Assembly (NCBI GenBank): GCA_963714785.1
Contig: CAVQQE010000012.1
Span: 147,027-211,026 of the forward strand
DNA length: 64,000 bases
Origin: an uncultured Acidobacteriota bacterium
GTDB taxonomy: Bacteria > Acidobacteriota > Terriglobia > Acidiferrales > UBA7541
Reading direction: 5' to 3'
The position numbers and the translations under genes are program-made. A model generated the notes under the pieces. It made no database searches. It was not told where the DNA came from and saw only the letters and a list, made by a program, of their open reading frames with translations. This document shows positions 1-64,000 of the stretch, one piece after another (within the stretch, counting starts at the first letter, position 1; every line of letters starts with the position of its first letter).

Positions 1-135
1 CAGGCCTTGCAGGCTGCGCGTCCGTGCGAAGGTGACCCCATGTCCTTCTTTTTCGCCGTTGACTCCCACACCCGCACATCGCACGATACACTTGCACGCG
101 CTCCGCGGAGCAAGTTGTAAAAACGGAATCAACAT

Positions 136-1017
136 TTGCCAAACGAATCTTTGTCGCACAACCAAGTCGAAGGTTTAGCTCGCGAACTCATGTCCGCATA
201 CGAGACTGGCCAAATGGTCGCCGTCCCCCCGTCCGCGCGCCCCGGTTTCGACCTCAGCACCGCCTATGAAGTGGAAGCAAAACTCAAGCAGTTCCGCGAA
301 GCCGCTGGACATAAACCCGTCGGTCGCAAAGTCGGCTACGCGAACAAAGCCATGTGGCGCGTCTTCAAACTTGAAACCCTGGTTTGGGCCCACATGTATG
401 ACGACACGGTTCATTACGCAGACAATAATTCCGCCACGCTGGCTATCGCGCATCCACGTTCCCTGAAGATTGAACCCGAAATTGTCTTTGGCTTGAAACA
501 GTCAATCACCGGAGAGCCCTCTGACGCCGGTTCGGCGCTCGCATCCGTCGACTGGCTTGCCCTAGGCTTCGAAATCATCGATTGTCCTTTCCCAAATTGG
601 AAATTTCAGCCCAGTGACTTCGTGGCCTCCTTCGGCCTTCACGCCGCTCTAGTAGTTGGCCAAAAAATCCCCGTGCAGTCCAACATTTCGATCAACTTAC
701 TTGACCAACTTAGCGTCTTCAAATTGCGCCTCTCGAAGGGTGGAGAACTCGCGGACCAGGACTTAGCTAAGAATTCCGTGAGCGGTGCTGGATTTGTAGA
801 GGAGGGATCCGGCAAAAATTCCTTGAAAAGTCCCGCGTTGTGCCTGGCCGAACTCGGCGCCGCCATAGCCCGCCGCTTTCCAACCACTCCCTTGAGCGCC
901 GGAGAAATCGTCAGTTCCGGCACCCTAACCGCCGGCCACCCAACCGCCGCCGGCGACCTCTGGACCGCCGAAGTCGACGGAATCCCCCTCCGGCCCCTAA
1001 CTCTCCGCCTCATCTAA
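136..1017 (+). CDS. 2-keto-4-pentenoate / 2-oxohepta-3-ene-1,7-dioate hydratase-like protein (MhpD/HpcG branch of the FAH superfamily)
   Basis: 293-aa ORF with a TTG start. The VGRKVGYANKAMW segment and the overall length fit MhpD/HpcG-type hydratases. Family call is from memory of the motif. Confidence 0.65.
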   Translation: MPNESLSHNQVEGLARELMSAYETGQMVAVPPSARPGFDLSTAYEVEAKLKQFREAAGHKPVGRKVGYANKAMWRVFKLETLVWAHMYDDTVHYADNNSATLAIAHPRSLKIEPEIVFGLKQSITGEPSDAGSALASVDWLALGFEIIDCPFPNWKFQPSDFVASFGLHAALVVGQKIPVQSNISINLLDQLSVFKLRLSKGGELADQDLAKNSVSGAGFVEEGSGKNSLKSPALCLAELGAAIARRFPTTPLSAGEIVSSGTLTAGHPTAAGDLWTAEVDGIPLRPLTLRLI

Positions 1018-1649
1018 CTTACCCAGAGTCACCTGCCCGAACTAGCCGCCGTCGGCTGCAGCCCACCGGTTTCGCTCGCATCCTGACGTCGCGTTCGTAC
1101 ACCTTCGCGATGCCTAGGATGAGGCCGCAAACTTCGCGTCCGATTGCACCTTCTCAAGTAGTTGCGCGAATTTCTGCTCGCGGTCTTTCTGGTCCAGCAC
1201 CTGATAGATATCAGCGATTTGCGTTGCATTTATCGAACAGAATTTCCCCCGCTCCAGGTAGTCATACGCAACAGCAATTAAGCTCAAAAGAGGTAAATGT
1301 CACAATACCCTTGACACGCCCCGAACCCTATGCTAAGACCTGCCTGCTTTTTGTGAAAAGACTGGTTCGATTAGCGGACCAGTATATCAAGTTCGATACG
1401 AACCGAGACAATTCAAGTTAAGCAACGCAGGTGAACGGGACGATCTGCGGGGGAAAGCAGGTCGTCAAGTGCTCGTTACGTGTAGCGCGCGATTGCGGAG
1501 GTATGTTTCTATGGATGCGTCTCCAGCTTCTTCTGTTGACTCCGCCTATATTCCCAATTGCTGGACTAAATTAACTACCGGCATCGTCCCGAAAAAGGTC
1601 GTCGCGAACCTGGAGTTCGGTTTGAAAAATCTCCGCGGAGGGGATAATT

Positions 1650-3311
1650 ATGCGCTCGCTTAAGTGGTCGTTCCTGCTGGTGGCCTTGTTTTTTGTTGTA
1701 ACTGGTCCGGTAGCCGTTGGTCAGAGCGCTAAACCCGCTGACGACTCGACGCAGCTCAACGCAGCGCCGAAGGCGGCAACAGAAGAAGAAGTTCAGCAGT
1801 TGCGCCGTGAGGTCGCGGAACTAAAAGCTCAGATCGAGCGACTCGTGGCGGCGAGCACGCCAGCGCCTGCCGGCGGTGCACATCTTGTACAGGCTACCTC
1901 CGCCGCTAGCCCGGATGCTAATGCATCCACTGCAGCGCCCGCAGCGAGCAGCGATGTCCCTGCGAACGCGAATGCTGACTCCTCTTCGTCTGCCGCGGCC
2001 ACCCCCGCTGACATCGACGCCCTCCAAAAAGAGATCGACGTTCTTCAGAACAAGGCCAACAGCACGCCAACGCCGACCGCCGGATTTAACGGCGAGCACT
2101 TTTTCCTGAAGAGCCCCGACGGCCAGTTTACGATCATGCCGGTTGGCTATTTGAACGCTCAATACACTTTTTACAATGGCGACGGCGCACCTGCGGACAC
2201 ATTCGCAATCAGACGCGCACGATTTGGCGTGCAAGGCAACTACGGAAGCCAACTGGATTACGCATTCCTGTTCGAGACGGCCTCCTCTCTTACAATTCGT
2301 GACGCCTACATCGACTTTAAGCCTTGGAATTGGCTCAAGATCATGGGCGGCCAGTACAAGGTGCCGTTCTCGATGGAAGTTGGAACTGGTGACACGAACG
2401 TCGAGTTCGCAGAACGTTCTATCAATACCGTGTTGTACCCCGATGCGGGAGGAGCTTTCCGAGCGCCCGGTATTGATGTTCACGGCGATTTGTCCAACGG
2501 GCGTGCGCAGTACTGGGTCGGAATTTTCAATGGACAAGGACTACTCACCGCCTCGACCACGAACGAAGTGGAAGTTACCGGGAGAGTCCGGTTCTCGCCC
2601 TGGAAAGATACCGACAGTATCTTTCTGAAGGGCTTTTCGTTCGGCGGTTCCGCGGAGCATAGTCGATCAAGGGCTCTTTCTAACGAACTCAGCTTTAGCG
2701 GCGCGTTGACCGACGGCACATACACATTCTTTCCGCAATTCCGAATCAATGGCGGAGTGGAGCGCTACAACGGCTTCTTCTCGTGGCTGCGTGGTGGGTT
2801 GGGTATTCGTGGAGAATACACTCAACTGCTACAGAAGCGCAGCAACATCGGATCATTTACACCCGGTGGCATTGGATTCAACACTCTTCCAGGAGTTGTG
2901 GGCAAGGGAACCTATTTATCAGCGACATATTTGTTAACCGGCGAACAGGAGCCGGAAAACGCTATCCCGCGCGTAAAGCACCCTGTGATTGGGCCCAATT
3001 CTCCGGGTGAAACTGGGGGTCCCGGTTGGGGTGCGTGGGCGCTGAAGGCACGCTATGCGTGGCTGCAAGGGCGAGCTGGAGGTGCAACTTGCGACGCTAC
3101 CACTACGCCAACTTGTCCCATTACGCCAGTTATAGAACCTACTTATAGTGACCACACCACGCAGTGGACGTTTGGTTTTAACTGGTACCTGAATTATTGG
3201 GTGCTGGTGAAATCAGACTTTAACTTGAACCAGCTCCATGATCCAAGCGTGCAGGGCATTCTGCCGCGGAATTACTACGTGTTCATAGAGGGTATTCAGT
3301 TCCGGTTCTAA
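1650..3311 (+). CDS. phosphate-selective porin O/P family outer-membrane protein with N-terminal coiled coil
   Basis: GGAGGGG SD lies 6 nt before ATG 1650. Signal peptide LLVALFFVVTGPVAVGQ, heptad-like EEEVQQLRREVAELKAQIERL, then an Ala/Ser-rich linker. The barrel part has FFLKSPDGQF and RRARFGVQGNYG and ends in the aromatic IQFRF. Confidence 0.8.
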   Translation: MRSLKWSFLLVALFFVVTGPVAVGQSAKPADDSTQLNAAPKAATEEEVQQLRREVAELKAQIERLVAASTPAPAGGAHLVQATSAASPDANASTAAPAASSDVPANANADSSSSAAATPADIDALQKEIDVLQNKANSTPTPTAGFNGEHFFLKSPDGQFTIMPVGYLNAQYTFYNGDGAPADTFAIRRARFGVQGNYGSQLDYAFLFETASSLTIRDAYIDFKPWNWLKIMGGQYKVPFSMEVGTGDTNVEFAERSINTVLYPDAGGAFRAPGIDVHGDLSNGRAQYWVGIFNGQGLLTASTTNEVEVTGRVRFSPWKDTDSIFLKGFSFGGSAEHSRSRALSNELSFSGALTDGTYTFFPQFRINGGVERYNGFFSWLRGGLGIRGEYTQLLQKRSNIGSFTPGGIGFNTLPGVVGKGTYLSATYLLTGEQEPENAIPRVKHPVIGPNSPGETGGPGWGAWALKARYAWLQGRAGGATCDATTTPTCPITPVIEPTYSDHTTQWTFGFNWYLNYWVLVKSDFNLNQLHDPSVQGILPRNYYVFIEGIQFRF

Positions 3312-3454
3312 TTAAAGTTCAACCGTCTGGGGTGCGTTGACTGCTGGTTGTCAAGGGGGCCGGCATGAACGAACCCGAGAGCGCTGCAAGTTCAAAACGC
3401 AGGTTGTCAAAAATGGTGGTTCGGCCCCCGGCAAATATCGTTGGAGGAAATTTG

Positions 3455-5425
3455 ATGAGATCGAAAACGCTTCCCTTGCTTGCTTTCGTCGCGCTGTTGG
3501 CGGTTTTCATCCTGAACAGTTGCGGCAGCAGTGAGGCCAATTGTCCGGTCTGCGGAACCACAAAGAACGGGACGATCGGTCTGATTGACGTGATGCTCGT
3601 GCCGGAACACAACCCCAACGGAGAGCCTGGCGGACCGTTCAACATTTTTGACATTAGCTGGGTGGATCCGGTGAACCGCAATTATGTAGTGTCGGACCGC
3701 GTCGGACTCGACGTTCCCGTGTTCAACACGGTGAGCAATACTGCATTGTGGGCAATCGGCGGGGACAACTCGGTGGCGGAGGCGGGATACAACGCCAGCT
3801 CTTGCTGGGTCGATCCCACAAATGCCTTGGCAACGATTCCTCCGATCACAACTGCGCAGGGCAACTTCACGCGCTTCGGCTGCAAGACGGATGGCTTCCG
3901 CCTGCCTGGCTTCTTCGGTCCTAACGGCCATTTCGGCGGATTTGTAGGCGGCCAATGTTGCGCATCCCGCTCCAACAACTTGAATCCTTTGTCAGGTCCA
4001 AACGGCATGGAAATTTCAGGGGACGGGAACTTCCTGTTTGTAGGAAATGGTAGTTCAGAATTTGTAATATTCGACTTAACCCCGATGATTTCAAGTGGCT
4101 ATACGGCTCCTCCCTTGGTAACCGCGGTGATACCGACCGGTAGTTCGCCCGATTATGACGGGCTCCCGAGTGGAATCAGCCCGTGCATGGCGTCTGCAGA
4201 TGGAAGAGCGTTCTCCGACCCGACCTGCGGCGATCTGCGCGGGGATGAACTTGCGACAACCGGCGGCGTCGTGACTTTTCCGCAAGACGGTTCCAGTCGC
4301 TACCTCGTCTCGATCATCAACGGAGACCCGGGACTTCCATTTGTTACCATCGTTGACGTCACGGGCGTCGTGACGAGAACGGGAACCGACGCGCAGCAGC
4401 ATTGTCTCGCCTATTCTCAGGTTGTGGACCCCACCAATCAGGCGCCGTTTAGTCCCGGTATCAGTACCTATGTCCAGGGCCTCGGTGGTGCCACAATCAC
4501 AACAACCTTTCCGGCTAATTACGACTCATGCATCCTCGGCCAGATTTACTATGACGTGGCAGCCCAGAATGACGACACCGTGTTTATTGACGATCAAGGT
4601 GCGAATGCCACGGCCGGTATTGTCTGTCCCGATCCTTCGCTCCAATTCGCGGGCTCTGCTCCGGGCATGCCCGGACCGCCCGTTCCGAGCGGTGCTTCAG
4701 GCCACGCGGCTGGCTTTAACCCGGACGTGCCTTGCCACCACGGACCTCAGCTTACCCTCACGACTTCGACGCAGGCGGGCGGAGTTTTCTGTCCGGCTGG
4801 GCCCGGTACGCCACCGGGTTGCGTAGGGGCATCTGCACCCGCCGGGTTAGGTGGAATGATTTACTACCCGCCGTTGAACGCATTTCTTCTGACCAACGCA
4901 AACTCAACGGGTGACATCACGGTTGGCAGCGTTGATGTGATCGACCCCCTGCACCCAATAATGGTCGGCGGGGTCCCCAAGTACGTGCCGGCGGTCATCA
5001 ATAGTTATCCGATGTATAATTGCATGCCAACCGGATTGAATCTCGGGCCGGGCACGGACGTCCTGGTGGGCTGCGCCGATCACGATGGCCGCGCATTCGC
5101 CCCTTCTACGGTTATCATCAACGGTACGACTGGCGAAGTCCTTACGACGATCAACTACGTAGGATTCGTTGACGAGACTTGGTACAACCCGGGCGACGGC
5201 AACTACTACCTGGCGTCCAGAGACATGCCCACCGGTCCGGTTCTTGGAGTGATCAATGCCAAGACCAGACTATGGCTACAAAACGTACCCACGAACGGCA
5301 ATGCTCACAGCGTGGCGGCGGATCCGATTAACAATCACATTTACGTTCCGCTACCCTCCGGGAGCAGCGCGAACTGCCAATCAGTTGCAGCGGATGGGTG
5401 CGTCGGCGTGTACGCGGCTCAGTAG
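3455..5425 (+). CDS. secreted lipoprotein, Cys-rich YncE/YVTN-like beta-propeller repeat protein (function unknown)
   Basis: The track ORF starts at 3365, but ATG 3455 has GGAGG 7 nt upstream. It opens a lipoprotein signal with lipobox (MRSKTLPLLAFVALLAVFILNSC). Repeated blade-like segments are present (NYVVSDR, RYLVSIINGD, NYYLASRD, NHIYVPLP). Confidence 0.75.
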   Translation: MRSKTLPLLAFVALLAVFILNSCGSSEANCPVCGTTKNGTIGLIDVMLVPEHNPNGEPGGPFNIFDISWVDPVNRNYVVSDRVGLDVPVFNTVSNTALWAIGGDNSVAEAGYNASSCWVDPTNALATIPPITTAQGNFTRFGCKTDGFRLPGFFGPNGHFGGFVGGQCCASRSNNLNPLSGPNGMEISGDGNFLFVGNGSSEFVIFDLTPMISSGYTAPPLVTAVIPTGSSPDYDGLPSGISPCMASADGRAFSDPTCGDLRGDELATTGGVVTFPQDGSSRYLVSIINGDPGLPFVTIVDVTGVVTRTGTDAQQHCLAYSQVVDPTNQAPFSPGISTYVQGLGGATITTTFPANYDSCILGQIYYDVAAQNDDTVFIDDQGANATAGIVCPDPSLQFAGSAPGMPGPPVPSGASGHAAGFNPDVPCHHGPQLTLTTSTQAGGVFCPAGPGTPPGCVGASAPAGLGGMIYYPPLNAFLLTNANSTGDITVGSVDVIDPLHPIMVGGVPKYVPAVINSYPMYNCMPTGLNLGPGTDVLVGCADHDGRAFAPSTVIINGTTGEVLTTINYVGFVDETWYNPGDGNYYLASRDMPTGPVLGVINAKTRLWLQNVPTNGNAHSVAADPINNHIYVPLPSGSSANCQSVAADGCVGVYAAQ

Positions 5426-5444
5426 TTGGTGGTTATTATTGAAT

Positions 5445-5487
5445 CGAAGGCCCGGTTCCACTCTAGTGGATTCGGGCCTTCGTCTTT
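5445..5487. terminator. hairpin between convergent genes (possible bidirectional terminator)
   Basis: Perfect 10-bp stem cgaaggcccg (5445-5454) / cgggccttcg (5473-5482) with inner ccac/gtgg pairing. It is followed by tcttt on the + strand. U-tracts are weak on both strands. Confidence 0.5.
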
Positions 5488-5500
5488 CGAGGGCGCAAAG

Positions 5501-6001
5501 CTAGCGGACCATGGTCTCCTGGTAGCGCATCATCTTCCAGTCGCCGTCGCGGTTGGTCCAAAGCTCGCCGATGAAAACCCTACGGAGGCGCAGGGGCGAG
5601 CCTTTGGGGAATTGCATGGTGCTTTCGTAGGTGACGAAAGCGTAACGTGGCCCGAGTGGCTGCACTTGGAACATCTGAAGAAGGTAATCGGTGAACACAC
5701 TGTGTTCCACTTCGCGAACAGTTTGAAGTTTGTTGCGTTCGCCATCTCCATCGGACTCGACAGCCTGAAAGTCATCGGTTAGAAACTGTGCGTAGGCGTC
5801 TTTATCTCGTTTCTTGAACGCTGCCCAGGCTGCTTGTATTTTTGCTTCGAGCAATTCGGCCAGCTTGGATTGAGCGGCGTCCAGCTTCTGTAACGGCACG
5901 AACGTTGACGCTGGGGGCTTGCCCGTCGCCGGGGGTTGCTGTGCGAACGCAAAACAAGGAAGCGCAAGCACGAGAAATGCACAGAGAATGGAATTCCGCA
6001 T
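5501..6001 (-). CDS. secreted DUF4440 / SnoaL-like (NTF2 fold) protein
   Basis: GAGGAG SD lies 7 nt upstream of ATG 6001. Signal peptide is MRNSILCAFLVLALPCFAFAQ. The C-terminal WTNRDGDWKMMRYQET pattern is typical of DUF4440. Confidence 0.6.
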   Translation of the reverse strand: MRNSILCAFLVLALPCFAFAQQPPATGKPPASTFVPLQKLDAAQSKLAELLEAKIQAAWAAFKKRDKDAYAQFLTDDFQAVESDGDGERNKLQTVREVEHSVFTDYLLQMFQVQPLGPRYAFVTYESTMQFPKGSPLRLRRVFIGELWTNRDGDWKMMRYQETMVR

Positions 6002-6218
6002 TTTTTTCTCCTCGATTGAGCGTGGCGAATCTTACAAGGCCGTTGCTTCACAGTCAAAGTAGAGTTCACGAGCATGATTCACTTCCAGACGATGTAGGTA
6101 AGTTGCCGTCTAAATACCTTTTGGCTAATATGAAAGTGGAAGTTCGTGACCATACCTTTTTATTCGAAACATTGACGCAGCTCAGGATGACCGTTTCGCG
6201 CAAGTCCAAGGAGAACAA

Positions 6219-6797
6219 ATGATGAAGCCAATTCTTGTGTTTCTGGCGTTGCCCCTTGCCTTGGTGTCATTCGGATTCCCGGCAACCACGCCGCTGCAAA
6301 CACAGCCAGACCATGTGTGGCGGCAATCTCTAAAGACAGATGCCGCCCGTGGGATGGTATACGATCAATACACGCTGACCGGTAAGTTCCTTAAAGCGCC
6401 TCAGAAGGGCGATCTTGCGAATCGTCCCGCATTGGTGGTGGACTGCAATCCTCCCAAGGAAACACGCAATGGCAAGGGGAAGTTCGAATCCGCGAATCTG
6501 CTAGTTGGCCCGGCCCTGAAGATTCATTACGTGGAGCCTGCGGAGATACGCGGAACGTCTTATTTCCCGAAGATCTTTATCCAATATCGCATCAACGACG
6601 GTAAAGATGTGAAAGAACAGTGGGCGCCAGGGAGCGATAAGGCTTCAACATTAATCCAAAAAGACACAATGAAGAAACTGCTTCGGGCTCAAACTGTTGA
6701 TATAACGACGAACGACGACACGGGGAAGCCGGTCGTTATGAAGTTCGACATGCCCGATCCAGCGCCTGTTGTCCAGGGCTGCAATGTGGACGAGTAG
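6219..6797 (+). CDS. hypothetical secreted protein
   Basis: GGAG lies upstream of ATGATG 6219. It has an N-terminal signal peptide (ILVFLALPLALVSFG) and two Cys residues. I recognise no family. Confidence 0.6.
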   Translation: MMKPILVFLALPLALVSFGFPATTPLQTQPDHVWRQSLKTDAARGMVYDQYTLTGKFLKAPQKGDLANRPALVVDCNPPKETRNGKGKFESANLLVGPALKIHYVEPAEIRGTSYFPKIFIQYRINDGKDVKEQWAPGSDKASTLIQKDTMKKLLRAQTVDITTNDDTGKPVVMKFDMPDPAPVVQGCNVDE

Positions 6798-6805
6798 ATA
6801 CTCTC

Positions 6806-7822
6806 CTACACTAGATCGAATTTTAATTCGCCGAGCCTTTCCAGACTGCACGCGACTTTATCGCCGGGCTTGAGCCACACTTGCTGGTCCTTGGGCTTGC
6901 CTTGAATCACCCCCTGCGGCGTGCCGGTAAAAATAATGTCGCCGGGTTTCAGCGTGATGACGCGGGAAATGTAAGCGATCATCTTGCGGGTATTGAAGAT
7001 AAAGTCGCTGGTCTTGGAAGATTGGCGCGTCTCGCCATTCACACGACATTCCAGCTTCAGGTTGTCCGGATCGATTTGATCGGCTGTGACCAGGTAGGGG
7101 CCGATTGGCGCGAATTGATCCGGCGTCTTGCCGACCATCCACTGTCCGCCGGTTTCAAGTTGCAGGTCACGAGCGGTGAAGTCGTTGCCGGTCGCGTAGC
7201 CAGCCACATAGGAGAGAGCGTCGGCTTCGCTTACTACTTTAGCTTCGCGTCCCATCACCATAACTAATTCAACTTCGTAGTCGAATTTCGTAGCGTAATC
7301 GACCGGAAGTTCTACCGTGCCGTTGTGATGGTTGAGCGCGGTATTGAACTTGTTGAAGAGCACCGGTTGCTTCGGAATCGGCGCGCCAATCTCTAGGGCA
7401 TGCTGCCGGTAGTTCAAGCCCACGCAGACAATTTTTTGCGGGTGCATGACCACGGGCCCGTATTCAATTGCGTCTTCCTTGAGGAATGCTTTTTGCGCAG
7501 CCTTCGACTTGGCGGCAGCATCCACGAGCGCGTTCAAGCTTGGGCCATCTTCGTTCTGAAGCAAATTGTCAGTTGTTGCTGGCGCATGCATACGCAGAAT
7601 TTTGGAGGCTTCGACTACATCCAGTATTCCTTTTTCGCTCTTCACACCAAGGCGGCATTCCGAGCCGCTACGAATACTCAGTAAGGTGAGACCGTGAGCC
7701 ATGCCGCGCGAGGCGCTGGGGGCAGGCTTCCGTTGTGAATCCGAGGCCGGCAGCCCGCCCGTCACTGCCAAAGCGCAGATCACGCCGGTATCCTTCATAA
7801 AATCCCTTCGGTTGCGATTCAC
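6806..7822 (-). CDS. fumarylacetoacetate hydrolase (FAH) family protein with twin-arginine (Tat) signal
   Basis: GTG start 7822 with AAGGAG upstream. The N-terminus MNRNRRDFMKDTGVICALAVTGG matches the Tat motif (RRxF[ML]K plus hydrophobic region). The FAH core shows KIVCVGLNYRQHALE and PGDIIFTGTPQGV. Confidence 0.8.
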   Translation of the reverse strand: MNRNRRDFMKDTGVICALAVTGGLPASDSQRKPAPSASRGMAHGLTLLSIRSGSECRLGVKSEKGILDVVEASKILRMHAPATTDNLLQNEDGPSLNALVDAAAKSKAAQKAFLKEDAIEYGPVVMHPQKIVCVGLNYRQHALEIGAPIPKQPVLFNKFNTALNHHNGTVELPVDYATKFDYEVELVMVMGREAKVVSEADALSYVAGYATGNDFTARDLQLETGGQWMVGKTPDQFAPIGPYLVTADQIDPDNLKLECRVNGETRQSSKTSDFIFNTRKMIAYISRVITLKPGDIIFTGTPQGVIQGKPKDQQVWLKPGDKVACSLERLGELKFDLV

Positions 7823-8095
7823 GGCAGGTATCTCCTTCAGATGGTTGAGTTTCTCCGCGCCGGGAGGTAAGATGGCCGGGATTATAAATCAATCTACAGC
7901 CTTCAATAACAAAAGATTTTGAGAGGTAGGTGCGAGGGTCGGGCATTTTTACAGAGTTTAGCCGATGGCAAATATTCAGCATAAATAGGAAAACTAGTGC
8001 GAGCGCGTTGGTAAGCAACCGCGAATTCGGCTCTTATCCGTTCCCATCAACGGCCCCTGGAAAAAATTCGGTTCGATTTCAAAGGAGCGAGGAAA

Positions 8096-8701
8096 ATGAA
8101 GAAATATTCCGCAGCGCGTTGGGTTCGAAAAATGAGCTTTCAAATCGCCGCAATCGCTGCAATGGTCACTGTCTCGCCGTGTTTTTTGACCAATTATAGC
8201 GGGGCGGCAGCTCAGGACGACAAGCCGGTGGCAAAAGATAAGGTTGTGGTGCTGGCGCATTTGCCGCTCCCTGGATCGGCGGTACGGCAGATTTTTGTGC
8301 AAGAGGACAAGGGCAAGCGATACCTTTTGCTGCAGCAGAATGTACATTTCACCGTGGTGGATGTGACTGACCCCAAAAATCCGCAGATTGTTGACCGTGT
8401 CGCGGGCCAGGGCAAGTTGGCTGACGTAGGCGCAGGGCTGGCAATCTCCGTGCAATCTGACCAAGCGGGACAAGGCGCGGTTCCCACGCAGACCGTCAGG
8501 CTGGTGGATCTAAGCGATGCGAAGCATCCGCGTACGGTGAAGACCCTTACCGGCGTCACGGGCATGTATTCAGACGACGGGCGGCAGTTGATCTATGTGG
8601 CCAATAATGAAGGATTGTGGATCATTAAACATTACGAGACGTTCCGGCTGCCTTACTGCACTACGGAATCTGCGGAAAATACGACGGCGCAGTGCCAGTA
8701 A
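8096..8701 (+). CDS. hypothetical secreted protein (segment resembles an LVIVD-type repeat)
   Basis: AGGAG SD precedes ATG 8096 and a signal-like N-terminus is present. VVDVTDPKNPQIVDRV resembles LVIVD repeats. A strong terminator follows. Confidence 0.55.
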   Translation: MKKYSAARWVRKMSFQIAAIAAMVTVSPCFLTNYSGAAAQDDKPVAKDKVVVLAHLPLPGSAVRQIFVQEDKGKRYLLLQQNVHFTVVDVTDPKNPQIVDRVAGQGKLADVGAGLAISVQSDQAGQGAVPTQTVRLVDLSDAKHPRTVKTLTGVTGMYSDDGRQLIYVANNEGLWIIKHYETFRLPYCTTESAENTTAQCQ

Positions 8702-8736
8702 AATTTATAGGATCGTAAACGTTAACTCACACAAAA

Positions 8737-8771
8737 ATGCGGGAGGCTCGATGCTTCTCGCATTTTTTTTT
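8737..8771 (+). terminator. rho-independent terminator
   Basis: 11-bp stem atgcgggaggc / gcttctcgcat (two G-U pairs) with loop tcgat. It is followed by a run of nine T at 8763-8771, 36 nt after the stop at 8701. Confidence 0.85.
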
Positions 8772-8790
8772 GATTATCGAGATGTTGTAT

Positions 8791-8819
8791 TTGACTTGGC
8801 ACTCATCGCATCCTACTAT
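8791..8819 (+). promoter_or_regulatory. sigma70-type promoter candidate
   Basis: TTGACT (8791-8796), 17-nt spacer, TACTAT (8814-8819). It lies about 50 nt upstream of GTG 8870, which has an AGGAGG SD at 8859-8864. Confidence 0.5.
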
Positions 8820-8869
8820 TTCGTCTCTCCTGACTGATACATTGGGACGTAGTCGCCCAGGAGGCGCTC

Positions 8870-9154
8870 GTGGAGGATTGGCAGTACGCCCAGGCTAACC
8901 CGGTAGAGGAATTAGCACAACTGCATCATTTCACGATGACGAAGCACGATGACGGCCGCGACATTCCGTTCAATATCACGGTGAAAGAATTTGCGGCGCC
9001 GCCGAAAGGACAGCACCTTCGCTTCTTTGCTGAGGCGGACAAACAGGTAAATCAGAAAACCGCGCCATTTGTCCCTTCCGGTTGGGGAGATTCGACGTTG
9101 AAAGCCTTAGCTGACTGCATGCGATTGATCCGGCAGTTTCCGTTCGAAGGCTAG
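8870..9154 (+). CDS. hypothetical protein (94 aa)
   Basis: GTG start preceded by AGGAGG with 5-nt spacing. It has its own promoter candidate. No family recognised. Confidence 0.55.
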   Translation: MEDWQYAQANPVEELAQLHHFTMTKHDDGRDIPFNITVKEFAAPPKGQHLRFFAEADKQVNQKTAPFVPSGWGDSTLKALADCMRLIRQFPFEG

Positions 9155-9224
9155 CCGACGTAATAATTGAGACGCGATCCATCCGAACGCCCAAAAAATC
9201 TGTGCAAATGAGGTACGAAATTCT

Positions 9225-9575
9225 GTGATGCTAAAAAAGCAGGAGATTAAGCCGGGAATCTGGGTGTTCGAAATGAGCGGACGCGTCCAGATGGGCGCCG
9301 ATTGCAAACGTGTGGACCAGGAAGTGGACAGTCACATCGAGAAAAAAGAGACACGCATCATTTTTGATATGCATGATGTGGATCACATCGATAGCGCGTT
9401 CGTCGGCCAAATCGTGAAATCGTTTACGCGACTTTCAAAATCCGGCGGTACGCTTCGCCTTGCACGTGTAAGAGGTATGGTTGAAGGCGTCCTGAACATG
9501 ACGCAGGTAAATCGCGTGATTCAGGTGTTTCCTACCGCGCAAGCTGCCTCCGAAGATTTCCCCGCGCAGAAATAA
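9225..9575 (+). CDS. STAS-domain anti-sigma-factor antagonist
   Basis: 116 aa. The pattern FEMSGRV..IIFDMHDVDHIDSAFVGQIV..SGGTLRLARV is typical of SpoIIAA/RsbV-like STAS proteins. The start could be GTG 9225 or ATG 9228. Confidence 0.75.
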   Translation: MMLKKQEIKPGIWVFEMSGRVQMGADCKRVDQEVDSHIEKKETRIIFDMHDVDHIDSAFVGQIVKSFTRLSKSGGTLRLARVRGMVEGVLNMTQVNRVIQVFPTAQAASEDFPAQK

Positions 9576-9601
9576 TCCCCGCATGAAGTAAGCTCACGAA
9601 T

Positions 9602-10177
9602 ATGTTGTGCTGGTCCAAACCTTCTGTGGATTCAATTAACGCGTTCATATCCGCACAACAGAATGAGACGTTTTCATACTTTGAAGTGGGCAGTTCCCGA
9701 CAACAAGCTCCTCAAGGATATACCGTCGACCATAATCGAATTAATCTGGGTCATGGAGTAGAGGCATTCGAGCGTGCGAAATCTGCCATCCGACAGTGGA
9801 AAATGTTTGAAATGCCTTGGATTCAATTATGCTGGCCGGACACGTCTATCGAACCTGGTTCCACTGTTACCGTTCTCGTCTCGCATTTCGGATTCTGGTC
9901 CATGAATGCCTGTCGAATTGTTTATGTAGTCGAAGATGACGCTTCGCCTGAAAGATATGGCTTCGCTTATGGGACGTTACCCGGCCATGCGGAAATAGGA
10001 GAAGAGCGCTTCACGGTTGAATTCAAGCCGGATGATCAAACAGTTTGGTATGACATTTACGCATTCTCACGGCCTCGCATGTTGACGCGTTTGGCTTATC
10101 CTCTTTCAAGGGGTCTGCAAAAACGCTTCGCCAGAAACTCGTTGGAGGCGATGCGGAAGGCCGTGCCATCGCGATAA
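9602..10177 (+). CDS. DUF1990 (UPF0548) family protein
   Basis: FSYFEVGSS..PQGYTVDHNRINLGHG..F..AK.A..W and GFAYGTLPGHAEIGEERFTVEF match the DUF1990 signature as I remember it. Confidence 0.7.
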   Translation: MLCWSKPSVDSINAFISAQQNETFSYFEVGSSRQQAPQGYTVDHNRINLGHGVEAFERAKSAIRQWKMFEMPWIQLCWPDTSIEPGSTVTVLVSHFGFWSMNACRIVYVVEDDASPERYGFAYGTLPGHAEIGEERFTVEFKPDDQTVWYDIYAFSRPRMLTRLAYPLSRGLQKRFARNSLEAMRKAVPSR

Positions 10178-10190
10178 GCGTTTTGCCCGG

Positions 10191-11237
10191 CTATCTCGCC
10201 TCAAGCATGGCGCTTGCGATTCGGCGTCCCACCGCTGGCGCGATCACGCGCACTTCATCCATCAGACGGGCAAATTGTTCGGGGTAAATTGATTGCGCTC
10301 CGTCAGACAGAGCGCGCTCAGGGTCTTGATGAACTTCAATCAGCAATCCGTCGGCACCCGCTGCAACCGCGGCTCGGGCCATGGGCGGAACTTTGTCGCG
10401 ACGTCCTGTGCCGTGCGATGGGTCCGCCATCACCGGCAAGTGAGAAAGCTGCTTAATCACGGGAATCGCCGCAATATCCATGGTGTTGCGCATGTATGTG
10501 TCGAAGGTGCGAATGCCGCGTTCACACAGAATCACATTGTAGTTTCCGCCAGACATGATGTATTCCGCGCTGAGCAACAGTTCTTCAATTGTCGCGGACA
10601 TGCCACGCTTCAGCAGCACCGGCTTGCTGTTTTCTCCCAGTGCGCGCAGCAGGTAATAATTTTGCATGTTGCGCGCGCCTACTTGCAGCACATCGACATA
10701 CGGGAGCATCAGCTCAATTTGCGAAGGATCCATCACCTCACTCACGACCAACAAGCCGTTCTTATCCGCGGCATCACGCAATAGCTTCAGTCCTTTTTCG
10801 CCCAGGCCTTGAAAAGAATAGGGCGAGCTTCTGGGCTTGAATGCGCCACCGCGTAACAGTTTCCCGCCGGCGTGCGCTACAGCCGTGGCGATTTCATTAA
10901 TCTGTTCAGGCGACTCTACGGCACATGGCCCGCCGGCCACGATCACTTCTGTTCCACCAATCGAGACGCCTTTGCCCAGTTCGATGATCGAGCCCTCCGG
11001 CCGAAAATTACGGGAGGCCAGCTTAAAGGGGTGCGTGATGCGTATGATTTCCTCCACGCCTGGCGCGGCCAGCAAAGCTTCGAGTTGGCTCTGATGCTGC
11101 GCGCTGCGTCCAACTACGCCAATCACGGTTCTTTCTTCGCCGCGGCTCAGATGCGCCTGGCAGCCGCACTCTCTGATCCGTTCCACTACGTGGTTGATTT
11201 GTTCTTCGGTTGCGCCCTGCGCCATGTTGACGATCAT
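10191..11237 (-). CDS. aroF: 3-deoxy-7-phosphoheptulonate (DAHP) synthase, type I-beta, with N-terminal ferredoxin-like regulatory domain
   Basis: GGPCAVES...[18 protein letters not shown] core. The roughly 75-aa N-terminal extension [29 protein letters not shown] resembles the Thermotoga-type enzyme. Last gene of the operon. Confidence 0.9.
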
Positions 11238-11252
11238 GATTAGTCTCCCAAG

Positions 11253-12110
11253 TTACGATGTGTTGCTATTTTCAGTCTTCGCAGAAACGTAAGAACCTAA
11301 AATCCGCACGTCTACCGCGAGCTTTTTTAGTTCGTCTAACGCCGCTTGAACCTCCGGATCGCTCGCAAACGCCTGCAGGTCTAAATAAAAGCGGTATTGC
11401 CAGGGAAGCCCGCGAACGGGCCGGCTCTCGACTTTCATTAGATTAATTTTTCGACGCGCGAAAGGTTCTAGTGCGTAAAATAGCGCGCCGGGAACGTGTG
11501 CAAGCCTGAACACCAGAGAAATTTTGTCCGCTCGCTCTGGCACAGTCTCCATCGCCGGTGCCAGCAGGACAAACTGCGTGTAATTCTCGGGATCGTCTTC
11601 CAAGTTCTCGCGAAGAATCTGTCCACCATATATCTGCGCGGCGCGTTTACTGGCGATGGCAGCTCGTTTGCGATCTTCAGCCCGCACGATCTCGCGAACA
11701 CTTCCCGCCGTATCGTCCGTTGCAATTCTTTTCAAGGATGGTCGGGAGCTGAAAAACTGCTCGCACTGCGCTAAAGCTACGGGATGCGATTCCACGACGG
11801 TTACATCTTCAAAAGTCGATCCCGGTAGGCCGATTAAGTTGTGCTGCACGCGAATAATCACCTCGCCGATAATCGTCAAATCGCTCTCCACCAATAAATC
11901 CAAAGACCTTTGAACCGGACCGGCCAAACTATTCTCGATAGGCGCCAAAACGTAGCCCGCCTTGTGTTGCGCAATTGCGTTGAAAGCAGCTTCAAAGGTT
12001 GGAAGCGGCAGGAGAGAAACTGCGCCTCCTAATAACTTGATCGCCGCTTCTTCACTGAAGGCACCGCGCTCGCCTTGAAAGGCCACCTGCTTGTCCCTGG
12101 AAAGCTTCAT
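11253..12110 (-). CDS. pheA: prephenate dehydratase with C-terminal ACT domain
   Basis: VAFQGERGAFSEEAA N-terminus, an ESRP motif (MKVESRPVRG), and a 4-nt ATGA overlap with the upstream chorismate mutase gene. Confidence 0.9.
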   Translation of the reverse strand: MKLSRDKQVAFQGERGAFSEEAAIKLLGGAVSLLPLPTFEAAFNAIAQHKAGYVLAPIENSLAGPVQRSLDLLVESDLTIIGEVIIRVQHNLIGLPGSTFEDVTVVESHPVALAQCEQFFSSRPSLKRIATDDTAGSVREIVRAEDRKRAAIASKRAAQIYGGQILRENLEDDPENYTQFVLLAPAMETVPERADKISLVFRLAHVPGALFYALEPFARRKINLMKVESRPVRGLPWQYRFYLDLQAFASDPEVQAALDELKKLAVDVRILGSYVSAKTENSNTS

Positions 12111-12478
12111 GCGACGCCCGGCTTTCGCCGCTTTGGTCGAACTTCAACCGGATTCTTCCGGTTGCGATGGGATGCGGAAACGTTTTTCGATTTTGCTGCG
12201 GCGTCGTAACCGTGACTTTCCTGGATACGAATCGATTCATCCAAAATAAGCTGATAGATTTTTCCGACCGCCTCGCTATCCAGCGGCCCGGGATTCAGTT
12301 TCTTCATGCGGGAGAGAATCTCCTGCTCGCGCGCCGGGACGCGAAGCAGCATGCCAGCCTCTCCCTTCAGCTTTCCAACCTCCAGCGCAAATGCCGCGCG
12401 CACGTTCAGGAGATGCAGCAGTGTTGTGTCGATCGCATCGATCTTCGTGCGCCAGTCTCCAATCTTCAGTCCTCGCAT
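12107..12478 (-). CDS. chorismate mutase (AroQ class)
   Basis: IDAIDTTLLHLLNVRAAFALEVGKLK..PAREQEILSRM is typical of AroQ. A strong GAGGAGG SD lies 4 nt upstream of ATG 12478. Confidence 0.85.
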   Translation of the reverse strand: MRGLKIGDWRTKIDAIDTTLLHLLNVRAAFALEVGKLKGEAGMLLRVPAREQEILSRMKKLNPGPLDSEAVGKIYQLILDESIRIQESHGYDAAAKSKNVSASHRNRKNPVEVRPKRRKPGVA

Positions 12479-12575
12479 CCGGCCTCCTCGGAATATCGAA
12501 AAACAATTTCCAAGCTTCTCGCGTGAAATCGTTAAAACGTTCGAGCTACAAAATCTCGCGCCCCAAATTTTGCGT

Positions 12576-12614
12576 AAAACAAAAAGGCCGCGTCCTCTTC
12601 GGAGGGTCGCGGCC
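12576..12614 (-). terminator. intrinsic terminator of the aro-operon leader (attenuator terminator)
   Basis: Minus-strand GGCCGCGACCCUC-CGAA-GAGGACGCGGCC (12614-12586) is followed by UUUUUGUUUU (12585-12576). It lies UPSTREAM of the chorismate mutase start and downstream of the leader ORF. Confidence 0.8.
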
Positions 12615-12652
12615 GGCTCTTAAGACCTCTTGCGGTGTTTGCTGCTATTTTC

Positions 12653-12739
12653 TCAGATCATCCGCGCGCGTCTCGCCGGGCCGCTTCCCATAGAGGAGAA
12701 GCGGTAGGTAAAGGCGAAACAGTAATCAAACAGATGCAT
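12653..12739 (-). CDS. Phe/Tyr-rich leader peptide (28 aa) of the chorismate mutase-pheA-aroF operon
   Basis: Hand translation of the minus strand, ATG 12739 to TGA 12653, gives MHLFDYCFAFTYRFSSMGSGPARRARMI. Residues 4-14 contain 4 Phe and 2 Tyr. An in-frame stop lies 8 codons upstream. SD is weak (GGAA 6 nt upstream). Its position between promoter and terminator supports a regulatory role. Confidence 0.65.
   Translation of the reverse strand: MHLFDYCFAFTYRFSSMGSGPARRARMI
12681..12704 (-). promoter_or_regulatory. attenuator 1:2 hairpin (alternative to the anti-terminator)
   Basis: Perfect 7-bp stem CCGCUUC (12704-12698, covering leader codons 12-14 including the last Phe codon) / GAAGCGG (12687-12681). 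The 3' arm extended to GCGGCCCGGC (12684-12675) can instead pair with GCCGGCCGC (12617-12609). That sequence overlaps the terminator 5' arm. Confidence 0.55.
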
Positions 12740-12790
12740 CGCGGGTTCCAGTTTTCCTTTCGACTAACACACTCGCGGAGTCGAGCCGTA

Positions 12791-12820
12791 ACTATATCCA
12801 ACGCCTTGCAAATGCGTCAA
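12791..12820 (-). promoter_or_regulatory. sigma70-type promoter of the aro leader
   Basis: Minus strand: TTGACG (12820-12815), 18-nt spacer, TATAGT (12796-12791). Each hexamer matches consensus at 5 of 6 positions. The predicted start near 12784 gives a leader of about 45 nt before the leader ATG. Confidence 0.6.
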
Positions 12821-12913
12821 GCGTTCGATTGTAAAAAGTTGTAAAGCGTTCTGTTACAAATCGATTCGAACCCGCGCAAGTCCAGTCGCAATTCGCACGC
12901 CAGATTTGGCAGC

Positions 12914-13213
12914 TCACGCGGTGTGGCTGAGTGCGGCCAAGGGAAGCGCAGAGAGGTCCAGCTCCACTTCATCTATATAGCACCAGCCCCAAGTCTCTCC
13001 GGGCTCGAACGACTTCATGATGGGATGCTTGGTATGATGGAAATGTTTGGTCGCGTGTTTGTTTTTGGACGAATCGCAGCAGCCCACGTGCCCGCACTCC
13101 AAACAGAGGCGCAAGTGAACCCAGGTATCGCCCATTTTCAAGCATTCCTCGCAGCCATTGGGAGTGCGCGGTGTTACATTCCGAATCTGATTCATATGTG
13201 TACAAGCCGCCAT
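12914..13213 (-). CDS. UBP-type zinc-finger domain protein
   Basis: CEEC..W.HLRLCLECGHVGCCDSSKNKHATKHFHHTKHP....W.WCY is the Cys/His spacing of zf-UBP. 99 aa. Confidence 0.8.
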   Translation of the reverse strand: MAACTHMNQIRNVTPRTPNGCEECLKMGDTWVHLRLCLECGHVGCCDSSKNKHATKHFHHTKHPIMKSFEPGETWGWCYIDEVELDLSALPLAALSHTA

Positions 13214-13253
13214 AAATAAATCCTCCTTTACTGTCGGGACAGAGCTTCAAAAC

Positions 13254-14519
13254 CTAGATGCTAGTTAAATAGCGATGCACGAATGTGACCGCCATGGCGC
13301 CTTCGCCAACAGCCGAAGCGCACCGTTTCACCGAACCGTGCCGCACATCACCCGCTGCAAAGAGCCCAGGCATGCTCGTTTCCAAGTAGTAGGGCGAGCG
13401 TTCCAACGGCCAGTTTTGCGCACGAACGCCATTTAGCGACAAGTCCGGGCCGGTAACAAGATAACCGTCGGAGTCGCGGCAGATCCCAACGTCTCTGGCC
13501 CAGTCGGTCTGCGGCTCGCCGCCCAAACACAAAAAGAGCCAGCGCGTCTCGCAGGTTTTTTCCTCACCTGTTTGATTGTTTCGCAATGTGACCGAGTGCA
13601 AGACATCGTGGCCATGGAGAGCAATCACTTCGGTGCGCGACAAGACCTCGATATTCGGAGACGAATGGATCCGGTCCAGCAGATATTGCGACAGAGTGCG
13701 ACGCAAGCAATCACCTCGAATCACAATGGTGACCTTTCGCGCGAACTTTGCAAAGTGCATCGCAGCTTGTCCTGCCGAATTGCCGCCGCCTACGACGAAT
13801 ACGTGCTCGTTGGAACAAAGTTGCGCTTCGCTGGCTCCCGCGCCGTAATACACGCCTGCGCCATAGAAATTATCCTCGTTCGGCAAGCCGAGCTTACGAT
13901 AGCGCACGCCTGTGGCGCAGATGGTCGCATGGGCCACAATTTTCGTGCCGTCCGCGAGGTAACCGGTACCTTTGCCGGGTTCAAATTCGCCGCGCACTCC
14001 CTCGCGCAGCATCAGAATTTCCGTTCCGAAGCGGCACGCTTGCTCGCGGGCACGTTTCGCCAGATCGGCGCCGCTGATTCCGTCTGGAAATCCCAGGTAG
14101 TTTTCAATCTTCGAACTAGTCCCGGCCTGCCCGCCCACAACGAAGCGTTCAATCAGAACGGTCTTCAAGCCTTCCGATGAACCGTACACGGCGGCGCTCA
14201 ATCCTGCCGGACCTGCGCCATAGATTGCGAGATCGTATTCGGCTTGTGACGGGTTGTGGTACCAACCAAGTTTTTCTGCAATCTGGCGGATGGTGGGATT
14301 TTCCATCCGCGTGCCGTTTGGACAAATGCTGATCGGCAACCTGGGATCGTTCGGTCCGACCACGCCATATTGGCGAGCCTGTTCATCCGTTTTTAGTTCC
14401 ACCCATTCGAACGGGATATCGCCGCGAGTGAGGAAGTCGCGAATGGCATAGGCCCGAACAGAATCGTTGCGGCCTATAATTTTGATGGCTGGCTGATTTG
14501 CTTGTTGTTCGTCGCTCAT
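13254..14519 (-). CDS. FAD-dependent pyridine-nucleotide-disulfide oxidoreductase (thioredoxin-reductase-like) with N-terminal thioredoxin-fold-like extension
   Basis: Two dinucleotide-binding motifs are present (IYGAGPAGLSAAVY and VVGGGNSAGQAA), plus a GD motif FAAGDVRHG. The roughly 90-aa N-terminal domain resembles a glutaredoxin fold but has no CxxC. Confidence 0.8.
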   Translation of the reverse strand: MSDEQQANQPAIKIIGRNDSVRAYAIRDFLTRGDIPFEWVELKTDEQARQYGVVGPNDPRLPISICPNGTRMENPTIRQIAEKLGWYHNPSQAEYDLAIYGAGPAGLSAAVYGSSEGLKTVLIERFVVGGQAGTSSKIENYLGFPDGISGADLAKRAREQACRFGTEILMLREGVRGEFEPGKGTGYLADGTKIVAHATICATGVRYRKLGLPNEDNFYGAGVYYGAGASEAQLCSNEHVFVVGGGNSAGQAAMHFAKFARKVTIVIRGDCLRRTLSQYLLDRIHSSPNIEVLSRTEVIALHGHDVLHSVTLRNNQTGEEKTCETRWLFLCLGGEPQTDWARDVGICRDSDGYLVTGPDLSLNGVRAQNWPLERSPYYLETSMPGLFAAGDVRHGSVKRCASAVGEGAMAVTFVHRYLTSI

Positions 14520-14567
14520 GCATCCTCTGATGAAATAATCAGCGTTTTGGTCGCAACCTCACCAGTA

Positions 14568-15062
14568 CTACTTGCGCGGGGTGCGGAATTCTCTGTCGCG
14601 GGCTTCCAGATCGGTGTCCTCGGCGCCCGTCGTAACGCCCGGTGTGCCCAGGCCGGAGGCGGTGGCACCCATTGCGCGCGGGGGCGTGGTTTCGAGTCTG
14701 TCTTGCTGCATTTTGGCGGATGACTCTTCGGAGTGGGAGACGTTTTCGGCGCCGTGTTGACGCAACAATCCGGCGATGCGATCGACGGAGCGCACATCGC
14801 TTGAACGGACGATGAGTATGCTGCGTCCGGGATAGGGTTGTTTGGTCAAGCCGCCGGCGTCGGGTGAAAACTCGGGCGAGGATTTCTTCTTTGAGCCGAC
14901 GGATTTGGAGTCGGAGGAATTTGATTTGGGATTGCAGGCGTCGTGTTCGGCGTCGGTGATTACTTCCACTTCTTCCCCGGTGATCCCGGCGAATTCCAGC
15001 TCGCGCACGGCTTCCTGAGCGTTCGCGTAGGTGCCGAAAGCTCCTGTAATTTCTATTTTCAT
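14568..15062 (-). CDS. hypothetical protein (Ser/Lys-rich linker)
   Basis: 164-aa ORF in the same orientation, 29 nt downstream of the M61 gene. No family recognised with confidence. Confidence 0.5.
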   Translation of the reverse strand: MKIEITGAFGTYANAQEAVRELEFAGITGEEVEVITDAEHDACNPKSNSSDSKSVGSKKKSSPEFSPDAGGLTKQPYPGRSILIVRSSDVRSVDRIAGLLRQHGAENVSHSEESSAKMQQDRLETTPPRAMGATASGLGTPGVTTGAEDTDLEARDREFRTPRK

Positions 15063-15091
15063 AAGAATCCCCAGCCGAGATTTAGCTACAA

Positions 15092-16963
15092 CTATTTAGA
15101 TGCATGGGGATTTATCAAGTCGTCCAAATAGTCGGGTCTGCTTTCGTCGCGTTGGAGATGCGGGTAGCGCTCGCCGCCGTGATAGTCGATGGTGCAGGTT
15201 TTGTAATAGTCGTCAACGATCACGAGCAGAACGATGGGGTTCGCGGAGTCCTTACTGGCTTTAATTGCGTCTTGAAGAAGTTCGTGAGTGTAGACGCGGC
15301 CGTTCACTGCAACTACTTTCATTCCTGAGGTAATACCGGCTTTGAACGCCAGGCCGCCGACGATGGAATCTGTTACGGAGCCATCTTCGCCAACTTGAAG
15401 GCCGATGCTATAGGCATCTCCGGCGCCGCCACGGCGTCCGGGCACCTTCGAAGGCTTGTCAGTGTAAACAACTTTCCATCCGCCATTTTCGATTCCTCCG
15501 ACTGGCGCGTCGGGAGAGGTGGAGGTGAGCCTCTCATCGAAAAAGCCGGCCCAATCGTATGGCGCGATGCTGTTGAGCGCGGAGACAACTTCTTCAAACG
15601 TGTAGGTTTTTATTTCCGGGCCGTTGTTTTGGCCGCCGTGAAATGAATGAGCGAAATCGTCGATGTTTTTTTGCCCATGACTTTCGCGATTGATGATAGT
15701 GGCAACTTCGAGCCAGATTAAATCGCCTTCGTCGTAATAGTCAGAGCCGCGACGCCAATTCAGCCAGCCTCGCCCGAAGCCGAGCTGCCCGACGGCGGTG
15801 TCGAGCAGAGGACGCCACGTCCTGCCTGGGCGGCCAGGACCAAGCGCCGCAGAGATGGAGGCAAGGACATCATGATATTGCTCGGGAGTCCACAGGCCAC
15901 TGCGGGCTGCGAGCATGGGACCGAAATAATCTGTGAGACCTTCGTAAACCCAGAGCAAATCGGTTTTCATGGGCGCTTCGTAATCCGGGGTAGTCAAGTC
16001 AGCAGGGCGGCGAAATTTTCCATTCCAGGAATGCACGAATTCGTGAGCTAGCAAGCCGCCGACGGAAAAGGCGCCGGTGGGCTCCAGCATGACGCGCTCG
16101 GGTAAACGGCTATCGTTTGATTCGTGATGTTCGAGACCGAAATGCGCGACGTGATCGCTGAGTGTGAGCAAGAAATGATAATCGCGGTAATGGCGCGTGC
16201 CGAAAAGTTTGCCGGATTCAGCGACCAAATTAATCAAGCCGGCCTTGAGTTCCGGAGGCATGGCGAGCGCGGCTTCACTGTCGGCGGCGAGATCGATTTC
16301 GTGATGGATGGGCTCGCCCGGCGGCGTGATGTCGATTGCGCGATAGTATTCGCCAGCGATAACCGGGGAATCGACCAAGCGCTCAAGGGAGACGGGCTTG
16401 AATGTAGCTTGATTGCCGGATTGATTGGCGATGGGGAGCGCGCTGCCGAATTTCCAGCCGTCGGGGAGAATTAGTTTCGCTTCGTAGGTGAGTTGATCGG
16501 CGGGAGTCCCGGCAGGATATAAGACATTCTGATTCCAGCTAATCACTTCGAGCTTGGCGGTGGCCGAAGCACCTGCGGTGTAAGCACCGGAAGCGGAGGG
16601 TTCGATGTAATCAAAATTAATGTCGAGGTGATCGACGCCTTCGGGAACGTCGACGTGGAAAGTGAAGTTGTCTAGTAAATCGCGCTGCCACGGAATCGTT
16701 TTACCGTTGGCGGAAAATTTAAGACCGGTGAGATTGGCGATGGGGCCGTCGGGGCCATGCTCGCCGGGGATCCATTTCGGATAGTAGAGAGTCTGGGGGC
16801 CGGGCTTTACGGGCATGACGATGTGGGAGCGGACTAGTTTTATGGGGGCTTGGGTGGCGTCCACGGTCAGCGAGATTGTTTGGCTTGATTGCGCCAGGGC
16901 TGGAGCGGCTAATGCGACGAATATTGTTAAAAGCAATATGGAGAGCAGGAGTTTTCGCGGCAT
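15092..16963 (-). CDS. secreted M61 family (glycyl aminopeptidase-like) metallopeptidase with C-terminal PDZ domain
   Basis: The track ORF extends to 17212 and would overlap the upstream gene. ATG 16963 has AAGGAGA 5 nt upstream and opens the signal peptide MPRKLLLSILLLTIFVALAAPALAQ. HEFVHSWNGKF is the HExxH motif. The PDZ-like segment is GGLAFKAGITSGMKVVAVNG. Confidence 0.85.
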   Translation of the reverse strand: MPRKLLLSILLLTIFVALAAPALAQSSQTISLTVDATQAPIKLVRSHIVMPVKPGPQTLYYPKWIPGEHGPDGPIANLTGLKFSANGKTIPWQRDLLDNFTFHVDVPEGVDHLDINFDYIEPSASGAYTAGASATAKLEVISWNQNVLYPAGTPADQLTYEAKLILPDGWKFGSALPIANQSGNQATFKPVSLERLVDSPVIAGEYYRAIDITPPGEPIHHEIDLAADSEAALAMPPELKAGLINLVAESGKLFGTRHYRDYHFLLTLSDHVAHFGLEHHESNDSRLPERVMLEPTGAFSVGGLLAHEFVHSWNGKFRRPADLTTPDYEAPMKTDLLWVYEGLTDYFGPMLAARSGLWTPEQYHDVLASISAALGPGRPGRTWRPLLDTAVGQLGFGRGWLNWRRGSDYYDEGDLIWLEVATIINRESHGQKNIDDFAHSFHGGQNNGPEIKTYTFEEVVSALNSIAPYDWAGFFDERLTSTSPDAPVGGIENGGWKVVYTDKPSKVPGRRGGAGDAYSIGLQVGEDGSVTDSIVGGLAFKAGITSGMKVVAVNGRVYTHELLQDAIKASKDSANPIVLLVIVDDYYKTCTIDYHGGERYPHLQRDESRPDYLDDLINPHASK

Positions 16964-17069
16964 TGCTATCTCCTTAGTATATTTTGGCGGCGTCGAGAGG
17001 GCCGCTGACCGCACTTCGCGCGCCAGCATTGCGCTGCGTTTTTTGGCGGTACAACCGAGAAACATACTA

Positions 17070-20033
17070 CTAAAAACTGAAGGAGGCTTGGAGGTAGATT
17101 TGGCGGTTGGCGGAGTTGGAGTTGAAGGGGCCGAGGGCTTGGGTGTTCGGTCTGGCGAAGAAAGGCGAGGCTTCTGCCGCAGCCGTGGCGGTGGGAGGGA
17201 ATAGGACAGCACTGGGGATCGCGGAGTTCACGTCATTCAACAGATTGCGGGCGTTAATGCTGAAGGTGATGTTGTAGCGTTTATTGCTTCCGCCGGCTAT
17301 TCCGCCGAAGCCGCCTCCTCCTCCTCCGAATGGACCGCCAGGACCACGGCCGCCTCCGCCACCACCTCCGCGCCCGCCGCCACCACGCGGACCTCCCGCG
17401 CCAGCCCCAGTTGGGCCTTCGGCAGCTTTACCGAAACCGAACGTTTTGCTGAGGCGCACATTGAGTGTGAAGCGCCCGGCGCTGGTTAAATAATTCACCG
17501 GGATTTCTTCGCCGGGAGACGGAACGGTGTTGAACGCGGGCAAGCCGGGAACGGTGACGACATTTTGTGATGGAGTGGACGCGGTTGCGAAGGTGGGCCG
17601 GTAGTTGAATTGCGAGCTGCCTAAGACGTCCTGGCTCAAGGTGACGTTATATGGAATGCCTGAGCTGGCGATCATAAAGGGGCTGAAGCGGAAGCCGTAG
17701 GGCAGAGCGATGGAAGCCAGCATGAAATACCGATTGCGAATATCGAACGAAGCACGGCCGTAATCCGCGAGGATGTTAAAGGGATTCGATGGAAAAGAAT
17801 TTGCGCCGGAGGTGTCACTCTTGGCGTAGTTCAAAGTGTAATAACTGGTGATAAGCAGTTTGGAGCCTGCGCGCACGGTAGCCTGCACGAAAAGCTGGTT
17901 CTGGCGGAAGATAGCTTCCGATTCGTACTCGTAAACGTTGCCAATGGGGCCGAGTGGGCGATTCAGCAACGGCTGCGTGGGGATGTACTCACCGATAAAA
18001 GGTGTGTTGATATTGTTAGTGAAGAGCTGATCGGCGCCACGCGAGTTTAGATAGGAGACGGACATATTCGCAATTTTTGTGAGCTGACGCTCGAAGCTGA
18101 CGGCCGTTTGCGTGGTGGAAGGCGAGCGCAGATTTGGCTCCAAACGATAAGTGGAAGGCAAGGTAAGGTTGGCGGGGAGCGAAGAGATAGGAACCGGAGT
18201 GGTGGCGTTAAAAAAACCGGGAGTGGTGACGACGAATTGGGTGAGCGCATCGGCTCCGCCGGCCAATCTTTCGGCTTGCAGAGCGTAGGTTTCATTGAAG
18301 CGATCGTAAAAGATTCCGAAGCCGGCGCGCAAAACAGTTTTTGGCGGAGTTTTTCCGTGGCCGCCTATTCCCCAAGCGAAACCTAGGCGCGGAGCCCAAT
18401 CATCATGATCGCTGATTTCATTTTGGGCTTCGAAGCGCGCGCCGAGGCTGAGAGTGATATTGGGTTTCATGCGCCAGTCGTCTTGAATAAAAAGGCCGAC
18501 GTCAACTTGGCCAACGGAAAAGTTCGTTAAGTTCAGATTCGGATTTGCATTGCCGGTCACCGAGTATTGCACGGCGCCTTGCTGTGTGCCTTCGAGGGTG
18601 GCTTGATAAGCCTGGATCGAGGGAAAAACGAATGCGCCGTTGAAACCCGAGGTCGCGAAATTTGAGTCGGTAAGTCCGCGCAAGCGACCGCCGAATTTTA
18701 GAAAGTGTTTTGAAAATTGGATGGAAGTGTAATTTTGAAGTTCGTAGTGATTCGCATTGTCATTGACCGTTCCGGAGTTATTCCCGCCGCCGGTGAAAGC
18801 GCCTCCAACCGAGATGGTGGGAGCAGTGCTTACCGGAAGCTGGTTGCTTTCGTCGCGAAGATACTGAAAGTGGATCTCGTTGATGATGTTAGTCCCGAAG
18901 GCTTGGGTATCACTGACCTGCAAAGTTTGCTCGGTGGTCAGCGCGTTATAGCCCTGAGATGGCAGAAGAAAGCCGCCAATCCCTTCGTTGGTTTCATTGT
19001 CGCGGTAATACTGATACCGTACGGACAAAGTGTTGGTTTTGGTGAGTTGATAGTCGACACGTGGGCCAATGTTGTAGCGAGTGCGCGGATTGGGAATGGC
19101 GGCGCTGAAAGGTGTGATGGCGAATGTGGTGGGATCGACGGTTTGCGCGTCGACAATTTCAACGTCGTTGATATCGCGAATGTCGGCGGTGAAGAAGAAG
19201 GATGCCTTCTTGCCGAGCGGGCCTCCGAGATTGCCGGTGTACTGAGTGCTGTAGTAGCCGGGATACGGCGTGGTGGAAGCGCTTTTGTCGAAAAAAGGAT
19301 TTTCGGAGTTGAGCGCGGAGGTGCTGGCGTTGACGGAGACTTGGCCATGCCATTTGTCAGTGCCCGGCTTAGTGAAAATTTCAATACGGCCGTAGCCCAC
19401 CTTGTCATATTCGGCGGAGAAAGGATTTTGGTTGATGCGAATTTCGCGGATGGAAGATTTCGGAGGGAGCTGGCCGGCGGTGAAGCCGTCGATATAGAAC
19501 TGGCCGCCGTTAGGGCCGGCGGAAGGGCCTGCCAGGGCTTCTAAATCGGTTTGCAATTCGTCGGGGTCGTCTGGAAGGGCATCGAGTTCTTTTCCCGAAA
19601 TGGTGATGGCGCCGGCATTGTTCGCGGGATTCACATCCACCGTGGGCGTTTCGCCCTCCACGGTCACTTGCTGCTGCTGTTCTTCAATGGTGAGAAGGAT
19701 ATTCAGATTCTTGGTTTGGTCGGGCGCGATTTCGACGTCTTCGTTTTTATAAAGAGCGAATCCTTTGGCGACGATTTCCAAGGTGTATTTGCCGGGAGCT
19801 AGGTTTTTCAGATCGAAGGCGCCTTGTTGATTGGTGGTGGCTCCGGCGGAGGTTCCGTCGGCGCCGGTGAGGACGACGGTAGCGCCGGCGACAGCGGCAT
19901 TGGAGGGATCGAGCACCTGGCCGTGGAGCGCGCCGGCGGTAGAGGTGGCCGACTGACTATACGCACGAGCGGTTAAACACAGAAAAGCGATGGTAGCGAA
20001 CTGTAGAAAAATTTTGAGGCGCCGAAATTTCAT
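17070..20033 (-). CDS. TonB-dependent receptor with N-terminal carboxypeptidase-regulatory-like domain
   Basis: Start set at ATG 20033 (MKFRRLKIFLQFATIAFLCLTARAYSQ signal). The CarboxypepD_reg-like segment is GQVLDPSNAAVAGATVVLTGADG..GKYTLEIVAKGF, followed by plug and barrel. The C-terminus is the aromatic ASFSF. Confidence 0.85.
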   Translation of the reverse strand: MKFRRLKIFLQFATIAFLCLTARAYSQSATSTAGALHGQVLDPSNAAVAGATVVLTGADGTSAGATTNQQGAFDLKNLAPGKYTLEIVAKGFALYKNEDVEIAPDQTKNLNILLTIEEQQQQVTVEGETPTVDVNPANNAGAITISGKELDALPDDPDELQTDLEALAGPSAGPNGGQFYIDGFTAGQLPPKSSIREIRINQNPFSAEYDKVGYGRIEIFTKPGTDKWHGQVSVNASTSALNSENPFFDKSASTTPYPGYYSTQYTGNLGGPLGKKASFFFTADIRDINDVEIVDAQTVDPTTFAITPFSAAIPNPRTRYNIGPRVDYQLTKTNTLSVRYQYYRDNETNEGIGGFLLPSQGYNALTTEQTLQVSDTQAFGTNIINEIHFQYLRDESNQLPVSTAPTISVGGAFTGGGNNSGTVNDNANHYELQNYTSIQFSKHFLKFGGRLRGLTDSNFATSGFNGAFVFPSIQAYQATLEGTQQGAVQYSVTGNANPNLNLTNFSVGQVDVGLFIQDDWRMKPNITLSLGARFEAQNEISDHDDWAPRLGFAWGIGGHGKTPPKTVLRAGFGIFYDRFNETYALQAERLAGGADALTQFVVTTPGFFNATTPVPISSLPANLTLPSTYRLEPNLRSPSTTQTAVSFERQLTKIANMSVSYLNSRGADQLFTNNINTPFIGEYIPTQPLLNRPLGPIGNVYEYESEAIFRQNQLFVQATVRAGSKLLITSYYTLNYAKSDTSGANSFPSNPFNILADYGRASFDIRNRYFMLASIALPYGFRFSPFMIASSGIPYNVTLSQDVLGSSQFNYRPTFATASTPSQNVVTVPGLPAFNTVPSPGEEIPVNYLTSAGRFTLNVRLSKTFGFGKAAEGPTGAGAGGPRGGGGRGGGGGGGRGPGGPFGGGGGGFGGIAGGSNKRYNITFSINARNLLNDVNSAIPSAVLFPPTATAAAEASPFFARPNTQALGPFNSNSANRQIYLQASFSF

Positions 20034-20120
20034 TCTTTCCCCTGAGAGTCTTCGTAGTACTCCGCGCGGAGCTTCAGGGGTCAAAACCCCTGAAGAAATC
20101 GAACAGTTAACGGCACTGTT

Positions 20121-20185
20121 GAAACCCTGCCCTTCCGCATTTCAAACGATTACGCGTCGAACCCCTGCCCTTCCGTATTTCGAAC
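20121..20185. repeat. imperfect 27-bp direct repeat pair (A1/A2), 38-bp period
   Basis: gaaaccctgcccttccgcatttcaaac (20121-20147) versus gaacccctgcccttccgtatttcgaac (20159-20185), 24 of 27 identical. Both lie in the upstream region of the TonB-dependent receptor gene. Confidence 0.8.
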
Positions 20186-20264
20186 CGCAAAACCATACCT
20201 TCGTTGCCAGATCGAGCGGCTAACAGCGGTGTTTCTAATCGCAAATCCGCGCCTTCGTTGTCAG
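20186..20264. repeat. imperfect 25-bp direct repeat pair (B1/B2), 54-bp period
   Basis: cgcaaaaccataccttcgttgccag (20186-20210) versus cgcaaatccgcgccttcgttgtcag (20240-20264), 20 of 25 identical. Confidence 0.7.
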
Positions 20265-20279
20265 TTTCTGCGAGCATTT

Positions 20280-21545
20280 TTACGGGTTACCTGCGGCGTC
20301 CATCGCGGCGGAGCCGCCGAGGCTCCACGGCGAGAGAGTCATCACCTGGCTTGCATTTGGCGAGGCTACCAGAATCGGATCCACTCCGCCGACCACCGTG
20401 ATTGCTGTGACTCCGCTCGAGTCTGTTCCTTCCGTCGAGACAACCATTACGACATCGCCTTTCTGAAAATCAGCAAGCGATGAAGCGGGCATGCGGTTGA
20501 GTATTTGCTGGAGGTCGGCCTGACCGCCGCCGGAACGACCTGCGCCACCCGGGCCGCCTTGCGGTGCGTTTGAAGACGCAGATGCGCCGCTTCCAGGGGC
20601 ACGATTGCTGTTTGGAGCGCCTGAGCCGGGAGCGGTCGAGGCGTCACCGGATTGCGCTGTTCCGCCTGCGGCGGCTTTCAAGCGAAACGCAATTCGCTGC
20701 GCAACTTCGGGAGGAAGTTTGCGGAGTTGCGTTTGATCGGAAACTTTAACCGCAACGGTTTGTTTTGCGATCAGGTCGTTCACGGTGATCGTGTTTGAGG
20801 CAGGATCAACTGAGACGATGGGTCCGGCGATATTGCGGAACGAGCCGGTGACGACTACTTCGGAATCGAGCGCGGTTCCCTCAGCATTGCGGGTACCGAG
20901 GGCGCGGAGCTGATCTCCAGGCATGATTTGATCGAGAGAACTGACCTTGGCGTCGTCGAATTTCACGGAATCAGGAGCGTAGCGACGAAAAACGGTCTTG
21001 GTGGTGGTGTTGATGGCGATGGATTTTTTACTACTGCCAGCGGTAACTGAAATCGTTATAGTTTTCGTTGCCGGGTCTAGGGCAGTGACCAGGCCGCCTA
21101 CGCTGCGCTTCTGCCAGTCTTCGCGCTCGTGTTGTTGCTTGGCATCCACATCGGCGCGTTTCATTACGATAATTCCGATAGCGTTTACGGGCTGAGCCGT
21201 GTCGGAGGCTTTCCAGCGGATGAAGACACGGTCACCGACTTGCAGGTCTTTCAATTCGAGCGGGACAGCGTTCTTTAAATCTGTCTGGCCAGGTTCCACG
21301 CGGACGATTTTTGTGGTGGGCTGAACGTTTACGCTGGCAGTGGCTCCGGAGTCGGTGGTAATGGTGACGGTAGTTCCAACGATTGATTTAATGGCGCCGA
21401 CCTGTTTTTGAATTGCGTTTTGCTGATCGGCGTGATCGCCCTGCGACGGCCAGGCTGCAAACGACGGGGAGGCCGCGCTAGCAACTGCGATGGTTAAAGA
21501 AACATAAATTATCGATCCCAAAACTCTATTCATTTTCGAGCGCAT
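20280..21545 (-). CDS. secreted hypothetical protein with three internal beta-rich repeats and a Gly/Ser/Ala/Asn low-complexity region
   Basis: GAGGAA SD precedes ATG 21545. Signal peptide is VSLTIAVASAASPSFA. Repeated pattern: V..I....VTITTD.., LDPATKTITISV, VDPASNTITVND. It sits distal to the efflux genes on the same strand. Confidence 0.65.
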   Translation of the reverse strand: MRSKMNRVLGSIIYVSLTIAVASAASPSFAAWPSQGDHADQQNAIQKQVGAIKSIVGTTVTITTDSGATASVNVQPTTKIVRVEPGQTDLKNAVPLELKDLQVGDRVFIRWKASDTAQPVNAIGIIVMKRADVDAKQQHEREDWQKRSVGGLVTALDPATKTITISVTAGSSKKSIAINTTTKTVFRRYAPDSVKFDDAKVSSLDQIMPGDQLRALGTRNAEGTALDSEVVVTGSFRNIAGPIVSVDPASNTITVNDLIAKQTVAVKVSDQTQLRKLPPEVAQRIAFRLKAAAGGTAQSGDASTAPGSGAPNSNRAPGSGASASSNAPQGGPGGAGRSGGGQADLQQILNRMPASSLADFQKGDVVMVVSTEGTDSSGVTAITVVGGVDPILVASPNASQVMTLSPWSLGGSAAMDAAGNP

Positions 21546-21720
21546 AAAAGTTCCTCAACATCGATGCTGAAATTCTCCAGATGGGAGCATCGTTCATTCC
21601 AGTTGCAAGCCCACTGCCGGAAACAACTCAACTGTTTTCCATCATCCGTTAGACGCGGGCAGACCTAGAAACAGTTACGGAGAAATATTCGATCCGAGCG
21701 GGATCGTGACGTCGCGTTCA

Positions 21721-23304
21721 CTACTCGTTTAAGAGAGCCGGCGGTGGCGGAGGGCTCGGAATCATGAGCGGGCCGCTGACTAGGCCGGGCACGGAGGGGA
21801 GCTGCGATGCGTCCCAACCGCCTCCAATCGCTTCCACCAGCTGCACGCTCGCAGTGATTTGTTGAATGCGCAGGTTGACGTCCGTTTGCTGATTGCTGAA
21901 CAAGGTGGTTTGCGCGGTGATTACGTTTAGATACGGGTCGATGCCCAGCTTATAGCGGTCGGTGGCAATCTTAAGATTGCGTTCGGCGGAGCCGACGGCG
22001 GTGTCCTGCTGGGCGATTTCGACGGACAAAATTCTGATGGACGCCAGATTATCTTCGACTTGTTGAAAGGCGGCGAGAACCGTCTGTCGATAATTCGCGA
22101 TGGTCTCTAGAAAATTCGCCCTGTACTGTTGGACGGTTGCGTGACGGAGGCCGCCGTCGAAAAGCGTTTCCGAAACGGCCGGGCCCACGGAGAAGAAACG
22201 GCTGGGCCAGGTGAACCACTGCGTAAATGAGCTGCTCTCGAATCCCGCTGACGCGCTGAGTGTGACCGTGGGGTAATAGGCTGCGACGGCCACGCCGATT
22301 TGCGCGTTGGCTTGAGCCATCAATCTTTCCGAGGCGGCGATATCAGGACGGCGCTCAAGAAGTTGCGACGGCAGTCCGAAGGGAATAGCTGGGGGACTGG
22401 TCTTCAGCGGCAGCGTTCGAATTGAGAAAGTGGATGCGGGCTGGCCGACCAGCATTGCGACGGCGTGTTCGTACTGGGCGCGAAGAATACCGAGGTTGGT
22501 GTCCTGGGCTTGCGCAGATTCGAGCTGGGTTTCGGCTTGGGCGACGGATTCGTCGGAATCGATTCCGGTTTCGTATAGGGCTTGGGTGAGACGCAGGGAT
22601 TCCTGATAGGCTACGACAGTGTCATCTAATAATTTCTTGAGGGCGTCCTGGCCGCGAACATTGAAATAGTCGACGGCGACTTCGGCTTCGATCATCAGGC
22701 GAGTATTCTCGAGGTCGGCCGCACTCGCTTGCGCTGCGTTTGCATTTGCGCGCACGTTATTTCGAACGCGGCCGAAGAGATCCGGTGTCCAAGTGGCGTC
22801 GAAGGGCAAGGAATAGTTGGTAATGATTTGCGGCGAGACGACCACGCCGGTTCCGGTACTGCCGGTCGTGCCGGTTGCGAAACCGCTAGTTATTGTCCCC
22901 GACTGCTGACTGGTATTGATCGAGGGACCGACGGTGACGGTTGGAAAATATTGCGAGCGGGCTTCTTTGACCATGGTGCGCGCGACTAGAAAGGCTGCGG
23001 CAGCGGAAGCGATGCTCTGGTTCGAGACATTTACCTGTTCTTCGAGGGCGTTGAGCTCCGGATCGTTAAATATTCCCCACCACTTGCCTTTCAACGCAGA
23101 ATCTTTCGGCTGCGCCACTTTCCAGCCATCGGTGTTCTGGTAATCGGCGGGAGTGAGTTCCTTGAAGGATTCCGGAACGGTTGCGTCCGGCCGGTGATAG
23201 TGCGGACCTACGGTGCATCCAGAAAGCACAATAGCGAGAACGAGAGCACAGGCGAGAACCTGGCGAGGACTGGAAATAAGAGCTGTATTCATGGGAAGTT
23301 TCAA
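21721..23304 (-). CDS. RND efflux outer-membrane factor lipoprotein (NodT family)
   Basis: Lipobox LSGCTVGPHYHRP, followed by two OEP-type repeats. It is immediately downstream of the two RND permease genes. Confidence 0.9.
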   Translation of the reverse strand: MKLPMNTALISSPRQVLACALVLAIVLSGCTVGPHYHRPDATVPESFKELTPADYQNTDGWKVAQPKDSALKGKWWGIFNDPELNALEEQVNVSNQSIASAAAAFLVARTMVKEARSQYFPTVTVGPSINTSQQSGTITSGFATGTTGSTGTGVVVSPQIITNYSLPFDATWTPDLFGRVRNNVRANANAAQASAADLENTRLMIEAEVAVDYFNVRGQDALKKLLDDTVVAYQESLRLTQALYETGIDSDESVAQAETQLESAQAQDTNLGILRAQYEHAVAMLVGQPASTFSIRTLPLKTSPPAIPFGLPSQLLERRPDIAASERLMAQANAQIGVAVAAYYPTVTLSASAGFESSSFTQWFTWPSRFFSVGPAVSETLFDGGLRHATVQQYRANFLETIANYRQTVLAAFQQVEDNLASIRILSVEIAQQDTAVGSAERNLKIATDRYKLGIDPYLNVITAQTTLFSNQQTDVNLRIQQITASVQLVEAIGGGWDASQLPSVPGLVSGPLMIPSPPPPPALLNE

Positions 23305-23325
23305 GACTTTGACTCCATTGTGTGG

Positions 23326-26300
23326 TTAGTCTGCATAGTTCCCCAATTCTTCTCCGGGAAGCTGATCGATGGACTTCGGGTGTTTGCGCGCCCAGCGAAT
23401 ACGCAACCTGTCCATAAAGAGATAGACGACTGGGGTGGTGTAAAGCGTCAACATCTGGCTAACGATCAGGCCGCCGATAATGGTGATACCAAGAGGCCGA
23501 CGCAACTCCGAACCTGTACCGGTTCCCAGAGCAAGAGGGAGTGCGCCGAATATTGCGGCCATAGTGGTCATTAAAATGGGACGGAAACGCAGCAAGCAAG
23601 CCTGATAGATGGCGTCTACAGAGCTCTTTTTCTCGATGCGTTCAGCGGCGAGAGCAAAATCGATCATCAAGATCCCGTTTTTCTTCACGATACCAATGAG
23701 AAGGATGACACCAATGATTGCGATAACACTTAAATCGATATGGAAGATCAGCAGCGCGAGTACCGCTCCCACGCCGGCGGAAGGCAGTGTAGAGAGAATC
23801 GTGATGGGGTGGATATAACTTTCGTAAAGAATTCCGAGCACGATGTAAACGGCCATTAGGGCAGTGATGATGAGAAGAGGTTGTGTTGACAGAGAGGCTT
23901 GGAATGCCTGCAAGGTGCCGGAAAACATTCCGTGAATGGTGGTGGGCATTCCGATTTTTTGTTCCATATCGGTGATGGCTTTGGCAGCGTCGCTAAGTGA
24001 AACACCGGGAGCGAGGTTGAACGAGACGGTGACGGAAGGGAACTGACCCTGGTGGTTCACGGCAAGGGCGGCAGTTCGCGTCTCAGCATGGGCGATCGCG
24101 TTGAGGGGGACTTCTTTCCCCTGCGAAGCTTCCACGTAGACATCTTTCAGCGCTTCGGGACTTTGCCAGAACTGTGGCGCGACCTCCATCACCACGTGAT
24201 ACTGGTTCAGAGAGGTGTACATCGTAGAGACCTGGGCCTGGCCGAACGCTTCGTACAATGAAGTGTCGATCTGCTTCGGGGTAATTCCAAGCCTCGACGC
24301 GGTTTCGCGGTCATAGATTAACTCGGTTTCAAGGCCGCTGTTCTGCTGGTCGGTGTTGACGTCCGTCAACATGTGCTGCAGGCGCATCTGGGTGAGAAGA
24401 GTGGGGCCCCAGGTGACCAGATCGTCCAAGTTGTCGCTCTGAATCGTGTATTGATATTGCGCGCTACTCTGGCGGCCACCGATGCGCAAATCCTGTCCGG
24501 CCTGAAGAAACGCGGTAGCGCCGGGGACGGAGATGAGCTTTGGTCGCAAGCGATTGATGACATCGCTGGCAGAAATCTTGCGTTCATCGAGCGGCTTCAG
24601 CGCCATGTAAATAAAACCGGAATTCACGGCGCCCGCCCCTCCGGTGAAGGCCATTACATTTTGGGCGGCAGGGTCCTTCCCGACGATATCGACAAAACGC
24701 TTGGTGATAGTCTGCATGGCTTGATACGAAATATCCTGTTCGGCCTGAATACCGCCAAAAACGGTTCCGTTATCCTGCTGCGGGAAAAACCCTTTGGGGA
24801 CGACGTAAAAGAGATAGCCATTCAGCGCTACGGTGAGTAGCAAGATAGTCAGAGTGAGACCGGAATGGTTGAGCACCCAGCTTAAAGATCTTTCGTATAT
24901 CGCGAGCACTCGATTAAAAGCCCGCTCACTGGCTTGAAACAGTTTGTTGTGCGCGGATTCGTCCATATGTTTCAAAAGTCGGGAGCACATCATGGGCGTG
25001 GTGGTTAGGGAAATGACCAGCGAGATCATGATGGCGACCGAGAGGGTGACGGCAAACTCGCGGAACAAGCGGCCTACGATGCCGCTCATCATTAGAATGG
25101 GGATAAATACGGCGACCAGGGAAATACTGATGGAGAGAACAGTAAAGCCGATTTCACTGGCGCCTTTGAGGGCGGCATCCATCGGAGAGTAGCCCTGTTC
25201 GAGATAGCGAGAGATGTTTTCAATGACAACGATGGCGTCGTCCACCACGAACCCGGTGGCGATGGTGAGGGCCATCATCGATAAGTTGTCGATGCTATAC
25301 CTGCACAGATACATGACCGCGAAAGTGCCGACCAGCGAGACGGGAACGGCCACGCTGGGAATGAGGGTGGCGCGGACGTTCCGCAGGAAAAGAAAGACCA
25401 CCAAGATTACGAGGGCGATGGATATGGCCAGGGTACGTTCCACGTCGCTGACAGAGGCGCGAATGGTGGTGGTGCGGTCGAGCATAATGGTGAAATCCAT
25501 GGCGGCCGGAATGGAGGCCTTCAGAGAAGGAATCGAAGCTCGGATGCGATCCACGGTGTCGATGATGTTGGCACCGGGCTGCCTGAAAATAATCAATAAG
25601 ACGCCGGGTTTTCCGTTGACGTATCCGGCAGCGCGTATATTTTCTACGGAGTCCTCCACATCGGCAAAATCAGAAAGTTTTACGGCGGCGCCGTTGTGGT
25701 ATCCGACTACAAGATCTTTGTAGTATTGGGCCTTGAGAAGTTGGTCGTTGGTGGTGATGTCGGCGGTTCCGCGATCGTCGGATATTTGTCCCTTGGGCTC
25801 GTTGGCGTTTTGCGAGCTCAACATGGAGGCAACATCCTGAAGCCCGAGGCCGTAGCTGTTTAACTGAGTGGGATTAATTTCCACCCGGACTGCGGGAAGG
25901 GAGCTGCCGCCGACGCTGACCTGTCCGACACCTTCGATCTGCGAAAGCCGCTGCGAGATGATGGTGGAGGCTGCATCGTACATGGGGCCGCGGTCGTAAA
26001 CATCGGAAGTTAGCGCCAGAATCATGATGGGCGCATCCGCGGGATTTACCTTCCTGTAGGTGGGATTGCCGGGCAAATTAGCCGGCAAATAACTGCGCGC
26101 GGCATTGATTGAGGCCTGAACGTCGCGCGCGGCGCCGTTGATATCGCGGTTCAAGTCGAACTGGAGCGTGATGCTGGTGGTGCCGATACTGCTGGAGGAG
26201 GTCATTTCCGTGACGCCGGCGATGCGACCGAACTGGCGTTCGAGCGGAGTGGCAATCGAGGAAGCCATGATTTCGGGGCTCGCTCCCGGCAAAGTGGCGG

Positions 26301-26442
26301 CTACCGAGACGGTGGGGAAGTCCACCTGAGGAAGAGCCGAGACAGGCAACTGCTTGAACGCGACGGCCCCAGCGAGCGCAAGAGCCAAGGTGAGAAGGGC
26401 GGTGGCGACAGGGCGGCGAATAAATGGAGTAGATAGGCTCAT
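23326..26442 (-). CDS. mdtC: RND multidrug efflux permease, MdtC-like
   Basis: Start reset to ATG 26442 (MSLSTPFIRRPVATALLTL, the canonical RND N-terminus), 2 nt after the stop of the upstream paralog. The track start 26499 would overlap that gene. Confidence 0.85.
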   Translation of the reverse strand: MSLSTPFIRRPVATALLTLALALAGAVAFKQLPVSALPQVDFPTVSVAATLPGASPEIMASSIATPLERQFGRIAGVTEMTSSSSIGTTSITLQFDLNRDINGAARDVQASINAARSYLPANLPGNPTYRKVNPADAPIMILALTSDVYDRGPMYDAASTIISQRLSQIEGVGQVSVGGSSLPAVRVEINPTQLNSYGLGLQDVASMLSSQNANEPKGQISDDRGTADITTNDQLLKAQYYKDLVVGYHNGAAVKLSDFADVEDSVENIRAAGYVNGKPGVLLIIFRQPGANIIDTVDRIRASIPSLKASIPAAMDFTIMLDRTTTIRASVSDVERTLAISIALVILVVFLFLRNVRATLIPSVAVPVSLVGTFAVMYLCRYSIDNLSMMALTIATGFVVDDAIVVIENISRYLEQGYSPMDAALKGASEIGFTVLSISISLVAVFIPILMMSGIVGRLFREFAVTLSVAIMISLVISLTTTPMMCSRLLKHMDESAHNKLFQASERAFNRVLAIYERSLSWVLNHSGLTLTILLLTVALNGYLFYVVPKGFFPQQDNGTVFGGIQAEQDISYQAMQTITKRFVDIVGKDPAAQNVMAFTGGAGAVNSGFIYMALKPLDERKISASDVINRLRPKLISVPGATAFLQAGQDLRIGGRQSSAQYQYTIQSDNLDDLVTWGPTLLTQMRLQHMLTDVNTDQQNSGLETELIYDRETASRLGITPKQIDTSLYEAFGQAQVSTMYTSLNQYHVVMEVAPQFWQSPEALKDVYVEASQGKEVPLNAIAHAETRTAALAVNHQGQFPSVTVSFNLAPGVSLSDAAKAITDMEQKIGMPTTIHGMFSGTLQAFQASLSTQPLLIITALMAVYIVLGILYESYIHPITILSTLPSAGVGAVLALLIFHIDLSVIAIIGVILLIGIVKKNGILMIDFALAAERIEKKSSVDAIYQACLLRFRPILMTTMAAIFGALPLALGTGTGSELRRPLGITIIGGLIVSQMLTLYTTPVVYLFMDRLRIRWARKHPKSIDQLPGEELGNYAD

Positions 26443-26444
26443 CT

Positions 26445-29400
26445 CTAATCCGCTGGGGCTGCCTCCGCGGCACCCTGACCTGCACGGCCCGCGCGCCAAT
26501 TAGCGGCTTTCTTTGCAAGCCGGTCGAAATAAATATAAATCACGGGCGTGGTGTAGAGAGTGAGGACCTGGCTCAGAAGCAAGCCGCCCACCATGGAGAT
26601 GCCCAGAGGACGGCGCAGCTCAGATCCAATTCCTGTGCCCAGAGCGAGCGGCAGACCGCCGAGCAGCGCGGCCATGGTGGTCATCATGATCGGACGAAAA
26701 CGCAGGAGGCAAGCCTCATAAATTGCTTCTTCCGAACTCTTGCCTTCTTTACGTTCCGCTTCGAGGGCAAAGTCGATCATCATAATGCCGTTCTTCTTCA
26801 CGATTCCAATGAGCAGGATGATTCCTATCAGCGCGACAACGCTCAGTTCGCTGCCGCAAATCAAGAGAGCGAGAATCGCGCCAACTCCTGCGGACGGCAG
26901 AGTAGAAAGAATCGTGAGCGGATGGATATAGCTCTCGTAAAGAATACCTAAGACGATGTAGACGGTTACAAGCGCGGCCAGAATCAGAATTGGCTCGTTG
27001 CTGAGCGAAGCCTGGAACGACGCGGCACTGCCTTGAAACGCAGCTTGAATGCTGAGAGGCATTCCAATATCTTTTTGAGCTTTATCGATGGCTTTGGTGG
27101 CTTCACCCAGAGAAGCGTTGGGTGCCAAATTAAATGAGAGCGTGACCACCGGAAACTGACCTTGGTGGTTTACCGACAGCGGCGCGGTCTTGGATTCAAA
27201 GTGTGTGAAGGTGCTGAGCGGAACAGCAGATCCATTTGCGCCGCTTACCGCCGTCGGATTCGCCGAACCGGAACTGGGCAATGAGGATGACGAAGCAGAG
27301 GGACTTGGAGTCGAGTTTGTAGCGCCTCCCGTAGAGGATGTGGCTGTGACTACACCGCTGGAGCTCGTAGTGGTGGGTCCCGTGGTTGTAGCCGACGGCG
27401 CGATAGCGGAGCGCACGTAAATATCCTGGAGCTTATTGGGATTTTTCTGAAAGTCCGGCATGGTTTCGATCACGACGTGGTACTGATTCAACTGGGTGTA
27501 AGTGGTGTCCACCTGTCGTTGACCGAATCCGTCGTAGAGGGTTTGATCGATCATGTTGGGCGTGATACCCATACGGGAAGCAGTTACACGGTCGATCACC
27601 AAAGAGGCCGCCAACCCCTGAGTCTGTTGGTCAGTAGCAACATCGGTCAATTCGGGGATCTGCTTTAATTTGTCCACCAGCTTAGCGGTCCACAAATTCA
27701 GTTCGTTGATGTCGGGATCTTCCAAGGTGTACTGATACTGCGTGCGGCTGACGCGGTCTTCGACCGTAATGTCCTGAACCGGCTGCATGTAAAGCGTGAT
27801 TCCTTCGATTTTTTCGAGATTGGGTTGCAGGCGGCGGATCACATCGGACGCATTGATCTTGCGCTCATCGAGAGGCTTGAGATTTATGAGCATGCGACCG
27901 CTGTTGAGAGTTGGGTTGGTCCCGTCAATACCGATGAATGAGGAAAGACTGTCGACAGCCGGGTCTTTCAAAATTACTTCGCTAAGCTGTTGTTGTTTTT
28001 CGGCCATGGCCGGAAACGAAATGGTCTGGGACGCTTGGGAGATGCCCTGAATGATCCCGGTATCCTGAACGGGGAAAAATCCTTTGGGCACGATGACGTA
28101 CAAGACCACGGTGAGGACCAGAGTGGCCAAGGCGACAAAAAGTGTGGCGGTCTGATGTTTCAGCACCCACTTAAGCGTGCGTCCGTAAATGGCGATGACG
28201 CTTTCGAAGGCGTGTTCTGAAATCTGGTAGAAACGCCCGCGTTGCGATTCGGGCTGATGTTTGAGCAGCTTAGAGCACATCATTGGCGTAAGAGTTAGAG
28301 AAACGACCGCGGATACCAGGATGGTTACGCTGAGCGTGACGGCAAACTCCCGGAATAATCGGCCGACGATATCACCCATGAAAAGCAGGGGAATCAGCAC
28401 AGCGATCAAGGAAATGGTGAGCGAAACAATGGTGAATCCGATTTGTTCGGAGCCTTTTAGGGCAGCTTGCAGCGGGGGATCGCCCTCTTCGATGAAACGA
28501 ACGATGTTTTCGATCATGACGATCGCATCGTCCACCACGAAGCCGGTGGAAATAGTCAAAGCCATCAAAGTTAAATTGTTCAGGCTGTAGCCCGCTAAAT
28601 ACATGACCCCGAATGTGCCGATCAACGAGAGAGGCACGGCCACGCTGGGAATGATGGTGGCGGAAAGATTTCGCAGGAAAAGGAAGATAACCATCACGAC
28701 CAAACCGACGGTGAGCATCAGCTCGAATTCCACATCTTGCACGGAGGCGCGGATGGTAGTGGTGCGGTCGGTAAGAACAATCACGTTCACGGATGCGGGC
28801 AAATTGCTTTGCAAAAGCGGCAGCAATTTCTTTACACGGTCAACGACTTGAATAATGTTGGCGCCGGGCTGGCGCTGGATGTTCATGATCACGGCGGGCG
28901 TGGTGTTCATCCAAGCGGCTTGCTTGGTGTTCTCAACGTCGTCGATTACATTTGCGACATCCGAGAGAAAAACGGGACCTTTGTTGTGATAGGCGACGAC
29001 CACACTCTGAAAATCTTTGCTGGTTAGGAGCTGATCGTTAGCATCGATCTGATAATCCTGGTGCGGGCCGTCAAAGTTGCCTTTGGCTAAGTCCAGGCTG
29101 GTGCTTTGGACGGCGGTTCTGACGTCTTCCAGATTGATGCCATAGGAAGACAGCGCTGTGGGATTAACCTGGATGCGCACGGCGGGCTTTTGTCCGCCGC
29201 TGATGCTTACAAGCCCAACGCCGGTTACCTGTGCGATTTTTTCCGCCAGGCGCGTGTCGGCCAAATCTTCCACTTGAGACAGCGGGATGGTGGAAGAAGT
29301 GAGAGCCAAGGTAAGGATCGGTGCGTCCGCAGGATTCGTCTTGCTGTAAACCGGAGGAACAGGAAGATCGGCGGGCAAATAGGTTTGGGCCGCGTTGATG

Positions 29401-29732
29401 GAGGCTTGCACTTCCTGCTCGGCGACGTCGATGTTGAGGTCGAGAGAAAATTGCAGAACGATGACAGAGCTCCCGTCGGAGCTGGTGGAAGTCATCTGAT
29501 TCAGACCAGGCACCTGCCCAAACTGGCGCTCCAAGGGCGCGGTCACAGCGGAGGCCATCACATCCGGGCTGGCTCCGGGATAGAACGTGACTACCTGGAT
29601 AATCGGATAATCAACTTCCGGAAGAGCAGAAACCGGGAGTTGCAAGAACGAAACCATTCCAGCGAGCAAAATGGCAGCCATCAACAGCGAGGTGGCCACA
29701 GGCCGTAGGATAAATGGACGAGACGGACTCAC
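26445..29732 (-). CDS. mdtB: RND multidrug efflux permease, MdtB-like, with a Ser/Thr-rich insertion
   Basis: GTG start overlapping the adaptor gene stop (GTGA). N-terminus is [18 protein letters not shown]. It is a paralog of the downstream permease. Confidence 0.85.
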
Positions 29733-31219
29733 GGATGAGTGCCTCCGCCTGAACTGCTGCTATTGCCGCTGGAGTTCGAGTTTGCCGGTCCGTGGCTTTG
29801 TTGCTTAGGCGCGTTGCCACTATTACCACTGGAATTGGGATTGCTGCTGTTGGGATTAGCGTTGTTACCGCCAGTTCCACCGCTTCCAGTGCCCGGGCTT
29901 TTGATTATGGTTACTTTGCCGGCGTTCTGCAATTTGTCGAAGCCGGTGACCGCGAGCACTTCCCCAGGGTTCACACCCTGCACGGCTGCCGTATTTCCAT
30001 CGGTGGTGCCTACCGTAACGGTTCGTAACGTTGCCGTGTTGTCGGAACTGATGACGTAAACGTAGGCACCTTGTGCGTTCCGCTGTATGGCCGCAGTGGG
30101 AACCAGCGTGGCTCCGTGTTGAGTATCTACCAACAATCTGGAGTTCACAAATTGCTGGGGAAACAGCTCGAAGTCCTTGTTATCAAAAATAGCTTTCAGC
30201 TTCACGGTGCCGGTGGTCTGGTCAATCACATTATCGAGGGTGAGCAAGGAGCCGGAGCTGAGTTTTGTGGTTTGATCGCGCGAGAACGCGTCCACGGGCA
30301 ACTTCAGGCCGTTGCGCAACTGCTTTTGGATCTGGGGCAGATAATCTTCGGCGACGCTGAAAATAACGGTGATGGGTTGAAGTTGGGTAATAACTACCAG
30401 CGCGGTGGTGCTGCCCGATGTGACAATGTTGCCGGGGTCGACTAAACGGAGGCCTACGCGGCCGCTGATGGGAGCGGTGATGCGGGTGTAGTCGACGTTT
30501 GTGGCGGCGCTGGCGACGGTGCCTTCGTCCTGTTTAACCGTGCCTTCATCCTGATGCACAACTTGAGCCTGGTCGTCGAGTTGTTGCTTGGCAATGGCGT
30601 TGCGATCGTAGGCTTGCTCATAGCGAGTTAAATCGATTCTGGCTTCGCTCAACACGGCGGTATCTTTTGCCAGCGTGCCTTGGGCTTGGGTGAGGGCAGC
30701 TTGGTAGGGGCGCGGGTCAATCTCAATCAGCAGATCTCCCTTCTTCACCATCTGGCCTTCGGTGTAGGCCACATTTGTTATTTGGCCGTCCACGCGGCTG
30801 GTGATAGTTGCGGTGTAAACGGGGGTGACGGTTCCCAAGGCGTTGATGTAAACGCCGATGTCGCCTTTGCGGGCGGTCGTGGTGGAAATGGGGGCGGTAG
30901 GAACAGGCTTTTTGGCTGCGGCGGCTTCCGCTGCCTTCTCGTGTTGCCTGTAAAAGTAAAAAATCGCGAGGAGCAAAAGGATGACTACAACGATCCAGAC
31001 CCACTTGTGGCTCTTGCGCGGACGCGCGTCCCTTTTTTCGGGTGGTTTGGTAGCGGGCGGGGCTGGAGTCGGCGGCGCGGTGGCGGTAGTGCTGGGAGAG
31101 TCTTTGGTGCTTATAGTGACCGGCGCGTTGGGAGCAGCCGGAGCACTCGGCGCGCCGGGAATATTTGGGTTGTTGCCAGGACCTGGCGCCTTAGGAGTGT
31201 TCGGGGGATTCTCAGCCAA
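29729..31219 (-). CDS. mdtA: RND efflux periplasmic adaptor (MFP), MdtA-like, with Pro-rich N-terminal and Asn/Ser/Gly-rich C-terminal tails
   Basis: TTG start with AGAGGAA 8 nt upstream. A TM helix ([17 protein letters not shown]) is followed by the HlyD/MFP core ([26 protein letters not shown]). Confidence 0.85.
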
Positions 31220-31670
31220 TTTGTGGTTCCTCTTTTAGGATCAGGATCTTGAACTGTTCAGGCTCTGCTACTGAAGTTCCGTCGAATCGTATTTGCGTGT
31301 CCCTGATATTAACCGAGACTAGCACTTTCCGAGCCATTTTCATGCGCGGCAGCAAGCTAGTCCGGCGAATATACCCTCACGCATAAGTCCAACTAAAGAA
31401 GTGCATTACTTTCCGACGATTGAAAGCCCCATTTGGTTACACGCAACCTTGGGTAACCGGTGACGAAATGGAACGTGTCTGGCTCGCTTGCGTTCAGCAA
31501 AGGTAAAAATATGCCCAAGGGTGAGAGCTACGACGCCATTGTTGTGAAGGGGAACCCGCACACCATCTGAACATGGATGCTTTGAAAAAGCGACTTAACC
31601 GGCTGACCACGTTCCAGGAATTTCTGTGACCCGCGAATATTGGTGGGAGCCAAATGAGAGATCTGCGAGC

Positions 31671-31706
31671 AAAAAAAAGCGGCGCACCTTTTGCAAGGCG
31701 CGCCGC
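31671..31706 (-). terminator. rho-independent terminator
   Basis: Minus strand GCGGCGCGCC-UUGCAAAA-GGUGCGCCGC (one A-C mismatch) is followed by eight U (31678-31671). It lies 24 nt after the stop of the lipoprotein gene at 31730. Confidence 0.85.
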
Positions 31707-31729
31707 CCGGGTTAAGGATTAACGGCTAC

Positions 31730-33277
31730 TTACTCTGTCCCGAAAATACCCGTGGTGATCAGATCGGGGTTTGAGGGTGTGCCAATGTTGTTCGCCAGGT
31801 ATCCGGTGTAAAAGTACGTATTGCCGGGTACCAGGCTGCCGAATCCGGCGCTCACCGTGCCGCTAAAGGTGGTAGAGGCGGTCGTCGTCCCGTCAAACGC
31901 GGTAACGCCATTGCCCGTGAAGAACGAATTCAGGCCAGTGACCGTGAAGAGCGGCGCTGCAGGGGCGGTGAAGATACCGGAGACGTTGCCTGGCAACAAC
32001 TCGATCGCGTCTGCCGTAACGGAACCAATTACAGCTGGTGGTCCGACAACTGGCGGAACGAAGGCGCAGGTTGCCACTCCGGCAACAAGCGGGCATACGT
32101 CAACGAAGACATTCTGGCCCACGACCAAGTCCGATGCGGAAGCAAACGATCCAACTGGCAGAGCAGCGCCAGTCGAATTGCTGAACGCCGCAGTCGTTGC
32201 ATCGAGACCTAGGACTTGTCCAACGCTGATGCCGATGATGCTTCCTGCGGGTACGGCAGTCACTACCACTTCAGGCGTTGCGCCGGCTTCAACGATGGTC
32301 CCTTGGAATCCACCTGCAGAGGTGATTCCGGGGTTACCAGCGATGTTAGCGGCGGTGAATTGCACTGGGTTGGTGTTAGAAGCTCCGTAGGAAACTGTGA
32401 CAAGGTCTCCTACCTGCACGCATGCAATCGTGTTTGGAGTGGCGCAAGTAGCTGTCATGGTGCTGTAGTTGGTGACGGTCGTGCCGGAACCAATGTTAAG
32501 AGTCAGAGGCAGACCGGTCGCGTTGTCAGTTAGGGTGATGCTGGTCGCAGAAATGCCGCTCACGGTTCCTGACACGTTGTTGACGTCAATCAAGTTGCCA
32601 TCGGCGCCGACAGTACCTTGCGTAACGGAAACGATCGGGTTAAATGACAAAGTTGCCGGAGCCGCTCCCGTTGCAACTAGCGAACCGGTCACGTCCAAAC
32701 CAACGATAAACGATGCGGGAGTCCCTGCGGTGAGTGCGATTGGGCTCGGGAACGTGACCGTTGCCGTCGTAGTGCTCACTACCGGTGAAATCTGACAGAT
32801 GATCGGTGGTGTGCCAGCTGCGTTAGTGTTGTCGCAAGAATTCGTGCCGTCTGTAAAGTTGGCACCGGGATCGACACTGACGGTGGCCGATAGCGGCGAC
32901 CCGAACGTGAGCTGAAGAGCCGTGTAGGTATTTGCGGTCACCGCCGTGTTCGATAACGTGTCAAGCTGAGTTGGGTTCGAGAGGTCCGAAAACTGGACGG
33001 AGGCCCCTGCCGGAAGAAGGGCTTGACCCACCGGGCAAGCCGCGGCACCAGTATCGGACGCCGTCAAAAGACAAGCTCCAGTGACTGAGGCTTGCACAGA
33101 AATCAAATTTACACCCGCCGGCAACGCTTCGGTTGCTGCTGGCGTTGTATCCGATATTGATACGACTACAGGAACATTCTGCGACGGCGGAGGAGTGGAG
33201 TGACCGCTACTACCGCAACCTCCGAGAAAAGCTAATGCGAATGGCAGAGCTGCCAAAGCTAGAATCTTCTTGCGCAC
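31730..33277 (-). CDS. Ser/Thr/Gly/Ala/Val-rich lipoprotein (DUF4382-like N-terminus), function unknown
   Basis: Lipoprotein signal MRKKILALAALPFALAFLGGCGSS, followed by a low-complexity beta-rich sequence. It has its own terminator. Confidence 0.7.
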   Translation of the reverse strand: MRKKILALAALPFALAFLGGCGSSGHSTPPPSQNVPVVVSISDTTPAATEALPAGVNLISVQASVTGACLLTASDTGAAACPVGQALLPAGASVQFSDLSNPTQLDTLSNTAVTANTYTALQLTFGSPLSATVSVDPGANFTDGTNSCDNTNAAGTPPIICQISPVVSTTTATVTFPSPIALTAGTPASFIVGLDVTGSLVATGAAPATLSFNPIVSVTQGTVGADGNLIDVNNVSGTVSGISATSITLTDNATGLPLTLNIGSGTTVTNYSTMTATCATPNTIACVQVGDLVTVSYGASNTNPVQFTAANIAGNPGITSAGGFQGTIVEAGATPEVVVTAVPAGSIIGISVGQVLGLDATTAAFSNSTGAALPVGSFASASDLVVGQNVFVDVCPLVAGVATCAFVPPVVGPPAVIGSVTADAIELLPGNVSGIFTAPAAPLFTVTGLNSFFTGNGVTAFDGTTTASTTFSGTVSAGFGSLVPGNTYFYTGYLANNIGTPSNPDLITTGIFGTE

Positions 33278-33596
33278 GTAAAAATCCTCCTCAGGAAATT
33301 TTAACCTACGCCACTATGATGCAATTTTCAATTAACCCCCGCATCGGGTAATCCTTGTATTTCCATGCCGGAATTAACTGTCGTCTGCACTGCAACAAAG
33401 AGAATCTCTTGCCTGGGTATGTGTCGCGATTCTCTCGACTCGTAGCAAGGTTCAACAGTATTTGATAGATTTTGCCGCACATCAATGTGCGCAGCAATAA
33501 CCCCGACAGAGCGTACATGTTTGGGATTCCTTTCGCAAGCTAAACAAATTAGTGTGCTAATTGGTAATGCCTCGGTTGAGGCGGATTCGAGGGCGG

Positions 33597-35474
33597 ATGA
33601 AGATCCTGGACCTGTTATTTGGAAAACCATTGGCGGCATCGGACGAAAGAGCGGAGCAGCTGGGTATTGCTGCGGGAATTCCCATTTTCGGGTTGGATGC
33701 GCTCAGTTCCGCGGCGTACGGCCCGGAAGCGGCGCTGACACTTTTGATTCCGTTAGGAGCGGCGAGCGTTGCGTACATCGTCCCGGTTAGCTCCAGTATC
33801 ATCGTGCTCCTGGGTATCGTTTATTTTTCGTACCGGCAAACGATTGCGGCCTATCCCGGAGGGGGAGGTTCGTACACCGTCGCTTCGGAAAATCTCGGCA
33901 CGTTCGCTGGATTGCTAGCCGCTGCGGCCTTAATGATTGATTACATTCTCACCGTGGCGGTGGGAATCTCCGCCGGAGTGGGCGCGCTGGTTTCCGCGGT
34001 ACCAAAACTTTTACCGCACACGCTGTTCTTCTGTTTGATCATTTTATTTCTGATTACATTCATTAATCTTCGAGGGACGCGACAGGCAGGAATCGTTTTC
34101 ATGTTTCCGACTTATATATTTATTGGGAGCCTGTTGGCGGCGCTTGGGGTGGGAGTTTTTAAGTCGGTTGTGGCCGGTGGACATCCGGTTCCGGTGGTGG
34201 CGCCACCCGCACCTGGGCCGGCGATAGCGGCGGTTAGTGTGTGGCTGCTAATGAAATCTTTCTCCAGTGGCTGCACCGCGATGACCGGAGTGGAAGCGGT
34301 GAGCAACGGGGTCCGCGCGTTTCGCGAGCCGGTGGTGGATACCGCAAGGCGCGTGCTTACGATCATCATCGGCCTTTTGATGGTGATGCTTGCAGGAATC
34401 GCTTATCTGGTGCGCACTTACCATATTGTTGCGACCGATCCGGGAAGCGATGGATATCAGAGCGTGTTGTCGATGATTGTTGCGGCGGTGGCGGGGCGCG
34501 GAGTTTTCTATTACGTCACAATTGGATCGGTGCTGTTGGTTTTGGCATTGTCCGCTAATACCGCATTTGCGGATTTTCCGCGATTGTGCCGGGCCATTGC
34601 TTTGAATGGTTATCTTCCGGATTCTTTCAGCCTTCGCGGACGCCGGCTTGTTTACTCGCGAGGAATTTATGTGCTGGCAATCCTGGCCGGCTCGCTTTTG
34701 ATTCTGTTCCGTGGCGTCACAGATCGGTTGATTCCGCTTTATGCCGTTGGAGCGTTTCTGGCATTTACACTCTCGCAGGCCGGGATGGTGGCGCATTGGA
34801 AAAAGCACAAAGGCCCGGGGTCGGGGCGAAGTATTTTCATCAACGGCTTGGGCGCCTTTGCGACGGGCGTGACGGTGATCGTCGTACTGGTGGCGAAGTT
34901 CGTGGAGGGAGCCTGGATTACGGCTCTGCTCATCCCCGCGCTACTTTTTCTAATGCTGCGTGTGAGACGGTATTTTGTTGGTGTCGAACTGGAGCTGTTC
35001 AGCAAGGAGCCCCTGGACACGACCAAATGTAAACCGCCGGTTGTGGTTTTACCCATTCAAACGTGGGGCAAGCTGACTCAGAGAGCGTTGCAATTTGCCC
35101 TAACGATCTCAAGCGATGTTCACGCTGTGCACGTTTGCAGAGAAGAACAGAAGGAACAGCTAAAGGATGAATGGAAGAGGCTGGTTGAAGGGCCGGCGCA
35201 GCGAGCCGGTTTACCGGTGCCGAAATTTGTGGAGGTGCAATCGCCGTTCCGTCTTGTGATCACACCCATCGTAGATTACGTGCTGAAGATTGAGGCGGAG
35301 CACCCATCGTGCCAGATTGTGCTGCTGGTCCCCGAGCTAATTGAGCAGCATTGGTATCACTACTTTCTGCAAAGCAATCGCGCGGAGCTTTTGAAGGGAC
35401 TGATGTTGCTCAGAGGCAATGACAACGTTGTAATCGCAAATTTGCCTTGGTACCTGAAGCGGACTGAAATTTAG
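33597..35474 (+). CDS. APC-superfamily permease with C-terminal cytoplasmic domain
   Basis: Start set at ATG 33597 (MKILDLLFGKPLA.., GAGGG upstream). It has about 12 hydrophobic segments and then a roughly 180-aa soluble tail. Confidence 0.75.
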   Translation: MKILDLLFGKPLAASDERAEQLGIAAGIPIFGLDALSSAAYGPEAALTLLIPLGAASVAYIVPVSSSIIVLLGIVYFSYRQTIAAYPGGGGSYTVASENLGTFAGLLAAAALMIDYILTVAVGISAGVGALVSAVPKLLPHTLFFCLIILFLITFINLRGTRQAGIVFMFPTYIFIGSLLAALGVGVFKSVVAGGHPVPVVAPPAPGPAIAAVSVWLLMKSFSSGCTAMTGVEAVSNGVRAFREPVVDTARRVLTIIIGLLMVMLAGIAYLVRTYHIVATDPGSDGYQSVLSMIVAAVAGRGVFYYVTIGSVLLVLALSANTAFADFPRLCRAIALNGYLPDSFSLRGRRLVYSRGIYVLAILAGSLLILFRGVTDRLIPLYAVGAFLAFTLSQAGMVAHWKKHKGPGSGRSIFINGLGAFATGVTVIVVLVAKFVEGAWITALLIPALLFLMLRVRRYFVGVELELFSKEPLDTTKCKPPVVVLPIQTWGKLTQRALQFALTISSDVHAVHVCREEQKEQLKDEWKRLVEGPAQRAGLPVPKFVEVQSPFRLVITPIVDYVLKIEAEHPSCQIVLLVPELIEQHWYHYFLQSNRAELLKGLMLLRGNDNVVIANLPWYLKRTEI

Positions 35475-35506
35475 CGACAACGTCTTCTGCGCTGGGCGAT
35501 CATTCA

Positions 35507-36448
35507 TTACCGTTTTTTTCGGGCGCGCCGGCGCTTTGTTGGCTTCCGATTGAGTGGGACGGGAGTGGCGGCAGCGTTTTGCAATAGCAGAAGAAAAGCT
35601 TGCGCATCGGGCGAAAGGGCGCGATGTCGGGGATGGATTACATCGAGGTTTCGCCGCAACGGTTCCGCGTTGATGATTTCGATGGCGACAAGTTTGCCGC
35701 GCCGCAATTCAGTGGTGACCGCAATTTGCGGAAGGAAACTGAGACCGAGTTTGCGCTCCACCATTTTTTTAGCGGCTTCGATTGTTTCCACTTCCAAGAC
35801 GACGTTTGGCAGCAAACCGGCGCGGCGGAAAAGACCCTGACTGAGAGTCCAATCGCTGGAACCGCGATCGAAAAATATTAGGGGCCAGGATTCGGTCTCT
35901 TCCAAGCGAACTTGCCTTTGTTGGGCCGCCGCGTGTGCGGGATGGCCTACCAGTATTAAAGGATCATCGCGCAGCGTGGTGGTTTCGACTCCCGGATGAT
36001 GCAAAGAACGCGCCACGCCGATGTCAGCCTCGCCGTCCAGAACCATCTTTAAAACCTGGAGCGAGTTGCCGGAGCGAAGATTGACCAGTACTTTTGGATT
36101 TTTGGATTGGTACTCCTTCATAACATCGGGCAGAAAATAAGTGCAGATAGAGAGAGCGGCGGCAATGTTGAGCACTCCGCCCGCTGGAGGCTGAGGAACG
36201 TGAACTGCCTGCCGGGCGAGCGCCACAGTGCGCAGCAATTGTTCGGCGACGGGGCGAAGAGCCTTGCCGGCAGGGGACAGCGCCACGTTGGAGTGCACGC
36301 GGGTGAAGAGTTTTACGCCTAGAGATTCTTCCAAGGCACGGATGCGCGCGCTAATGGCAGGCTGGCTGACGCGCAACGCTCCGGCGGCGCGATGAAATCC
36401 GCCATAGCTGGCCACCGCTAAGAAAGTTTCGATTTGATCGATTTCCAC
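35507..36448 (-). CDS. LysR-family transcriptional regulator
   Basis: Start reset to GTG 36448 (GGAGG 7 nt upstream), giving the typical LysR N-terminus (M)EIDQIETFLAVASYGGFHRAAGALRVSQPAISARIRALE. It is divergent from isocitrate lyase. Confidence 0.85.
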   Translation of the reverse strand: MEIDQIETFLAVASYGGFHRAAGALRVSQPAISARIRALEESLGVKLFTRVHSNVALSPAGKALRPVAEQLLRTVALARQAVHVPQPPAGGVLNIAAALSICTYFLPDVMKEYQSKNPKVLVNLRSGNSLQVLKMVLDGEADIGVARSLHHPGVETTTLRDDPLILVGHPAHAAAQQRQVRLEETESWPLIFFDRGSSDWTLSQGLFRRAGLLPNVVLEVETIEAAKKMVERKLGLSFLPQIAVTTELRRGKLVAIEIINAEPLRRNLDVIHPRHRALSPDAQAFLLLLQNAAATPVPLNRKPTKRRRARKKR

Positions 36449-36530
36449 GCGCCACCCTCCGACTACAGTTTTTACAGTAGAACCATTGTACTGGAACCGA
36501 TAACGCAATTCTATCAAGATGATAAGGACA

Positions 36531-36545
36531 ATCAGTTTGACTGAT
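36531..36545. promoter_or_regulatory. candidate LysR-type operator (T-N11-A palindrome)
   Basis: ATCAGT-TTG-ACTGAT is a perfect inverted repeat in the LysR/aceA divergent intergenic region. Confidence 0.4.
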
Positions 36546-36690
36546 TGGCTCGTGCGGCGCACAATCGCTCGAACGTTGCCACTCGAGAGTTCGCGGCGAC
36601 GTCCCGGCCGCTTCGGTCCGCGCAGAACGGCTTTCCAGGTTCAGCTTGGGCGAGGACGCCGGGGCAGATTCCAATCAGAGAGGCGACACG

Positions 36691-38085
36691 ATGGCCAGTA
36701 ACGGAAACTCCTCGAACGGCAATTCCTCACAGGGACAGAATGATTGGGAAACAAATCCACGCTGGAAGGGCGTGACACGTCCTTATTCGCAGGCGGACGT
36801 TGAAAAATTGCGCGGCTCGGTGAATATCGAGCACACGCTGGCGAAGCTGGGCGCTGAACGGCTATGGAAGATGCTGCATGAAGAACAGTTTGTTCGTGCA
36901 CTGGGCGCGACGACGGGCAATCAAGCGGTGCAACAAGTGAAAGCAGGGCTGAAGGCGATTTATGTGAGCGGATGGCAGGTGGCCGCGGATGCTAACAATG
37001 CGGGGCAAATGTATCCGGACCAAAGTTTGTATCCGGCTGACAGCGTTCCCAATCTTGTGCGGCGAATTAATCAGGCGCTTATGCGCGCCGATCAAGTTCA
37101 TCACGCAGAAGGAAAAGACGACATCTATTGGTTCGCTCCGATGGTTGCAGATGCCGAGGCGGGGTTTGGCGGCAATCTTAATGCGTTTGAATTAATGAAG
37201 GCAATGATTGAGGCTGGGGCGGCCTGCGTACATTTTGAAGACCAATTATCGTCGGCCAAGAAATGCGGGCACCTGGCGGGAAAAGTTCTGGTTCCGACGG
37301 TTGAAGCGGTCCACAAATTAGTGGCCGCGCGGCTGGCTGCGGATGTGATGGGCGTGCCCACTTTGATTCTGGCGCGAACGGACGCCGATAGCGCCACGCT
37401 TTTGACCAGCGATGTCGATCCACGCGATCGGGAATTCATCACCGGCGAACGTACGGCTGAGGGATTTTTCCGCATTCGCGGCGGAGTTAAATCGGCAATC
37501 GCGCGCGGGCTTGCCTACGCGCCTTATGTGGATTTGATTTGGTGCGAGACTTCGAAGCCGGATTTGGCGGAAGCTCGGGAATTCGCGGAAGGCATTCACG
37601 CGAAATACCCCGGGAAAATGCTGGCCTACAATTGCTCACCATCGTTCAACTGGAAGAAAAATCTCGATGACGCTACGATCGCACGTTTTCAGGATGAGCT
37701 GGCTTCGATGGGATACAAATTCCAGTTCATTACGCTGGCGGGATTCCACGCGCTAAATTTGACCATGTTCGATCTGGCGCGTACTTACAAGCAGAGTGGG
37801 ATGACGGCTTACTGCGAGTTGCAGGAAAAAGAATTCGAATCGGAACGAGCGCATGATTACGAGGCAGTGAAGCATCAGCGATTCGTCGGCACGGGATATT
37901 TCGATGCGGTGCAGCAGGTGATTTCGAGCGGGACGGCTTCAACTACGGCGATGGAAGGATCAACAGAGGCGGAACAGTTCGAACACTCGGCCGATGTGAA
38001 GCGGAGCTCTGCAAATACGCCGAAGCCTTCGGAGCGTCGCGTTCCAGGAATGGCGGCAAAGGCGTCAGCTACCGCCGCCGACTAG
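36691..38085 (+). CDS. aceA: isocitrate lyase
   Basis: Start at ATG 36691 (AGAGAGG 7 nt upstream). Includes [11 protein letters not shown] and the catalytic-loop motif [12 protein letters not shown]. It carries an N-terminal NGNSS x2 repeat and a roughly 35-aa C-terminal tail. Confidence 0.9.
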
Positions 38086-38594
38086 CTTCGTTGCGCTAGT
38101 ACGATCTTCGATGTGCTGATCACTTGTCCAACGTGGCGCTGGGTGTGATCGGCTAGGTGAACTAACAAACCGCCCAAAGTTGTGGGCAATTTCTGTTGGC
38201 CTACTTCGCGGTGGTCCTCGAGCCGAGTTAGGTCGAATGCGCGAATTCGCTGGGCGCTTCTTCGGAGCGCTGCATTCAATTCTTCGAATAACTCCTCGTG
38301 TTTTGCAGATGCATCTAATTCCGATTTCATCTTGGCGAGCTGATCCGCGGTCAGTTGGTGTCCTTCGGCGTAGGTGAGCAGGCGGTCGAGACTGCGTGCG
38401 ATGTGCCGAAGGTGGAAGGCAATCGGAGCGAGACCCGCGGGACGAGCATTTAGTTCCGCCTCGCTTAGCGAGCGGCACCAGCGATGCAGGTCTTCTTTTG
38501 CGAGTTCGAGGGCGTGCAATACGGCTCGCGGGACGGCTGGAACGTCAGTAAGTGTACCGCTCAGCCACGGTTCTGGCGATTGATTCGGCTTCAT
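38082..38594 (-). CDS. DinB-family (DinB_2) metal-dependent protein
   Basis: 170 aa. The helical-bundle pattern has conserved His positions (HALE.., FHLRHIARS.., HTQRHVGQ). Confidence 0.7.
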
Positions 38595-38725
38595 TATGAC
38601 CCCCCTGCGGAAACTTGTTCGAACGGATGTCTTTGCAATGCTTCGCGATTATCGATGGAGAGCTGTCTTGTCATACGCAATTCTGTGCGATAGAGTAGCC
38701 GCCTTTCCAGCGGGGCGAAACCGAA

Positions 38726-39271
38726 ATGCCGGTCGCGGCGAAAAACGAAAAACTTAAAGTTTTGATTCGCCGGGCTGCGATCCAAAACCGCGTTCGCGAG
38801 GTGGCCCATCAAATTACCAGAGATTTCAAGGGAGAGCGCGTACATCTGGTGGGAGTTTTGAAGGGGGCCTGCATTTTTCTTTCCGACCTTGTGCGCGAAA
38901 TCAGCCTGGAAACTTCGATCGATTTCATTGCCGTGTCTAGTTATGGCAAAGGCAAGCAATCTTCCGGACAAGTACGCGTGCTTAAGGATCTGGATAGCAG
39001 CATCGAGGGGCTCAACGTTGTGGTGGTGGAAGATATACTGGATACGGGACTGACGTTGAGTTACTTATTGCGCGTTCTGCAGCAAAGAAAGCCGAAGACT
39101 TTGAGTGTTGCGGCGCTGCTGGATAAACCTTCGCGGCGGATCAAGGACGTCAAGGGCGACTATATTGGTTTTACGATTCCTGACCAGTTTGTGGTGGGGT
39201 ACGGGCTGGATTATGCAGAGCGTTATCGGAATTTGAAAGACGTTTGCGTCCTAAGTTTGCCGGGGGCATAA
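38726..39271 (+). CDS. hpt: hypoxanthine phosphoribosyltransferase
   Basis: PRPP-binding motif [17 protein letters not shown] and [11 protein letters not shown]. 181 aa. Confidence 0.9.
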
Positions 39272-39984
39272 ACTTGTCACTTACCGAGTCCCAAATTACG
39301 CGGTTGATCGATCACACGCTGCTGAAGCCGGAAGCTTCGCGCGACGACATTCAGACGCTTTGCGACGAAGCGCTGGATTACGGATTTGCGTCGGTTTGCG
39401 TGAATCCCTGGAATGTTTCGCAGGCGGCGGAATTGCTTCGCGACAGCGAGGTGCGCGTTTGCACCGTAGTTGGATTTCCGCTTGGCGCGACGCTGTCGAT
39501 TGTGAAAGTTCTGGAAGCAAGCGAGGCAATCAAGGCAGGGGCGCAAGAAATTGACATGGTCATAAATGTTGGGGCGCTGAAATCCGGGCAAGATGCGCTG
39601 GCGGAAGCGGATATTCGGGGAGTTGTGGAAGAGAGCCATCGCGGCGGCGCTCTGTGCAAAGTGATTCTGGAGACTGCACTGCTAAGCGATGAAGAAAAAG
39701 TTCGCGGGTCTCTGCTCGCGAAAAAAGCCGGCGCGGATTTTGTGAAGACTTCAACGGGATTTGGTCCTGGCGGAGCCACGGTGGAGGATGTGCGGTTGAT
39801 TCGTGAAACCGTTGGAAGCGGCACGGGGATCAAAGCAGCTGGAGGCGTGCGCTCGTTGAGCGACCTGCAAAAAATGGTGGAGGCCGGGGCTACGCGAGTT
39901 GGGTCGAGCTCAGGCGTGAAAATTGTGGAAGAGTTTCGCGGCGCGACTCCCGCAAGTTCGGCTGGCGCGAGCGGCAAATACTAA
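39244..39984 (+). CDS. deoC: deoxyribose-phosphate aldolase
   Basis: [18 protein letters not shown] and Schiff-base Lys context DFVKTSTGF. The start is uncertain. TTG 39244 overlaps hpt by 28 nt, and the in-frame TTG 39274 just after the hpt stop is an alternative. Confidence 0.85.
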
Positions 39985-40129
39985 CTTCGCTGAATTTTCC
40001 TGGAATTCCCCCGCGGTCTTTAACCTACGGCTGTTATAATTAGCCGAAAATTGGCGGCAGACGAGATTGTTTTCGTTTCGCGCAGGCCGAAACACCTCGG
40101 CGGGGACCGAGGCATTCGATTTACTTACT

Positions 40130-41884
40130 ATGGATTCGCTAGGACTCAACTCGAAAGTAGAAATCCCAGCTGAAACTCTTGCCATCCTTGCGGAGATCAG
40201 CGAGGAAATTAACGCCTCCCTGAATTTGGACGAAGTGCTGGCTAGCGCGGCGGCACAAATCAAGCGACTGATCGATTACGAAATTTTTGCGGTCGTGCTG
40301 CCTGAAGAAGGCACGGATCAGATGTATTTTCGTTTTGCGATCGGGCATCGGCCGGAAGTGGTGAAACACTGGCGCATTCCCATAGCGGAGGGAATTATTG
40401 GCTCGGCCGCGGCAACCGGCCAATCGATTCGCGTGGGTGACGTTCGAAACGACCCGCGTTATTTGAATGCGCTGGACGCCGTGCGATCTGAATTGGCTGT
40501 GCCGCTGATTGTGCGCGGGCGCGTGGTTGGCGTTCTGGACATTGAGAGTAGCCAGCCTGATTATTTCACGACCGATCAGCAGAACATTTTGACGCTGGTG
40601 GCCAGCCGCATTGCGGGCGCCATCGAGAATGCCAGACTGTTCGAGCATGAGAAGAATCAGGCGGAGACGTTGTTACTGCTGAACGAGGTGGCGCGCGAAG
40701 CGAATTCTTCTCTGTCAGTTGAAGAAGTCTTGCGACGGGCGGCAGAACTTACTAAACGGTTGATCGATTACCAAATTTTTTCTATTTTGTTGTACGACGA
40801 GAACGACAAGGTTTTTCGTCATCGCGTCACGGTGAAATTCGGGCAGCGTACGCAGGAAAAATATGCGGTGCCTGGGCACGAAGGCATTGTGGGCGCGGCT
40901 GCTTCGACGCGGCGTCCGGTGGTGGTTCCGGACGTGAAGGCCGATCCGCGCTATTTAATGGTCAATCCGGAGACACGGTCGGAGATGGCTGTGCCGATGC
41001 TTTACAAGGACCGCGTGATTGGCGTGATGGACCTGGAGAGTCCGCAGCTAAACTATTTCACTCCCGACCACGTGCAGGCGCTTTCGATCCTTGCGGCGCA
41101 TCTGGCGGTGTCGATTGAAAACGCTCGACTCTACGAGCAGGTAGCGCGAGACGAAGCGCGCATGGAGCGAGACTTGAGCGCCGCGCGGCGAATTCAGGGC
41201 GCATTGCTGCCTCGATTGCCGGGGCCCGAGTACGGGCTCGATATTGCAGCGCGAGTAGTTTCGTCGCGTGAGTTAAGTGGCGACCTCTACGATTTTCTGC
41301 GCTACGGGCCGCAGGAATTGGCGATTGCGATGGGCGACGTTAGCGGGAAGGGAAGCGCGGCGGCGCTTTATGGCGCTGTGGCGATTGGAACGCTCCGCAG
41401 TTTGGGCCCGCAGAAACTGCCTCCCGCTGAAATGCTTCGAGCAGTCAATGGATTTTTGGGCGAACGGCGCATCGAAGGGCGCTTCATGACGCTGTGTATC
41501 GCGACGTGGCATCGTGGGCGTCATAAGCTGCGTATATCGAATGCGGGACAGGAACAGCCGTTCCTTTATCACGGCGGCAAGTGCGAAAGAATTCCGCTAG
41601 AAGGCTTTCCGCTGGGGATGTTTGAAGCTGCTACATACGATCAGAAAAGCTACATTCTCAACTCCGGCGACATACTCGTGTTCTACTCCGACGGTATTGG
41701 CGATACGCAGAACCCTACGACGATGGAGTTTTACGGGCACCACCGGCTCGGAGTTCTAATCGCCGAAAACCATATGTTGGCGGCCGGTGACATCGCGGAT
41801 CGCATATTGGAAGCGGTGGATGGGTTTTCCGATGGGCGGCATGCGTTTGACGATCGCACGTTGGTGGTCTTGAAAGTAAAGTGA
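40130..41884 (+). CDS. GAF-GAF-PP2C (SpoIIE-family) protein serine phosphatase
   Basis: Two GAF domains are followed by a PP2C core (SGDLYDF, GDVSGKGSAAA, FYSDGI, DDRTLVVLK). The start is ATG 40130 or TTG 40067. Confidence 0.8.
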   Translation: MDSLGLNSKVEIPAETLAILAEISEEINASLNLDEVLASAAAQIKRLIDYEIFAVVLPEEGTDQMYFRFAIGHRPEVVKHWRIPIAEGIIGSAAATGQSIRVGDVRNDPRYLNALDAVRSELAVPLIVRGRVVGVLDIESSQPDYFTTDQQNILTLVASRIAGAIENARLFEHEKNQAETLLLLNEVAREANSSLSVEEVLRRAAELTKRLIDYQIFSILLYDENDKVFRHRVTVKFGQRTQEKYAVPGHEGIVGAAASTRRPVVVPDVKADPRYLMVNPETRSEMAVPMLYKDRVIGVMDLESPQLNYFTPDHVQALSILAAHLAVSIENARLYEQVARDEARMERDLSAARRIQGALLPRLPGPEYGLDIAARVVSSRELSGDLYDFLRYGPQELAIAMGDVSGKGSAAALYGAVAIGTLRSLGPQKLPPAEMLRAVNGFLGERRIEGRFMTLCIATWHRGRHKLRISNAGQEQPFLYHGGKCERIPLEGFPLGMFEAATYDQKSYILNSGDILVFYSDGIGDTQNPTTMEFYGHHRLGVLIAENHMLAAGDIADRILEAVDGFSDGRHAFDDRTLVVLKVK

Positions 41885-41957
41885 CTATCCGGCGAGGAGA
41901 GTCATCCCGAACGGCGCCACGCGCCGGAGGGATCTGCTTGAATGCTTTTAACGTTTT

Positions 41958-42818
41958 TCACCGTTCTCCCCAGCGAAGTTTGTTCCGCAATACTTCGTAG
42001 TACGTCTTGCGCGGCGGGCGCACAAACTTAACCTTGGACGAAGATTTGGTGATGACCACATGATCCTGCGGCTCGAGTTGAAATCCAATTTGACCGTCGA
42101 GTGTTAAGTACACGGGCTCGTGCGCCGCGGTGAAATCCAGCTCCACGCGCGACGTATCGGGGATTACGAGCGGCCGGTTGGTCAACATGTGCGGACAAAT
42201 CGGCGTAATGACGAACGCGTCCAAGTCGGGCTGAAGAATCGGGCCGCCCGCGGCGAGGGAATAAGCAGTGGAGCCCGTTGGAGTGGCGACAATAATTCCA
42301 TCCGCGCGGTAGCGGCCGACGTGACGTGAATCCACAAACACGTCAAAATCGAGCATGCGCGCAAGCGCCGCTTTGTTGGCCACCGCTTCGTTCAATGCCC
42401 GCTCGCGCTCTGCAGCTTTCCCGCTGCGCAGAATTTCGGCTTCGAGCATCATGCGTTCGCCGATGCGATGCTCGCCTTTTATAACTTGTTCGAGAAGAGG
42501 ATAAAGCTCGTCGAGAGTAACGCTGGTAAGAAAACCGAGGCCGCCGAGATTCACGGCGAGAATTGGGACGTTCTGCCCATGGAGCGCGCGCGCGGCGGAA
42601 AGAAGCGTGCCGTCGCCGCCGAGAACGATGATGAGATCAACTTTTTGGCCCAGCACTTCGCGCGCTAAGGCCGGAAAATTCGTATGGATGCAGGCCTCCG
42701 TTTCCTGGTCCACCAAGACTTCGATTTGGCGCCCTCGCAGCCATTCCGCGAGAGGTGGAACGACGGACGAGACCATTTCCTTGACTGGTTTGCAGATGAT
42801 GCCGGCGGCGCGAATCAT
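41958..42818 (-). CDS. nadK: NAD(+) kinase
   Basis: GGDGTLL motif, 286 aa, typical PpnK layout. Confidence 0.9.
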   Translation of the reverse strand: MIRAAGIICKPVKEMVSSVVPPLAEWLRGRQIEVLVDQETEACIHTNFPALAREVLGQKVDLIIVLGGDGTLLSAARALHGQNVPILAVNLGGLGFLTSVTLDELYPLLEQVIKGEHRIGERMMLEAEILRSGKAAERERALNEAVANKAALARMLDFDVFVDSRHVGRYRADGIIVATPTGSTAYSLAAGGPILQPDLDAFVITPICPHMLTNRPLVIPDTSRVELDFTAAHEPVYLTLDGQIGFQLEPQDHVVITKSSSKVKFVRPPRKTYYEVLRNKLRWGER

Positions 42819-42836
42819 TTGGAGGGAAATTCTACT

Positions 42837-43631
42837 CTACCCGCGTGCGCGGGCGTGGAGAAAAAACTCCTGATTACCCTCGGCTCCGGTTAAATGGCTT
42901 GCACGCACGCCTAGAATGTCCAGAGATAGTTCGGAGGCTGCCACGGTCACGCGTTCGATTGCTTTCTGATGCTGCAGATTGTCGCGGACGATACCGCCTT
43001 TACCGACTTCGCGTTTTTCCAGCTCAAATTGTGGCTTGATAAGAATCAGGAAATCGGCGCCTCCGACTGCCAGTGGAACAATTGCAGGAAGAACTTTTGT
43101 GACGGAGATGAACGACACGTCCATGGTGATAAGGGAAGCCTGCTCGGGAATATCCTCGGCTCGCAAATATCGCGCGTTGCGTTCGATCGCGACTACCCTG
43201 GGATCCTTGCGCAGTTTCCAGGCGAGTTGGTCTGCGGAGACGTCCACGGCGTAAACGCGCAATGCTCCTTGTTGCAGCAAGCAGTCGGTGAAACCTCCGG
43301 TGGAGCTTCCGACGTCCAGACAGATTTTCCCCCGGGGGGAAGCGCCAAAATCTTCCAACGCGCCTTCAAGTTTTAGACCACCACGGCTTGCGTAACGCAG
43401 AGTCTCGCCGATAATTTCAATTTGAGAGTCCGTTGCGATTTGCGTGCCGGGCTTTTCGATTTTTTGACCGTTCACGAGGATGTTTCCTGCCAAAAGCATG
43501 GCTTGAGCTTTCTCGCGCGAAGGGGCCAAACCGCGTTCGACAATCAGGACATCAATACGCGACTTTCCTGGACGCGCTCGCTTCTGGGAACTGTTGGGAG
43601 GTGCATCATCGCTGGGCGGATTCGATTTCAT
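42837..43631 (-). CDS. tlyA: TlyA-family rRNA 2'-O-methyltransferase (S4 + FtsJ domains)
   Basis: Start reset to ATG 43631, so it no longer overlaps ispA (stop at 43652). S4-like RIDVLIVERGLAPSREKAQ and SAM motif LDVGSSTGGFTD are present. Confidence 0.8.
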   Translation of the reverse strand: MKSNPPSDDAPPNSSQKRARPGKSRIDVLIVERGLAPSREKAQAMLLAGNILVNGQKIEKPGTQIATDSQIEIIGETLRYASRGGLKLEGALEDFGASPRGKICLDVGSSTGGFTDCLLQQGALRVYAVDVSADQLAWKLRKDPRVVAIERNARYLRAEDIPEQASLITMDVSFISVTKVLPAIVPLAVGGADFLILIKPQFELEKREVGKGGIVRDNLQHQKAIERVTVAASELSLDILGVRASHLTGAEGNQEFFLHARARG

Positions 43632-43651
43632 GGGCGGGTTTTCTAGCGGTC

Positions 43652-44533
43652 TTAATTCCGACGAGTGACGAGGAATTGAGCGAGTTGACGAAGCCGCGTT
43701 GCACGTTGACCATAACAATCAAGTTCAAGCAGGGCTTTGGTTTCCAGGTCGTTGGCAATCTCGCGAGATTTTTGGAGACCATATAGAGCGGGGTAGGTGG
43801 CTTTTTGTTGGGCTTGGTCTTTGCCCGCGGTTTTTCCGAGCGCAGCAGAGGATTCAGAGACGTCCAAAATGTCGTCAACTACCTGGAATGCCCAGCCGAT
43901 CTGCTGGCCGAAGCGCCGCAACCGTTCAACATCTTCGTCATTAGCTCCACCAGCAATCGAGCCGGCGACAATTGAACCGCCAATCAATGCCGCCGTTTTC
44001 GAGCGGTGAATATATTCCAACATGGCGCCGTCGGCAGGCTTTTTCTCCGCCTCAATGTCCGCCACTTGTCCGCCGACCATGCCATCGACGGTCCCCGCAG
44101 CAGCGGCGATTTCGGAAATGACCCGAACGCGGCGAGCTGGTTCGATTGCGGAACTTGCAAGCGTCTGAAAAGCAAGGGTGAGTAGCGCGTCACCGGCGAG
44201 GATGGCTATGGCATCGCCGAACACTTTGTGATTGGTGGCTTTTCCGCGGCGAAGGTCATCGTTGTCGAGCGCGGGCAGATCATCGTGGATCAAAGAATAT
44301 GTGTGAATAAATTCGAGGGCGCAGCCAACGGGAATCGCGGGCGTGGGATCGGAAGCGAAAAGTTTTGCCGACTCGTAGCAAAGGATGGGGCGAATGCGTT
44401 TGCCGCCGGCGAAAACGCTGTAGCGCATAGCACGGTGGATGGAAGCAGGCGGCGTGGACTCCGCGGGCAAGAGTTTTTCGAGCGCGGCCTCGATTGCGGC
44501 GTGGTCCTGCTGAAAAAAATCAGGGGTGCTCAC
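43652..44533 (-). CDS. ispA: polyprenyl (farnesyl/geranylgeranyl) diphosphate synthase
   Basis: First DDxxD region IHDDLPALDNDDLRRGK and second motif VDDILD. Confidence 0.9.
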   Translation of the reverse strand: MSTPDFFQQDHAAIEAALEKLLPAESTPPASIHRAMRYSVFAGGKRIRPILCYESAKLFASDPTPAIPVGCALEFIHTYSLIHDDLPALDNDDLRRGKATNHKVFGDAIAILAGDALLTLAFQTLASSAIEPARRVRVISEIAAAAGTVDGMVGGQVADIEAEKKPADGAMLEYIHRSKTAALIGGSIVAGSIAGGANDEDVERLRRFGQQIGWAFQVVDDILDVSESSAALGKTAGKDQAQQKATYPALYGLQKSREIANDLETKALLELDCYGQRATRLRQLAQFLVTRRN

Positions 44534-44581
44534 GCAATCACCGGTGCGATGCTGAAAGATAGATGAAAAAACAGAGGCAAG

Positions 44582-44866
44582 TTATGCCTTATGAGACGGG
44601 CCATTGTCCGGATTGAAAGGTTCGGCCACAATTTTGCCGTCCGCTTTCTTCAATAGAATTTCTACGCGGCCTTCGGCCTCTTCCAGTTGCTTCTGACACT
44701 CGCGCGACAGAGTAACTCCTTCCTCAAAGAGCTTCATGGCCTCATCGAGAGAGAGGTCAGGGCCTTCCATGCGTTTCACGACTTCTTCAAGCCGCGTGAG
44801 TGATTTTTCGAAATCGCCTTTGCGCGGCGGCTCTGGGGGTGCGGGCTTGTTCGGCACTGGATTCAT
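44582..44866 (-). CDS. xseB: exodeoxyribonuclease VII small subunit
   Basis: FEKSLTRLEEVVKRME..LSLDEAMKLFEEGV.L...C...L. 94 aa. Confidence 0.85.
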   Translation of the reverse strand: MNPVPNKPAPPEPPRKGDFEKSLTRLEEVVKRMEGPDLSLDEAMKLFEEGVTLSRECQKQLEEAEGRVEILLKKADGKIVAEPFNPDNGPSHKA

Positions 44867-44917
44867 TCTTCCTCGTCGCGCTGCGCCAAGAGCGCGTTTT
44901 AGATTTCGCCAGGCAGC

Positions 44918-44947
44918 ATTCTAGCGCACGTAAGAGAATGCCAACAA
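44918..44947 (-). promoter_or_regulatory. possible promoter of xseB-ispA-tlyA-nadK
   Basis: Minus strand TTGTTG (44947-44942), 18 nt, TAGAAT (44923-44918). It lies about 50 nt upstream of the xseB ATG. The -35 is weak. Confidence 0.3.
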
Positions 44948-44966
44948 GTTCTTGTCGATTTTACGG

Positions 44967-47450
44967 CTAGCGATTCTGCGTATTAGCGGCAGGCAGCAGA
45001 ATCAGCCGGTGTGCGCGCGCAGCTTCTTCGGCGCTTTCGCTGAAGGGAGCTGCGATTCCGCGACCTGCGAACCATTCAGGAAATTGGTCGCGATAGTGCG
45101 GGCTGGCGTACTGTCCGCTTTCCCCGGTGGGAATTTCCATCAGCGAGTTGTCAAAATTAGAAAGGTCGGTGACGAATCGCATGGCGGGACCATGTCCTAT
45201 GCCCATGGCACGGACGGTGTCGAGCGTGCCGCCTTGCTCGTAAGGCCCGATACTCAGGAGCCGGTGCAACGCTCCGGAACGGCCGAGCGGATGGGCCATG
45301 TCGAGAGGATGCAGGCGGCCCCAATCCCAACTAGCGGAAGCAGTTCTGCCAGTGTGCTTTTCGAGATCGGCGACGGCTTGGTCGGCACTCGCCGAGAGTA
45401 GATCGTCGTAACTGCTAAAACCGCTTGGGAGCCAATTTGCTGGGCGTTCGCGCAAAATGTTTTCCAGAAAAACTTTGTCGCGCCACCAGACGTCGTTGTA
45501 AACGCTCACCGGTTCCCAGAGCTCGTATTTCTTTGAGATTTCGTCATCGAGATAAGGAGCGAGCAAGTTATGGAACAAAGCGTGACGCGTGTATTCGACG
45601 AACGAGGTTTCGACCGAGCCGGCTGTCGCGTGCGCATCCCAAATGTTCAGGGCGGCAATTAATTTTTGCGTTCGCGGGTCCTTTGGCTGGGTCTTGCTAG
45701 CTGCGGCGATTAGCTGGCTGGCAAGAAATTTGTTTGGAAGGCTGAGAACGTCGTTTTGGATCGTGTTGCAATCCGCGGGGAGCAAACCAGTATGTCCTGA
45801 CAGCAATTCATGTATTCGCTCGGTGCGATAGGGGCCAGCTTGGCGATCGGTCAAAAAATATTTGTAGCGGGGGCCCACGGTATACGCGTTTGCGGTGGCG
45901 ATGATTCCGTCCGAAGGATTCAAGGCGCGCGGCAATTCTTCGAACGGAATATAGGCGGCCCATTCGAATTGGTCGGTATCGCCAGGAACAGGCAGCGCGC
46001 CATTGCCATTTGCGCGAATGGGAATGTGCCCGGGAATGGTGAACCCGATGTTGCCATCCACGTCAGCGTAAATCGTATTCTGCGCGGGACCGGCAATGCG
46101 TTGCGTGGCGGCCAAGAATTCATCCCAGTTCTGCGCTTGCCCGAGGAGCGGAAAACCGAAATCCAGGCCACCGGGTTCTAGCGCCGTCCAGCGAAGCGCA
46201 TAACGCACAGCGGAAGGAGAGTTCGAGTCTCGGTACACAATAGGGCCATGACGGGTGGAGACCACGGCAATCGCTCTATCGCGCTTGCCTCGCACATGAA
46301 TTATTTCTGAACGAATGCTGGCGGTAAGCCATTTTCCGTTGGCGCGGTACTGCGAAGAGTGAGCGGGATCGAAAGTTTCGGCGTAGAGGTCCTGCACATC
46401 AGCATTGCTATTGGTGAATCCCCAGGCGATGCGATCGTTATGCCCAATGATCACGAGCGGTGCGCCGGGCAGGGCGAAGCCTGCGACATTCCATCCCGGC
46501 GCGGTTAGATGGATGACGTACCATAGCGCCGGCACGCTGAGTTGAAGATGCGTGTCGTTTGCAAGAAGCGGTTTGCCCGAGGCTGTGTGGGCGCCGCTGA
46601 CCACAAAATTGTTGCTGCCGATGATCTGGGAAGATTCTTCTTCGAATTGCGCGAGGATTGCGCGGGCGGAATCCCATTCTTGCGTGATGAAAGGCGGGGC
46701 ATCGGGCGGAGCGAGACGTGGTGCTGTCAGGGACGCCTCTGAACGACGCAACACGAAGCCGCCAACGATGAAATGATCCTGTGGGGAAAGGCTGGCAAAC
46801 ATTTGCTGCGCGCGTTCGGGTCCTACTTTTTGAGCCACCCACTGGCGATCCAATTTTTCCTTCCACGTGGAGGTGAGCGTTTTGTACATGTAGAGACTGA
46901 TGAGGTAGGTGTCCGCCGGCGTCCAGGGACGCGGCTGATAACGCAGCAAAGCAAATTCCATGGGCAGGCGGGAACGATGCTGGTTGATGTACTGATTTAC
47001 GCCGCGCGCGTAAGAATCTAGAAGATTACGAATGTCGGGAGGAGAATTTGCGGCGGCGCGTTCGGCGGCTTGACGCATACCGAGCGTGCGATTTTCTTCG
47101 TCAAACGAAAGCGCGACTTCGCCGAAGATTTCCGCCAGGTCGCCAGCAGCTGCGCGGCGAAGCAAATCCATCTGCCACAGGCGATCCTGCGCCATCACGT
47201 AGCCTTGCGCGGTAACCAAATCGTGCACCGATTTCGCGCGGATCCATGGACGACCCCAATGGTCGCGATCGATCATGACTGCGTCTTTCAGGCCGGGGAC
47301 TTGGACGCTGCCATCGAGTGCGGGAAGCGAGTGGTGAATAATCCACCAGCCGACAATCAGCGCGACTCCGCCGAGCAGGAGGAGTCCCGCGACCAAGCGG
47401 CGGAAAATTCGGTAGGCACGCGTTATTTTATTCGTTTTTGTTGCTCTCAA
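44967..47450 (-). CDS. penicillin acylase family (Ntn hydrolase, S45) protein; possibly an acyl-homoserine-lactone/beta-lactam acylase
   Basis: 827 aa with a TTG start and an N-terminal membrane anchor/signal (LLLLGGVALIVGWWII). An S45-like GSNNFVVSG segment (candidate nucleophile Ser after autoprocessing) is present. Confidence 0.8.
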   Translation of the reverse strand: MRATKTNKITRAYRIFRRLVAGLLLLGGVALIVGWWIIHHSLPALDGSVQVPGLKDAVMIDRDHWGRPWIRAKSVHDLVTAQGYVMAQDRLWQMDLLRRAAAGDLAEIFGEVALSFDEENRTLGMRQAAERAAANSPPDIRNLLDSYARGVNQYINQHRSRLPMEFALLRYQPRPWTPADTYLISLYMYKTLTSTWKEKLDRQWVAQKVGPERAQQMFASLSPQDHFIVGGFVLRRSEASLTAPRLAPPDAPPFITQEWDSARAILAQFEEESSQIIGSNNFVVSGAHTASGKPLLANDTHLQLSVPALWYVIHLTAPGWNVAGFALPGAPLVIIGHNDRIAWGFTNSNADVQDLYAETFDPAHSSQYRANGKWLTASIRSEIIHVRGKRDRAIAVVSTRHGPIVYRDSNSPSAVRYALRWTALEPGGLDFGFPLLGQAQNWDEFLAATQRIAGPAQNTIYADVDGNIGFTIPGHIPIRANGNGALPVPGDTDQFEWAAYIPFEELPRALNPSDGIIATANAYTVGPRYKYFLTDRQAGPYRTERIHELLSGHTGLLPADCNTIQNDVLSLPNKFLASQLIAAASKTQPKDPRTQKLIAALNIWDAHATAGSVETSFVEYTRHALFHNLLAPYLDDEISKKYELWEPVSVYNDVWWRDKVFLENILRERPANWLPSGFSSYDDLLSASADQAVADLEKHTGRTASASWDWGRLHPLDMAHPLGRSGALHRLLSIGPYEQGGTLDTVRAMGIGHGPAMRFVTDLSNFDNSLMEIPTGESGQYASPHYRDQFPEWFAGRGIAAPFSESAEEAARAHRLILLPAANTQNR

Positions 47451-47724
47451 CTGGCGGCGGAGTTTAGCTCAGCGAACAAGAAGCACGCAACGGCCCTTTC
47501 GGGGTAGAGGAGTGAGGATTCGATTCACGATCGCTTTCAAGGAGTAAATTCTCTGCTTGTCAGAGTAGCGCATCGAGACTTGGAATTCTCCCGCTGCGAC
47601 GCTGGTATTGGTAAAATTCCTGGATGGCTGTGCCATCTCTCCCTCCATTATGTTGTGGCTACGCGAGTGTGCAGCTCTGCTCGGAACAAGTGTGGCTTCC
47701 GCGCTTACCGGAGGGCGCGCACAC

Positions 47725-49206
47725 ATGGTAGCTCTACACCTCTTCGCGGTACTCGCTCTAGTGGCGGTGAACGCATTTTTCGCTGCTGCGGAGTTCTCTC
47801 TTGTGGCGGTGCGTCTCTCGCGTGTGCGGCAACTGGTTGAAAAGGGGGACGCGCGGGCGAAAATTGTGGAGTCGCTTCTTGCCGATCTGAGCCGCGTGGT
47901 TTCCGGCGTTCAAGTGGGAATCACGCTCGCCAGTCTCTCGCTCGGCTATCTTGGGGAAATTACGCTGTCGGGAATTTTGAGTCCGCTGGTGCAGGCGATT
48001 CCGCGGCCGTGGGCGGGTGTGATTGCGCATGGAGTGGCGTTAGCAATCGCGTTCGCGTTGCTGACCGTGCTGCAAGTTGTTTTGGGCGAGCTGGTGCCGA
48101 AGAGTCTGAGCCTGGCGCGGGCGGAACGCGTTGCTTTGATTATTGCGCGACCGTTTCACTGGTTCTTGAACACGTTTCGTTGGGCCATCGATTTGCTTGA
48201 TGGCTTCGCTGAAAAAATTGTGGGCGCGCTCGGAATTGTTTCTCCGCATAGCCATACGCTGGTGCGGTCCACCGAGGAATTGCAAGTGATGATTCAGCAG
48301 GCGCAGGACCGCGGTTTGTTGCCCGCCCCGGAAGTGAAATTCATTCAAGCGGCCATGGGGTTGCATCAGGTGCAGGTGCGCGAGGTGATGGTGCCGCGTC
48401 CGGACGTGCATGCGCTTCCGGCTGATGCCAGCCTGGAAGACACGATGAAGATGTTTGCGACCACGCAGCGGTCGCGTATTCCTGTCTACGAAGGCACCCT
48501 CGATCATATTCTCGGCTTCGTACACATCAAAGATATGATTTGGGTCTTGTTAGAACGTGCGCGCCGCGCGCAAGAACAAATTTCAACGCCTGAATTCCAG
48601 TTACGAAACATGCTGCGAGATGTGTTGATCGTTCCGGAAACAAAACCGGTGAGTGAACTGTTGGTAGAGTTTCGTTCGCGGCGCACCGGGCTGGCGATGG
48701 TGGTGGACGAATTCGGAAGCATTCTCGGGCTTGCGACGCTGGAAGACATTCTGGAGCAAATGGTAGGCGAGATTCACGACGAGTTCGACGTGGTGGAGCA
48801 TCCATTGGTTTTGCCGGACGGCGGGATGATTTTTGACGCTGGAATTAACGTGCGCGAGCTGGAGACACAATACAACATTATTTTGCCGGATGATCCATCG
48901 TACGAAACGATAGGCGGATTCGTACTGAACCGGCTCGGATTTATTCCGCGAGGCGGCGAAAGTTTTGAAGCGGATGGGTATCGTTTCACAGTGATGGAGA
49001 TGGAACACCGCCGCGTCTCGCGGGTGAAAATCAAACCGCTTCGCGCGGCCGGCGTGATTGGGTCGTCCGCGACTGCAAGTGTGGCGCCTGCGGACGCTTT
49101 GCCACAACCGGCGGAGCAGAGAAATATGTTTGCGACGCCGGCGAAGACTGACACCGATCCGGCCGCCGAAAAGAAGGTTGTCGCGAAGGCGCGGCGCGCG
49201 AAATGA
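47725..49206 (+). CDS. CNNM/CorC-HlyC family protein (DUF21 - CBS pair - CorC_HlyC)
   Basis: Start at ATG 47725 (MVALHLFAVLALVAVNAFFAAAEFSLV, the typical DUF21 N-terminus). Includes a CBS pair and a C-terminal GYRFTVMEMEHRRVSRVKI transporter-associated domain. Confidence 0.85.
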   Translation: MVALHLFAVLALVAVNAFFAAAEFSLVAVRLSRVRQLVEKGDARAKIVESLLADLSRVVSGVQVGITLASLSLGYLGEITLSGILSPLVQAIPRPWAGVIAHGVALAIAFALLTVLQVVLGELVPKSLSLARAERVALIIARPFHWFLNTFRWAIDLLDGFAEKIVGALGIVSPHSHTLVRSTEELQVMIQQAQDRGLLPAPEVKFIQAAMGLHQVQVREVMVPRPDVHALPADASLEDTMKMFATTQRSRIPVYEGTLDHILGFVHIKDMIWVLLERARRAQEQISTPEFQLRNMLRDVLIVPETKPVSELLVEFRSRRTGLAMVVDEFGSILGLATLEDILEQMVGEIHDEFDVVEHPLVLPDGGMIFDAGINVRELETQYNIILPDDPSYETIGGFVLNRLGFIPRGGESFEADGYRFTVMEMEHRRVSRVKIKPLRAAGVIGSSATASVAPADALPQPAEQRNMFATPAKTDTDPAAEKKVVAKARRAK

Positions 49207-50123
49207 TCCGTTATATTTCCTACCGCCTTCTACTTGGTTTGCCTGCGCTCTGGCTAATTGTGACGATGGTTTTTATGCTTGCGCATATTGTGCCGGGAGA
49301 CCCGGTGGCACAAATGTTGGGGGAAGGCGCGCGAGCGGACGATTTGCAGCGGCTCCGCCATACATTGGGATTGGACCTGCCAATTCCGGTGCAATACGGG
49401 CGTTATCTCGCGGGAATTGTCCGCGGCAATCTTGGGGAATCATTTCGTTTTCAGCAGCCGGTGCTGCAAGTTGTGATTGCGCATTATCCGGCAACCTTGG
49501 AGTTGGCTTTTGTTGCTTTGCTCGTTTGCGCCGGCATTGGGATACCGGCGGGATTGATGGCTGCGCAGAAACGGGGGACGTCGACGGACCACGCGATTGG
49601 CGTTTTAACTTTATTTGGTCTTTCGGTGCCCAATTTTGCGCTGGGGCCGGTGTTGATTCTTATTTTCTCCGTGATTCTCGGCTGGCTTCCGGTTTCAGGA
49701 CGCGGCGGACCTCCGCATTTGATTCTGCCGGCGGTCACCCTGGGGGCGGCGCTTGCCGCTATACTGACGCGCATGGTGCGCAGTTCGGTGATTGAAGAAC
49801 TTTCCAGCGATTACGTGCGTACAGCGCGCGCGAAAGGACTTTCCGAATCTGCCGTTCTGTTTCGCCACGCATTTCGCAACGCGCTAATTCCGATTATTAC
49901 GATTCTCGGATTGCAATTCGGCACGCTGCTCGCGGGGACCATTGTCACGGAATCAATTTTTTCGTGGCCTGGAATTGGAAGGCTCGCGGTTCAAGCGATC
50001 GGTGCGCGTGACTATCCGTTACTGCAGGGCTGCATTCTGATGATTGCAGTGTCTTACGTAGTTGTGAATCTGCTGACCGACTTGGTTTATGCGTTTGTAG
50101 ATCCACGGGTGCGCTTCGAATGA
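49203..50123 (+). CDS. ABC transporter permease (peptide/nickel type, DppB/OppB-like)
   Basis: MIRYISYRLLLGLPALWLIVTMVF..PGDP N-terminus and an EAA-like loop (SDYVRTARAKGLSE). Its ATGA overlaps the upstream stop. Confidence 0.85.
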   Translation: MIRYISYRLLLGLPALWLIVTMVFMLAHIVPGDPVAQMLGEGARADDLQRLRHTLGLDLPIPVQYGRYLAGIVRGNLGESFRFQQPVLQVVIAHYPATLELAFVALLVCAGIGIPAGLMAAQKRGTSTDHAIGVLTLFGLSVPNFALGPVLILIFSVILGWLPVSGRGGPPHLILPAVTLGAALAAILTRMVRSSVIEELSSDYVRTARAKGLSESAVLFRHAFRNALIPIITILGLQFGTLLAGTIVTESIFSWPGIGRLAVQAIGARDYPLLQGCILMIAVSYVVVNLLTDLVYAFVDPRVRFE

Positions 50124-50980
50124 AGGGCCTGCGCGAGTTTCTTCGTCAAAGCGGCCCTGGACGAGTCGGGCTAGCGCTGACTTTGTTTCTTGTTGTTATC
50201 GCGCTTGCGGCGCCATGGATCGCGCCCGCCGATCCCACGGCGCAAAATCTTCCGGCGCGCTTGATGGCTCCCAGCGCGGCGCATTGCATGGGGACAGATG
50301 AACTTGGGCGCGACATTCTTTCGCGGATTATTTATGGCGCGCGCGTTTCGATGATCGTGAGCGTGAGTGTAGTGCTTGGAGCGGGAATTGTGGGACTCGC
50401 AATCGGTGCGCTGGCAGGCTATTTCGGTGGCTGGTTCGACCGTTTTGTAAACATCGTAATGATCAACGCCTTTCTCTCATTCCCTGGTATTTTACTAGCT
50501 ATTGCATTCGCTGCGTTTCTGGGCCCGGGGCTGGGAAAAGTGATTCTGGCGCTGGTGATCACCGGATGGGCGGGATACGCGCGGCTGGCTCGCGCACAAA
50601 TTCTGCAGGCGAAGGAAATGGAGTACGTGCTGGCGGCGCGCTCTGTGGGAGCTTCCGACATACGCATTCTCGTGCGTCATCTGCTGCCCAATATTTTGCA
50701 GCCGATTCTAGTGCAAGCGACCATAGCGATGGCTGGAGCGATACTTGCCGAATCCACTTTGAGCTTTCTGGGTGTGGGAGTTTTAGCGCCCATGCCAAGT
50801 TGGGGCGCAATGTTGAACGACGCGCGTGGTCATTTGTTCGACGCGCCACATCTGGTAATTTTTCCTGCGCTGGCGGTAATGACTGCCGTGCTGGCGTTCA
50901 ATCTTCTGGGCGACGCGCTTCGAGATTGGATGGATCCGCGGATGCGCGCGTATCTGGTGGTTACGACACTGGCTCGCTAG
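50120..50980 (+). CDS. ABC transporter permease (DppC/OppC-like)
   Basis: GTDELGRDILSRIIYGAR and YVLAARSVGASD motifs. ATGA overlap with the preceding permease gene. Confidence 0.85.
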   Translation: MKGLREFLRQSGPGRVGLALTLFLVVIALAAPWIAPADPTAQNLPARLMAPSAAHCMGTDELGRDILSRIIYGARVSMIVSVSVVLGAGIVGLAIGALAGYFGGWFDRFVNIVMINAFLSFPGILLAIAFAAFLGPGLGKVILALVITGWAGYARLARAQILQAKEMEYVLAARSVGASDIRILVRHLLPNILQPILVQATIAMAGAILAESTLSFLGVGVLAPMPSWGAMLNDARGHLFDAPHLVIFPALAVMTAVLAFNLLGDALRDWMDPRMRAYLVVTTLAR

Positions 50981-51012
50981 ATTTGACGCCAGAAGCCGCG
51001 CGGGTTTCCTAC

Positions 51013-51807
51013 TTAAGCTAATTCGACAGTGACTTCAGCACCACGCCCTGCGCCAATTGTCCTGGCCGCGTTACCTTTATTGACGCAAATCTCGATGTAA
51101 CCGCTTGATCCTATAATTGCAAAGGGTTCGGTGCCGGTCCCTTGCGCGAATGTTGGAACCATCTTCGTTACTGCGGCGTTTCCGACGCGAATCGTAAATT
51201 TGGCAGGGGGGGCAACTAACGCGGGAACATCTTCCGGAGTTAAATTCGTAATAAGGTTGCCGAAATTATCTGCGCGGAGGACGATTCCTTTTACTGTGTT
51301 ACCAGAAACTTTGGGCTTAGGAATCGCAAAACGAACGAAGTCGGTGACCTCTTCGCCAAAGCTCGCCGTCTGCCACGATTTCGAAAGCCAGCCGGCCACC
51401 GGCGCGAAAATGTCGCGGCCGTGAAAAGTGTTGCTAACCGGCTGCCTGAAATAATGTTCCGACGTGATGTTCCATACGTAGAGCGATTCCGATTTGTCAT
51501 AGATTGCGGAGAGCACTCCGTTGTCAGGCGCCACGAAATAGTGTGTGTCGCCGGCAACCAGGATGGGCCTTCGCGCGGTGCCTACCCCGGGATCGACCAC
51601 CACCAGGTGAATCGTCTTGGCGGGGAAATATTTATAGGCTTGGCTGATGGTCAGCGCGCCATCGAGAACGTCATGCGCCAGGACGCTATGCGTAATGTCA
51701 ACGATATTCACGTCCGGATTGATATTGAGAATGACGCCTTTGAGGACTCCGACTAAATGATCGTTGGTGCCGTAGTCTGTGGTTAATGTGATGATGGGCC
51801 GCGCCAA
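51013..51807 (-). CDS. SAM hydrolase / SAM hydroxide adenosyltransferase (DUF62) family protein
   Basis: N-terminus [22 protein letters not shown] and overall length are typical of DUF62. Confidence 0.8.
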   Translation of the reverse strand: MARPIITLTTDYGTNDHLVGVLKGVILNINPDVNIVDITHSVLAHDVLDGALTISQAYKYFPAKTIHLVVVDPGVGTARRPILVAGDTHYFVAPDNGVLSAIYDKSESLYVWNITSEHYFRQPVSNTFHGRDIFAPVAGWLSKSWQTASFGEEVTDFVRFAIPKPKVSGNTVKGIVLRADNFGNLITNLTPEDVPALVAPPAKFTIRVGNAAVTKMVPTFAQGTGTEPFAIIGSSGYIEICVNKGNAARTIGAGRGAEVTVELA

Positions 51808-52028
51808 AGTTTGCTCCCGTGATTTCCGCGCTGTGGCTGATGCATGCGCTTCTTCTCGACGCTAACGCCCACTTACAGGCGTGTCAAGACAGCGTGCGCC
51901 ATTCAGTAACGTGGGTGCATCACATCTCCGAGAGATGCGCGACGGAGCAATACTTTGGTGACGAAGAAAAAGTGAGATAGACTGTCGACGTTTTTTAGAC
52001 ACAAGAAGAATTCTTTTTGGAGGCCGAA

Positions 52029-53684
52029 GTGCGTCCCTTAATTGTGGCAATCTTATTTTCGTTCTCTTGGGCTAACGCGGTAGTTGCGCAATCCAACGCG
52101 ACTCAAAATCAGGCGCCTCCCGCCAAGAAGTCGGAGCAGCAAGCGGCCAAGACTCCCGAGAACAAGCCGCCGGAAAACGCCGCGAAGAATCCCGAGGCGG
52201 CCGCGGCGCCTGAACAAAAAACTTCCAAAGAGGGTGGGGATAAGGACAAAGACAACGAAGAGCACTTCGACATGGCCGAAGTGCCGCCGGTCGTGACCCA
52301 CCACCAGATCACAGTTGACGGCAAACTGCTGAAATACACAGCAGCGGCAGGGCGGCTTCCAATCAAACGCGCTGATGGCAAGATCGAAGCGGAGATGTTT
52401 TTTGTCGCTTACACACTGGATGGCCAGGATGCGGCCAAGCGTCCGCTGACCTTCGCATTTAATGGCGGCCCAGGTTCGGCTTCCATATGGTTGCACATGG
52501 GAGCGCTGGGGCCGCGCAAAGTGGTGTTACAACCGGAAGGTTTTCTGCCTCCGGCGCCGTACCGTATGGAAGACAATCCGTACACTTTGCTCGATAAAAC
52601 CGATCTGGTCCTGATTGACGCCATCGGCACAGGATTCAGCCGCGCCGCCGACTCTGAAACATTCAAGAAATTTTGGGGAGTTAAAGGTGACATCGAATCC
52701 TTCAGTGAATTCATTCGCCTTTACATCACGCGTAACGAGCGCTGGAGTTCGCCGCTGTTCTTGCTGGGTGAAAGCTACGGCACCACGCGGTCGGCGGGAG
52801 TGGCGGGTTACCTCGCGGATCGAGGAATATCTTTTAACGGGATCACGCTGCTTTCAATGGTTCTGAATTTCGAGACACTGGAAGACAACAAGACGAATGA
52901 CGAACCGTTCATTTTTCTGGTGCCGTCTTTCACCATGATCGCCGGATACCACCACAAGCTTGCGCCCGATCTCGCGCAAGATATGGCCAAAGCGCGGGCA
53001 GAATCTGAGAAGTGGTCTTACGAAGAATATGCTCCGGCGCTGGCGAAGGGCGACGCACTCACGCCAGAAGAGCGGCAAAAAGTGATCGAGCAATTGTCGC
53101 GCTTCACCGGGATCAACAAGGAAATAGTCGACGAAGCGAATCTGCGCATCGACGTGGCGAAGTTCACGCATTATTTGCTTATCGATCAGAAGTTGCGTGT
53201 GGGACGCTTGGACGGGCGTTTCACTGGTCCTGATCCCAACGGGCTCCTGGACACGCAGTTTTACGACCCAACTGGCTCGGCGACGGAGCCGCCATTCACT
53301 TCAGTCTTCAATAATTACGTGCGTTCGGAGTTAGGGTACAAGACCGATATGCCGTACTACATCTTTGCTGCCAGTGCGGGGTTCGACAAGTGGGACTGGG
53401 GATCGGCGATTCGAGGTTTCCCCGACACGGCTTCGGCCTTGCGGGAAGCGATCGTGAAGAATCCTTACTTAAAAGTTCTGGTGATGGAGGGCTATTACGA
53501 TTTGGCCACTCCGTATTTTGCGGCGAATTACACCATCGATCATTTGGATTTGCCGCAGAAATACCGCAATAACGTTTCTTACGCTACCTACGAAGCCGGG
53601 CACATGATCTATCTGGGGATGGATGGTTTGAAGAAGATGAAAAGCGACCAAGTGAGTTTTATGGAGAAATCTTTACCTCAATAG
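52029..53684 (+). CDS. secreted S10-family serine carboxypeptidase-like protein with Lys/Pro/Glu/Ala-rich N-terminal region
   Basis: Start reset to GTG 52029 (GGAGG 5 nt upstream), giving the signal peptide (M)[20 protein letters not shown]. Includes [17 protein letters not shown] and the nucleophile motif GESYG. Confidence 0.75.
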
Positions 53685-53731
53685 CGTTTTCTTTGCGGCG
53701 CAAAAGATCTCGCAGCAGGACTCGGTTGAAC

Positions 53732-54658
53732 CTATTCCTGGACCAAGCTGATTTCGCCTACGCCGCCTTGCACGTTCACCTGAATGGTTGGGTGGGTCTT
53801 GCCGTACGCGTCGTTCACGTATGCGTCGCCTTCGCGGCGCATACCGTGGGCATTGACGCTACCGATGCCGCCGGAAGCGTCCACGTGGACTCCAACATTT
53901 TTTGGCAGCTTGATTCGTGCGGAGCCGACTCCGCCCTGAATATCCACTAATAGATCCTCTTTTCGGTCGCCGGTGAGATCCAGATTCATTTGACCAACGC
54001 CGATGTTGATTTCAAGGCGGGTGATATTCACGCCGTTCAGATTTAGATCGCTCTGGCCGGCTCCTAACTCGAGCTTCAGGTCCAGAGGAATTGCGTTGCC
54101 GAAGCGAAGCGTCCAATCATTGCGCCTGCCGCCGAAATGAATGTGTTTTTCTTCTTGAGTTATGTCGAGCTGGCCCCTATCGCCACTCACGGTATAGGAC
54201 GCGCGGGGTTTTCCCTCCGCAGTTCGATAATTGAAGTCGGCATCGAGCAGGCGGCTGGAACCTCCGGTCAACAACAGTTTCCCGGCGGGCATCTCGATAT
54301 CGGCATTGACGGATTTTGCGCCTTGCAACTCGAGGGCTTGCGTATCGTGAACGCTGGCTGCGGATCCACCTTTTCCGACCAGGACGGCAAACCCAATGAT
54401 GGCCAGGAAAACCAGTAGCGCCACTACGGTCCCCGAAGATCCTGCGTCTCGCGTACCGGGACTCTGGCGCACTCGATAGGCGTCCCACATTTTCCCGAGG
54501 CCAAGTAATATGAGCACAACCGGCCAGTATCGAAAGAGCGCGGACCACGGGTCGAAATTCGGCATCAAGTTGATTAAGAGAAAGAAAACTCCGAGGCCGA
54601 TCAGGAACAGCGCCCCGGTGATTGAGCCTAAGTGCCTGGGTCTATCGCTTTGGTCCAT
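53732..54658 (-). CDS. LiaF-like membrane protein with C-terminal toastrack (DUF2154/DUF4097-like) domain
   Basis: Start reset to ATG 54658 (AGAGAGG upstream). It has four TM segments, then repetitive beta-helix-like segments (LELGAGQSDLNLNG, INIGVGQMNLDLTG, VDIQGGVGSARIKL, VDASGGIGSVN). Confidence 0.7.
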   Translation of the reverse strand: MDQSDRPRHLGSITGALFLIGLGVFFLLINLMPNFDPWSALFRYWPVVLILLGLGKMWDAYRVRQSPGTRDAGSSGTVVALLVFLAIIGFAVLVGKGGSAASVHDTQALELQGAKSVNADIEMPAGKLLLTGGSSRLLDADFNYRTAEGKPRASYTVSGDRGQLDITQEEKHIHFGGRRNDWTLRFGNAIPLDLKLELGAGQSDLNLNGVNITRLEINIGVGQMNLDLTGDRKEDLLVDIQGGVGSARIKLPKNVGVHVDASGGIGSVNAHGMRREGDAYVNDAYGKTHPTIQVNVQGGVGEISLVQE

Positions 54659-54819
54659 CGCGCACCTCTCTTGTCTAATATTACGCGTGCACGCGGGAAA
54701 TGTTTCAAAAGCGGTATAGGATAAGCCGCTCATGACGCCGTGAGCGTCAAACAAGTGGTTGGAGGCTCTTCTTGCCCGTGGGGACCCATGGCAGTCAACG
54801 CGTTTTTCCAGGAGGCGGT

Positions 54820-55317
54820 ATGCCGGCCCAGGATAGCTCCGATGTCATGAAGCTCGATAAGCAGGGCGTGATTCACGTAATGCGCGTCACGATTGGCGCA
54901 CTCATCTCGCTGTTGATCGCGCAACTGTTCAAGCTGCCTGAGTCCTATTGGGCCGCTATCACCACACTAGTAGTTACGCAATCCACATTCGGAGCCTCTT
55001 TCAAAATTTCGTGGCATCGCTTTGTCGGTACGGCGATCGGGGCTGCGGCTGGAGCATTGTTAGCTACCTACTTTGGGGAGAACGTATTCATTTTCGCGGC
55101 TGGCGCATTTACCTTGGGAATTCTGTGTTCCGCGTTGAACCTTGATAGAGCCGCTTATCGTTTTTCCGGAATCACGCTAGCGATTACCATGTTGGTCGCT
55201 CATCCCAAGGCAGCCTGGATAATTTCCTTGCATCGTTTCATTGAAGTTTCATTAGGCATTGCGGTGGCCTTGGCATTGACTGCTGTGTGGCCCGAAAACC
55301 CGGCGAAATCGGAATAG
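54820..55317 (+). CDS. FUSC/aromatic-acid-exporter-like small membrane protein
   Basis: ATG 54820 with GGAGG upstream. Includes RVTIGALISLLIAQLFKLPESYWAAITTLVV.Q and further TM segments. Confidence 0.6.
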   Translation: MPAQDSSDVMKLDKQGVIHVMRVTIGALISLLIAQLFKLPESYWAAITTLVVTQSTFGASFKISWHRFVGTAIGAAAGALLATYFGENVFIFAAGAFTLGILCSALNLDRAAYRFSGITLAITMLVAHPKAAWIISLHRFIEVSLGIAVALALTAVWPENPAKSE

Positions 55318-55406
55318 CCGTCCTGCTCGGTGCCGATGAATCTGCCCGTTATTTCCTTTGTGGGACTTCGTGTGGTCGAGGCAGTTTGCTACCATTAGCG
55401 TAAGTA

Positions 55407-56147
55407 ATGTTTCGAACCCATAGACTATTCCAAGTTCTGTTATTTTTGGCGCCGGCGATGTTTTTTTTCGGAGCGCAATTTGTCCATGCGACCTCCGATT
55501 CAGAATCCGCGCCAGCTATTGTGATCGGATTTGTTGGCGGATTTGTGAGCCCTAACGATGCGCTGCATAGCGAAGTGGAACTGGCCAATCGACTACGCCA
55601 TGAATATCCTTCGGGCGTCTACGTGCAGGTTTTTGACAATCGTCACGTAGGTGAAGCCTTCAAGAAAATTGTAGAACTTCTGGATACGCACCACACAGGC
55701 AAGCTCACAGACAATGAAAATAAAAATGGTCGAATCATCATTTATGGACACAGCTGGGGAGGCTCGGCGGCCGTCAAGCTTGCTCGCCAACTTGGCGCAG
55801 CCGGTATTCCGGTACTGCTCACGATACAGATCGACAGCGTTGCTAAATTCCACGAGGACGACTCGATTATTCCATCCAACGTGGAAGCGGCCGCCAATTT
55901 CTATCAGCCGTACGGACGGTTGCATGGGCGGGCTGAAATTCGCGCCGCAGACCCGTCGCGCACGCGCATCATCGGGAATTATCGATTCGACTACAAAACC
56001 AAGCCGGTGAACTGTTATGGGGACTATCCGTGGTGGGACCGCTATCTGACTAAGGCGCACACCGAAATTGAATGCGATCCGCAGGTGTGGAATCAGGTGG
56101 AGTCGTTGATTCGCTCTCGCTTATCTGCTCAGGAACATACTTCTTAG
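55407..56147 (+). CDS. secreted alpha/beta-hydrolase-like protein
   Basis: Signal peptide plus lipase-type nucleophile elbow IIYGHSWGGSAA. Confidence 0.6.
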   Translation: MFRTHRLFQVLLFLAPAMFFFGAQFVHATSDSESAPAIVIGFVGGFVSPNDALHSEVELANRLRHEYPSGVYVQVFDNRHVGEAFKKIVELLDTHHTGKLTDNENKNGRIIIYGHSWGGSAAVKLARQLGAAGIPVLLTIQIDSVAKFHEDDSIIPSNVEAAANFYQPYGRLHGRAEIRAADPSRTRIIGNYRFDYKTKPVNCYGDYPWWDRYLTKAHTEIECDPQVWNQVESLIRSRLSAQEHTS

Positions 56148-56162
56148 TAGCGCGCCTGATTA

Positions 56163-57272
56163 TTACTTTGCTGGGCAGTGAAATCCAAATCGTAGTGTCA
56201 CTTCAATCGGCGACTTCAACGCTGCTCCCGTTTCGAATCGCCAAGATTGCGTGGCTTTCACGGAGGCGTCTTGCAATTTGTCGTCGCCTGACAACGGCTC
56301 GGCGTTGGTGACCAGCCCGGTTGCAGGGTCGAAGAATATTCTTAGGCGCACTTCGCCTTGCGCAAGCGTGCGTTGCGCCTCCCGTGGATACGACGGAAGA
56401 TCGTATTTCGCGAGATGGAGCGATGCGGCGTTTGGCAATTCTACGAATGCCGGATCTTTATCCTCGAGGGGACCTTTGTAGCCTTGCAGCGCGGACTTCG
56501 CGTTATGGTCACGGCATTCCGCGAAGGCGCAAGTGCTATCGGGGAAACCCGAGTCGAACTTGCCGGCCAGGATTTCGGGCACAAATTTCGCACCGAGCTC
56601 TTGACGCTCCTTGTTCTGCTCGGTTGAGGCTTTGGCAAAGGCAAAATCCTTGCCGAAGGCACGATCCTCGACGTCGTCTTTCAAGTCCCATAGCGCGGCA
56701 ATTCGGGCATCCGCTCTTTTCAAGGCTTCGAATTTCAGCAAATCCTGGTCGGGAAGCTCGTACAAAATTTCTTTAGCGCCACATTTCGCAACGATTGTTT
56801 GATTCGCAGCCGACTCGAGACTGTCCGGCTCGATGTCATTCCGTTTGGCCACTTGAATCACGCCGGCGAAATCCTCTTCGGGGTAAGAACAGAGTCTAAA
56901 TTTTCCGGCTACTTTTGCCGCGGTCGTATTTGGGAGCACGGTTTCCACCGCCTTGACGGTAACAATGTGCGCGCAATTTCGGTTCAATGGCGTAATTCGG
57001 ATTTCGCGTACGCGAACGCCACCCACTTCATCGCGAACGTCAAGGATGGTATCTGACCACCCGGGGCCATTGTTGGAAACGGCCTGGCGCACGACATAAA
57101 ATTCTCCCAATTCAATTTTTTCCTGAGTTTGAATGGCCCGGACGTTCGCCGGGATCGGCGTAGGACGACTACGAGCTAGCACGAAATTGGCGGCCGACGC
57201 CAAAGCGCCAAGCGCGAGCAGCACCGCCATTCGTCGTTGGTTCAGATTCCTCACCACCAAAGTATAAGGCAC
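56163..57272 (-). CDS. hypothetical protein with C-terminal TonB-like (energy transducer) domain
   Basis: The C-terminal P.YPREAQRTLAQGEVRLRIFFDPATGLVTNAEPLSG...L..A...A...WRF resembles TonB_C. The start is uncertain (GTG 57272 or ATG 57230). Confidence 0.55.
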   Translation of the reverse strand: MPYTLVVRNLNQRRMAVLLALGALASAANFVLARSRPTPIPANVRAIQTQEKIELGEFYVVRQAVSNNGPGWSDTILDVRDEVGGVRVREIRITPLNRNCAHIVTVKAVETVLPNTTAAKVAGKFRLCSYPEEDFAGVIQVAKRNDIEPDSLESAANQTIVAKCGAKEILYELPDQDLLKFEALKRADARIAALWDLKDDVEDRAFGKDFAFAKASTEQNKERQELGAKFVPEILAGKFDSGFPDSTCAFAECRDHNAKSALQGYKGPLEDKDPAFVELPNAASLHLAKYDLPSYPREAQRTLAQGEVRLRIFFDPATGLVTNAEPLSGDDKLQDASVKATQSWRFETGAALKSPIEVTLRFGFHCPAK

Positions 57273-57335
57273 CTGAGTTTCCGCGGGAGTTCTGTTAGGG
57301 GGAATTAAACATGCGGCGTCTAGGAGGTGTCTTGG

Positions 57336-57764
57336 TTAGCGCTGAGTTGCTCCGCGCCGTAGCGCGTTCTCTTCGGAAATAGGTTTAAACCACAGACCGC
57401 CCTTGAGTATGGTTTCAACCGCGGGAACAAGCTCGCTGCCAATTCGTCGCTTCGGAACAAAGCCGCGCACGCCTATCTGCTTGAGTTTGTCGATTAATGG
57501 CTGAGGCTCGTGCAGGCTGATCGCTAATACAGCTGCGCGGGGGCAGGTCGCCAAAATTTGCTGCGCGGCTTGGATGCCATCCAACTCGGGCATCTGTATG
57601 TCTAACACCGCTACATCGGGGCATTCCGCTTTGGCTTTTTCGACCGCTTCAACGCCGTCCGCGGCTTGGGCCACCAACTCCCAGTCGCTTCGGCTTCCGA
57701 TCATTAATTTCAACGACGCACGGGCTACCTCGTGATCATCGGCTATTAGAATTCGAGTCGGCAT
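57336..57764 (-). CDS. stand-alone response-regulator receiver protein
   Basis: RILIADDHEVARASL...DVAVLDIQMPELDGI...VLAIS carries the phospho-acceptor Asp context. 142 aa with no output domain. Confidence 0.8.
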   Translation of the reverse strand: MPTRILIADDHEVARASLKLMIGSRSDWELVAQAADGVEAVEKAKAECPDVAVLDIQMPELDGIQAAQQILATCPRAAVLAISLHEPQPLIDKLKQIGVRGFVPKRRIGSELVPAVETILKGGLWFKPISEENALRRGATQR

Positions 57765-57999
57765 CTAAATCTTCTTCTCGGATCGCCCCAGCGCAGACAG
57801 TACTAAGGTACAGGTTACCGCTGTGAGTCCGAGCCATGTATCGGGTAGACGCTGTATTTCTGATCCACTCCGAACCGCACGTTTTAGCCCTTTCGACCTG
57901 CAGGTGAGCCGCAGGGGCCTTTCCGAGGGGGGAACTTTAGTCTTGTTTAGGATTGCGTTAACATTGAACGTGCCGAGATAGCCATGCTAAGGTAATGGC

Positions 58000-58728
58000 A
58001 TGACAAAGTTTTCTGCATTGCTGGCCTTCGCTATTCTTTTCTCGCCGACAGCGTTTTGCCAGGAAACGACGTCAACTCCGCCTCCGTATCGTGGAGTAGA
58101 ACAGCATATTGCCGGAGTTTTCGTTACTCCTGTGCCGAATGTTCCCTTCACTGCCACAGCTGAAGTGGAAAGCTCTCAAGTGCTGCCCGACGGTTCGACC
58201 GAGCAGAAGAAAACGTATAACAACATCGCGCGTGACTCTGCGGGCCGCATTTACAACGAACGGCGGACTCTGGTGCCCTCATCATTCAACGGAACTCCGC
58301 GCATTGTTTCGATGCACTTATACGATCCACAGAATCGGCTCAGTACCTTCATGGATCCTTTCACACACATCGCGCGGGAAACCGTTCTGCCCAAGCCAGA
58401 AGTGGACCCCTCGAGACAGGTCACAAGCTCTTCCGCTCAAGGGGAAGACCTGGGCAGCGACACAATGGAAAACGTGGAAGTCCATGGAACGCGGAAAAGC
58501 AAAACTATCCCGGCGCAGTTTAGCGGAACGGGACAGGCGATCGTCGTGACCGACGAATACTGGTACTCCGAAGATCTCCATCTGAACCTGCTGGTGAAAC
58601 ACAACGACCCACGCACTGGCGAGCAGACGGTCACCGTCACGCGTGTGAATCGTACAGAGCCCGACCAAACGATGTTTCAAGTCCCGTCCGGCTACAAGAT
58701 CGTGGATGAAACTCCGGTAAGCCAGTAA
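58000..58728 (+). CDS. hypothetical secreted protein
   Basis: AAGG lies 7 nt upstream of ATG 58000. Signal peptide is MTKFSALLAFAILFSPTAFCQ. No family recognised. Confidence 0.6.
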   Translation: MTKFSALLAFAILFSPTAFCQETTSTPPPYRGVEQHIAGVFVTPVPNVPFTATAEVESSQVLPDGSTEQKKTYNNIARDSAGRIYNERRTLVPSSFNGTPRIVSMHLYDPQNRLSTFMDPFTHIARETVLPKPEVDPSRQVTSSSAQGEDLGSDTMENVEVHGTRKSKTIPAQFSGTGQAIVVTDEYWYSEDLHLNLLVKHNDPRTGEQTVTVTRVNRTEPDQTMFQVPSGYKIVDETPVSQ

Positions 58729-58837
58729 GCACAATTCCTTTTCAGGGCCTACCCACGCATTTCTGCGCGCGTCGCGATCGGGTCTTACTTGCTACATGAG
58801 CGCGCAGCCGCTATTCTGAATGCTTCACGCTGCAGCC

Positions 58838-60010
58838 ATGCATATCTATCTTGATTACAACGCCACGACACCCGTGGACCGCGAGGTCCTTGAAGCGATG
58901 CTGCCGTGTTTTGCCGAAAACTTTGGAAATGCGAGCTCGATTCATTCGTGTGGACAGCACGGGCGCTCAGCCGTCGATGCAGCTCGCGATTCGGTCGCAA
59001 CGCTTATCGGCGCGAAGCCGGCGGAGATTGTATTCACGAGCGGAGGCACAGAAGCCGACAACCTAGCGCTCTTTGGCTCGGTGGCGGCCTCAAATCAGTC
59101 TCGCAAGCACATTATTACTACGGCGATCGAGCATCATGCTGTTTTGAACGCTGCTCAAGCACTTGAAAAGCAGGGAATCGAAGTCACTTACGTTTCGGTA
59201 GGTTCCGATGGAGTCGTCGATCCGCAGGACATCCGTCGCGCGCTGAGGCCTGAAACAATTTTGATTAGTGTGATGCATGCGAACAACGAACTCGGCACGA
59301 TCCAACCTATTGAGAAAATTGGCCGAATCGCAGCGGAGGCGGACGTTTACTTTCACTGCGACGCAGTACAATCGGCCGGAAAGGTGCCGCTCGAGGTTGA
59401 GAGTCTCGGTGTGAATTTGCTTTCCATCTCCGCACACAAAATTTATGGACCGAAGGGAGTTGGTGCGCTGTACGTTCGCGCAGGAACTTCGATAGAACCG
59501 CAATTTCATGGGGGCCATCATGAGCGCGACCGCCGTCCCGGCACTGAAAACGTTCCCGGGATTGTTGGCTTCGGCAAAGCAGCCGAGCTGGCGGAAATAA
59601 ATCGCGATGCGGACACAGCAGCTATTGAAATTCTTCGCGACCGTTTGGAAGAAACCTTGACGAGGGTATTGCCCGCGGTGCGCGCGAATGGTAATGGTTC
59701 GCGGCGCGTGGCGAACACTACGAATCTGGCTTTTGCAGGAGCGGGCGGAGAAGCGCTGGTCATCGCCTTGGACCTTCAAGGTATTTCGTGCTCGACAGGT
59801 GCGGCATGCTCTTCGGGAGCTATAGAGCCGTCGCATGTGTTGCTCGCGATTGGGCTTTCTCCCGATGAAGCACGATCGAGTTTGCGGTTCAGCTTGGGCC
59901 GCGGGACCACATCTGAAGAGATCGATCGCGCCATTGCTATCATTCCACCGACGGTGGAGCGACTGCGCGCATTATCACCCCGCGCCTTGAATACGGTGTA
60001 CGCCCGGTAA
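58838..60010 (+). CDS. cysteine desulfurase (NifS/IscS class)
   Basis: Start at ATG 58838 ([12 protein letters not shown]). PLP-Lys context [10 protein letters not shown] and active-site Cys loop STGAACSSG. Confidence 0.9.
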
Positions 60011-60017
60011 ATTTCTA

Positions 60018-61247
60018 ATGCCAAACCACCTAGTCCAACTCGAACCTTTTTGCGAATCTGCGGATGCTCGCCATTCCACACAGGCAACGGCGGCAGAAGC
60101 TTCTGCCATCGCGGAACGGAGTGGGCACCGTGCGGACACCCGCGGCGTTGCGCATGTCGCAGTGGCCATGAGTGGCGGAGTGGACAGCTCCACTGTGGCG
60201 GCGATGATGAGCGCCAGCGGGCAGCAAATCGTTGGATTGACGATGCAGCTTTGGAATCAGCGGCGCTTGCCGCAGCTTCAGAGCGCTGAGCCCGCGCAAC
60301 ATCGTTGCTGTTCGATTGACGATGTATATGATGCGCGCCGCGTCGCTGAACATCTGCGCATTCCGTTTTACGTGGTCAATTTCGAGCGCGAGTTCGAAAA
60401 GAACGTCATCCGTCCTTTCGTGGACGACTATCTGGAAGGCCGCACTCCGATTCCTTGCACACGTTGCAACAATCATGTGAAGTTCGATCAGTTACTGCTG
60501 ACTGCTCGACAAATTGGGGCAGAGCGCATTGCCACGGGGCATTACGCGCGTGTTCGCCACAATCCCGAATCGGGGCGATACGAACTTTTGCGCGCCGTGG
60601 ATGAATCCAAGGATCAAAGCTATTTTCTTTTTGGCCTGACCCAGGAGCAACTCGCGCGCACCGATTTTCCCCTTGGGGAACTTTCCAAAGGCGAAGTCCG
60701 CGAAATTGCGCGGCGCCTGCAAGTGCCGGTGGCGGAAAAGCCGGAAAGCCAGGAAATTTGTTTTGTGCCCACGGGAAATTACGTGCGCTTCATCGAAGGC
60801 TATCTTCACGAACAGGGACGAACACTGCCGGAGGAGGCAGGCGAGATCGTGACTACAGCCGGTGAAATGCTGGGCCAGCACAACGGATTGCACCGCTATA
60901 CCGTCGGCCAGCGAAAGGGATTAGGAATTTCAGAAGGGCGCCCGATGTATGTGGTCGCGCTGGATCGCGCAAAGAACCGTTTGGTTGTGGGCGAAGATCG
61001 GGAACTGCGGAGCACGACGTGCGCAGTTCGCGACGTAAATTGGATTCCTTATGCTGTTCCAGAAGGCCTGGTCCGCGCAAAGGTTCGAATTCGAAATCGC
61101 CACGAACCTGCGGATGCGGAAATCACCGCGGTTGGGTTCACCGATGCGCGAATTGTTTTTGACGAGCCGCAAAGGGCCGTCACACCAGGCCAAGCTGCTG
61201 TGTTTTATTCAGGCGAAGGTGTGTTAGGTGGCGGCTGGATCGGCTGA
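60018..61247 (+). CDS. mnmA: tRNA 2-thiouridine(34) synthase
   Basis: PP-loop [10 protein letters not shown] and catalytic Cys contexts ([14 protein letters not shown]). It has a roughly 45-aa N-terminal extension relative to the PP-loop, so the true start may be further downstream. Confidence 0.85.
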
Positions 61248-61259
61248 GATTTAAGCGGG

Positions 61260-61769
61260 TCAGATGAAAAGTTCTTCGTCTTGAGTAGCCCCGTCAGATT
61301 CGCTTCGACGGCCTTGAGAGCCGCGAAGTACATCGATTCCGACTTTTACGCCCTTCAACACTGCGGACACTTGTTGCACCGGAGCCCACAAAGTTTTGCG
61401 AACTTTTGTGCCAGTGTCTTCAATCACTTCTAACGCGCCGGTGAGAATTTGATCGGCGCGGATTACCTGAACGCGCAAGCGTTCCAAACTATCGGTCACA
61501 ACGCGGTCAATTCTCTGAGCTTGCCCACGCGCCAGGCGAGTAATCTCGGCGGTATCGGAGCTGATACTGGCAACCTTGTCTTCAGAGTCTTCGAGGATGC
61601 GATTTACGCGAAGCAAGATGGGGTCGACACGGACTTTTACATCGGTGGCGATCGTGGTGAACCTCTCGATCGCGATCTTCATCTGGATAAACATGCCCAA
61701 AAGGATTGCCATTTGAATCACGATGGCGACCGCCGCAATCACAATAAATGCTTCAACCCAGACGTTCAT
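61260..61769 (-). CDS. DUF948-like membrane-anchored coiled-coil protein
   Basis: N-terminal TM helix (VEAFIVIAAVAIVIQMAILLGMFI) followed by long helical segments. It is paired with a YtxH gene, as in general-stress ytx-type clusters. Confidence 0.5.
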   Translation of the reverse strand: MNVWVEAFIVIAAVAIVIQMAILLGMFIQMKIAIERFTTIATDVKVRVDPILLRVNRILEDSEDKVASISSDTAEITRLARGQAQRIDRVVTDSLERLRVQVIRADQILTGALEVIEDTGTKVRKTLWAPVQQVSAVLKGVKVGIDVLRGSQGRRSESDGATQDEELFI

Positions 61770-61790
61770 GGAATTCCTCGCAACTGCTAA

Positions 61791-62078
61791 CTACGCTTTC
61801 GCTTCGCGCCGGTAGGCGTCTTTGCCCGCTTCTACTGCCGCCGCCACCCCTTCTTTCTGCCGATCCATGATCTCTTTGCTGCGCTCGATCAAATCTTCGG
61901 CGCGTTCGCGAAGTTCCCGCGCCTTGCGCTGGGCATAGTCGCGCCCTTCATCGGCCTTGGAGGTTAGATAGTCTCTTGTTTCTTCGCCAGACTTCGGGGC
62001 GAAAAGGATACCTACAAGCGCGCCAATTCCCAATCCCGCCAGAAAATAGCTCACTTTCGAGCCGCCACTGTCACCCAC
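61791..62078 (-). CDS. YtxH-domain protein
   Basis: FLAGLGIGALVGILFAPKSGEETR followed by a charged helix. 95 aa. Confidence 0.8.
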   Translation of the reverse strand: MGDSGGSKVSYFLAGLGIGALVGILFAPKSGEETRDYLTSKADEGRDYAQRKARELRERAEDLIERSKEIMDRQKEGVAAAVEAGKDAYRREAKA

Positions 62079-62279
62079 AGAGCACCTCCAAGGTTAAATT
62101 CGGTAAATTTGACCTTAGCATAGCCCCTAAATACAAGCAATGGCGCGAAACCATTAGAAAGGGCCGGAAATGTTTGTAGTCACGACCGTAACGGGGGAGT
62201 TTTTTTGAATGCCAACGGCTGAGATGACTACAGATTTAGTAGTCCAAATTCGGCTGTTGGATTAGATTAGCAAGCCCGT

Positions 62280-64000
62280 ATGCTGAAGACGAAAACTCGG
62301 TTTTCACTTGCGCAGACCGCTATTTTTTCGGCGATTGCCTTCGTCCTTTTTTGCACTCCAGTTTACCCCCAAGATTCCTCTACAAATGCTGCAGCTCATC
62401 GACTCGAAGTGCTTCCTTGGATGAGCCCAAAGCTCTCACCGGACGAGCGCGCGGATATGGTTCTGAAGGAAATGACACTCGACGAGAAAATCGAGTTAAC
62501 GCACGGCAATGGAATGGAGGGTTGGGGTCGGCCGATGCCGAACTTGAGTTCGAGCAACGGCGGAGCCGGCTTCGTGTTTGGGGTACCTCGGCTGGGGATT
62601 CCGATGATTCAAATGAGCGATGCGGCGTATGGCGTGCGGGCGAGCGCCCAGAACGGGCGATACTCCACGGCGTTGCCGGCGAACATCGCTTTAGCAGCAA
62701 CCTGGGACGTGCAAGCCGCGTGTGAATATGGCGCGTTGATCGGGCGCGAGCTACGCGCGCAAGGCTACAACATGTCCCTGGGCGGGGGAGTGAACCTGGC
62801 TCGCGAACCGCGCAACGGCCGCACGTTTGAATACCAGGGCGAGGATCCCATTCTTGCCGGAACCATGGTCGGTAACAGAATCAAATGCGAGCAAGCGCAG
62901 CATGTGATTGGCGACCTCAAACACTTCGCGTTGAACGATCAGGAAAGCGGCCGTGATGAAGTGAACGTAATTATCGGCAAACGAGCTATGCAGGAAAGCG
63001 ATCTTCTCGCGTTCCATATCGGCATTGAGATCGGGAAACCTGGCGCGGTGATGTGCGCGTACAACGCTGTCAACGCCGATTTCGCTTGTGAGAATAAATA
63101 CCTGCTGACGGACGTGTTGAAGAAGGATTGGAATTTTAAAGGATTTGTCGTTTCAGACTGGGGTGGAACGCACAGCACAGCAAAGGCCTCAGCGGCCGGT
63201 TTGGACCAGGAAGAGCCGATGGATGATTTCTACGGAGAGAAACTGAAGCAAATGGTTTGGTCCGGGGTAATTCCGATGTCGGAGCTGGACGTACATGTGC
63301 GTCGCATATTGCGGTCGGAATTTGCGAGCGGGGTTGTGGATTTTCCGACGCAAAAGAGCGTGGTGGATGTGGAAGCTGGGCTCGAAACGTCGCGCGCGAT
63401 TGCTGAACAGAGCATCGTTCTGCTGAAGAATGACGGAGTGTTGCCGCTCGATCCAGCGTCGGTGCGCTCGATTGCAATTATCGGAGCGCATTCCGATACC
63501 GGCATGATTTCTGGGGCTGGATCTGCGCAGGTGGATGCACCGGGAAAGCCAGCGGCGGAATGGCAAGCGCAAGTCTGGTTTCCGACTTCGCCGCTAAAGG
63601 CGATTAGAGAAAGAGTTCCGGACGTAAACGTGCGATTTGATTCGGGCGAACATCGGGCGGCCGCGGCGGCGCTGGCAAAAAATTCCGATGTCGCGATCGT
63701 GTTTGCCTACCAATGGATGAGCGAAGACATGGATTTGCCAAATTTGTCGTTGCCAGGCGGCCAGGATGCACTGATCGAGCAGGTAGCGGGCGCGAATCCG
63801 CATACGATTGTTGTGTTGGAGACGGGCTCTGCGGTAGCGATGCCATGGATCGACAACGTGAAGAGCGTTCTGGAAGCGTGGTACGCGGGGAGCCAAGGCG
63901 CTGATGCCGTTGCGCGCGTTCTATTTGGCGATGTGAATCCGAGCGCGAAGCTGCCGCTCACATTCCCGCGCAGCGAAGCAGATCTGCCTCATCCCAAGCT
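62280..64000 (+). CDS. glycoside hydrolase family 3 beta-glucosidase (3'-truncated by the window edge)
   Basis: It is absent from the ORF track because no stop occurs before the edge. Hand translation from ATG 62280 is open to 64000. Signal peptide MLKTKTRFSLAQTAIFSAIAFVLFC. GH3 motifs: GVNLAREPRNGRTFEYQGEDP, KHFALNDQE and the nucleophile context KGFVVSDWGG. Confidence 0.85.
   Translation, partial: MLKTKTRFSLAQTAIFSAIAFVLFCTPVYPQDSSTNAAAHRLEVLPWMSPKLSPDERADMVLKEMTLDEKIELTHGNGMEGWGRPMPNLSSSNGGAGFVFGVPRLGIPMIQMSDAAYGVRASAQNGRYSTALPANIALAATWDVQAACEYGALIGRELRAQGYNMSLGGGVNLAREPRNGRTFEYQGEDPILAGTMVGNRIKCEQAQHVIGDLKHFALNDQESGRDEVNVIIGKRAMQESDLLAFHIGIEIGKPGAVMCAYNAVNADFACENKYLLTDVLKKDWNFKGFVVSDWGGTHSTAKASAAGLDQEEPMDDFYGEKLKQMVWSGVIPMSELDVHVRRILRSEFASGVVDFPTQKSVVDVEAGLETSRAIAEQSIVLLKNDGVLPLDPASVRSIAIIGAHSDTGMISGAGSAQVDAPGKPAAEWQAQVWFPTSPLKAIRERVPDVNVRFDSGEHRAAAAALAKNSDVAIVFAYQWMSEDMDLPNLSLPGGQDALIEQVAGANPHTIVVLETGSAVAMPWIDNVKSVLEAWYAGSQGADAVARVLFGDVNPSAKLPLTFPRSEADLPHPK

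Follow-up and report, generated by a model that had tools for sequence, protein, structure and literature searches.

Ribosome-mediated transcription attenuation has its archetype, as regards both mechanism and topology, in the trpL-trp system of E. coli, where the stop codon of the leader ORF is located between RNA segments 1 and 2. The T-box leaders of aromatic amino-acid genes in Firmicutes also exert a terminator/antiterminator control in cis that answers to tRNA charging, and they bind uncharged tRNA directly, without an ORF. In E. coli pheL-pheA (Gurvich et al. 2010, PMC3082878), an attenuator with Phe codons in segment 1, alternative 1:2 / 2:3 / 3:4 pairings and an intrinsic terminator precedes a chorismate mutase / prephenate dehydratase function. 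The pheL leader has been reported in Gammaproteobacteria, and the candidates from other groups (Bacteroides, Desulfobacterium) are few. Concerning DAHP synthase, the aroR-aroF operon of Corynebacterium glutamicum (Actinobacteria) is described as being controlled by ribosome stalling on a leader peptide with a Phe-Tyr-Phe motif (Neshat et al. 2014, as related in PMC11802643); according to PMC11802643, Phe limitation alone had an effect there.

The locus considered here is on the minus strand of the window, i.e., the whole stretch of 64,000 nucleotides analyzed, upstream of an operon for chorismate mutase, the prephenate dehydratase PheA and DAHP synthase. Taking together the data presented below, it is very probably a ribosome-mediated attenuator of the trpL/pheL type controlling the transcription of this chorismate mutase-pheA-aroF operon. 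Compared to trpL, the mechanism and topology are alike but the regulatory codons differ, and the stop codon is past segment 2: the antiterminator comprises four helices in a stem of some 75 nt, with the stop codon in its apical part. The features listed above for pheL-pheA are all shared by the locus. On the other hand, there is no detectable homology to pheL in sequence or structure (the Rfam model Phe_leader was unmatched), the aromatic codons alternate with others (F-A-F-T-Y-R-F-S-F) instead of forming Phe runs, and Tyr codons, in one subclade also Trp codons, are mixed in. Furthermore, chorismate mutase and prephenate dehydratase are encoded by separate genes, DAHP synthase is added to the operon, and the host belongs to a different phylum, Acidobacteriota. 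The difference from T-box leaders is the presence of an ORF and the lack of a T-box match. Judging from its functional description in PMC11802643, C. glutamicum aroR-aroF appears to be the closest known analogue, with a mixed Phe and Tyr leader controlling a DAHP synthase gene, although that source gives three regulatory codons versus 6-9 here, and the operon content is different. The mixed Phe/Tyr logic advanced in the preliminary description therefore has a precedent.

The features of the locus are summarized in Table 1.

Table 1. Features of the leader and the downstream operon (window coordinates; SD, Shine-Dalgarno)
Feature	Position	Strand	Description	Basis
Promoter	12791..12820	-	sigma-70 type; TTGACG (12820-12815), 18-nt spacer, TATAGT (12796-12791)	read from sequence
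SD-like sequence of leader ORF	12746..12749	-	weak; GGAA, 6 nt 5′ of leader ATG	putative assignment
Leader ORF	12653..12739	-	28 codons + UGA; MHLFDYCFAFTYRFSSMGSGPARRARMI	sequence and relatives
Regulatory aromatic codons	12698..12730	-	Phe at residues 4, 8, 10, 14; Tyr at residues 6, 12	
Segment 1	12695..12720	-	GUUUCGCC (12720-12713) and CCGCUUCUCC (12704-12695)	
Segment 2	12662..12689	-	partners in both segments 1 and 3	
Segment 2, parts pairing with segment 1		-	GGGAAGCGG (12689-12681), GGCGAGAC (12677-12670)	
Segment 2, parts pairing with segment 3		-	GCGGCCCGGC (12684-12675), GAGAC (12674-12670), GCGG (12665-12662)	
Segment 3	12609..12635	-	CCGC (12635-12632), GUCUU (12626-12622), GCCGGCCGC (12617-12609)	
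Intrinsic terminator (3:4)	12576..12614	-	GGCCGCGACCCUC-CGAA-GAGGACGCGGCC (hairpin 12614-12586), then UUUUUGUUUU (12585-12576)	
SD of chorismate mutase gene	12489-12483	-	GAGGAGG	
Chorismate mutase	12107..12478	-	CM_2; first structural gene	Pfam
Prephenate dehydratase PheA	11253..12110	-	PDT domain and weak ACT hit	Pfam
DAHP synthase	10191..11237	-	DAHP_synth_1; N-terminal ferredoxin-like (FXD) regulatory domain	Pfam

All six sequence parts on which the preliminary description had based its proposal were found where it had placed them, from the promoter through the leader ORF, the alternative pairings and the terminator to the ATG of the chorismate mutase gene, which is 97 nt past the U-run. 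The identities of the operon genes were confirmed by Pfam. The promoter matches the consensus at 10 of 12 positions, and 2 promoter-like sites were found in its region versus 0.6 expected from shuffled sequences. It is conserved in relatives: using a strict pattern, TTGACG-N17/18-TATAGT or TATATT was present in about 58 of 72, with a variable spacer sequence, and the promoter usually starts 75-85 nt 5′ of the leader start codon (range 35-91). Transcription would start near position 12784 of the minus strand. A TyrR box was also considered in this region and rejected: the candidate, TGTAAC-N7-TTTACA, 5′ of the -35 element, has a spacing other than that of a TyrR box, which we take to be 6, and it is a direct repeat overlapping the -35 element, not a palindrome.

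Considering all the 1016 short ORFs of the window (ATG or GTG starts, both strands), the leader ORF was alone in having at least six aromatic residues within its first 16 codons. The Phe/Tyr-rich ORF recognized in the preliminary description has counterparts in the relatives, with its start codon and aromatic core conserved: all 72 leaders extracted contain an ORF that starts with an in-frame ATG or GTG and is 27-34 codons long, and an ORF with an in-frame start also occurred in three of four loci missed at first. Most relatives contain a purine-rich GGA/GAG block as far from the start codon as the GGAA of the window. Per leader, the mean numbers of Phe, Tyr and Trp codons are 4.2, 3.1 and 0.24, respectively, with two Trp codons in some leaders. 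Numbering from an invariant Arg codon, positions -9, -5, -3, -1, +1 and +3 were aromatic in 60, 65, 71, 67, 71 and 68, respectively, of 71 unique leaders. The aromatic share of the variable N-terminal codons was 38% in frame, versus 7% and 6% in the two remaining frames, and the invariant Arg-Phe anchor was in frame with the start codon in 72 of 72 leaders. Third-position variation was synonymous in a Thr codon (ACT 25, ACG 23, ACC 10, ACA 2) and in an Ala codon (GCC 50, GCT 13, GCA 2), and one aromatic position alternates between TTT, TAT, TGG, TTC and TAC, i.e., between codons of Phe, Tyr and Trp. The leader ORF is predicted to be translated, and the coding signature is confined to its 5′ half. 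In the 3′ half, the frame differs by lineage (GSGPARRAR versus GERAGETRA) and the spacings between conserved leader blocks are free of any mod-3 constraint, so this half is conserved as RNA and not as peptide. In one relative (L035), a frameshift removes the stop codon before the terminator.

Two regions of the leader were more conserved than the attenuator model strictly needs. These are the Ala, Thr and Arg residues inside FAFTYRF, and the CGCG just 5′ of the start codon. A helix of this CGCG with the CGCGCGC of segment 2 was discarded, as no pair reached a mean probability of 0.25 and no covariation was found.

Concerning the RNA structures, the CCGCUUC (12704-12698) of segment 1 pairs with the GAAGCGG (12687-12681) of segment 2. 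This pairing had been proposed as a 7-bp hairpin, and it is indeed present, but the 1:2 structure is larger, as the helix extends to 9 bp and there is in addition an outer helix of GUUUCGCC with GGCGAGAC, absent from the preliminary description. A similar amendment applies to the antiterminator. The nine pairs with one bulge formed by GCGGCCCGGC and GCCGGCCGC were recovered, but they constitute only the base of a larger structure, with the further helices GAGAC:GUCUU and GCGG:CCGC. The GCCGGCCGC of segment 3 overlaps the 5′ arm of the terminator, the hairpin of which has an energy of about -20 kcal/mol. A consensus terminator scan of the region did not report this terminator, apparently because its stem contains a 2x1 internal loop, while a separate scan for hairpins followed by a U-run gave it among only 8 strong sites on both strands of the window. 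RNAalifold recovered the 1:2 hairpin and the terminator. The folding z-score of the whole leader was unremarkable (-1.1) and the Shine-Dalgarno-like sequence of the leader is weak, so the significance of the element rests on comparative evidence and not on the single sequence. A search of the window for a second copy of the element or for other attenuators found none.

The survey of genomes covered the best 80 loci of 393 relatives. The operon was conserved in all of them, and the element was upstream of chorismate mutase-pheA-aroF in 76 of the 76 genomes with the upstream region available, all of them Acidobacteriota of the order Ca. Acidiferrales with PheA identities of 62-93%. The leader ORF was called in 72 of these loci, and the four missed at first also carry the element. 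Alignment of the upstream regions, suggested in the preliminary description as a check, showed the mini-ORF, the terminator and the promoter in all the informative relatives. In metagenomes there were at least 120 matches; among the 120 listed, 112 were directly 5′ of CM-pheA-aroF, seven ended at a contig edge, and one was a chance match. From these comparisons, some 190 related sequences of soil acidobacteria share the element. The terminator, in particular, was conserved in 157 of 157 unique leaders.

The pairing was analyzed in the same alignments. In the terminated state, 96.2% of the cells were paired, versus 41-54% when the partners were slid, and in the antiterminated state the corresponding values were 94.4% and 24-42%. 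Alignment column 99 was compatible with both of its alternative partners in every sequence: it formed UG (44), UA (22) or CG (6) with column 49, and GC (27), GU (23) or AU (22) with column 150, and was never unpaired. Compensatory changes occurred in the antiterminator base, namely CUGG:CCAG (L008, L034), CUUGG:CCAGG (L010) and UCGA:UCGG (L064); this covariation concerns a handful of positions and a few lineages, with most paired columns invariant and the sequences phylogenetically related. The energy of the segment 2-3 duplex was better with the native than with a swapped partner in 108 leaders and worse in 46, a weak signal to be read in view of the fact that segments 2 and 3 are identical in most sequences. 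On this comparative evidence, the mutually exclusive 1:2, 2:3 and 3:4 structures are conserved, with compensatory changes.

The mean energies of the 1:2, 2:3 and 3:4 structures in the 72 leaders were -27.5, -29.5 and -20.1 kcal/mol, respectively, and in the window the 2:3 structure had -30.5 kcal/mol versus -20.5 kcal/mol for the terminator. So, it can be said that 2:3 competes well with the terminator, a point which the preliminary description had left to be checked. In each of the 72 leaders, segments 2-3 gave a minimum-energy structure that contains the antiterminator base helix, and masking segment 1 changed the predicted fold from terminator to antiterminator. The effect of the ribosome position was modelled in the 72 leaders by a constrained partition function over A-site positions, with an outcome that depends on the footprint assumed. 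Without ribosome, the mean probability of the terminator was 0.69. When codons -3 to 0 occupied the A site, the mean probability of the antiterminator was 0.47-0.59 (1.0 in the window), and for A-site positions from codon +4 onwards, including the stop codon, that of the terminator was 0.87-0.99. By the first two of these values, equilibrium folding is only partly bistable. In the model, the switch to the antiterminator falls at the aromatic codons. The geometry expected of an attenuator, in which the stalled ribosome frees segment 2 and the ribosome at or near the stop codon blocks it, was thus reproduced in silico, except for the conserved aromatic codon +3, which favours the terminator, contrary to the prediction of the simple model.

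The mechanism proposed would operate as follows. Transcription would begin about 45 nt 5′ of the 28-codon ORF, the Phe/Tyr-rich codons 4-14 of which are in and just 5′ of RNA segment 1. When Phe- and Tyr-tRNA are plentiful, the ribosome would reach the stop codon, in the apical region of the antiterminator, where it would cover segment 2, or else 1:2 would re-form after its release. Either way, the GCGG and GGCGAGAC of segment 2 would be unavailable, the 3:4 terminator would form, with release of a leader transcript some 210 nt long. When charged tRNA is scarce, the ribosome would stall on the aromatic codons and cover segment 1, segment 2 would pair with segment 3 in the four-helix antiterminator, the base of this structure would sequester the GGCCGC of the terminator 5′ arm, and RNA polymerase would enter the operon. 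The pheL/trpL-type 1:2 / 2:3 / 3:4 topology, already claimed in the preliminary description, is supported by conservation, covariation, energies and segment-1 masking, and the computational checks suggested there all turned out in its favour. These results, like the sequence parts and the response to ribosome position, are in silico ones; it is presumed that the ribosome is coupled to the polymerase and that the leader responds to Phe and Tyr in vivo.

Other interpretations of the same element were weighed. The attenuator could act through its nascent peptide, with the FAFTYRF core causing arrest, or acting as a sensor, inside the ribosome, as in TnaC. Of 71 leaders, 65, 60 and 71 retain the core Ala, Thr and Arg, respectively, and the Thr codon, although located in an internal loop, varies only at its third position. 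Nevertheless, pairing explains most of the core nucleotides (UUUCGCC for Phe-Ala in the outer helix, CCGCUUC for Arg-Phe in the inner one), the clade L008-L014 has LGYAYRF in place of FAFTYRF, and the interchange of Phe, Tyr and Trp is more easily understood with codon sensing than with a fixed arrest sequence. This mode of action is quite unlikely. A broader variant seems improbable as well, but less strongly so: the core (Y)FAFTYRF(S/P)(F/Y/W) might, as part of the nascent chain, tune or cause the arrest, with one leader sensing all three aromatic amino acids, or the element might be the first of a wider, uncatalogued set of Acidobacteriota attenuators. It is very unlikely that the short ORF is incidental, and that the RNA is a riboswitch, or the target of protein-mediated antitermination, sensing Phe, Tyr or a regulator directly. 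This would account for the conserved unpaired bases of the antiterminator (the GCGC/ACAAA internal loop and the apical region) and for the conserved repeat adjoining the promoter, but not for the frame-specific aromatic enrichment, the start codon in frame with the aromatic block in all 72 leaders, or the stop codon always placed between segments 2 and 3; moreover, the ribosome-position scan matches the geometry of attenuation, and no Rfam family was matched.

The possession of its own promoter and terminator would also suit a free-standing small RNA gene, and a Burkholderia sRNA model gave a weak hit below threshold (19 bits versus a gathering score of 40, E = 0.068). Alternatively, the hairpin could be the terminator of the upstream zf-UBP gene, again with no cis-regulatory role. 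Both possibilities are highly improbable. The element is directly 5′ of CM-pheA-aroF and on the same strand in all the informative genomes and in 112 of the 113 real metagenome matches listed, it was never found elsewhere among the best 80 genome loci and the metagenome matches listed, and conservation extends to its alternative pairing with the terminator arm; as to the zf-UBP gene, the terminator is 300 nt past its stop codon and 3′ of the conserved promoter. The terminated leader could still have a trans-acting role besides its control in cis. Finally, the conserved block could encode a protein on the opposite strand, where there are ORFs at 12635-12844, 12391-12693 and 12306-12623. In the relatives, the best of the three antisense frames has no stop over 67 of 68 codons (median), but such absence of stops is as expected of G+C-rich sequence, and the spacing between GGCGARAC and the terminator arm belongs to each of the three mod-3 classes, in 39, 67 and 51 of 157 leaders, respectively. 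As the distances between blocks have no mod-3 constraint, no frame on either strand is conserved across the element, and the antisense protein, which has hardly any likelihood, was rejected on this test.

With the attenuator reading as the preferred one, the element was compared with catalogued families. Rfam leader or T-box families gave no match in 12300-13000 at E values up to 10, neither the window nor seven related loci gave an Rfam hit at gathering score, and Pfam/NCBIfam profile HMMs gave no match to three representative leader peptides at E values up to 10. The Rfam mismatch bears on the novelty of the element, not on its existence. No published description of this attenuator was found in the literature searched, in agreement with the remark of the preliminary description that none was known in Acidobacteriota. 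The attenuator would thus be an uncatalogued one, while its mechanism is the textbook one of pheL and trpL, and no new mechanism is revealed. What is gained is a clearly delimited attenuator family of Acidobacteriota, with its own conserved sequence and good comparative support. Members of this phylum, for the most part uncultured, are abundant soil bacteria, and to our knowledge almost nothing is known of their cis-regulatory RNA. The element could be used as a covariance model to annotate metagenomes of soil and peat, in which it is frequent (at least 120 matches). Together with the regulatory domains of PheA and DAHP synthase, it suggests a layered control of aromatic amino-acid synthesis.

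Another observation concerns the two parts of the terminator stem. The outer one, which is common to the antiterminator, was invariant, while the inner one displayed 104 different sequences in the 157 unique leaders, all of which form the stem. The frozen shared arm versus the drifting unshared inner stem is a clear illustration of the constraints acting on a switching RNA.

The 435-nt gap 5′ of the operon of chorismate mutase (CM), pheA and aroF (DAHP synthase) very probably holds, judging from sequence comparison and folding models, a leader-peptide attenuator of the trpL/pheL type that acts on CM-pheA-aroF. A ribosome-mediated attenuator with Phe and Tyr codons had been proposed in the preliminary description, and every part listed there was found on the minus strand where it had been placed, including, by sequence reading, the hairpin CCGCUUC/GAAGCGG and the alternative pairing GCGGCCCGGC/GCCGGCCGC. 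The proposed interpretation was itself supported by conservation, alternative pairings, energies and a ribosome scan. The operon products matched, in Pfam, CM_2, PDT with a weak ACT match, and DAHP synthase carrying a ferredoxin-like domain at its N terminus.

Features of the leader and its upstream region (window coordinates)
Feature	Position	Strand	Basis
Gene 5′ of the leader promoter: 99-aa protein, zf-UBP zinc finger	12914-13213	minus	Pfam
Direct repeat TTTGTAACAGAACGCTTTAC / TTTACAATCGAACGCTTGAC, 25-nt spacing, 75% identity	12816-12860	minus	
Promoter-like TTGACG-18-TATAGT	12820-12791	minus	sequence reading
CGCG directly 5′ of the leader start codon	about 12741-12745		
Leader ORF, product MHLFDYCFAFTYRFSSMGSGPARRARMI	12739-12653	minus	translation
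Terminator hairpin; U-run to 12576	12614-12586	minus	sequence reading
CM ATG, with GAGGAGG ahead of it	12478	minus	sequence reading

Six or more aromatic residues within codons 1–16 set the leader ORF apart from all others among 1016 short ORFs of the window; its Shine-Dalgarno-like sequence was, oddly, weak. Counting both strands, the 64-kb window had only eight strong hairpin-plus-U-run sites, the leader terminator among them. Most of the other strong candidates examined lay inside an ORF or shortly beyond the 3′ end of one, and none stood ahead of a short aromatic-rich ORF. With an unremarkable folding z-score for the single leader sequence, the argument depends on comparing relatives.

Relatives were obtained by a PheA scan with one genome per species, taking the best 80 of 393. 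These 80 loci (62–93% PheA identity; with few exceptions, MAGs under the label Acidobacteriota or Ca. Acidiferrales) showed CM-pheA-aroF in the same gene order wherever the region was present. Conservation of the mini-ORF and the terminator, proposed earlier as a check, was borne out: GGCCGCG...CGCGGCY followed by T6GTT stood 5′ of CM in nearly all of the 80 loci, and a pattern search found an aromatic-rich ORF ahead of it in 72, the element being present too in four loci that the search patterns missed. The promoter hexamers were kept with variable spacers, and the promoter usually began 75–85 nt 5′ of the start codon. In one of these four loci (L035, about 3400–3600) the hairpin loop was 1 nt shorter, which put the leader ORF into another frame that stays open up to the terminator; either the assembly is wrong here, or the variant is natural and the ribosome would run into the terminator.

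A DNA pattern made from two conserved blocks matched at least 120 metagenome contigs. Among the matches listed, 112 carried CM-pheA-aroF directly 3′, seven contigs ended too early and one was a chance match. This gene context, in genomes and metagenomes alike, argues that the element is dedicated to the CM-pheA-aroF operon; it is common in soil and peat data. One of the 112 (L133, Ga0209116_1002996) passed into unrelated high-G+C sequence after about 30 CM codons and is probably an assembly chimera.

The coding signature was evaluated on 71 unique leader ORFs of 27–34 codons, numbering codons from the invariant Arg codon. An Arg-Phe anchor was in frame with the start codon in all 71, and positions −9, −5, −3, −1, +1 and +3 were aromatic in 60, 65, 71, 67, 71 and 68 of them, respectively. 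Ahead of the core, where the codons vary in sequence, aromatic codons amounted to 38% in frame versus 6–7% in the other two frames, and variation of the core Thr and Ala codons was confined to the third position. Codon +3, in the hairpin loop, drifted among TTT, TAT, TGG, TTC and TAC. On the 3′ side of the loop, the same nucleotides were read in different frames by lineage (GSGPARRAR versus GERAGETRA) and conserved blocks were spaced without a triplet rule, which argues that this stretch is conserved as RNA; it would be only the 5′ half that behaves like a translated regulatory ORF. The non-triplet spacing is likewise incompatible with a conserved antisense protein. In one subclade (L018, L020, L021, L028, L044 and L064) the 1:2 hairpin loop contained TGGTGG, i.e., two Trp codons at +3 and +4, and thus Phe, Tyr and Trp codons occurred together in one leader. 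An oddity of the leader core is that Ala, Thr and Arg are conserved in it.

RNA structure was studied on an alignment of 72 leaders by RNAalifold, per-sequence folding and ensemble averaging. RNAalifold recovered the 1:2 hairpin and the terminator (3:4). The other two approaches defined the terminator, the 1:2 pairing, with GUUUCGCC:GGCGAGAC as its outer and CCGCUUCYCC:GGRGAGCGG as its inner helix, and the 2:3 antiterminator. The antiterminator consisted of four helices (GCGG:CCGC, CCGG(C):(G)CCGG, GARAC:GUYUY and GCGG:CCGC), of which only the base clashes with both the 1:2 hairpin (common GCGG) and the terminator (common GGCCGC). The terminated state was 96.2% paired versus 41–54% in slid controls, and the antiterminated state 94.4% versus 24–42%. 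Alignment column 99 (G or A) fitted both alternative partners in 72/72 sequences, namely column 49 (UG 44, UA 22, CG 6) and column 150 (GC 27, GU 23, AU 22). Compensatory changes in the antiterminator base occurred in separate lineages (CUGG:CCAG, CUUGG:CCAGG, UCGA:UCGG). The outer stem of the terminator did not vary, in line with a need to match two partners. The inner part of the terminator stem came in 104 different sequences among 157 unique leaders, with the stem formed in all. A further oddity is the CGCG before the start codon (columns 22–25), which was more than 90% conserved; ensemble averaging placed it in no helix, and the alignment showed no covariation for it.

Mean energies of the 1:2, 2:3 and 3:4 pairings were −27.5, −29.5 and −20.1 kcal/mol (−25.3, −30.5 and −20.5 in the window). 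Folding with segment 1 free or masked, as had been suggested, agreed with the proposal: 1:2 plus 3:4 won when it was free, and when it was masked, 2:3 was at least competitive and would form first in the course of transcription. The ribosome scan used a constrained partition function with a 27-nt footprint at each A-site codon of the 72 leaders. With the ribosome absent, the mean probability of the terminator was 0.69. With the A site at −3 to 0, that of the antiterminator averaged 0.47–0.59 (1.0 in the window, where it was 0.68–0.85 at −9 to −4). With the A site on the stop codon or anywhere from +4 onwards, the mean terminator probability was 0.87–0.99 (window, 0.98–1.0 at +4 to +14 and 0.66 at the stop codon). 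In the model, this response to ribosome position is as expected of a trpL/pheL-type attenuator. An oddity is the aromatic codon +3, where the footprint gave no antitermination.

Concerning known systems, the Rfam covariance models, another suggested check, gave no family match in the leader region at E up to 10, and none reached the gathering score in 116 kb comprising the window and seven relatives' loci (L008, L018, L032, L037, L056, L064 and L074). Leader peptides matched no Pfam or NCBIfam model. The broader Russian-school surveys of Vitreschak in 2004 and Lopatovskaya in 2010 reportedly predicted attenuators in further phyla. In agreement with an earlier remark, the literature searched described no leader-peptide attenuator in Acidobacteria. 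The element is a well-delimited regulator of a known kind in a phylum without earlier description in that literature, for the specialist a solid addition and not a surprise. pheL has been catalogued in Gammaproteobacteria, and Bacteroides and Desulfobacterium contribute a few candidates (PMC3082878). In Corynebacterium glutamicum, the Phe-Tyr-Phe leader aroR attenuates the aroF (DAHP synthase) operon (PMC11802643); the acidobacterial leader shares this regulatory logic, which is therefore not new.

Upstream of the leader promoter lies a gene for a protein made up of a zf-UBP domain, best known in eukaryotic ubiquitin hydrolases. The second copy of the direct repeat overlaps the −35 hexamer, and the repeat was kept in the closest relatives (L001–L006, among the best 80 of 393). 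An operator function or a duplication of the promoter is conceivable, and would add a layer of control; the repeat resembles a TyrR box but is wrongly spaced for one. More distant relatives (L016, L017, L023, L026, L037, L039 and L045–L055) showed another conserved block, GATAAGTCAAATTTGTAATTCTTGC, which lay 45–90 nt 5′ of the leader promoter's −35 hexamer; next to it on the 3′ side came an inverted repeat NCATAA-N7-TTATGN with covarying flanking bases (ACATAA..TTATGT, CCATAA..TTATGG, GCATAA..TTATGC). A hairpin and a palindromic operator are candidate roles for it, as is, possibly, a divergent promoter.
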